Assembly: GCA_964498295.1 (NCBI GenBank)
Contig: CAZCGJ010000003.1
Location: forward strand, 1 to 35,560
Reading direction: 5' to 3'
DNA: 35,560 nt
DNA from: Candidatus Woesearchaeota archaeon
Lineage (GTDB): Archaea > Nanobdellota > Nanobdellia > Pacearchaeales > GW2011-AR1
The notes below the pieces were generated by a model. The model ran no database searches and was not told where the DNA came from. It was given only the letters and a program-made list of their open reading frames with translations. Position numbers and translations under genes: made by a program. This document shows, one piece after another, positions 1-35,560 of the stretch (the first letter of the stretch is position 1; every line of letters begins with the position of its first letter).

Positions 1-1814
1 GAAACATATGAATTATCTTCTTCAGAAGCATCCAAATATTCTATAATTCCCTGTTCTACTAAATTATTCCATGTTAAAGAACCTGCATCTACTAATTTCA
101 AATGTTCGTCCTTTAATCTAGAAATACCATTATCGACAACAATTAAAGGTCTTAAAACTCTTCCAACTTCAGTTGATAAGAAAACAGCTTCCAGGAAAGA
201 ATCGTTTTTAATGCTTAAATCAATAGGTAAATTTCCTTTTCTTCTTCTTTCTTTTACTGCAGCTGCAAATGCTTTTCCATCAGAAACAACACCGACAAAT
301 CTTCCGTTTAAGAAAACATCAATTCCATTTTCACCATCTTTAGCCATTTTTTCTTCAGATAATACTTTAACAATCTTTTCTTCAGGCATTGTACATCTTG
401 TAGAAACTCTAGCTAACATTGCCAAATTCTTTCTTAAACCAATTTCAGTACCTTCTGGTGTTTCAACAGGACAGAATCTTCCATAATGTGTTGGATGTAC
501 TGTTCTTGCTGCGAAATTTTCTTGTTCTCCAGGTAATGTAGAAACAACTTTTTGTAACTGAGACATCATAGATAAGAAATTATCTTTCTTCATATTCTGA
601 GTTACACCAGTTCTTTCACCAATCCAAGAACCTGTTGCAATAGCAGACTCGATTCTATGTGAGAATAATGTAGACTTAGCAATAGTTTTTATAGAATAGA
701 AATTTCTTCTCTTTACTGTTTTTTGCAAAGAATGTTGTATTTCTCTAACTAATATATTTAAGTTAACTCTAAACAAGTCAGCTAATAAGTCGCCAGATAA
801 TCTAACTCTCTTATTTGCATAATGGTCTTTGTCTGTTAAAGAATCTTCAGGATGATCTTTAGAAAGATAAAACTGTTTGATTAATTTACAAAGTGTTTTT
901 GCCTTTTCAATTCGAGCATTTTTATCTAAACCTACATGAGGTAATAAATAAGAATCAATTCTTTGCTTTGTTCTGTCTAAGACTTCTTTCTTTGTTCCTT
1001 GTAAGGAGGTCAGTTCAGCAATCTTCATTAAAGCTTCTTCAGAATCGCCCAAAGATGCATATTCATATAAATTTACAAGCAAACCATCGGATTGCTTTCC
1101 AATCATCTTAGAAATTTCAGCTTCTGAAACCATCCCTAATGCTTTAAGTAAAATCATTACTGGAATTTTTCTAAATCTAGAGAAAGAAATTTCTAAAATA
1201 CCTTCTTTACTTTCATTAATTGAAATTGGAATCTTATAAGCTCCTCTTTGAGAAAATAATCTCAAAACAAAACCCTTAACTTTTTGATTTTCCAAGAATG
1301 CTTGGTTTGAAGCCAAATCTTCAGCCATAACCAAAATTCTTTCATTACCATTAACAATAAAATAACCACCAGAATCTGCAGGATCTACATACCTATCAAT
1401 TAAATCTTGTCTAGTTAAACCATGTAAATTACAGACATTACTTTTTACAATTACAGGGATTCTACCTAATTGAACTTCAGCAGTTTCGACTTGACCTTCA
1501 TATCGGATAGTCAACTCCATCTTAATAGGAGCAGAGTAGGTCAAACCTCTAAGTCTTGCTTCAGAAGGACTAATTAAGCTAATAGAACCGTCAGCCTCAA
1601 CAATATTTGGCTTATCTACAGTAATCTTACCTAATTTTATTTCAAAATCTTCTTTAGGCATAGCTTCATTAATTTCATTAATAATTTCCTGCATTCTATT
1701 TTCAATAAAATCATTGAAAGAAGTAATATTTGATTCAACAATTGAATGGTTCTTCAAAAATTCTTTAACAAGGATATGCTTTCTATCGACTGTAACAGAT
1801 TTTTGAGCAACCAT
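1..1814 (-). CDS. rpoB: DNA-directed RNA polymerase subunit B (Rpo2), 5' part, runs off window start
   Basis: Not in ORF track (no stop in window). Hand translation from ATG 1814: MVAQKSVTVDRKHIL...EARLRGLTYSAP...GRIPVIVKS...HPTHYGRFCPVETPEG...GIIEYLDASEED. Directly downstream of rpoH. Confidence 0.97.
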   Translation of the reverse strand, partial: MVAQKSVTVDRKHILVKEFLKNHSIVESNITSFNDFIENRMQEIINEINEAMPKEDFEIKLGKITVDKPNIVEADGSISLISPSEARLRGLTYSAPIKMELTIRYEGQVETAEVQLGRIPVIVKSNVCNLHGLTRQDLIDRYVDPADSGGYFIVNGNERILVMAEDLASNQAFLENQKVKGFVLRLFSQRGAYKIPISINESKEGILEISFSRFRKIPVMILLKALGMVSEAEISKMIGKQSDGLLVNLYEYASLGDSEEALMKIAELTSLQGTKKEVLDRTKQRIDSYLLPHVGLDKNARIEKAKTLCKLIKQFYLSKDHPEDSLTDKDHYANKRVRLSGDLLADLFRVNLNILVREIQHSLQKTVKRRNFYSIKTIAKSTLFSHRIESAIATGSWIGERTGVTQNMKKDNFLSMMSQLQKVVSTLPGEQENFAARTVHPTHYGRFCPVETPEGTEIGLRKNLAMLARVSTRCTMPEEKIVKVLSEEKMAKDGENGIDVFLNGRFVGVVSDGKAFAAAVKERRRKGNLPIDLSIKNDSFLEAVFLSTEVGRVLRPLIVVDNGISRLKDEHLKLVDAGSLTWNNLVEQGIIEYLDASEEDNSYV

Positions 1815-1816
1815 TT

Positions 1817-2035
1817 TTATATAACAACTCTAAAGTAATCTTCACTGCCCTCTTCAGTTTTCCTTTCAATTTTAATTACTTCACCTAATTGAGGATTTAA
1901 ATCGAAAATCGTTGGATCTTCTTTGGAAATTTTAGGTAATTGCGCTAAAGAAATATTATATTTTACAAGTATCTTGACTACTTCGTCTTGCTTGAGTTTT
2001 GTGTGTTTTGGTTGAAGAATGTGCATACTAATCAC
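1817..2035 (-). CDS. rpoH: RNA polymerase subunit H (Rpo5)
   Basis: HILQPKH...QLPKISKEDP...GEVIKIER...YFRVV motifs; conserved rpoH-rpoB order. True start may be ATG 2026. Confidence 0.95.
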   Translation of the reverse strand: MISMHILQPKHTKLKQDEVVKILVKYNISLAQLPKISKEDPTIFDLNPQLGEVIKIERKTEEGSEDYFRVVI

Positions 2036-2094
2036 TATTAATAGTTTTAGATGAGAACATTAAAAAAAGTTGCCTTTTAAATCTTTCGTTTTTG

Positions 2095-2763
2095 TTATTT
2101 TAAAGTAGTTTTTACTTTTTCCAAATAAAATTTCTGATATTTTTCATACAAATTTGGATTTTCTGGAGGTCCGACTTTCCAATGTTTAAAACATACAGGT
2201 TCGTAGTCATAACCTTGGCTACCTTCAACTACAATTTTATCAGAATCGAAAGGTTCTGGAAGACCATTATAGGTTCTCTGAGTTCTAACTGCCATATTAT
2301 TTTTTCCACCCACCTTACAATCCTGACATAGTGCGTTTACTCCTTGTAATAGAACTGCACCATCTAAACATCTAAGTTTATCAAAAAGCTCAACAGGTTC
2401 ACCATTAGAATAATAGTCTAGACCTGCAGCCACTACAAACTTACCAGATTTATGTAATTCGTTAATCACTTCAACAATTTCAGGAGAATACATTTGCCAT
2501 TCTTCAAAACCAAAAACATGATAGTCTTTCATATCTTGCATAACTTGTTCTGCAGATTCAAAAAATTTAGCCGAAAGAAGAGTTGTTTCATCTCCGCCAG
2601 CTCTAGAAAACCAAACAGGCTCACCCTGGAAAATATCACGAGTATTTTTTCTAGGTTGATACAAAACACGTCTAAAACCATCTTTAGAAAAAGACCTAAC
2701 ACGAGAAATAGCCATATCGCTTTTTCCAGAATACATTCCGCCATGACATAAAATTAAGGCCAT
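2095..2763 (-). CDS. tdk: Thymidine kinase (type II/TK1 family)
   Basis: GGMYSGKS P-loop, FEEWQM (DEAQF-like), VAAGLD, zinc ligands CQDC and YEPVCFKH. Confidence 0.88.
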   Translation of the reverse strand: MALILCHGGMYSGKSDMAISRVRSFSKDGFRRVLYQPRKNTRDIFQGEPVWFSRAGGDETTLLSAKFFESAEQVMQDMKDYHVFGFEEWQMYSPEIVEVINELHKSGKFVVAAGLDYYSNGEPVELFDKLRCLDGAVLLQGVNALCQDCKVGGKNNMAVRTQRTYNGLPEPFDSDKIVVEGSQGYDYEPVCFKHWKVGPPENPNLYEKYQKFYLEKVKTTLK

Positions 2764-2801
2764 AAAAAAATATTATTCCGGAACTATTTAAACAAATATA
2801 T

Positions 2802-2843
2802 CCTAAAGAATATAAAATAACTCAGAAAGGATTTGACTCTCTA
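2802..2843. repeat. Degenerate direct copy of the tRNA-Lys(CTT) 3' end plus trailer (partner 2904-2945)
   Basis: cctaaagaatataaaataactcagaaaggatttgactctcta vs cctagaaatataaaatgaccccgaagggatttgaaccctcga, aligned by eye. Confidence 0.55.
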
Positions 2844-2918
2844 AACAATCAAAAACAAAGATAAAAAGATTGTTTTGTTGTAGAACAACAAAGGGTTCGA
2901 AGACCTAGAAATATAAAA

Positions 2919-2993
2919 TGACCCCGAAGGGATTTGAACCCTCGACACCCGCGTTAAGAGCGCGGTACTCTGACCAGGCTGAGCTACGAGGCC
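2919..2993 (-). tRNA. tRNA-Lys (anticodon CTT)
   Basis: Reverse complement GGCCTCGTAGCTCAGCCTGGTCAGAGTACCGCGCTCTTAACGCGGGTGTCGAGGGTTCAAATCCCTTCGGGGTCA folds as a cloverleaf; anticodon stem CCGCG/CGCGG, loop CTCTTAA; no encoded CCA, no intron. Confidence 0.96.
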
Positions 2994-3075
2994 ATCGTAA
3001 AATAATTGCAAATGCAATTAACCTAGTAAAAAATTAAGAAACAGTTGGTTTAAGAAGTTTTTGTTTATTGAAAAA

Positions 3076-3357
3076 TTAGCAACTATCAATAACTTCCTTT
3101 ATTGCTTCAATATTTTCTGCGATTTGAATTCCTCTTTTTGTTAATTTGATAATTTTTATTCTACCTTTTTTCTCAAAGACTACTAAACCCATATCCTCTA
3201 AAATTTGTAAAATCTTAACAGCATGAGAGTATGTACAATCTACTTCTTTTGCAAGCACAGAACCATACTTTGCCTTATTCATTTTTTTAAGAGCCAGCAA
3301 CATCATTGCGGGTTTTCTTCTAAAAAACAAATCAAAGTTATCTTCGTGTTCTGCCAT
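3076..3357 (-). CDS. Winged-helix DNA-binding protein (MarR/ArsR-like)
   Basis: LAKEVDCTYSHAVKILQILEDMGLV..EKKGRIKIIKLTKRG wHTH pattern. Confidence 0.85.
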   Translation of the reverse strand: MAEHEDNFDLFFRRKPAMMLLALKKMNKAKYGSVLAKEVDCTYSHAVKILQILEDMGLVVFEKKGRIKIIKLTKRGIQIAENIEAIKEVIDSC

Positions 3358-3487
3358 TGTAATATATATGTTGTAACCTATATTTCAGAGTTATAATCTG
3401 CTTTTAAAGCTTTCTTAGAATTTTCGTCCATGTTTAGTAGATACATGAAATTTAATAGAAGTAACAAAAAACAAAACTACAACAAAG

Positions 3488-3495
3488 TTTAAATA
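3488..3495 (+). promoter_or_regulatory. Archaeal TATA box of serS (leaderless-type spacing)
   Basis: TTTAAATA starts 29 nt before the ATG, the same spacing as several other genes in the window. Confidence 0.65.
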
Positions 3496-3516
3496 TCATT
3501 TTTCTATGAAAACAAT

Positions 3517-4794
3517 ATGATAGACATTAAAATACTCAGAGAGAATCCAGACTTAGTCAGAGACAATATAAAAAAGAAATCTCAGAATGAAAAACTACCG
3601 CTAGTAGACAAAATAATCGAAATAGATAAAGAATGGAGAGTATTTAGGGGAAAAGCAGACGATTTGAGATCTTCTAGAAACAAAATTTCCGAAGAAATTA
3701 ACAAAGCTAAAAAGAATAAAGATGAAAAAACAGCAAAAGAACTCATCGAAAAAGCAAAAGAGATTCCAGAAGAAATTGCAAAATTAGAAGAAAAAGAAGA
3801 CAAACTAGCTGAAGAAATAAAACAATTAATGTATAAAATTCCAAATTTTATCTCACCAGAAACACCGAAGGGAAAAGATTCCAGTGAAAATGTAGAATAT
3901 ATCACTGGTGGAAAAATTCCAAATTTCAACTTTACTCCAAAAAATCACGTTGAATTGGCTGAAGCATTAGGAATAGTTGATTTTGATGCATCCGCAAGAG
4001 TATCTGGAACAGGATTTTATTATTTAAAAAAAGAATTAGCAATCCTAAACCAAGCCCTAATAAGATTTGCAATAGATTTTATGAGGGAAAAAGGATACGA
4101 ATACATAGAGCCTCCTTTAATGTTAAATGAAAAATCGATATACGCCTCTATGGATAAAGCAGCAATAGAACAATCTGTTTATGAAATCAAAAACGAAGAC
4201 TTGGGATTGATCGGTACTTCTGAACAATCTGTTTTAGCAATGCATACAGGACAAGTAATTCCAGAATCTGAACTTCCAAAAAAATATTTTTCATACTCAA
4301 TGTGTTTTAGAAAAGAAGTTGGAGCTCACGGCATAAACGAGAGAGGTTTATGGAGAACACACCAATTCAATAAAATAGAACAGTTCATTTTCTGCAAACC
4401 GGAAGATTCAATAGCATTATATGAAGAACTGTTAAATAACTCCGTAGGAATACTAGAGGCATTAAAATTACCCTATAGAGTAATTGAAATATGCACTGGA
4501 GACTTAGCTGACTGGAAATACAGAAGTGCTGATTTAGAAGTATGGAGACCTACAATAAAAGAATACGGAGAAGTAATGTCTCTTTCGAACTGCACAGAAT
4601 ATCAAGCTAGAAAACTAGATATAAAATGCATGGACAAAAAAGGAAATAGAAGAGTATTACATACTCTTAATGATACAGCACTAGCAACATCTAGAATAAT
4701 GGTTACAATATTAGAAAACAACCAACAAGAAGACGGTTCAATAAAGATCCCAGAAGTTCTTTGGAAATACACAGGATTTAAAGAAATAAAATGA
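3517..4794 (+). CDS. serS: Seryl-tRNA synthetase
   Basis: MIDIKILRENPD N-terminal coiled-coil arm, GTSE, FRKEVG..RGLWRTHQFNKIE (motif 2), SNCTEYQAR, HTLNDTALATSR (motif 3). Confidence 0.97.
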   Translation: MIDIKILRENPDLVRDNIKKKSQNEKLPLVDKIIEIDKEWRVFRGKADDLRSSRNKISEEINKAKKNKDEKTAKELIEKAKEIPEEIAKLEEKEDKLAEEIKQLMYKIPNFISPETPKGKDSSENVEYITGGKIPNFNFTPKNHVELAEALGIVDFDASARVSGTGFYYLKKELAILNQALIRFAIDFMREKGYEYIEPPLMLNEKSIYASMDKAAIEQSVYEIKNEDLGLIGTSEQSVLAMHTGQVIPESELPKKYFSYSMCFRKEVGAHGINERGLWRTHQFNKIEQFIFCKPEDSIALYEELLNNSVGILEALKLPYRVIEICTGDLADWKYRSADLEVWRPTIKEYGEVMSLSNCTEYQARKLDIKCMDKKGNRRVLHTLNDTALATSRIMVTILENNQQEDGSIKIPEVLWKYTGFKEIK

Positions 4795-5039
4795 AATTTT
4801 CTACCCTGTATAATATATTAAGTAACCTACCCTATTTAGTAAGAAGAAATAGGGAATCTCCTGAAAGATATACAATACATTTCACATCTGGAAATCACGA
4901 TCAAGCATTAGACCCTCTCTTCAGAAGAAAAGTAGAAGTAGAAGACTGCAGATTCGATCCAACAGAAAGTTGTTGGAAACCTACAGGTATAACTGAAAAA
5001 GTTTACTTACCTTTTTTCGATAAAAAATTAGCAATTTAA
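4791..5039 (+). CDS. Hypothetical protein
   Basis: 82-aa ORF coupled to serS by an ATGA overlap; no recognised motif. Confidence 0.5.
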   Translation: MKFSTLYNILSNLPYLVRRNRESPERYTIHFTSGNHDQALDPLFRRKVEVEDCRFDPTESCWKPTGITEKVYLPFFDKKLAI

Positions 5040-5046
5040 AAGATAA

Positions 5047-5568
5047 TTATTTCTTAAAATCTCTCCATATTTGGCTCGTCTGAGGTCCTATTGAATTCTT
5101 ATATTTTCCATTGTATAAAACAATATCTCCAACTGGTTGCCAGAATAGCATTTGACCAACTTTCATTCCAGGATAAACTTTCAAACGATGAATAGATTGT
5201 AACTCCAAAGTCCATTGTTTCTTAAAACCAATATCGCCTAAACCAGAATTAAGATAAATATAAAGTCCAAGTCTCCCAACAGAACTTCTCGCTTGCATAG
5301 TAGGTGCATAAAAATCAGAACCCATCTCTTCAATTGTATGGCCCAAATATAACCTATTTGGCTCTAAAATAAAACCCTCTTCAGGAATTATAATTTCTTC
5401 AAATTCATTTTCAATAGCAGAATCTAATAAATCACTCTTGTAAACTTTCAGCTTATCTCCTAATCTAAAATTATAACTATTAGGATTTAAATTTTCTTCA
5501 ATAAACGGAGAAATATGAATTCTTCCAAGATTCACCTGCCTTTTAATTTCCGATCCCGTCAGTATCAT
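5047..5568 (-). CDS. dcd: dCTP deaminase family protein (trimeric dUTPase superfamily)
   Basis: MILTGSEI..NPNSYNFRLG, ARSSVGRLG, GDIGF..WTLEL (catalytic Glu), YPGMKVGQ, YNGKY. Confidence 0.88.
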   Translation of the reverse strand: MILTGSEIKRQVNLGRIHISPFIEENLNPNSYNFRLGDKLKVYKSDLLDSAIENEFEEIIIPEEGFILEPNRLYLGHTIEEMGSDFYAPTMQARSSVGRLGLYIYLNSGLGDIGFKKQWTLELQSIHRLKVYPGMKVGQMLFWQPVGDIVLYNGKYKNSIGPQTSQIWRDFKK

Positions 5569-6283
5569 TTGAATCCCAAGTCAAGTTTAATTTTCCATCA
5601 GCATGAAGAATAGGATTTGTATTTTCACAACTACAAGAACGAGTTTCAAACTCAACATCCAAACCATTAATTTTTAATTTAGGATTTGGAGATAAAACAG
5701 GATCTTGGAAAAAATGTTTAATAATAGGAACTATAGAAACAGTATTTTTAGAAACTTCTGGAGAATAACTAACATCATCAAATAATTGTCTAAAAACTAC
5801 TTTTTGTGCTTTACCTTTTGCCCAAGAAATATAATTTTCAACTTCTTGCACAGAATCAACACTGCCCTTAAATAAAACAGCAGAGAATTTTATATTTAGC
5901 CCGCGAGAAAATAGATCGCCAGAGTAATCGACACCCATAATTTCCTTATTTTTCCCAGAATTATAATGAGCCCTAGAGATACAAAGAGGATCAAGTTTTC
6001 TCAATACCCCATCCGATAGCAAACCTACAACAGAACCATTTGTGTACATTTGAGTTCTTGTTTTACTTGCACACAAGTCTATTATTTTGTCTATTTCAGG
6101 ATGCAAGGTAGGTTCTCCACCACCACTAATTTCTATCCCGTCCAAAGAACCTATATCCTTCAAACACTTTTCCAACCCATCAATAGATAAAAAAGATTTT
6201 CCTAAATTACGAAATTGATTAACACAATAAGGACAAGCAGCATTACATGCAGACTCAACAGGAAGAACATATAATTTAACCAT
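5543..6283 (-). CDS. Radical SAM protein of unknown function
   Basis: CNAACPYC, SGGGEPTLH, YTNGS, ISRAHY. Start moved to ATG 6283, which has a GGAGG Shine-Dalgarno-like motif. Confidence 0.85.
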   Translation of the reverse strand: MVKLYVLPVESACNAACPYCVNQFRNLGKSFLSIDGLEKCLKDIGSLDGIEISGGGEPTLHPEIDKIIDLCASKTRTQMYTNGSVVGLLSDGVLRKLDPLCISRAHYNSGKNKEIMGVDYSGDLFSRGLNIKFSAVLFKGSVDSVQEVENYISWAKGKAQKVVFRQLFDDVSYSPEVSKNTVSIVPIIKHFFQDPVLSPNPKLKINGLDVEFETRSCSCENTNPILHADGKLNLTWDSNDTDGIGN

Positions 6284-6764
6284 TAACCCTCCGCAAAACA
6301 TCTGCAACTAGATCATCAAGTTCTTTGTATGATGCAGAAGAGTATAGAATATGAGAAACTGTTTGTGATTTTTCTAAAAATAATTTTCTAGCTAATGCCA
6401 ATTCATTTTCCTTTATTTGTTGAGAAAAATTTCTTGCACGATAACGATTTATAAGCGTTTCTTCAGAAGGCAAAGCAAAAATAATAAGACCCTCATTTTG
6501 TAAATAAAAATTCAAAAACTCAAATTCTTCTTTTGAAAATGGATTTCCGTCCCTCCACATTTGACCATAAACAGATTCTGAAAAATGGCCTCTGTCAAAT
6601 ACAATATTTTCAGCAGAACAATATTCTTTTATATATCTTTGAAATTGATTGCCATCTCGATGATGTAATGATTTTGCATCCCACCTTAGTACATTTTTTA
6701 TTCTGTCTAAGGCAGTACTCTTGCCCGAGCAATCAGGGCCTTCTATTAGTATTCTTTTTATCAT
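6276..6764 (-). CDS. Thymidylate-kinase-like P-loop (d)NMP kinase
   Basis: IEGPDCSGKST and VFDRGHFSESVYG; GAGGTGA SD-like motif upstream. Confidence 0.8.
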   Translation of the reverse strand: MIKRILIEGPDCSGKSTALDRIKNVLRWDAKSLHHRDGNQFQRYIKEYCSAENIVFDRGHFSESVYGQMWRDGNPFSKEEFEFLNFYLQNEGLIIFALPSEETLINRYRARNFSQQIKENELALARKLFLEKSQTVSHILYSSASYKELDDLVADVLRRVNG

Positions 6765-6767
6765 TTT

Positions 6768-7427
6768 TCACCTCTTTAATTCTGAAACAATTTGTGCATA
6801 ATCTTTCTTTATTTTTGGATAATTTTGCAACCTTAGACTTTGAATACTCTTGCCAATTCTATCTTTTGCACCTTCAATTTCTACAAAATATTTACCATAA
6901 AGATTATCCAGACACACAGTACATCCATTATAGTCAAAAGAAGCTCTTTGTTTTTCATATACAATCGCACCAATAGCACCAGTACTTAAAACATCATTAA
7001 AAAAATGTGCCGGAAGTTCACATTCAGCTTCAGGTCTTTCGTTATATTCTCCAGGAAGTCTTTTTCCCTTTATAGTTAAGGTAACATTTCCTTGTTCCCT
7101 TCTAAACCTCACAAAACTTTCTCCAGTTCGATAAATAATATTTTCTTGCCTCTCCCAAGGAGTGCGTTTCCAAGAACGCCCCAGTTCCTTTTCAAGCCGA
7201 CAAATAACATCTTCATTTACTCTTAATTTTACTTCCGTTTCAATCGGAACTTCTTTTCCTTTTTTCTTATCTTCTTCCTCTTTTTCTCTTCTTTCTAATT
7301 TTCCAGCATGCACACCATAACAATCAGGATTTCCATTTTCATCTCGTCTAACTTTATGACCGTATTTCTCGCAAAGAGAAACATATTCATCCATATCATC
7401 ATTAATTGCACTAATTATATCAGTCAT
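6768..7427 (-). CDS. CYTH (triphosphate tunnel metalloenzyme) protein with about 60-aa N-terminal extension
   Basis: ETEVK (ExExK), VRFRRE, LTIKG, RPEAE, YEKQR, CLD...FVEIE, YAQ. Confidence 0.85.
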   Translation of the reverse strand: MTDIISAINDDMDEYVSLCEKYGHKVRRDENGNPDCYGVHAGKLERREKEEEDKKKGKEVPIETEVKLRVNEDVICRLEKELGRSWKRTPWERQENIIYRTGESFVRFRREQGNVTLTIKGKRLPGEYNERPEAECELPAHFFNDVLSTGAIGAIVYEKQRASFDYNGCTVCLDNLYGKYFVEIEGAKDRIGKSIQSLRLQNYPKIKKDYAQIVSELKR

Positions 7428-7966
7428 ACTACTTTCTCCACTAATTTAACAAAATAATTAACTCTGTCTTGAGGTGCCATTACGGGAACTATCACAGGTT
7501 TATAACCGAAGGATTTGTATGCATCGAAAATAGCTTGGTGAATTCTTCTCGCCTCTTCTGGATTTTCCTTTCTAGAATCATCTTTATGATAAACTGGAAT
7601 AGGATCAAGAACAAATACTGCATCATATCTTCCAGTACCAAAATCCATAATAATTTCAGGAGTAGGAATTTTTCCATTTATTGAATAACCATGTCCGTCA
7701 ACTATACCTCTATCGCAGAATAAAAGAGAATCACTAAATGAATGTTCAAGATCTAATATTCGTCTAGCAACACTTTCCTGGAAACCTTGCAAATCCATCC
7801 AAGGAACGCAATTTGAACCTCTACATTGCTCTTCTTCAATTACCATTCTTGCAGCTTCTGGAATTGCAGTATATGATTGTGCAGATAAATTATTTAACAA
7901 TGTTGTTTTTCCACAGCAAGGTCCGCCCGTTATTGCTATTCTTTTAATATCCGTTCTCATACACAT
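7424..7966 (-). CDS. AAA_28 / NadR-type P-loop nucleoside/nucleotide kinase-like ATPase
   Basis: IAITGGPCCGKTT, PEAARMVI, FCDRGIVD, YDAVF..DDSRKE. Start 7966 or 7960; the ORF-track start at 8014 overlaps the promoter region. Confidence 0.82.
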   Translation of the reverse strand: MCMRTDIKRIAITGGPCCGKTTLLNNLSAQSYTAIPEAARMVIEEEQCRGSNCVPWMDLQGFQESVARRILDLEHSFSDSLLFCDRGIVDGHGYSINGKIPTPEIIMDFGTGRYDAVFVLDPIPVYHKDDSRKENPEEARRIHQAIFDAYKSFGYKPVIVPVMAPQDRVNYFVKLVEKVV

Positions 7967-8057
7967 ACATAGACTTGTATTTTTATTACATTTATCTGTA
8001 CCAAAGCTGTCCATAGTGTTGCATAAAGCTTAAATATACAATTTACTGAAATAAAAT

Positions 8058-8897
8058 ATGCTAAAAAACGATGAAATAAAGAAAATAGAAGATTTCATAA
8101 GAGTAAAACCTAGAAGCATACAAGAAATTGCAAACCATATTAATAAGAATTGGAGAACTGCAGATAGATACATAGAAGAAATAAAGCAAAATTTTGGAAC
8201 TTTAGAAACAAGAGTTTTTAGAGAAGGAACAAGAGGAGCATTAAAGATTGTTTACTGGGCAAGTGTAGAAAAAATATCAAATACTGTTTTTCAAGAAGAA
8301 CTAGAATCAACTATTTTCAAATTCCATAAAAAAGAAGAATTCAAACCATTTGATATATATCAGTTTGTATCAGACAAAGACAAATTTATCTGGATAAAAA
8401 AAGGAAAAGACGAAAGCGATGCTGGAAAACTTGAAGAATTTAAAGAAATGCTAATGCAAGCAAAAAAACAAGTACTTTTCTTTTCAGGGAACTTGTCCTT
8501 TGTAAATTTTGAAGATAAAAAAGTAAAACTTTTCGAAGTCTTAGAATCACTTGTAAAAAAAGGAATTTCTATAAAAGTAGTTTGTAGAGTAGATTTTGCA
8601 GCAAGAGAAAATGTGGAAAAACTACTAGCATTAAATTTTAAGTATGGAAAAGAATTAGTAGAAATACACCATAAAGAACAACCACTCAGAGCAACGATAA
8701 TTGATAATGATATAATAAATATAAAAGAAATTGAAGAACCTACTGGAAGAAAAAACGAGCTTTCTGAAAAAACATTTATATTTTATACAATAAAAAATAA
8801 AGAGTGGGTTGAATGGCTATCAAGAATATTCTGGAAAATGTTTTCTTCGTCTATAGATTCTAAAAAAAGACTAGAAGAAATGCGAAAAATAAGATGA
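8058..8897 (+). CDS. Putative transcription regulator: N-terminal HTH plus TrmB/PLD-like effector domain
   Basis: RSIQEIANHINKNWRTADRYIEEI helix-turn-helix; C-terminal AKKQVLFFSG..KGISIKVV..RATIIDN. CTTAAATA TATA 29 nt upstream; divergent from the 5047-7966 operon. Confidence 0.6.
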   Translation: MLKNDEIKKIEDFIRVKPRSIQEIANHINKNWRTADRYIEEIKQNFGTLETRVFREGTRGALKIVYWASVEKISNTVFQEELESTIFKFHKKEEFKPFDIYQFVSDKDKFIWIKKGKDESDAGKLEEFKEMLMQAKKQVLFFSGNLSFVNFEDKKVKLFEVLESLVKKGISIKVVCRVDFAARENVEKLLALNFKYGKELVEIHHKEQPLRATIIDNDIINIKEIEEPTGRKNELSEKTFIFYTIKNKEWVEWLSRIFWKMFSSSIDSKKRLEEMRKIR

Positions 8898-9520
8898 AAT
8901 CTGAAATAGCAATTAAACAATTAAAGGAATTGAAAAAATTAATAATTATACACTCTGAAAAACCAAGACTTGCAGCAGAAGGATGGGATGAAGAATGGAA
9001 GACACTTATTGCAATAATGCTCTCAGCACAAACAAGAGACACTAAAACGATAGAAGTTTCTAATGAACTTTTTAAAAAATACTCTTCCGCTAAAAAATTA
9101 GGCGAAGCAAATCTAAAAGAAATTGAAAATCAAATTCGTTCAATAAATTATTATAAAACAAAAGCAAAGCATATCAAAGAAACCTCTCAAATTCTATCTA
9201 AGATAAGAATGCCTGAAACAGTTGAAGAACTAATTAAACTCCCAGGAGTAGGTAGAAAAACAGCCAACGTATTTTTAGTTGAAGCAAGAAACGCTGCAGC
9301 AATAGGAGTAGACACACATGTTTCCAGAATTGCAATAAAACTAGAGTGGACAAATAAAAAATTCGAAGACAAAGAAGGAATAGAAAAAGACTTAGAAAAA
9401 TTATTTCCTAAAAGATACTGGAATTCTATAAATTATATTTTAGTAACTTTTGGACAAACATACGGAAGAAGTCGAAAACAAGAAGATGAAATTTTTGAGA
9501 AAGTGAAGAAAATAAAATAA
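8894..9520 (+). CDS. nth: Endonuclease III-family HhH-GPD DNA glycosylase, lacking the Fe-S cysteine motif
   Basis: LIAIMLSAQTRD, LPGVGRKTA (HhH, catalytic Lys), VDTHV; no cysteines in the protein. Confidence 0.9.
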   Translation: MKSEIAIKQLKELKKLIIIHSEKPRLAAEGWDEEWKTLIAIMLSAQTRDTKTIEVSNELFKKYSSAKKLGEANLKEIENQIRSINYYKTKAKHIKETSQILSKIRMPETVEELIKLPGVGRKTANVFLVEARNAAAIGVDTHVSRIAIKLEWTNKKFEDKEGIEKDLEKLFPKRYWNSINYILVTFGQTYGRSRKQEDEIFEKVKKIK

Positions 9521-10333
9521 TTATTTATTCAACATTTTAAGCTGTTGTTTTACTATATGTTCATCTTCTGGATTTGTAACTCCGAACCACTTACCCTTCG
9601 CTTCATATAATTTCATTCTTATTTTTCCCTCTTTAATTAAGTTTGATAATTCTACAGGCAAAAAACACTCTGCTTTTCGATCCCCTTCAAATTTCATTTT
9701 AAAAGTATCTAATTTTTCTTTTAAATGATTTAAAGTTTCCTTATGAAGTCCAAAAAGATTCATACTACACAAATCACTTTCAGTATTTAGAGTAATATCC
9801 AAGTTCTGGCTATCTATCCCTAAAACTTCTTTTATTTCAATAATATTATTTTCATTATCGACACTAAATATCCCTCTATTGGTTTTTCCTTCAGTAGGAA
9901 TTACATCGCCTAACTTATACCCCATAGTTGCAGCAAATTCATTATTTTTCAAATGTTCAACTAAAATTTGAAAGTCTTTCTTTTCGTAAATATCGTCCCC
10001 ATTGCAAATAATAAAAGAACTATCAACTGCGCCATGAGCCGAGCAGAGCGCATCTGCAGTTCCCCAAGGCCTTTCCCTAGTTAATTCGTCAAAGTCTTGT
10101 TTTGCATAATGAATTTTAACCCCATTATACATGTCACCAAACTTATCTTTAAACAAAGAGTCAGTTTTTTTCCCAGTAACAAAAATTATTTTGTTAATTC
10201 CGGCAGAAATAGCTTCTTTCATAGAATATTCTATTAAAGTTTCATCATCCGGTCCAACAATAGCAAACTGCTTTGCCTTACCACCAAATCTACTAGACAT
10301 CCCCGCAACCATAAAAACAATCGCAATATCCAT
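9521..10333 (-). CDS. Sugar-phosphate nucleotidyltransferase family protein
   Basis: MVAGMSSRFGG.KQ, RERPWGTADA, CNGDDIY, WFGVTNPED. Confidence 0.88.
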   Translation of the reverse strand: MDIAIVFMVAGMSSRFGGKAKQFAIVGPDDETLIEYSMKEAISAGINKIIFVTGKKTDSLFKDKFGDMYNGVKIHYAKQDFDELTRERPWGTADALCSAHGAVDSSFIICNGDDIYEKKDFQILVEHLKNNEFAATMGYKLGDVIPTEGKTNRGIFSVDNENNIIEIKEVLGIDSQNLDITLNTESDLCSMNLFGLHKETLNHLKEKLDTFKMKFEGDRKAECFLPVELSNLIKEGKIRMKLYEAKGKWFGVTNPEDEHIVKQQLKMLNK

Positions 10334-10387
10334 AAAAAAGAGAATAACTGCCCGTTTAAAATACTTCCCAATAAACCAATAGAGAAA

Positions 10388-10460
10388 TAGCCCCTCCAGG
10401 ATTCGAACCTGGGTCCCGGGAGTCAGAGTCCCGGATCCTTGACCACTAGACTAAAGGGCT
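10388..10460 (-). tRNA. tRNA-Gln (anticodon CTG)
   Basis: Reverse complement AGCCCTTTAGTCTAGTGGTCAAGGATCCGGGACTCTGACTCCCGGGACCCAGGTTCGAATCCTGGAGGGGCTA; A1-U72 pair typical of archaeal tRNA-Gln; anticodon loop CTCTGAC. Confidence 0.95.
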
Positions 10461-10508
10461 TTCTTATTTTATTTCTTTAGGCTTTATGAACCAATCGTTT
10501 TGGTGCTT

Positions 10509-10522
10509 TAGACTAAAGGGCT
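10509..10522 (-). repeat. Exact 14-bp copy of the tRNA-Gln 5' end (partner 10447-10460)
   Basis: tagactaaagggct occurs at 10447-10460 and 10509-10522. Confidence 0.85.
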
Positions 10523-10560
10523 AAGTTATAAAATTAGAGCCGAATTTAAGTATAAAAATC

Positions 10561-11559
10561 TTAGTATTCCATTTCAATTCGCAGTTCCATCAAACAGAAC
10601 GTAAACTTACTAATCTGCATGAAATGTCTAGTTATACTTCTTGCATCCTTATTATTAGACTCTTTCCAATTAAAATGAGCATTATAAATATCAAAATCTG
10701 CCTCTCCAAAGTCAATTACTCCCTTTCTATCAAACTTATAGAAAAGATGATAATAATTCTCAAAATGTTTTTTAACAGTCTCTGCAAAAGACAACACTTC
10801 ATCTACTTTCTTCTTAGATCTTGCTAAATGATTACCAATATATTTGAACTCATCCCCTAATAATTCCAATAAAAACAAAGTCGAAAACATAACCGGCTTA
10901 TTTTTGTGAAAACTAGAATCGTTAATCTTATTATTTATTCTACAACAATAATCGATAAATCTATCAATATTAATATCCATAGTGTGTAAATTCTTACATA
11001 AGGAAATATCTCCAGTTTCATTATTCTTTATAGACTCAATAACCTTGTCAAATAATTCTATAATTAATAAGAAAATTCTTCTCAAAGAGTTATCGAACTC
11101 CTTTGCACTAGGCTCACCCATCTCACGAATAATACAAGAGTTGTTAGCAGTATCTATAATCTCCATACCTACAAATCGATCAACTAATTCCTGAATAGTT
11201 TCAAGAGGTGTTTTTTTTGCAGGTTTCTCCCCAAGACGTTTATATTCAAATTGATTAGAATAATAATTATAAGCGCCCTCAAAGTCCTTTTTAGTAGAGT
11301 CATAAACAAGTTTTATCTCATCATATCCTTCACGATATGCAGATTGGAAAAATCTCCAAAGCATGGGAATTCTTAAACCAGTAATATCAATAGTGGTAGA
11401 TTTGAAACCATTATGTTGTTTTCCATTAACAATTAAACTCCCGCCATCCTCAAGAACATCGACCTCATCGCCAGCAGAAAGATTAAGTTTTTTAGACCAC
11501 TCAGTAGGAAGTGTTAACGTCAGCGTGTTGTGACCCTGTTTTATGATCTTCCTTTTCAT
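10561..11559 (-). CDS. AbrB-type DNA-binding domain plus PhoU-like domains (archaeal phosphate-uptake-regulator family)
   Basis: MKRKIIKQGHNTLTLTLPTEW..LSAGDEV; SAYREGYDEI; GMEII; DINIDRFIDYCCR; LELLGD. Confidence 0.85.
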   Translation of the reverse strand: MKRKIIKQGHNTLTLTLPTEWSKKLNLSAGDEVDVLEDGGSLIVNGKQHNGFKSTTIDITGLRIPMLWRFFQSAYREGYDEIKLVYDSTKKDFEGAYNYYSNQFEYKRLGEKPAKKTPLETIQELVDRFVGMEIIDTANNSCIIREMGEPSAKEFDNSLRRIFLLIIELFDKVIESIKNNETGDISLCKNLHTMDINIDRFIDYCCRINNKINDSSFHKNKPVMFSTLFLLELLGDEFKYIGNHLARSKKKVDEVLSFAETVKKHFENYYHLFYKFDRKGVIDFGEADFDIYNAHFNWKESNNKDARSITRHFMQISKFTFCLMELRIEMEY

Positions 11560-11591
11560 ACAAATATTATGTTTACAATATATTTAAAGTT

Positions 11592-11654
11592 TACTCAATA
11601 GGGAATATATTCACCATATACCTCACATACCTCATTATTCACTGATATACTCAC
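11592..11654. promoter_or_regulatory. Array of TA(T/C)TCAC-like direct repeats, putative operator
   Basis: tactcaa 11592, tattcac 11608, tacctcac 11619, tacctca 11628, tattcac 11636, tactcac 11648, just after TTTAAAGT at 11583. Confidence 0.45.
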
Positions 11655-11694
11655 AATGGACAATCAATAAATAAGAAAGAAAGTTAACTAGTTC

Positions 11695-12018
11695 ATGATA
11701 AAAATGATCGATACCCCTGCATACAGATTGTTATGGACGGAAGCCCAACAGTGGATTCAAACAAATATAAGAGAAATAGCTGAAAGCGATTTAGAAAGTG
11801 AAGATCTTGCTAGCCGATTTGTTCGCGTCGCTGCAGCCGCTTATTACACAAATATCGAAGATTATTCACCAGGGACAGAAGACCCATTAGGATTACGAGG
11901 ATTACAAAATAGCCCAGAATTAGAAACCCTCCTTTCAAGAATAAAAGCTACAGACAGACACGAATACGCAAAAGAAGCAATAAGACAACACTACAAAGAA
12001 GCACAAAAAGCAAGCTAG
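11695..12018 (+). CDS. Hypothetical protein
   Basis: 107-aa ORF with protein-like composition, divergent from the regulator. Confidence 0.6.
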   Translation: MIKMIDTPAYRLLWTEAQQWIQTNIREIAESDLESEDLASRFVRVAAAAYYTNIEDYSPGTEDPLGLRGLQNSPELETLLSRIKATDRHEYAKEAIRQHYKEAQKAS

Positions 12019-12208
12019 TTTTAAAAAAAATTTTCTAGTAGAAACTAAATTAATTGACAAAAAGAGTATAAATCTCAATAAAAGAGAAATCAATATATTG
12101 ACACTATTCTCATTATACTTACAGATATTCACTGACCAAACAAGAGAGAGATATACTTCTTGAAAATATACGGACAAGCAATATAACAAAAATTAATTTC
12201 TTTATTTC

Positions 12209-13438
12209 ATGAGAAAATTAAATATGACTCAAATAGGGCATGACTCGGAATGGTTTCATGCAAAAGCATTTCCTGCACTTCAAAGTGGAAAAATAAGAAA
12301 AAAAATAAAATTAGAAGGAGTCTGCGGAATTTATTCAACGCCAGAAGATGCAATAGAACACTTAAAGGAAAGAAAGGGAAACAAAATAGCACAGGCAACG
12401 GCTAAAAATTATGGAGCTAGAAATATAGAAGCAGAAACAAAAAGCATTGACGACATGATTGAACTGATTGAGACAGGAAAACTTACCTATCATCACGTAA
12501 ATGGGGATTTTAGCCTTCCGCTAAAAGCACATGAGGGAAAAAACAAAGTAGTCTACATATGTTCTATGAACAGAACACACTACGGATACTTAAAAGACGC
12601 AGTCTCTCACGGAGCACATGTAATCTTAGAAAAACCAGCAGTAGTCGTAATGGATGAAAAAGGAAATGCAGATGATTTTCAACTAAAAGAATTAGAAGAA
12701 GTAGTAAAATCCTGTCCGGAATCCCAAAGAATGATAGATGCTGAACACTATGCACATAAAGAAGCATCCACCATATTTTATTCAAAACTAGAAGATATCT
12801 TGGGAAAAGAAAAAATAGAAAAAATAGAATGCACTTTATATGAACCAGATAAGACAGACAAACCAAGAAATGTTAACTTACTAAATAAAAAATCAAGAAC
12901 CGGACTTTTAACAGACACAGGCGTACACTTACTTTCGTTCGTTTCAAATTTGGGCGGAACCGCAACACCTATTCCAGAAACAATAAAATATGGAATACAT
13001 CCAAAATATGAAGTTGAAACAAGCGTAAATGCAAAATATACTATAGAAAATAATCAAGGAGAATATTTTGCAGAAGGCGCCACAGTATCTTTAGATTTAG
13101 AAAAGTTCTCTGAAGAAAGAAAGAATCCTACCGCACAAAAAACAGAGAAAAAAGTAATATTCACTCTAACGGATAAATCCCAAGTAGTAATAGATTTACT
13201 CACAAACACAGTTATTAAAATAAATAGCAATGGTAAAGCAAGAAACTTCAAACTTGGCAAAAAATACGATCCCAATGAATATATGAATGTAATGCAAGAT
13301 GCTTATGAAACTATAACTGGAAAAAAAGCAAAAGCAAGATCAGATTTAAGAGACTCTGTAAGAACCATGAGAGCAATATATGAAACATATAAAATTGCAC
13401 CGATAACAGATAATACAAATATAGAGGCAAGATACTAA
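12209..13438 (+). CDS. Divergent Gfo/Idh/MocA-family oxidoreductase
   Basis: VYICSMNRTH...GAHVILEKP and GLLTDTGVHLL motifs; the Rossmann glycine motif is degenerate. Confidence 0.75.
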   Translation: MRKLNMTQIGHDSEWFHAKAFPALQSGKIRKKIKLEGVCGIYSTPEDAIEHLKERKGNKIAQATAKNYGARNIEAETKSIDDMIELIETGKLTYHHVNGDFSLPLKAHEGKNKVVYICSMNRTHYGYLKDAVSHGAHVILEKPAVVVMDEKGNADDFQLKELEEVVKSCPESQRMIDAEHYAHKEASTIFYSKLEDILGKEKIEKIECTLYEPDKTDKPRNVNLLNKKSRTGLLTDTGVHLLSFVSNLGGTATPIPETIKYGIHPKYEVETSVNAKYTIENNQGEYFAEGATVSLDLEKFSEERKNPTAQKTEKKVIFTLTDKSQVVIDLLTNTVIKINSNGKARNFKLGKKYDPNEYMNVMQDAYETITGKKAKARSDLRDSVRTMRAIYETYKIAPITDNTNIEARY

Positions 13439-14235
13439 TGGCATTTTTTAAAAGAGAAAAATTAATAGAACAAGGTTATAAAATAAACGAAAGAAAATTT
13501 AAAGACGTATTTGAAATCTTGAAACATTATGAAATATTTGGTTTACCTTCCTTGAACTTCAGAGGAGAAGAAGAGATATACTGGGGAGCAGAATACAATA
13601 AAACCCCTAAAAAACCAAACAAAACAGAAGTACCAAATATTATAATTTATCCATATGGGAGCCTAATGGGAACAACATATGGACATGAACATACAGAATT
13701 AGAAAATGGAGACACCCGTCTCGCACAAGAACTTTATGAATTTTTAACATACGGGGCCATGCTTCTCCTGGGAAAAGGCTACGCAAATCTTGTTCTATGT
13801 AGGCCTAGAGAAAAAGTACTCGTTAGAACAGACGAAAGTATGGCTTTATATAATATGTCGGACACTCCGCTACAAACTCTTGACTATGCAAATCCTAAAA
13901 AAAACTCAGCATCAAAAAAACTTCAGAAAGAAATAGGCCCTCCAATGATAATATGGAGAACAGGTTATGAAACAACCTTCAGAACAAATCCAAAATATCG
14001 AGAAAGAGACTTATTTAACGGCCGGAGAAATAGCGTCACAATAAGATCAAAAGAAAGTGAAGAAAAATTATTTGAATTAATGAGTACACAAAGACAGGAT
14101 TTTGCAGAAGCAGGAATAAACCTAATTTTCGGAGGAAATATACCTGCAGCACTGCAAAAAGATTTTTCAAAACCACTAGAAATTCTTGCAGAAGAAGAAA
14201 ATGAAGTGTTATTAAAACTATTAAATATGTCATGA
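13438..14235 (+). CDS. Cupin protein resembling archaeal (cupin-type) glucose-6-phosphate isomerase
   Basis: TYGHEH...ELYEFLTYGAMLL resembles the T.GH.H...E.Y..L.G...LL cupin motif; the second-motif His is not evident. Confidence 0.5.
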   Translation: MAFFKREKLIEQGYKINERKFKDVFEILKHYEIFGLPSLNFRGEEEIYWGAEYNKTPKKPNKTEVPNIIIYPYGSLMGTTYGHEHTELENGDTRLAQELYEFLTYGAMLLLGKGYANLVLCRPREKVLVRTDESMALYNMSDTPLQTLDYANPKKNSASKKLQKEIGPPMIIWRTGYETTFRTNPKYRERDLFNGRRNSVTIRSKESEEKLFELMSTQRQDFAEAGINLIFGGNIPAALQKDFSKPLEILAEEENEVLLKLLNMS

Positions 14236-15164
14236 AAAAAGCAATAGTTACCGGAGGTGCAGGCTTTATAGGAAGCAACCTAGTAGATATGTTAATTGAA
14301 AATAAATTCTCAGTTACAATAATTGATAATCTCTCAACCGGAAAACAAGAAAATGCAAATCCTCTAGCAAAAATATATGTAGAAGATTTAAGAAATTTTG
14401 ATAATATAAAAAAAATATTTGAAAAAGAAAAACCAGATTTCATATTTCACTTGGCGGCTAAAATAAATGTAAGAGAATCCCTAGATAACCCTATTGAATA
14501 TGCATTACACAATATTCTGTGTACCTTAAACCTATTAGAATTGTCTGTTAAAAATAATGTAAAACACTTTGTATTTTCATCTACAGGCGGAGCAATATAC
14601 GGAGATGGATCAGAAATACCTACTCCAGAAACATCACCCTCATTCCCCTTAAGCCCCTATGGTTGTTCTAAATATTCGATTGAGAAATATTTAATATATT
14701 ACAGTAAAATAAAAGGATTAAAATTTACATGTCTTCGTTATGCAAATGTATATGGGCCAAGACAAAATCCGGAAGGAGAAGCAGGAGTTATTTCAATATT
14801 TTTTCAAAATATGTTTGCAAACAAAACACCTGCAATATTTGGAGGAATCCAAACAAGAGACTTTGTTTATGTAAAAGATGTAGCAAGAGCCAATATTCTA
14901 GCTTTGGAAGATCAAAAAAGCAATGTCTATAACATCGGAACAGGAAAAGAAACAGACATAATAGAAATATTCAATAGAATAAACAAATACTTTAAAGATA
15001 AGTTTTCACCAGAATATAAGCCCATGATTGCGGGGGAACAGAAGAGAAGTTGCTTAAGTTACGCAAAAATAAAGAAGCAGCTAGGATGGACTCCTAGAAC
15101 AACACTTACTGAAGGATTAAACAATACTTACTGCTGGTACCTGGGTAGCCTCAAAAAACACTAA
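14232..15164 (+). CDS. NAD-dependent epimerase/dehydratase (GalE-like, extended SDR)
   Basis: VTGGAGFIGS, HLAA, SSTGGAIYG, YGCSK (YxxxK), RYANVYGPRQ, TRDFVYV. Confidence 0.93.
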   Translation: MKKAIVTGGAGFIGSNLVDMLIENKFSVTIIDNLSTGKQENANPLAKIYVEDLRNFDNIKKIFEKEKPDFIFHLAAKINVRESLDNPIEYALHNILCTLNLLELSVKNNVKHFVFSSTGGAIYGDGSEIPTPETSPSFPLSPYGCSKYSIEKYLIYYSKIKGLKFTCLRYANVYGPRQNPEGEAGVISIFFQNMFANKTPAIFGGIQTRDFVYVKDVARANILALEDQKSNVYNIGTGKETDIIEIFNRINKYFKDKFSPEYKPMIAGEQKRSCLSYAKIKKQLGWTPRTTLTEGLNNTYCWYLGSLKKH

Positions 15165-15201
15165 GACAAAGCTTTATAAATTAACTTTTTTTAAGAAAAA
15201 C

Positions 15202-15309
15202 ATGAAAAGATCATCAAGACGTTGGAAGAAGAAAAATCAAATGCGTTGGAAGTGGCAGCGTAAAAGATTAAAGAAGGAAAAGAGAAAAAGAAAATTAAAG
15301 AGAGGATAA
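15202..15309 (+). CDS. rpl41e: Ribosomal protein eL41 (L41e/eS32), 35 aa
   Basis: Below ORF-track cutoff. MKRSSRRWKKKNQMRWKWQRKRLKKEKRKRKLKRG matches the archaeal eL41 WKKK..MRWKW pattern; TTTATAAA 29 nt upstream. Confidence 0.88.
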   Translation: MKRSSRRWKKKNQMRWKWQRKRLKKEKRKRKLKRG

Positions 15310-15386
15310 ACTCTTTACTAATTAGATTTCTGAAATATATTTTCAATTGCCATCTTATTTATAAAATACAATTAAAGGAATAGAAT

Positions 15387-16133
15387 ATGGCTGACAAACT
15401 TTTTGGTTTTGACTTAGACGATACCTTAATGTTTAATCACCATTATTATTCTCTTGCACTTACAGAATTCATAAAGCACATTATAACTACATTAGGCCCA
15501 AGAACGCCTAATGCTCAGACAATTTTAGAACTACAAGCAAAGAGAGACCTAGCCGCAGCCAAAGCAAACGGTTTTGCTATGGAGAGATTCCCTACTTCTT
15601 GCGCAGAAACTTATTTAGAAATTGCAAATGCTATAGGCATTAATGCAGAAAAGGCAAGCGAAGGAGCTAAACAAGCATATGAAATTGGCACAAGAGTGTT
15701 CGATTCAAATTTTTGGATTAAAGACCTAATGCCAAATGCAATTAAAACTTTAGATTATTTAAAAGAGCAAGGAGACGAATTATTCATTTTAACCGCAGGA
15801 GATCCAAGAGTACAAAATAGAAAAATAGAATTTTACGGATTATCTAAATGGTTTGGAGACCAAATGCACGTAGTTCCACACCATAAAAAAGAAAAATTGA
15901 TCGAAATAGTATCTGGAAGAAATAAACATAATGTCTGGTTTGTTGGAAACTCTGCTAGAAGTGACATTGCTCCAGCATTAGAAATAGGTATTGGAGCAAT
16001 TTACATCCCGCAGGAAACATGGGCCTACGATAAGCACGACCTTGCTTCAGTAGACCAAAGCAGACTCATTACCTTGGACGAAATTGGAGAGATTCCAAGA
16101 ATCTATTCTTCAACACTTGCAACTAAAAATTAA
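15387..16133 (+). CDS. HAD-superfamily hydrolase (putative nucleotidase)
   Basis: FDLDDTL, LTAGD..VQNRKI, VGNSARSDI. Confidence 0.88.
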   Translation: MADKLFGFDLDDTLMFNHHYYSLALTEFIKHIITTLGPRTPNAQTILELQAKRDLAAAKANGFAMERFPTSCAETYLEIANAIGINAEKASEGAKQAYEIGTRVFDSNFWIKDLMPNAIKTLDYLKEQGDELFILTAGDPRVQNRKIEFYGLSKWFGDQMHVVPHHKKEKLIEIVSGRNKHNVWFVGNSARSDIAPALEIGIGAIYIPQETWAYDKHDLASVDQSRLITLDEIGEIPRIYSSTLATKN

Positions 16134-16240
16134 CTATATTTAGAGGAACATAAATACTTTAAACGGAGTGAAATGATGTTTCATGCATTTATCTTCCACA
16201 GAAGATAAATGCTTATAAACCATCAAGAAGAAAAACTATT

Positions 16241-17239
16241 ATGGAGACAAGTGATGTATGGACAGAGAAATACCGTCCAAAAAAGTTTGAAGAGGTCGTA
16301 GGTCAGGAAGAAATTCTTAAGAGAGTTAAATCATTAGTTAATTCATTAAATATACCTCATTTACTATTTGCAGGCCCAGCAGGCACTGGAAAGTCCACTT
16401 TAGCTCTAATAACTGTTAAACAATTATTTGGCGATTCCTGGAGAGAAAACTACCTAGAATTGAACGCTTCTGATGAAAGAGGTATTGATGTTGTTAGACA
16501 AAAAGTCAAAGATTTCGCAAGAACTAAAGCACTTGGAGATGTTCCTTTCAAAGTAATCTTCTTAGATGAAGCCGATGCTTTAACAAGAGAAGCTCAACAA
16601 GCGTTAAGAAGAACAATGGAAAACTACACCTCAACATGTAGATTTATTCTTTCTTGTAATTATTCTTCAAAAATCCTTGATCCCATCCAATCTCGTTGCG
16701 TAGTTTTCAGATTCCAACTATTAGAGAAAAAAGATATTAAAAGAAGAATTGAATTTATTGCACAAAATGAAGGATTAACAATAACTGCTGACGCCTTTGA
16801 TGCAATCTACGAAGCTTCAGAAGGCGATTGTAGAAGAGTTATCAACTTCTTACAAGCAACAGCAGCAATCTCACCAAATATAACTCCTGATTTAGTTAAC
16901 ACAATAGTTTCCAAAGCAAAACCTTCCGATATTAAAGTTGTTTTAGATTATGCTTTAGCTGGAGATTTCCAAGGCTCAAGAGAAAAATTATTAGATATTA
17001 TGTTAAAAGATTCTATTTCTGGACAAGATGTAATAAAAGGAATACAGAAAGAAATTTGGAATTTACAAATTGACAATGAAATCAAAGTTAGACTAACTGA
17101 AAAAACAGGAGAGGCAGAATTTAGACTAGTTGAGGGTTCAGATGAATTTATACAATTAGAAGCTCTACTTGCAAGTTTTGTTTTAGCAGGGCAGGGCGGC
17201 GGATTAAACTCTGGCGCAAGCATCGTCGGGAAAAAGTAA
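16241..17239 (+). CDS. rfcS: Replication factor C small subunit
   Basis: WTEKYRP, GPAGTGKS, ELNASDERG, LDEADAL, QSRC; no intein. Confidence 0.97.
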   Translation: METSDVWTEKYRPKKFEEVVGQEEILKRVKSLVNSLNIPHLLFAGPAGTGKSTLALITVKQLFGDSWRENYLELNASDERGIDVVRQKVKDFARTKALGDVPFKVIFLDEADALTREAQQALRRTMENYTSTCRFILSCNYSSKILDPIQSRCVVFRFQLLEKKDIKRRIEFIAQNEGLTITADAFDAIYEASEGDCRRVINFLQATAAISPNITPDLVNTIVSKAKPSDIKVVLDYALAGDFQGSREKLLDIMLKDSISGQDVIKGIQKEIWNLQIDNEIKVRLTEKTGEAEFRLVEGSDEFIQLEALLASFVLAGQGGGLNSGASIVGKK

Positions 17240-17240
17240 A

Positions 17241-17567
17241 ATGTTTCTATCTGATATGAGATATCTTGCAATAAGAAATAGTCTAAGACAAGTATTAAGA
17301 GACTCAAGAGACAGAATTGAAAAGGTAGAAGATTTTAGCGAACAATCAGCAGAAAAGGGGCGTATAAGCCAAGATTTTTTAAATAGATATATGAACGGTA
17401 TGGACTATCCCAGAGCTAATGTATTTTACAATGCAATAAGGAATCTTAGACAAAATAGTTTCCAAATACCTTACATAGGAATCACATATATTTCGAAGAA
17501 AGATAGAGTTTTAATTATGCAAGCAGAAACATTTGCTAAAGAAATAAAAGAAATAAGGAGAATCTAA
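17241..17567 (+). CDS. Hypothetical protein between rfcS and rfcL
   Basis: 108-aa ORF packed within 1-2 nt of both neighbours. Confidence 0.6.
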   Translation: MFLSDMRYLAIRNSLRQVLRDSRDRIEKVEDFSEQSAEKGRISQDFLNRYMNGMDYPRANVFYNAIRNLRQNSFQIPYIGITYISKKDRVLIMQAETFAKEIKEIRRI

Positions 17568-17569
17568 AT

Positions 17570-18769
17570 ATGATAAATCCAGAAAATATCCCTTGGTGTG
17601 AAAAATATAGAGTTAGTTGTTTTAAAGATGTTAAAGGCCAAGAAATGGCAATAGATAAAGTAAAACAATTCCTTAGCAGTTTTCCTAAGAAAAAATCCAT
17701 TACATTGCACGGACCACCCGGAATTGGTAAAACTTCTCTAGCCTATGCAATTGCATTCGAATACGATGCTGAAATTTTAGAAATGAATGCTTCTGATTTA
17801 AGAAATAAAGAAAAAGTTGCAGGAATAATAGGGCCAGCATCTCAACAAAGAAGTTTATTCAAAAAAAGTAAAATAATTTTAGTAGATGAGGTAGACGGAA
17901 TCTCAACAAGAGATAGGGGCGGATTAACTGAATTATTGGCCTTAATAGAAAAATCATCTTTCCCAATAATTATAACAGCAAATGATATTTGGCAACAGAA
18001 GTTTAATTTACTTAGACAAAAAAGCGAACTAGTACAACTAAAAGAAATTGATTACAAAGACGTTTTACAATTAATGAAAGAAATATGCATCAAAGAAAAC
18101 ATTTTCGTTTCAAATGATGTATTGACTTCTATTTCAATAAAGGCGAGAGGAGATATAAGAGCAGCACTCAATGACTTACAAGTAATCTCACAAATGGATG
18201 AGAAAACAGTGATTAAAGAAGTTGGAGAAAGAAATAAAGAACTCTCTGTATTTAATGCTCTGCAATATGTTTTCAAGAATGCACAATTAGACACAAAGAT
18301 GCTTACAATATACGACGAAGTAAATCTAAGTGTAGATGAAATATTCTTATGGATTGAAGAAAATATACCTTACGAATATAGAGGAATAGAGCTAGCAAAA
18401 GCATATGATGCACTTTCTAAAGCAGATGTTTTCAGAGGAAGAATTTACCGGCAACAACATTGGAGATTCCTAGTTTATGAAAATTTCTTTTTAGGTGCTG
18501 GAATCGCTGCTTCTAAAAAATATAATCGAACCGGTTGGACAAACTACAAAAAACCTTCAAGAGTTCTAAAAATTTGGCTACAAAATCAAAGAGCTGCAAA
18601 AAAGAAAACAATCTGTGAAAAATATGCAAAACATTGCCATACTTCTATAAAAGAAGCCATGAAAGATTTCCTTTTATTAAAACAAATTATAAATAACACT
18701 CAAATAATCAAAGAACTAAAACTTACAGACGAAGAAGTCGAATTCTTACAGAAACCAACTCTAGTGTAA
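17570..18769 (+). CDS. rfcL: Replication factor C large subunit
   Basis: PWCEKYR, GPPGIGKT, EMNASD, VDEVDG, GDIRAALNDLQ, WIEENIP, LSKADVF.GRI. Confidence 0.95.
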   Translation: MINPENIPWCEKYRVSCFKDVKGQEMAIDKVKQFLSSFPKKKSITLHGPPGIGKTSLAYAIAFEYDAEILEMNASDLRNKEKVAGIIGPASQQRSLFKKSKIILVDEVDGISTRDRGGLTELLALIEKSSFPIIITANDIWQQKFNLLRQKSELVQLKEIDYKDVLQLMKEICIKENIFVSNDVLTSISIKARGDIRAALNDLQVISQMDEKTVIKEVGERNKELSVFNALQYVFKNAQLDTKMLTIYDEVNLSVDEIFLWIEENIPYEYRGIELAKAYDALSKADVFRGRIYRQQHWRFLVYENFFLGAGIAASKKYNRTGWTNYKKPSRVLKIWLQNQRAAKKKTICEKYAKHCHTSIKEAMKDFLLLKQIINNTQIIKELKLTDEEVEFLQKPTLV

Positions 18770-18770
18770 A

Positions 18771-19202
18771 ATGAAAGGTTTGACTGAATTTCTTTTAGAA
18801 GAAGTTTTCTTAGCCGATCAGAAACCAAAAAAACCACAGAAAGAAGATAAAAGAGCGTATGATTCTTTTAGTGAAAAAGAACATAATAAAAGAGTATTAA
18901 GACTAGCAGAATATCTTCTGAAAATAGGAGAATTTGATACTGCTTACCCCTTTCTACACTATAATGAAAGAGGAATATGTGGAGAAGTAGATTTGCTTGT
19001 TGAGAATAAAGATGAACAAGCATGGTTTGAAATAAAGTATAGATTCACCTCAAGCGGATTTAAGAAAGCAGCAATCCAATATAAGAATTATTTACTAGCC
19101 TTTCCAGAATTCAAAGGAAGAGCATATTATGTAAGTTGTGATGGAGTAGCCATAGAAATTTCAAACCCTGAAACATTAAAACAATTCAATTTACAAAAAT
19201 AA
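18771..19202 (+). CDS. PD-(D/E)XK nuclease-fold protein
   Basis: GEVDLL...WFEIK plus QYKNY (QxxxY) motif. Confidence 0.65.
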   Translation: MKGLTEFLLEEVFLADQKPKKPQKEDKRAYDSFSEKEHNKRVLRLAEYLLKIGEFDTAYPFLHYNERGICGEVDLLVENKDEQAWFEIKYRFTSSGFKKAAIQYKNYLLAFPEFKGRAYYVSCDGVAIEISNPETLKQFNLQK

Positions 19203-19217
19203 AGATTAAATATCTAT

Positions 19218-20192
19218 TTAGCAATTTCCAGCAGCAGCTGCAGCAGTAGAATCTAAAGTACTTGAACAAGTAGAAGGTGCATTATTGAAAGCTCCACAAA
19301 CTGCAGACTTATATGCTTCAGCACTTCTTCCTGCATTGGAGATTACTCCATTGATTGTTACAGTAGGAGAACCACTTACGCCTGCTTGTTGCGCCTTAGC
19401 AGAAGCAGCACTTGCTAAAGAATCGCCATCTTTACTTACACAAGACATTATGCTTGCTGAATCAATTCCTACAGCCTTCATAACCTTTGTAGATTCTAAC
19501 TTATCACATAACTCAGTCTTATTGGAAGAGCATTTTGGATAAACATCAGTTACAAACTTAGCAGCATAAGACCAGTATTTATCTTTAGCTAATTTTTGTA
19601 TACATAATTGTATCTCATTCTGTTGAGTCTCAAAAGCGCCATGACCATCATAGTAAGGAACAATTTCAAAGTCAGCACTTGCCTTTAATAATTGTGCAAC
19701 TTGAGCCATAGGTCCTTGTGCTTGAACACCATACGGGCAATATCCCCAAACATATAATTCTACTTTAGGTTTATCAGATTTAGGAACTTCTGTTGAAGCA
19801 GGAGTATCAGTTGTTGAATCAGAACTCTTAAGAGAAGAAGTAGCAATCATTTGACCTATATAGTCCCCATCTTTAGAAACAGCAAATGTACCTTCTTGAG
19901 ATTGAACTGTAAAATTAACAAAATAAAAATCACCTTTAGATGAAACGGATGTTACATTAACATAAGCCTCAGGAACACCATAAGCAGAAACTAAAAAACC
20001 AACAACTTCCTTTCCAGCTTGAGCCTTAGATATATTAGTAAACGCGCTAAAAGAAACCATAGCCAAAAGAACAATTGCTAAAACAACAGAAGCAACCATC
20101 CAATAATTTAACTTAGAAAAATCAAACTTCTTTTTCGATTCTTTGGACTCATCAGACATAGTCGAATCTTTGTGCTCTTTTTTCTTAACCAT
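19218..20192 (-). CDS. Membrane-anchored thioredoxin-fold (DsbA-like) protein
   Basis: N-terminal TM helix; KSDKPKVELYVWGYCPYG; GVSGSPT (cis-Pro loop). Confidence 0.75.
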   Translation of the reverse strand: MVKKKEHKDSTMSDESKESKKKFDFSKLNYWMVASVVLAIVLLAMVSFSAFTNISKAQAGKEVVGFLVSAYGVPEAYVNVTSVSSKGDFYFVNFTVQSQEGTFAVSKDGDYIGQMIATSSLKSSDSTTDTPASTEVPKSDKPKVELYVWGYCPYGVQAQGPMAQVAQLLKASADFEIVPYYDGHGAFETQQNEIQLCIQKLAKDKYWSYAAKFVTDVYPKCSSNKTELCDKLESTKVMKAVGIDSASIMSCVSKDGDSLASAASAKAQQAGVSGSPTVTINGVISNAGRSAEAYKSAVCGAFNNAPSTCSSTLDSTAAAAAGNC

Positions 20193-20237
20193 TGAAAAAC
20201 TTTATTTTCAATACTTTATAAATCTTTGTTTAGAGCG

Positions 20238-20669
20238 TTAATACTTTCTAGATCTAGCCATATCGTCGAGCTTTAGAAGAACCATCTCAAAAGATTTTTT
20301 CACTCCGCTTGATCTTTGTTCTGAAACAATACTCTCAACATCACCCCTGTTAGCTAAATATATTGGCTTCCCACTAGTCATATGTTGTTCGAAAGCCATT
20401 CCCAAATCAAATTTAGTTCCTTGGCTCTTTTTTGTCCAATACACAGAAATAGTTTTTGACTCGCCCATAGCTCGATTATTATCTTGACAAATCCTGTAAC
20501 CGCCCGTTTCATCTATTTGCTTTGTGTCTCTCGCAGGATAATAAATATTCCAACCCAAAGCAGAGTGTTCTTCGACATATCTTTCCAAAAAAGCCAAATC
20601 TGACTCATCCGCCTCCCTCACAGTACAAATAAGAAATTCATCGTGCACATATTTTCTCTTTCTAGCCAT
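20238..20669 (-). CDS. Nucleoside 2-deoxyribosyltransferase / dNMP N-glycosidase-like protein
   Basis: FLICTVR, YYPARDT.Q, ICQDN..AM, SQGTKFDLGMAF (S.GT..E.G motif with Asp in place of Glu). Confidence 0.6.
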   Translation of the reverse strand: MARKRKYVHDEFLICTVREADESDLAFLERYVEEHSALGWNIYYPARDTKQIDETGGYRICQDNNRAMGESKTISVYWTKKSQGTKFDLGMAFEQHMTSGKPIYLANRGDVESIVSEQRSSGVKKSFEMVLLKLDDMARSRKY

Positions 20670-20826
20670 AAGAAAAATAATTTATTCCACTTTAAATAAA
20701 TATATTTACTAGATAATATAATATTTTTATCTTTCTCAAGTGAATCGCTTTTTAAACGAATTTGCTTTTCAAAATATACTTTCAAGAAAAATTTTGTTTA
20801 TATAGAAAAAGAATATATAGAGAGAT

Positions 20827-22590
20827 ATGGAAGGAATAAAAGAAGAGGTTACGGGACAAATTCAAGATGGACAACTTTTGCCAGGATTTAGTGGAATAGG
20901 TTCTTTCAGAGGAAGAAGATTTGCAGACCTTTCAGCAGATGAACAAACAATAACTTCTTATTTTTTTACAAATCCTGATTCAAACGTTTATGCAGCAAGT
21001 GATGCACTACCTAATGAATTATGGGCACAAGCAATGGGTCAATATGCAAGAAGTAATTTAACAGCCAAAGAAAGATTAATTCAGTTATTTAATGACATGC
21101 CGAAAAAAAATCCACAAGCAAAATCATTAGGAGAAATTGCCACTACAATAAGAAGCGGAAGAGAAGTAGAACATGCATTAAAACAGTATATAAAAATGGC
21201 AGGAGAGTTCATTGAAGAATGGGGAATAAACTATGGACATGCCTCACTAAGAGATTCCGCACCAATAAGAATATGTTTTGAAGGAGTAAGTCAAAGAGCA
21301 ACCAAATTTTTAGAATCTGCAAGAGAAGGCGCTTACCAAGAACAATCAACCAGAGCACTTCCATTTAATCTAACGAATATGGCAATTCCATTCGAAGTAA
21401 GAGGAACTAAATTTGAAGATAGATTCAAAGTAGTAGGAGCAAATCTTGTTGCATTATATGAAGAAGTAAGAGAAAGAGCAACAAACTATCTAAACTCAAC
21501 TTATGCCGAATTAAGAGTAGATGCAGACAAAAAATTACAAGAAGCAACTGGAGATCCAACAAAAAAATTATCTGACAGAGAATGGAATAAAGCAGTAGGT
21601 GACAAAGCATTTGATATTGCAAGATCGCTTATTCCTCAAAATTTTACAACATCTTTAGGTATGACTCTTAATGCAAGAAGATTCCAAGACCAGCTAACAG
21701 AATGGCAATCATCAGAACTAGCAGAAGTTCGACTTTTAGGAAAAGCAGCACAGATAGAAGTCATGAAACTATCTCCTTCTTTAATGAAGTATGGAAATCC
21801 AAGCGAATTTTATGCAGACCTGCCCCAAAGAGGAAGAGCACTTTCTGAAGATTATGCTCCTGCAAAAAACAGCGCATATCAAAATCAAGAAGTTAGATCA
21901 GTTTTGATTTCTGCAACAGAAGGATTAGAAGATTTAGTTCTTGCAAGTATTTTATTAAAAGAAGATGAAAGCGGAGCTCCCTTTTCAGAACTAGTTAAAT
22001 CAGTAAAAAAGCTGAGTACTGAAGAAAGAAGAAGGATTGCTGAAAGTCAATACAAAGGTAAAAAATCTTTTGAAATAAATTCAAAAACAACAGAAGTTGG
22101 AAGTTTTACATTTGAAAGAACATATGATATTGGAGGATACCGAGATTTACAAAGACAAAGAGGAGACAGGCAACAAACCTCACCATATAGCACTAATATC
22201 GGATTTCATATGCCTGAAGAGATTTTTGAACTAGGAGAGGATCTACCACCAAGATATTTTAAAGCAATGGAAGAAGTTCGAAAACTCCATGATGATTTAA
22301 AGGGAGAAGGATTACACTCTGCAGCACAATATGCTCCCGTAATGGCAAATCTAATAACGCACGTAGTTACTTTAGATCCAAATCAATTATTCTATCAGGC
22401 AAAATTAAGAGCACAGGCAGCAGGTGCAGATTCCTATAGAACAATTGCATTGCAAGAAATACAACAAGGTCTTGCTAAAATGCCAGCATTTAACGGACTA
22501 ATAGAGTATGACGGCACTTTTTACTATCCATTGAACAGATTACCAGAAGCAGTCAACGGAATAATAAAAAAAGCACAGGAGAAAAAATAA
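20827..22590 (+). CDS. thyX: Tandem-domain flavin-dependent thymidylate synthase (ThyX-like)
   Basis: YGHASL, EGVSQRA, YQEQSTR, AFDIARSLIP..TSLGMTLNAR, YRDLQRQR, YAPVM, KLRAQ; immediately upstream of tmk. Confidence 0.78.
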   Translation: MEGIKEEVTGQIQDGQLLPGFSGIGSFRGRRFADLSADEQTITSYFFTNPDSNVYAASDALPNELWAQAMGQYARSNLTAKERLIQLFNDMPKKNPQAKSLGEIATTIRSGREVEHALKQYIKMAGEFIEEWGINYGHASLRDSAPIRICFEGVSQRATKFLESAREGAYQEQSTRALPFNLTNMAIPFEVRGTKFEDRFKVVGANLVALYEEVRERATNYLNSTYAELRVDADKKLQEATGDPTKKLSDREWNKAVGDKAFDIARSLIPQNFTTSLGMTLNARRFQDQLTEWQSSELAEVRLLGKAAQIEVMKLSPSLMKYGNPSEFYADLPQRGRALSEDYAPAKNSAYQNQEVRSVLISATEGLEDLVLASILLKEDESGAPFSELVKSVKKLSTEERRRIAESQYKGKKSFEINSKTTEVGSFTFERTYDIGGYRDLQRQRGDRQQTSPYSTNIGFHMPEEIFELGEDLPPRYFKAMEEVRKLHDDLKGEGLHSAAQYAPVMANLITHVVTLDPNQLFYQAKLRAQAAGADSYRTIALQEIQQGLAKMPAFNGLIEYDGTFYYPLNRLPEAVNGIIKKAQEKK

Positions 22591-22591
22591 A

Positions 22592-23239
22592 ATGACACGG
22601 GGAAAATTAATAACATTCGAAGGACCGGAAGCCGGAGGAAAGTCAACACAAATAAAATATCTTAAGAGCCAACTAGAAACGATAGGCTATGAAATCTTAC
22701 AAACAAGAGAACCCGGAGGAACACGAGTTGGAGAGGCAATAAGAGGAATACTGCAGCACGATGCCGCAGGAGAAGCACCCGCACCTGCTTGTGAAACTTT
22801 ATTGTACGAAGCTGCAAGAGCACAAATAATGAAAAAAATAGTCAATCCTGCGCTATCAAAGGGAGTATACGTTTTATTAGATAGATTTTATGATTCAACG
22901 ACCGCCTATCAAGGATATGGGAGAGGATTTGATATAGACAAAATAAAAGCTCTCAATATGTTTGCAACAGGAGGAATAAAGCCGGATTTAACATTATTAT
23001 TAGACTTGCCAGTAGAAGAAGGATTTGCAAGACTAACAAAAAGAAATTTAGAAACAGGAGCTAAAGCAGATAGAATAGAATTAGAAGAAAGAGAATTTCA
23101 TGAAAGATTAAGAAAGGGGTATCTAGAAATTGCTGCATCCGAACCTGAAAGAGTAAAAATTATTGATGCAATGCAAACACCAGAAAAAGTTGCCGAAGAC
23201 ATTTGGAACACATATTTGACTAAGTTCCATCCGAAATAA
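22592..23239 (+). CDS. tmk: Thymidylate kinase
   Basis: FEGPEAGGKSTQ, TREPGGT, LDRFYDSTTAYQG, PDLTLLLD, DRIE. Confidence 0.96.
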   Translation: MTRGKLITFEGPEAGGKSTQIKYLKSQLETIGYEILQTREPGGTRVGEAIRGILQHDAAGEAPAPACETLLYEAARAQIMKKIVNPALSKGVYVLLDRFYDSTTAYQGYGRGFDIDKIKALNMFATGGIKPDLTLLLDLPVEEGFARLTKRNLETGAKADRIELEEREFHERLRKGYLEIAASEPERVKIIDAMQTPEKVAEDIWNTYLTKFHPK

Positions 23240-23305
23240 ACCCTAACATTCACAAAAAGTGGTAACACAGATTTAAATACTCAATCCGTTTCCATACATC
23301 AAATA

Positions 23306-23353
23306 ACACAACGTATAGTGTTTTAGGTTATAGAAAACCACAATATATTGTGT
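23306..23353 (+). promoter_or_regulatory. Tandem NrdR boxes
   Basis: ACACAACGTATAGTGT (23306-23321) and CCACAATATATTGTGT (23338-23353) match acaCwAtATaTwGtgt at 14/16 and 15/16; 32-bp spacing; TATA box TTTAAATA at 23272. Confidence 0.85.
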
Positions 23354-23379
23354 CGACGAGCAATCGTCGAAAACTCAAA

Positions 23380-23823
23380 ATGCAATGCCCTTACTGTCAA
23401 AACGAGGAAACGAAAGTTAACGACAAGAGAGATAGTGAAGGAATGACAAGAAGAAGACGTGAATGTCTAAAATGTGAAAAAAGATTCACAACTTATGAAA
23501 GAGTTGAAATGGATCTAAGTGTCATAAAAAAAGATGGAAGACGTGAAAAATTTAATCCCGAAAAAATAAATCACGGCTTAAACAAAGCATTTGAAAAAAG
23601 ACCATTCACTTCAGAACAAATTGAAGAAATCGCAAGTGAAATTGAAGCAAAAATATACAGAACAGCAAAAGACAAAGATATCACAACCGCAAAAGTCGGT
23701 GAGATTATCATGGACAAGCTGAAGAAAACAGACAAGATCGCATACATCAGATTCGCGAGTGTTTACAGAGAATTCGCAGATATTGATGATTTCAAAAAAG
23801 AATTACAGGATTTAAAAAAATAA
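23380..23823 (+). CDS. nrdR: Transcriptional repressor NrdR
   Basis: MQCPYC..TKVNDKR..RRRRECLKCEKRFTTYER Zn ribbon plus ATP cone, AYIRFASVYREF. Start is ATG 23380, not GTG 23350, which lies inside the operator. Confidence 0.95.
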   Translation: MQCPYCQNEETKVNDKRDSEGMTRRRRECLKCEKRFTTYERVEMDLSVIKKDGRREKFNPEKINHGLNKAFEKRPFTSEQIEEIASEIEAKIYRTAKDKDITTAKVGEIIMDKLKKTDKIAYIRFASVYREFADIDDFKKELQDLKK

Positions 23824-23824
23824 G

Positions 23825-25849
23825 ATGGTAACAAAAGTTAGAAAACGAGATGGAAGTGTTGTTCAGTTCCAACAAGAAAAGGTAGCTGAAGCAATATGGA
23901 AAGCAGCAAGAGCAGTCGGCGGGCAAGACAAAACAAAAGCAGACCATGTTGCACAATTAGTTACTGATGAATTAACTAGCAAATATGGAACAGAAGGAAT
24001 TCCAAGTGTTGAAGAAGTTCAAGATACAGTAGAAAAAATATTAATCAAAGAAGGACATGATCAAACTGCAAAAGCATATATTCTTTACAGAAAATCACAC
24101 GAAGAATTAAGAAATGTTAAAGGGTTATTTGACACAATTGAAGCTGTTGAAGATTATATTGGATTAAATGATTGGATGATTAAAGAAAATTCCAACATGG
24201 GTTATTCTTTACAAGGATTAAATAATTATATTGTAGAAAAAATTATCAAAAATTATTGGTTAAGAAGAGTTTACCCAGAAGCAATAAGAAAAGCACATGA
24301 GAATGGAGATATTCATGTACACGATCTAGGAACATTAGGAGCTTATTGTGTTGGATGGGACTTAAAAGATGTATTGACAGTAGGTTTCACAGGAGTTTCT
24401 GGAAAAGTACAATCAAAACCTGCAAAACATTTGCGAACAGCATTAGGCCATGTAGTTAATTTCTTTTACACATTGCAAGGAGAAACAGCAGGAGCTCAAG
24501 CATTCTCAAACTTCGATTCGTTACTTGCACCATTCATAAGATATGACAAGTTAGATTATGCACAAGTAAAACAAGCAATGCAGGAATTTGTTTTCAACTT
24601 AGCAGTTCCAACAAGAGTAGGATTCCAAACACCATTCACAAATGTAACAATGGATTTGAAAGTTCCTAGTTACATGGCAGATGAACCAGTAATTATTGGA
24701 GGAGTTCCACAAAAAGAAACATACAAAGAATTCCAAGCTGAAATGGACATGTTTAACAGAGCTTTCGCAGAAACTATGATTGAAGGAGACGCTGCTGGAA
24801 GAATATTTACTTTCCCGATCCCAACATATAATATAACAAAAGATTTCGATTGGGAAAATCAAAACCATAATTTAATCTGGGAAATGACAGCAAAATACGG
24901 TATCCCTTATTTCTCTAATTTCGTAAATTCAGATATGAAACCAGAAGATGCACGTTCCATGTGTTGCAGATTGAGATTAGATCAAACAGAATTAAGAAAA
25001 AGAGGCGGAGGATTATTTGGCGCAAACCCTCAAACAGGTTCTATAGGCGTAGTCACAATTAATATGCCTAGACTAGGTTTCACCTCTATAGATGAAAACG
25101 ATTTCATGAGAAAATTAGAATATCTTATGGAACTAGCTAAAGAAAGTTTAGAAATAAAAAGAAAATCAATTGAACAACTTACTGAAGCAGGATTGTATCC
25201 CTATTCTAAGTATTACTTAAGACACGTTAAAGAAAGATACAACCAATATTGGAAAAATCATTTTGCAACAATAGGTCTGTTAGGTATGAACGAAGCAATT
25301 ATTAATTTCATGGCTGGAGAAAATATCACAACACCTAAAGGAAAAGAATTTGCAGAAAGAGTTTTAGATTTAATGAGAAAAAAATTAGAAGAATATCAAA
25401 AAGAAACAGGAAATATATATAATTTAGAAGCAACTCCCGGAGAAGGAACAACCTATAGATTTGCAAGAATGGATAAAAATAGATTTGGTAGAATTATTGT
25501 AGCAAATGAAGACTCTGTTAAAATTGGTGCAAAACCATATTATACAAACTCAACACAATTACCAGTAAAATATACCCCTGACATTTTTGAAGCGCTTAAT
25601 TTACAAGATGCACTTCAATGTAAATACACTGGCGGAACAGTATTCCATGGTTTTATCGGAGAAAAAATCTCTCCAGAAATGGTTAAAGAATTAGTAAGAA
25701 AAATATCTGCAAAATATCACTTGCCTTACTTTACAATTACTCCAACTTTTTCCATCTGTCCGATACACGGATATTTGGCAGGAGAGCACGAGTTCTGTCC
25801 AAAGTGCGACGAAGAACTAGCTAAAGAAAAAGAACAGAGTAGTAAGTAA
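23825..25849 (+). CDS. nrdD: Class III anaerobic ribonucleoside-triphosphate reductase, catalytic part lacking the glycyl-radical motif
   Basis: ATP cone (VRKRDG), HVHDL, AYCVGW, FTFPIPT, SMCCRL finger loop, YNLEATPGE, YTGGTVFH, CPIHGY..CPKC; ends before RxxGY. Confidence 0.95.
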   Translation: MVTKVRKRDGSVVQFQQEKVAEAIWKAARAVGGQDKTKADHVAQLVTDELTSKYGTEGIPSVEEVQDTVEKILIKEGHDQTAKAYILYRKSHEELRNVKGLFDTIEAVEDYIGLNDWMIKENSNMGYSLQGLNNYIVEKIIKNYWLRRVYPEAIRKAHENGDIHVHDLGTLGAYCVGWDLKDVLTVGFTGVSGKVQSKPAKHLRTALGHVVNFFYTLQGETAGAQAFSNFDSLLAPFIRYDKLDYAQVKQAMQEFVFNLAVPTRVGFQTPFTNVTMDLKVPSYMADEPVIIGGVPQKETYKEFQAEMDMFNRAFAETMIEGDAAGRIFTFPIPTYNITKDFDWENQNHNLIWEMTAKYGIPYFSNFVNSDMKPEDARSMCCRLRLDQTELRKRGGGLFGANPQTGSIGVVTINMPRLGFTSIDENDFMRKLEYLMELAKESLEIKRKSIEQLTEAGLYPYSKYYLRHVKERYNQYWKNHFATIGLLGMNEAIINFMAGENITTPKGKEFAERVLDLMRKKLEEYQKETGNIYNLEATPGEGTTYRFARMDKNRFGRIIVANEDSVKIGAKPYYTNSTQLPVKYTPDIFEALNLQDALQCKYTGGTVFHGFIGEKISPEMVKELVRKISAKYHLPYFTITPTFSICPIHGYLAGEHEFCPKCDEELAKEKEQSSK

Positions 25850-25869
25850 AAAGAGGAAAAGGAGGTTGA

Positions 25870-25989
25870 ATGGCACAAAGAACTAAATGCGAAGTATATT
25901 CCAGAGTATGCGGATACATCAGACCAGTCGCACAATGGAATGAAGGCAAGGCAGAAGAATTTAAGGATAGAGTAACCTTCTCTTGCTAA
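25870..25989 (+). CDS. Stand-alone 39-aa NrdD glycyl-radical peptide
   Basis: Below ORF-track cutoff. MAQRTKCEVYSRVCGYIRPVAQWNEGKAEEFKDRVTFSC; GGAGGT SD at 25861-25866. Confidence 0.92.
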   Translation: MAQRTKCEVYSRVCGYIRPVAQWNEGKAEEFKDRVTFSC

Positions 25990-26005
25990 AGACAGAATTT
26001 ATTTT

Positions 26006-26039
26006 GCTCATATATTTTTTGATGAGCTTTTTTATTTTT
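26006..26039 (+). terminator. Putative terminator of the nrdR-nrdD transcript
   Basis: GCTCAT-N10-ATGAGC hairpin followed by TTTTTTATTTTT. Confidence 0.45.
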
Positions 26040-26075
26040 AGATAACTTTAAGAAATTATAGTATAAAGAATTAAT

Positions 26076-26642
26076 ATGAAAGAAATTGAAGTACTTGTCC
26101 AAGTTTTAGATTCTAAAGAAAAAACCCTTAATGTATTGAGTAAATTCAAATTGATAGGAATAAAAGAAACAAAAGACATATATTTTTTTGATGAGTCTAA
26201 AGATACTCTTCAAATGAAAAAAGAAAAATATCCTACTAAGTGGTTTAGAATTAGAAAAAAAGGAGAAAAAAATTATATAACATATAAAGAAGACATTTTT
26301 GACGGCAAAGGAAATTGGCTTCATTCACACGAGCACGAAACAGAAATAAAAGATTTTGAAGTGATTCATCAAATAATAAAAAAATTAGGATTCAAACAGC
26401 TAATAGAAATAGATAATAAAAAACACATTTATGAAAATGAAGAATACGAAATTGTCTTTGAAGAAGTAGAAAATCTAGGCTATTTCCTAGAAGTTGAAAA
26501 AAGAAATACAACAGAAAAAAGTGATACTGAAAAAATAAGAAAAGAAATTAAAGAATTTCTTAAAAATCTTAATTTGGAAATAAGTGAAGAAGTAGGTATT
26601 GGAAAACCAGAACTGATGTTAAGAAAGATAAAAGTTAAATAA
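26076..26642 (+). CDS. CYTH-family protein (class IV adenylate cyclase/CyaB-like triphosphatase)
   Basis: EIEV, DIYF, WFRIRK, YITYK, EHET, FEEVENLGYFLEVE. Confidence 0.85.
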   Translation: MKEIEVLVQVLDSKEKTLNVLSKFKLIGIKETKDIYFFDESKDTLQMKKEKYPTKWFRIRKKGEKNYITYKEDIFDGKGNWLHSHEHETEIKDFEVIHQIIKKLGFKQLIEIDNKKHIYENEEYEIVFEEVENLGYFLEVEKRNTTEKSDTEKIRKEIKEFLKNLNLEISEEVGIGKPELMLRKIKVK

Positions 26643-26644
26643 AA

Positions 26645-27799
26645 TTAGGAACTCTTTTGAAATCTTTCAGGTAGCTCGTACCCCACTTTAGCACTAACTT
26701 GAAATGCACCGTTACCCAAATCTGCTGCAACATTTGCAGTATGCCAATATTTACCGCAAAGTCGAGGCTTACAAGACTTAATAATTTCTAAACGCATAGG
26801 GATTGCCTGAACATCTTCAATAGGCTTACAACCAGGATTTAAAGTTAAATCCCTCAACCATAAATTTTTACTTTCTTCTCTAGAAACGCTGTCTTGTGAA
26901 TATAATAACATCTGTGCAAGTTGACCAGATAGTAAAATAGAATCTATAGAACTTAAATGAGGCCTACACTCATTCCCGCTTTTTTTTGACCAACTACCGA
27001 GGTAACTTAAATCGGCTTTTGCAGTAAGAATCCCGCTTGCAGGATCAATTTCTATATCATAAATATCATGCTGTGTTTTTCTAAATCCGCTAGAAAAAAA
27101 CCTATCTGAAGAAGGACCTAGAGCATCATCTGCTCGGTCATACCATAATTTACCTCCCTCTTTTTGCTTCGGACCATTTAAAGTAGTACTTACGTCTAAG
27201 CCCAAAAGATTTACTACTTTTGTAATTCTTTCTTCAACAGAACCAGAAACTTCATAAAATGGTAAACTTGTGTTTGCCCAAGTCTCTCTTAGTATTTCAT
27301 CAGCTTTTTGTCTAAATGCTTCTGAAACAGGCCTATGGCCGTCTTGAGGTAAAGGAAACTCGACAGGAAAATGAATAACGTGAGTATAATTTTGTGCAGA
27401 ATACCTTTTTACAACTTCTCCAAAAGCATCGATAGCAAATTTATAACCTTCTCCAAAAATTTCAGAACCTTTACCATTTGCACCTTCTAACATTCTTCCA
27501 TGACCATACGCCCATTCATGAACAGCAGAACCATCAGAAATAAATCCATCTTTAAACTGATTTTCCAATATTCTTCTTTCACCAAATCTAACCATTCCCA
27601 ACTGAACAAGCTCAAACGGAGAACACTGCTCCAGTTTTTTCCCAGGAAAAGTCTCGGGTAAAATATCCCTCATACCCCTAGCAACAGCAGGAGGTAAACC
27701 AGTTAATCTTGAAAGCTCTCGCGTAGCTGTCGTTTTTCCAGTCCCATATGTACCTGAAAGAACTATCTTCTTTCCAGAATTATTATGACCAAATACCAT
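26645..27799 (-). CDS. Fusion: AAA_28-type P-loop NTPase plus AvrD-like (hotdog-fold) domain
   Basis: N-term LSGTYGTGKTT, FISDGSAVHEWAYG, PVEF..DGHRPVSE; C-term DDALGP..RFFSSGF, WSKK..RPHLSSIDS. Start ATG 27799 has TTTATAAA 29 nt upstream. Confidence 0.75.
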   Translation of the reverse strand: MVFGHNNSGKKIVLSGTYGTGKTTATRELSRLTGLPPAVARGMRDILPETFPGKKLEQCSPFELVQLGMVRFGERRILENQFKDGFISDGSAVHEWAYGHGRMLEGANGKGSEIFGEGYKFAIDAFGEVVKRYSAQNYTHVIHFPVEFPLPQDGHRPVSEAFRQKADEILRETWANTSLPFYEVSGSVEERITKVVNLLGLDVSTTLNGPKQKEGGKLWYDRADDALGPSSDRFFSSGFRKTQHDIYDIEIDPASGILTAKADLSYLGSWSKKSGNECRPHLSSIDSILLSGQLAQMLLYSQDSVSREESKNLWLRDLTLNPGCKPIEDVQAIPMRLEIIKSCKPRLCGKYWHTANVAADLGNGAFQVSAKVGYELPERFQKSS

Positions 27800-27917
27800 A
27801 AAAATTAGCATAAAAAAAGGTTTATAAATATTTGCTTTTGTTACTACTTGAAGATTACAATAAAATAGAGCAAAGAAATACACAAATCAATATAAACCTA
27901 TTAGCTTAAAAAACAAT

Positions 27918-28619
27918 ATGAAAATAAAACACATCGAGAGAGCAACATTTATTGATTATCCTGGAAAAATTTCATGCACTATTTTTTTATACGGCTGCCC
28001 ATTTAGATGTGGTTTTTGCTATAATCCTTCTTTAGTTCTCCAAGAAGAAACTCCTGATTTAAGTCAAGAAGAAATATTAGATTTTCTTAAAAGCAGAATA
28101 GGTTTAATTGAGGGAGTTTGCTTTACTGGTGGAGAACCTTTAATGAACTTAGATGAAGAATTCTTAGAAAAAGTAAAAGCTCTAGGCTATTTTATTAAAA
28201 TAGATACTAATGGAAGTTTCCCTGAAAAATTAAAAAAACTAATAGAAAAAAAATTAGTAGACTTTGTTGCAATGGACATAAAATCAGATAAAGAAAGTTA
28301 CCAAGAAACTATTGGAACAATAATACCTCTAATTAGAATAGAAGAAAGCATCAAAACAATAGCTCAAATGCCCAACTACGAATTTAGAACAACAATAGTT
28401 GAAATAATTCACACAAAAGAAAGAGTTGAAAACATGTTAAAATGGATAAACTCTTTAATCGGGAAAAAAATAAAATCTTTCTCATTGCAAGGATTCAAAA
28501 ATCATGGAAGTTTCGTAGATAATAAATATAAAGAAGTAACTAACACCTCTGAAGACTACTTAAAAGAACTTGCAGAAATAGCTAAAAACTATGCTGACAA
28601 GATAAATATAAAATACTGA
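27918..28619 (+). CDS. nrdG: Anaerobic RNR activating enzyme (radical SAM)
   Basis: TFIDYPGK..FLYGCPFRCGFCYNP, TGGEP, KIDTNG, AMDIKS, YEFRTT. Confidence 0.93.
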   Translation: MKIKHIERATFIDYPGKISCTIFLYGCPFRCGFCYNPSLVLQEETPDLSQEEILDFLKSRIGLIEGVCFTGGEPLMNLDEEFLEKVKALGYFIKIDTNGSFPEKLKKLIEKKLVDFVAMDIKSDKESYQETIGTIIPLIRIEESIKTIAQMPNYEFRTTIVEIIHTKERVENMLKWINSLIGKKIKSFSLQGFKNHGSFVDNKYKEVTNTSEDYLKELAEIAKNYADKINIKY

Positions 28620-28664
28620 TTCTATCGCCACTATCCTTAAAAATCCTAAAACCAAAGAAAAAAT

Positions 28665-29714
28665 ATGATTATTGGACTAACAGGTACAAACGCAGCAGGC
28701 AAGGGTACAGTTGTTGACTTTCTTAAAGAAAAAGGTTTTGAGCACTACACTGCAAGAGGTTTTTTAACTAAAGAATTAGAGAAATCGAATAGACCCGTAG
28801 ATAGAGCAAACATGCAAGATCTTGCAAATGAATTAAGAGCGCAACACGGACCTGCATATATTGTTGAACAATTATATGAACAAGCAAGAAATTCAAAAAA
28901 TGCAGTAATTGAAAGCATTAGATGCCCTGGAGAAATAGTCTCGCTTAGACAAAAACCAGGATTCTTATTATTTGGAGTTGATGCAGAACCATTAACAAGG
29001 TATCAAAGAGCTATCGCAAGAGCAAGTGAAACAGACAGAGAAATGACCTATGCACAATTCATTGCAGATGAACAAAAAGAAAAAGATAACAAAGAACCAT
29101 TCAAACAGAATTTAACAAAATGTTTAGAAGAAGCAGATGTATTTTTCTTAAATGAAGGCACTCCGAAAGAACTTGCAGAAAAAATTGCGAAAAATACTTC
29201 TTTCGATGCACAAGGATATTTAACAAGAAGGCCGACCTGGGACGAAATATTCATGAATGAAACATATACTTGGGCAGCACGTTCAACATGTCTAAGAAGA
29301 AAAGTTGGTGCGGTAATTACAACGCCAGGACATGAAATGGTATCTCAAGGCTATAATGGTTCCCCCAGAGGAACACCTAATTGTGTAGACTTAGGTTCAT
29401 GTGAAAGACAGAAAATGGGCGTTCCATCTGGACAAAGATTAGAAACATGCAGAGCAGTTCATGCAGAACCGAATGCAATAGTTAATGCAGGTAGACAAGG
29501 TAAAAATGTTCAAGGAGATATTTTATATTGCACCACCTTCCCCTGCCAAATCTGTGCAGGAATTATTGTAAATTCAGGACTCAACGAAGTAATTTATGAA
29601 GCAGACTATCCAAATGATCAAGCAAAACAAACATTCTTGCAAGCAGGAATAAAAACAAGAAGATTTGAAGGCGTTCGTTCACCTGCATTTGATAAATTGT
29701 TTAGACAAAAATGA
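28665..29714 (+). CDS. Fusion: P-loop NMP/dephospho-CoA-kinase-like domain plus dCMP deaminase
   Basis: IIGLTGTNAAGKGT..ESIRCPGE; RPTWDE.FM, RSTCLRRKVGA, GYNG, HAEPNAI, PCQIC. Confidence 0.9.
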   Translation: MIIGLTGTNAAGKGTVVDFLKEKGFEHYTARGFLTKELEKSNRPVDRANMQDLANELRAQHGPAYIVEQLYEQARNSKNAVIESIRCPGEIVSLRQKPGFLLFGVDAEPLTRYQRAIARASETDREMTYAQFIADEQKEKDNKEPFKQNLTKCLEEADVFFLNEGTPKELAEKIAKNTSFDAQGYLTRRPTWDEIFMNETYTWAARSTCLRRKVGAVITTPGHEMVSQGYNGSPRGTPNCVDLGSCERQKMGVPSGQRLETCRAVHAEPNAIVNAGRQGKNVQGDILYCTTFPCQICAGIIVNSGLNEVIYEADYPNDQAKQTFLQAGIKTRRFEGVRSPAFDKLFRQK

Positions 29715-30124
29715 AAATAAAAATAAAGAGAGTACATCCTGAAGCAAAAATTCCTTTCTATGCAAAACCAGGCGATGCTGGAATGGACGTATTTGCAATA
29801 TCAAAAGAAGAGAAAGAAAAATTTATAGAATATGGAACAGGGCTTTCTTTTGAACTTCCGGAAGACCACACTATGTTAGTTTTTGCAAGAAGCAGTATAA
29901 CAAATAAAGATTTAATTTTAGCAAATCATGTAGGCGTTTTAGATTCGGGATTCAGAGGTGAACTGAAGATGAGATTTAGAAAAACGGGAAAAGATGTCTA
30001 CGAAATAGGAGACAGAATAGGGCAAATAATAATAGTTCCTTTTCCAAAAATAGATTTTGAAGAAACAGAAGAACTCTCTGAAAGCCATAGAGGAGCAAAT
30101 GGTTTTGGTTCTACAGGTAAATAA
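29711..30124 (+). CDS. dut: dUTP diphosphatase
   Basis: AGMD, ARSS, GVLDSGFRGE, GDRIGQ, RGANGFGSTG. Confidence 0.95.
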   Translation: MKIKIKRVHPEAKIPFYAKPGDAGMDVFAISKEEKEKFIEYGTGLSFELPEDHTMLVFARSSITNKDLILANHVGVLDSGFRGELKMRFRKTGKDVYEIGDRIGQIIIVPFPKIDFEETEELSESHRGANGFGSTGK

Positions 30125-30173
30125 CAGCCTCATAATCTTTATAAATAGCATTTCTTACTCAAATCTAGATGAC

Positions 30174-30500
30174 ATGGGCTTTCAAGAGGTTATATCAGAA
30201 ATAGACGAAACGAATCATGACAAATTCTTAAATAGCAAACTATCAATTTTACACTTTTTTTCTGACTGGGAAATGGACTGCCTAATGTGTTTACCTATCA
30301 TAGAAAGTATTGCAGAAGAATTTAGCGGCCAAGCACTCTTTGGCAAAGTCAACATTGAAGAAGCTGAAAATATTGCAAAAAAACATAAAGTTATGAAAGT
30401 CCCAAGCGTATTGTTTTTCAAAAACGGCAGCCTAGTAGATAGAATGGACAAGATGAATTCTGAAGATGTTTTAAGAAGCAAAATTAGCTGTTTGCTGTAA
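30174..30500 (+). CDS. Thioredoxin-family protein with atypical active site
   Basis: HFFSDWEMDCLMC.P, FGKVNIEE, VMKVPSVLFFKNG. Start moved to ATG 30174; TATA at 30138. Confidence 0.8.
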   Translation: MGFQEVISEIDETNHDKFLNSKLSILHFFSDWEMDCLMCLPIIESIAEEFSGQALFGKVNIEEAENIAKKHKVMKVPSVLFFKNGSLVDRMDKMNSEDVLRSKISCLL

Positions 30501-30586
30501 AACTCAAAATACATTACTTTTTTAAAGGCACATTTCTCTACATATTTACCAGACGAGATAAGTCAGAAATGATGAATCAAAACGAT

Positions 30587-30661
30587 GGCCTCGTAGCTCA
30601 GCCTGGTCAGAGTACCGGACTTTTAATCCGGGTGTCGAGGGTTCAAATCCCTTCGGGGTCA
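30587..30661 (+). tRNA. tRNA-Lys (anticodon TTT)
   Basis: GGCCTCGTAGCTCAGCCTGGTCAGAGTACCGGACTTTTAATCCGGGTGTCGAGGGTTCAAATCCCTTCGGGGTCA cloverleaf. Confidence 0.96.
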
Positions 30662-30778
30662 TTCATATTCACTTTAGTATTTGAACACGAGATAAGTTAA
30701 GGCGAACAAAACAATTTTGAAGACAATCTTCTGCAAAATATAAATTATAGGAAGAATTTTCTAGCCTTTAAAATAAAA

Positions 30779-30982
30779 TTAGTATTTTCCCCACCTAACA
30801 TCTTTCCAAATTCTCTCATGTATAAAAAAGAAAATAATTTTTACCATAGTAAGCAAAATATTAAATTTTAATGCTACCGTAAAATTTCCGTAAAAAAAAT
30901 AAAGAGCAAAAAGAGTAACTACAAAAGAAAAACCTTCCCAAACAATTCCTTTTACAAGACTTCTTTCGTAAGTTGATGCCAT
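30779..30982 (-). CDS. Small membrane protein (DUF2061-like)
   Basis: RSLVKGIVW...two TM segments...HERIW..VRWG. Confidence 0.75.
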   Translation of the reverse strand: MASTYERSLVKGIVWEGFSFVVTLFALYFFYGNFTVALKFNILLTMVKIIFFFIHERIWKDVRWGKY

Positions 30983-31180
30983 TTAATCCTCCTCACATTC
31001 TTCAACATCTTCAATCTCAGACTCTGCCTTTTCAAGAGCAAACGCAGCTTCAGAAAGCTCTTTCATTTTTTTAGAACCTTCGTCACATTTCTTAGCTTCA
31101 TCATTTATCAAATCTTCAGCAATTTTAATATGTTCTTCTGCAAGTTCAACTGCTTCTTTACTTGATGTCTTTTTTGCCAT
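30983..31180 (-). CDS. Small acidic helical hypothetical protein
   Basis: 65-aa ORF abutting the next gene; TATA-like TTTATAAA about 29 nt upstream. Confidence 0.65.
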   Translation of the reverse strand: MAKKTSSKEAVELAEEHIKIAEDLINDEAKKCDEGSKKMKELSEAAFALEKAESEIEDVEECEED

Positions 31181-31214
31181 AAGATAAGTTCGTCATAATT
31201 GTTTATAAAAGTTT

Positions 31215-31760
31215 CTAACTGCCAAGCCACCCTTGAGATCTGAGATATGCAAGAACAAATTCATCTTGCTGTTTTTCTAACAAAACACCACGAATAGGAC
31301 AAACTTCAGGCATCAGCTTAAAAACAAAATTTTCACGCGAAAAGCTATGCCCATAATTTCCACAGACTCTATTTGAAAATAAATCTCTTAATTCTGGCCC
31401 GCCAACCCTTCCTTTATAGCTAGAATCCTTAGACAGCCTTTGAAGAACACTAGGTAAAACCGTTCTATTAATTAAATAAGTACCAAATAAATTAAAAGAA
31501 CTTTCTCTCCCAAGACTATAAAATCCTATGAAAGGATTTACTCTATCCTCTCCATTATCCAATAAACAAACTTCTGAAGGATCTATCCCTCGAACAGCCT
31601 CGCCCAAAATAGGCTCTAAAGAAAAATCATAAGAAAGATTACTTGGAACAATAAATCCTGATCTGGAAACAAGCCTAAAACCAGGCAATCTATCTAAAGC
31701 ATAGCTATTAAATTTTTCTTCTGCATTTAAAATTCTGCCAACTTCCATCAGAAACATCAA
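31215..31760 (-). CDS. Hypothetical protein
   Basis: 181-aa ORF, no motif recognised. Confidence 0.6.
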   Translation of the reverse strand: MMFLMEVGRILNAEEKFNSYALDRLPGFRLVSRSGFIVPSNLSYDFSLEPILGEAVRGIDPSEVCLLDNGEDRVNPFIGFYSLGRESSFNLFGTYLINRTVLPSVLQRLSKDSSYKGRVGGPELRDLFSNRVCGNYGHSFSRENFVFKLMPEVCPIRGVLLEKQQDEFVLAYLRSQGWLGS

Positions 31761-31850
31761 ATAAATTTATTTAAAAGAGTTTCTATTTTTAGAAAAAAGG
31801 ATGTCTTCAATCACCAATTTATTTAAAAAAGAAAAAACATAAAAAAAATA

Positions 31851-32399
31851 ATGAAATCAATTAGAATAGAACAAGTACCCGTAATATTTGAATTATTTAG
31901 ACCAGAATTAGGAAAAACAGGAGATATAGTTCAAGAATATCATCATCAGTCTGGAATTCCCCAAGACACGAGAGAAATACAAAAGCAAATAGCAAAATAT
32001 TTAGCATTAGAAGGAAGATATTTAGCAAACCCAGACGATATTCAAACCCAATATAAAGAAAAAATTGCATTCAAAAAAATATCTGAAAGACAGTTTACAA
32101 AATTAGGAGCGTATGCTACAAATAGAATAACTGCTTTAATTAAAGGAAGAATAATTCTTCCAAATACATTTGAAGAATTAGAAGAATTAACAGAACAAAA
32201 TACTACAAATGTAGAATTATTTGATGCAAGAGGATTAGCAAAACTAACTCAAGCATTTGGAAGAGATTTAGAAAAAGGAGAGACTCCTAAAGTCATTTTT
32301 TCAAAACCAATATGGCTTCCAAATTTTATGCACCCTTATGAATTGAGTAATATAAATTTTTCATACAGTAAAGGATTAAACTTTTATCAATCAGAATAA
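31851..32399 (+). CDS. Hypothetical protein
   Basis: 182-aa ORF, no motif recognised. Confidence 0.65.
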   Translation: MKSIRIEQVPVIFELFRPELGKTGDIVQEYHHQSGIPQDTREIQKQIAKYLALEGRYLANPDDIQTQYKEKIAFKKISERQFTKLGAYATNRITALIKGRIILPNTFEELEELTEQNTTNVELFDARGLAKLTQAFGRDLEKGETPKVIFSKPIWLPNFMHPYELSNINFSYSKGLNFYQSE

Positions 32400-32407
32400 A
32401 ATCAAAA

Positions 32408-32716
32408 TTATTTATACTCTCTCCAAGTATGCTGACATTTTTTACATCTGTAAAACTTTGTCTCTGGCTCATCACTACTTCTAGTCTGTAACGTCCAAAA
32501 ATAAGCTTCAGTATGCTTACATTCTTTACATTCAGCATAAACAGTAGGCAAAGTATCAACTTCTTTTTCTTTGAAAACAGAAATTTCTTGAGATTCATCT
32601 ACCTTTTCTTTTATTTTCAAATCTACCTTATCTTTAGTGGAATAACTGCATCTAGCACAACCAAAATTCTTTGTTTTCTGAATCAACATTCCACCACATT
32701 TAGGACAAAATTGCAT
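32408..32716 (-). CDS. tfs: Transcription factor S (TFS/RpoM)
   Basis: MQFCPKCG; CKEC..AYFWTLQTRSSDEPETKFYRCKKC.HTWRE. Confidence 0.95.
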   Translation of the reverse strand: MQFCPKCGGMLIQKTKNFGCARCSYSTKDKVDLKIKEKVDESQEISVFKEKEVDTLPTVYAECKECKHTEAYFWTLQTRSSDEPETKFYRCKKCQHTWREYK

Positions 32717-32763
32717 TTTTTAACGTATCTCCGAGACTATTTAAGACTTTCTAAATGGAAAAC

Positions 32764-33333
32764 TTAGCAAAACCCTCTTTGGTTCTCAGGTTTTCTCCAA
32801 TCAAAGAAAATAAGTTTTATCCAACCAATTGCAGGAATCTTAAAAACCGCCTTTCCAACAAACTGCTCTTCAGAAATTTTCTTTTCAGCTTCTAAAAGAC
32901 CAAAATTATTATCTCCTTTTGTCGTAACTTTTCCACTTTCGTCTATATTAATAACCCTATGAATAATAGGATTCGTCTGCCCTGCATTAAAAATCAAAAC
33001 ATCCCCAATCTTCAGATTCTTAGGACTAATAACAATAATAATGTCTCCTTTCGTAAAACCATTCTTTAAAACCCAATTAGAAGTATTACTATAGTCCAAA
33101 TCATAATCTGAATAAATTTTATTTTGAACTATTTGATCCAAATCGAACTGATGATACATAGAACAACTCTCAACAATGACTAGAGGCAAAGGAGTTCCAG
33201 TAATCAAAGTTAAAACTGGAAAAATAATAAACTTAATCACAATTAAAGCAATTAATAATCCTACAAAAAAACTAGGCCAGGAGTCTTCTTTTAGAAAAGC
33301 ACGAAATCTCTTAAAATTACTTTTAATATCCAT
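32764..33333 (-). CDS. Signal peptidase I (Sec11/S26B)
   Basis: TM helix, VIVESCSM, KGD, IIHRV, TKGDNN, IPAIGW. Confidence 0.9.
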   Translation of the reverse strand: MDIKSNFKRFRAFLKEDSWPSFFVGLLIALIVIKFIIFPVLTLITGTPLPLVIVESCSMYHQFDLDQIVQNKIYSDYDLDYSNTSNWVLKNGFTKGDIIIVISPKNLKIGDVLIFNAGQTNPIIHRVINIDESGKVTTKGDNNFGLLEAEKKISEEQFVGKAVFKIPAIGWIKLIFFDWRKPENQRGFC

Positions 33334-33367
33334 AAATAATCAAAAGAAAAGAGATTTTTAAACTATA

Positions 33368-33691
33368 CTACATAACTTTTCCAGCAACTAAACCGCCTAA
33401 GTAAAAGACAGATGGAAGACTAAAGCAACCAATTGCATTAAAGGCAAATTCAGGTTCAAAATTTCCAGTAAATTCATACTCCTTACAACCGGAAGAAATA
33501 ATTCCAGAAACAAAAGAACCGACAGCCAAGCTAGCAGCAGGCAATCCTTGAATATTTCCTGTCTTAGAAGTTAAATAACCTTCATATGCCCCCATTGCAC
33601 AAGCACCAAGCCAAGTACCCAACATAATTGGCGTAGACAAAGCAGTACCTACTTTCGCAGCACCATCTAAAATATTTTCAAGCATTTCCAT
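33368..33691 (-). CDS. Hypothetical membrane protein
   Basis: Three Gly/Ala-rich hydrophobic segments. Confidence 0.6.
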   Translation of the reverse strand: MEMLENILDGAAKVGTALSTPIMLGTWLGACAMGAYEGYLTSKTGNIQGLPAASLAVGSFVSGIISSGCKEYEFTGNFEPEFAFNAIGCFSLPSVFYLGGLVAGKVM

Positions 33692-33692
33692 T

Positions 33693-33950
33693 TTATTTCA
33701 TTGCTCCTGAAAGTTTAGTTTGTAATCCAGCCATACATCTACAAATTCCATCTTTTTTACAAGGACTATCTGCAGTGCAATGACACTCGTGCAAAGGTTT
33801 TGAAACCATACTTGCTTCTACGGCCTTCTCAACTAAAGCACTGTCTCTCATTCCCTGAACAACAATTGCTAACTTCTCAGCATAGATTCCTTGAGGATCA
33901 TATCTCGTCAGAGTTTGTTCTGCTGGCAGATAACTTGTTTGTGTTTGCAT
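33693..33950 (-). CDS. Hypothetical protein with Cys/His-rich C-terminus
   Basis: HECHC....PC....CRC; ATG 33950 preferred over TTG 33995. Confidence 0.55.
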   Translation of the reverse strand: MQTQTSYLPAEQTLTRYDPQGIYAEKLAIVVQGMRDSALVEKAVEASMVSKPLHECHCTADSPCKKDGICRCMAGLQTKLSGAMK

Positions 33951-34043
33951 TTTGTTTTTTCCTATCAACTCACGTTGACAATATGCACAGAACAAACTAC
34001 TAGATAGTATTTTACCCGAAAAAATACGACAATTACTCTATGA

Positions 34044-34730
34044 TTATTTTAAGAATTCAAGCGTACTTGCAAACATAGGCATAAGTTTGCCTTCCGCCCT
34101 CCTAAGATGTTCTTGATATGTAGAAAGAGAAACACCCATCATTTTAGCAAGATCTTTCAAATCTCTTTTACGAGGATAATTATAATAACCATTAGCTAAA
34201 GCAAACTGAAAAGCTATTTTTTGTTGAGGAGCAATCTTTGGAAGAAGTTTTGGAAAATGAAGCTCATCCGACTTAAGCCTCCCTAATTTCTGCAAATTCA
34301 GATTATAAAATTTTAAAGGATGTTCTTCTAATGCCTTAAGTATGTCATTTAGAGAATCTCGATTCCAAGAACCAATAGTCCAAGTTTCTTCACCATTAGA
34401 TATAATAACGGGAGAAGGATGAAAAAATTCAGAGCTATAAGTTTCCTTATAAAAAGTTTCTTCTTCTTTAATCAGAACAATAGCATTCTCTCCGTAATCT
34501 TCAAAATGAACAACTTTCTTATTTTTCTTTAACTCTTTGCAAAACTTTGCTTTTTCTTTAGAATCTCCTTCTAATAAATGAATCCCTGTTATGAAATAAC
34601 TCTTCCCTTTTTTATAAACATCTAAAGGATATAGATAATCTACTACATTATATTTTTTAGTTAGCTTGGAATAGACGCTATCACGATTCTCAATTTGAAA
34701 TTTTAAAACATACATAATAAATTTAAACAA
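34044..34730 (-). CDS. HTH_10 (bacterio-opsin-activator-type) transcription regulator
   Basis: QQKIAFQFALANGYYNYPRKRDLKDLAKMMGVSLSTYQEHLRRAEGK; start may be ATG 34715. Confidence 0.88.
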   Translation of the reverse strand: MFKFIMYVLKFQIENRDSVYSKLTKKYNVVDYLYPLDVYKKGKSYFITGIHLLEGDSKEKAKFCKELKKNKKVVHFEDYGENAIVLIKEEETFYKETYSSEFFHPSPVIISNGEETWTIGSWNRDSLNDILKALEEHPLKFYNLNLQKLGRLKSDELHFPKLLPKIAPQQKIAFQFALANGYYNYPRKRDLKDLAKMMGVSLSTYQEHLRRAEGKLMPMFASTLEFLK

Positions 34731-34765
34731 ATAAAGTTTTTAAACTATACTAACAACAAATAAAC

Positions 34766-34888
34766 ATGGAAGAAGAAGTAGTAAAAATTCTAAAGGATAT
34801 TAGCGAAACACTAAAAGAAATGAAAAATGAGCTTTCGGAAATTTCTACAGCAATAAGAGAAGTAGATATTATTGAGGAAGAAGAATGA
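34766..34888 (+). CDS. 40-aa acidic coiled-coil peptide
   Basis: Below ORF-track cutoff. MEEEVVKILKDISETLKEMKNELSEISTAIREVDIIEEEE; TATA-like TTTTTAAA 29 nt upstream; ATGA overlap with the next gene. Confidence 0.7.
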   Translation: MEEEVVKILKDISETLKEMKNELSEISTAIREVDIIEEEE

Positions 34889-35343
34889 AAGAAAAAAATT
34901 TTGCAGGAAGATCATCCATGCACGTTTCATTTGCAACAAGACTCTTGGGCCTAACAATAACCCTCTTTATTTTGATATTGACTGTGAAAGCAGAACTTCT
35001 AGACTATACGCCTCTTGCATGGCAACTAATTCTTGCAATCCCTCTACTCTTTGCATCATTAATTGTAAATACTAAAATAATAAGTCAAGAAACATTTGAG
35101 AAGTATAGAATATTTAATTTATTAGTAACTTCAATTTCTACAGCATTTATAGCAAACGCCCTGGGCCTTTTGATATCTAAATATATTTCACACATAATAG
35201 GATTAGCATACTTTATTCTCTTTATAGGAATTTATGGTTATTTCTTTGTAAAAGATTTAAAACAAAGAAAAATTTATAACGAAACAATAATTATTCTAAT
35301 TATAATACTATTAGGATTGTTGCCTGCATTAACTGTCTTTTAA
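34885..35343 (+). CDS. Multi-pass membrane protein
   Basis: About five hydrophobic helices. Confidence 0.75.
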   Translation: MKEKNFAGRSSMHVSFATRLLGLTITLFILILTVKAELLDYTPLAWQLILAIPLLFASLIVNTKIISQETFEKYRIFNLLVTSISTAFIANALGLLISKYISHIIGLAYFILFIGIYGYFFVKDLKQRKIYNETIIILIIILLGLLPALTVF

Positions 35344-35469
35344 GAAATAATTATTTTTCTCGTAGAAAAACCCATCGATAAAAACCCACCAAAAGATTTA
35401 TAAACCCGTATCTATTCATGTGTATACACAAGATAGACACACAGAGAGTGTTTATCTATAAAACAACAC

Positions 35470-35560
35470 ATGACAGACATATTCGATAACAAAATACTAT
35501 GTAATAAATGCGAGAAAGTAATGAAACCAGTACTTATTTCTAAAAACGGTTTCAACTTAC
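35470..35560 (+). CDS. Zinc-ribbon protein, 5' part, runs off window end
   Basis: MTDIFDNKILCNKCEKVMKPVLISKNGFNL... with CxxC; TTTATAAA at 35397. Confidence 0.65.
   Translation, partial: MTDIFDNKILCNKCEKVMKPVLISKNGFNL

Follow-up and report, generated by a model that had tools for sequence, protein, structure and literature searches.

A kinase fused to a half-size AvrD-family domain in a Woesearchaeota genome: a candidate bifunctional butenolide enzyme

The gene described here lies on the minus strand of a 35,560-nucleotide stretch of contig CAZCGJ010000003.1 (hereafter the window), from an assembly assigned to Candidatus Woesearchaeota archaeon. The minus-strand frame is open from 26645 to 27883 and encodes 412 amino acids when read from a GTG codon; the ATG at 27799 yields a 384-residue protein, and the N-termini of homologues begin at the same position in a 14-protein alignment. 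The database version of the protein has 388 residues, four more than this form, and its start would be an ATG located 12 nt upstream. The host was proposed to be an archaeon in a sequence-only reading of this DNA, and the presence of archaeal TFS/RPB9 and HTH_10 genes in the window bears this out. The phylum has genomes of 0.5-1.6 Mb; the assembly itself measures 802 kb and is estimated to be 53% complete. The features of the locus are as follows.

26645..27799, minus strand: coding sequence of the kinase and mini-AvrD fusion, 384 aa plus stop (ORF list, translation, Pfam matches to both domains)
27227..27769, minus strand: AAA_28 P-loop kinase domain, MmyX/MmyK-like, aa 11-191 (PF13521, Foldseek, methylenomycin-type paralogues)
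27731..27754, minus strand: Walker A motif GTYGTGKT, aa 16-23 (read in the sequence; largely kept across 14 fused proteins)
27311..27343, minus strand: DGHRPVSEAFR, aa 153-163, an arginine-bearing segment and possible LID (conservation)
26648..27157, minus strand: mini-AvrD domain, a single hotdog unit, aa 215-384 (PF05655 stretches, DSSP, Foldseek)
26918-27142, minus strand: PF05655 piece, profile positions 3-80 of 331 (six-frame profile search)
26717-26947, minus strand: PF05655 piece, profile positions 240-317 of 331 (six-frame profile search)
26894..26950, minus strand: central hotdog helix, aa 284-302, where the sequence switches from repeat-1-like to repeat-2-like (half-HMM scores)

The fusion of an AvrD-family domain to a P-loop kinase, as originally proposed, was confirmed by Pfam matches above the cut-offs of both families. 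PF05655 (AvrD) matches with E=1e-23 and 84.7 bits (cut-off 25), and PF13521 (AAA_28) matches residues 11-191 over the whole profile, with E=1.3e-17 and 64.9 bits (cut-off 27). The AvrD motifs first picked out by eye are found in two clusters, DDALGP (aa 224-229) with RFFSSGF (233-239), and WSKK (270-273) with RPHLSSID (279-286). In a six-frame search of the assembly, the AvrD match breaks into the two pieces listed above (54.2 and 38.3 bits), about 160 central profile positions being absent from the protein. The C-terminal part, some 165 residues against the 320-370 of ordinary AvrD proteins, is thus about half of a normal AvrD, as had been noticed at the outset. Since the sequence belongs to both the AvrD and AAA_28 families but the two-repeat architecture is absent, the protein is a variant of the AvrD family rather than a standard member. 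No NCBIfam family, and hence no equivalog, matches it at E<=1, and neither AfsA (PF03756) nor NDK (PF00334) is among its Pfam matches at the same threshold. A sequence search of the PDB returned weak matches to the TsaE P-loop and no relative of AvrD.

The kinase domain contains the subfamily signature HLPxEF..DGHRPV.E.FR at aa 143-163. Ten residues of its second portion (D153, G154, H155, R156, P157, V158, S159, E160, F162 and R163) are invariant in 14 fused proteins, and the segment is retained in stand-alone bacterial kinases; it is possibly the LID of the kinase. Altogether, 40 alignment columns are invariant across the 14 fused proteins, which show 43-69% identity, and the family matches greatly exceed what chance would give. 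The GC3 of the gene (0.21) falls within the range of nine neighbours (0.16-0.39). Because its GC3 matches that of its surroundings and 13 other protein clusters share its architecture (see below), the gene is considered intact and native-looking, with no sign of decay.

An AlphaFold2 model of the fusion protein, built with 14 sequences (mean pLDDT 87.1, pTM 0.79), predicts a kinase domain of Rossmann-like fold; after it come two strands, a long helix (284-302) and another four strands. DSSP assigns strands at 242-266, the helix at 284-302 and further strands at 314-375, so that the predicted C-terminal domain has the long central helix wrapped by antiparallel sheet that defines a hotdog. Structure searches with Foldseek related the N-terminal domain to deoxyadenosine kinases (8puu, 2jas), the NadR kinase domain (8x7f, 6gyf), thymidylate kinases and AbmG, the structure-based identity to solved kinases being 13-18%. 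The C-terminal domain matched the single-hotdog proteins SAV606 (5wsy_A, E 2.4e-5) and Rv0098 (3b18, E 5.3e-5) and could be superposed on FabZ (1u1z_A) with an rmsd of 3.6 over 138 columns; the hotdog fold named beforehand as a check on the AvrD assignment was therefore recovered. For comparison, a full-length Paenibacillus AvrD (343 aa) was modelled from a 28-sequence alignment (pLDDT 90.4, pTM 0.90). This model contains two hotdog repeats, with central helices at 69-88 and 234-253, and resembles the double-hotdog thioesterases TesB and FatA as well as PKS-DH dehydratase structures. All of the fold matches obtained with AvrD domains are to generic hotdogs.

The relationship between the mini domain and full-length AvrD was analysed with two HMMs, one for each half of the protein, built from 67 full-length AvrDs. 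Both align across the entire mini domain, with similar scores (84-121 bits). A different picture emerges when ten mini domains are split in the middle of the central helix, at residue 292. In all ten, the N-terminal part reaches 54-83 bits with the half-1 HMM and 23-42 with that of half 2; for the C-terminal part, the half-2 HMM gives 44-73 bits and the half-1 HMM 10-30. The residues conserved at 100% in the 67 full-length proteins (L, G, R, G, W, S, K and H in half 1; Q, R, W, R and W in half 2) are each found in 7-10 of the 10 mini domains. By these profile scores, the mini domain appears to be a single hotdog that joins the conserved N-terminal part of repeat 1 to the conserved C-terminal part of repeat 2. 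Two histories fit the data. The mini domain could have arisen through loss of the sequence lying between corresponding helices of the two AvrD repeats; or it could represent an ancestral single hotdog that was later duplicated, each of the resulting repeats retaining one half of the site. The fused kinases are sister to the bacterial ones in the kinase-domain trees (see below), not nested among them, and the comparison of halves involves three groups and is unrooted. In a two-copy prediction of the hotdog domain (aa 215-384, 14-protein alignment), the median score was 0.37, against a mark of 0.42 and 0.00 for the controls.

The fusion is not unique. Among 5.8 billion clustered proteins, there are 13 other clusters with the fused architecture or fragments of it (43-69% identity), two of them already auto-named 'AvrD [uncultured archaeon]'; moreover, pairing of the two families in adjacent genes is widespread in bacteria (see below). 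Some relatives carry the JGI name 'nicotinamide riboside kinase'. A profile-free search with the mini domain through 1.84 billion representatives gave 630 matches at E<=0.001. Nearly all of the best 150 of these are 320-370 aa long and match the query in two stretches; also among the best 150 are three fused forms (P0014, P0138 and P0157), a stand-alone mini form of 164 aa on a 7.5-kb contig (P0252), and a 1412-residue protein (P0234) in which, read by eye, PKS sequence of the KS-AT-ACP type is followed at the C-terminus by a full AvrD domain. Four other fused copies were identified in species-representative genomes by searching contigs with an alignment as query, a single-protein query having given no match. 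Two of them (L003 and L004) are in MAGs of an 'uncultured archaeon', one (L006) is in a MAG labelled Methanosarcinales and one (L005) in a MAG labelled Candidatus Peribacteria, a CPR bacterium. The L005 frame is interrupted by 11 TGA codons unless it is read with translation table 25 (TGA=Gly); several of the TGAs lie at conserved glycines. One further fused copy (L083) came from metagenome contigs. In a first tree of kinase domains (84 rows), a single branch (SH-aLRT 99) has all 10 fused proteins on one side, 3 of the 80 genome loci having given no kinase row as their matches were too short. In a second tree, from which 31 near-duplicate rows had been removed by hand, the same holds for 12 fused proteins among 58 rows (SH-aLRT 97). 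Since the fused proteins share one side of a single branch, the trees are compatible with a single origin of the fusion. The fused clade, to judge from these sequences, appears old and maintained, and it spans both domains of life.

These data bear on the possibility that the gene is a decaying remnant of a horizontal transfer, whose AvrD part has been truncated and is non-functional. Such a reading could account for the half-length of the AvrD part and for the rarity of the gene: AvrD matches were found in none of 400 other sampled genomes of the phylum, all at least 90% complete. Against it, the frame is intact, GC3 is neighbour-like, the invariant columns extend over 14 proteins and the predicted fold is a confident one. 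The truncation removes material so as to leave exactly one hotdog unit, and it is common to the whole fused clade and to the stand-alone 164-aa form. Finally, the L005 copy has been recoded for its code-25 host. The decay interpretation is largely refuted by these findings and we regard it as hardly tenable.

Stand-alone bacterial relatives of the kinase are 40-49% identical to the archaeal kinase domain. Of 80 genome loci, 74 carry a separate, full-length AvrD gene in the same orientation as the kinase gene and no more than 6 kb from it; in 38 of these the AvrD gene is immediately upstream. At three of the remaining loci the two are fused as one ORF (table 11), and at L005 they are fused under code 25; no AvrD was seen beside the kinase at L032, a 606-nt contig, and at L048. 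Among 80 metagenome loci, both genes were present in 57 and fused in one, and the kinase gene only was found in 22, mostly on short contigs. The commonest order in bacteria is AvrD followed by the kinase; on the megaplasmid of Ralstonia solanacearum PSI07, the kinase comes first, followed by AvrD (289 aa) and a HAD gene, which is the order seen in the fusion. Recurrent neighbours of the bacterial pair include KAS III (22 loci), an Old Yellow Enzyme (OYE) gene just after the kinase (17 loci) and MFS transporters (26 loci), along with MMPL exporters and a PKS of the KS-AT-ACP-aminotransferase type. Neighbourhoods with KAS III, OYE and exporters fit the logic of butenolide formation. In two earlier reports, avrD-like genes are said to be rarely singletons (PMC3879358), and a table places an AvrD gene of Lactococcus lactis two genes away from an 'ATP-binding protein', without comment (PMC5822349).

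A search of plasmids by tblastn revealed the AvrD-kinase pair on plasmids of Streptomyces anthocyanicus (NZ_CP109276.1), the methylenomycin cluster of Streptomyces being borne by an SCP1-type plasmid. The genes of this region are, in order, a flavin reductase, regulators, an NADH:flavin oxidoreductase, an AvrD family protein, an AAA family ATPase, KAS III, ACP, a HAD-IB hydrolase, an ATP-binding protein and an MFS transporter; three genes close by encode a ScbA/BarX protein, an acyl-CoA dehydrogenase and a HAD protein. The record has no gene names; from the gene order, the AvrD protein is presumably MmyD, and we take the two P-loop genes to be mmyX and mmyK. The region matches a methylenomycin-type cluster, in agreement with the description in PMC12593393. 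The archaeal N-terminal domain is 40% identical to the ATPase beside AvrD (E 3e-52) and 38% identical to its paralogue (E 1e-44), and both halves of the methylenomycin-type AvrD protein align with the archaeal C-terminal domain. Thus the cluster and the fusion have the same two families side by side, the cluster adding a second, paralogous ATP-binding protein. The two systems differ in that the cluster consists of separate genes, with a 339-aa double-hotdog AvrD accompanied by KAS III, ACP, OYE, HAD and MFS functions, whereas the archaeal protein is a single chain containing one hotdog, with none of those partners nearby. Deletion of mmyD is reported to abolish all methylenomycin metabolites, and the chemistry proposed for AvrD/MmyD in the same report (PMC12593393), in which a beta-ketoacyl thioester and a pentulose condense to a butenolide, agrees with that cited in the sequence-only reading. 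What MmyG, K, Q, X and Y do in the middle of the pathway is left there for further study.

The AvrD of P. syringae shares with the fusion the motifs LG..R.F..G, W.K...PH.S..D and Q..Q...Y..D...R......W.R, at about 31% identity over roughly 120 residues. In contrast to the archaeal protein, it is about 311-340 aa long, contains two hotdog repeats and lacks a kinase partner in the operon as described in PMC3879358, where avrD alone is stated to be enough for syringolide production in E. coli. The best functional analogy is found in the salinipostin pathway of Salinispora. As presented in bioRxiv 10.1101/2020.10.11.335315, Spt9, an AfsA homologue, forms a butenolide phosphate, the reduced GBL-phosphate is turned into a pyrophosphate by the Spt6 kinase in vitro, and natural spt6-9 fusions occur. 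Spt9/Spt6 and the archaeal fusion both combine a butenolide synthase with a dedicated kinase, but Spt9 (AfsA, PF03756) and Spt6 (NDK, PF00334) belong to families other than those of the fusion's domains. The likeness is one of convergent logic and not of family membership.

The immediate neighbours of the fusion gene in the window all belong to nucleotide metabolism: nrdD, nrdG, tmk, thyX, dCMP deaminase and dut. One might thus suppose that the protein is a salvage kinase for nucleosides or nucleotides serving these genes, the hotdog being a regulatory or ligand-binding appendage. The closest folds of the N-terminal domain (deoxynucleoside kinases, NadR and thymidylate kinases) and the JGI name borne by some relatives go in the same direction. 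The context is not conserved, however. The regions around the fused gene in L003, L004 and L006 have only the gene itself in common with the window, and their neighbours, examined as ORF translations without a Pfam scan, look like housekeeping genes (ribosomal proteins, a tRNA synthetase). The role initially tied to the local nucleotide genes is accordingly not upheld; the survey of taxa and neighbourhoods did establish recurrence of the fusion in other carriers and the pairing with AvrD in bacteria. Furthermore, although the kinase domain has the P-loop fold and AAA_28 label of NadR ribosylnicotinamide kinase and the deoxynucleoside kinases, its structure-based identity to these is 14-17%, there is no NCBIfam equivalog, and, unlike NadR, its subfamily keeps company with AvrD, in clusters resembling those of secondary metabolism, rather than with NAD or dNTP genes. 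We consider the salvage role distinctly improbable.

A connection with the dcd operon of the window (5047-7966), also entertained initially, was rejected. The AAA_28 protein of that operon is only distantly related to the kinase domain of the fusion. It has homologues in 15 of 150 other genomes of the phylum, compared with no AvrD match in the 400 sampled, and its gene is missing from two of the four other carriers of the fusion.

Starting from the observed domain identities, predicted folds, conservation and genomic linkage, we infer a chemistry, a dimer, substrates and an order of steps for the fusion protein. Our working interpretation, held with moderate confidence, is that it is a functional bifunctional enzyme, in which a reduced AvrD/MmyD butenolide synthase is fused to a kinase module of the MmyX/MmyK type (AAA_28). 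Since the kinase and AvrD domains are fused, the Rosetta-stone argument suggests that they act on the same molecule. The hotdog domain would pair as a homodimer, thereby rebuilding a double-hotdog active site, and would use a keto-sugar, or its phosphate, as acceptor for an activated beta-keto acyl unit, by transfer or condensation, to form a product of the butenolide type. With ATP, the kinase domain would phosphorylate the sugar substrate or the product, at a hydroxyl group or at an existing phosphate, as the nucleoside-kinase/NMP-kinase fold permits either. By analogy with Spt9/Spt6, the overall reaction may thus consist of two steps, a condensation and a phosphorylation. The putative action on a phosphorylated sugar to give a small molecule, put forward in the sequence-only reading, remains plausible. 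From the fusion there also follows a hypothesis for the MmyX and MmyK steps of methylenomycin biosynthesis.

Where the substrates would come from is a separate matter. No KAS III, OYE or exporter partners were found near the archaeal copies. The genome carrying the window has no Thiolase_N, PP-binding/ACP, OYE, RpiA or Rpe match at its estimated completeness of 53%. Thiolase_N and PP-binding are both present in one other carrier (G404) and gave no match in the other three (G401, G402 and G403), whose genomes are incomplete or small. If the absence of precursor genes is real, the substrates must differ from those of the bacterial systems or be supplied by a host. An opposite activity can be imagined, in which the protein acts on foreign molecules of the butenolide or lactone type, the kinase phosphorylating and the hotdog binding or hydrolysing them, with detoxification, quenching or scavenging in an episymbiont as the outcome. 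Carriers of 0.8-1.5 Mb, mostly lacking ACP, thiolase and OYE, the absence of biosynthetic partners near the fused genes and the many thioesterases among hotdog folds would suit such a role. On the other hand, retention in most mini domains of the conserved AvrD residues of both halves argues for unchanged chemistry, and the bacterial pair is found in biosynthetic rather than resistance contexts. On balance, degradation or capture of foreign lactones seems to us rather unlikely.

Returning to a synthetic function for the fusion, its presence in precursor-poor archaeal and bacterial episymbionts hints at a chemistry fed by hosts or aimed at them. A bolder version of the bifunctional-enzyme reading, which we put forward as speculation and think improbable as a whole, is that DPANN archaea and the code-25 CPR bacterium use a self-contained synthase in one polypeptide, a minimal, homodimeric and ancestor-like form of the AvrD double hotdog, that makes a phosphorylated butenolide from host-derived beta-ketoacyl thioesters and sugars, the product being a signal to, or an effector on, the host. 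If true, archaea would for the first time be credited with butenolide or gamma-butyrolactone-like chemistry. A role in defence was dropped as an explanation: PADLOC gave no family match to the fusion or to the Paenibacillus and Vibrio pairs, save for one weak P-loop hit to LeoA.

A literature search of sources outside subscription journals and supplements returned no publication on archaeal AvrD or on the AvrD-AAA_28 pairing. The fusion is a real, conserved and previously undescribed form of a known enzyme pair, with the AvrD partner halved. Enzymes of the AvrD/MmyD type initiate the production of plant-defence elicitors and of an antibiotic. From the single-hotdog form one can see which halves of the double hotdog bear the conserved residues, and it is a compact target for structural and mechanistic work. 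No RNA dataset was listed among those carrying the sequence; the DNA datasets that carry it are freshwater or lake metagenomes.

The bacterial loci in which kinase and AvrD sequences are associated include the following, one of them from a MAG labelled Candidatus Peribacteria:

L164:5926-8319, kinase gene followed by AvrD gene
L163:14616-18066, methylenomycin-type cluster with two paralogues of the AvrD-linked kinase
L005:7-1158, fused kinase-AvrD gene of the Candidatus Peribacteria MAG

The kinase-to-AvrD gene order in L164 is the same as the order of the domains in the archaeal fusion. However, in the kinase-domain tree the L164 kinase, unlike that of the archaeal fusion, clusters with bacterial stand-alone kinases. 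Compared with the archaeal kinase domain, the two paralogues of the methylenomycin-type cluster are 40% and 38% identical, and between them stand genes for a KAS III, an ACP and a HAD hydrolase. A second AAA_28 gene, a weak match, is also present in Nocardia loci.

The fused gene of L005 contains 11 in-frame TGA codons, several of them at conserved glycine positions; its reading frame stays unbroken only when translated with table 25 (TGA=Gly). Therefore, the organism appears, from this gene, to use the SR1/Gracilibacteria code.

A metagenomic relative of 1412 aa, P0234, ends in a full-length AvrD domain (residues ~1080-1400), and its N-terminal sequence resembles, as judged by eye, a type I PKS module (KS-AT-ACP). 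Such an architecture would fit with AvrD working directly on an ACP-bound beta-ketoacyl chain.

In the archaeal window, the fusion gene shares the sequence with the following loci:

5047-8014 (-), five-gene operon
20827-22590 (+), protein of 587 aa containing a ThyX (Thy1) domain
23350-23823 (+), NrdR-like repressor (Zn ribbon and ATP-cone)
26076-26642 (+), CYTH-domain gene
28665-29714 (+), AAA_18 and dCMP/cytidine deaminase fusion

The CYTH-domain gene and the fusion gene are convergent, only 2 bp separating the end of the former (26642) from the stop codon of the latter (26645-26647, minus strand). The operon encodes a dCTP deaminase-like protein, a radical SAM protein, a thymidylate-kinase-like protein (weak match), a 219-aa protein and a 196-aa AAA_28 protein (strong match). 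Of 150 further genomes from the phylum, 15 carry homologues of this AAA_28 protein. NrdR is generally considered bacterial; in this archaeon, nrdD lies directly downstream of the NrdR-like repressor gene. Ordinary ThyX is far shorter than the 587-aa protein, whose ThyX domain is confined to residues 118-317. Finally, the 28665-29714 product, in which an N-terminal AAA_18 P-loop kinase-like domain precedes the deaminase domain (aa 191-312), represents a further kinase fusion within the same nucleotide gene cluster as the kinase-AvrD fusion.
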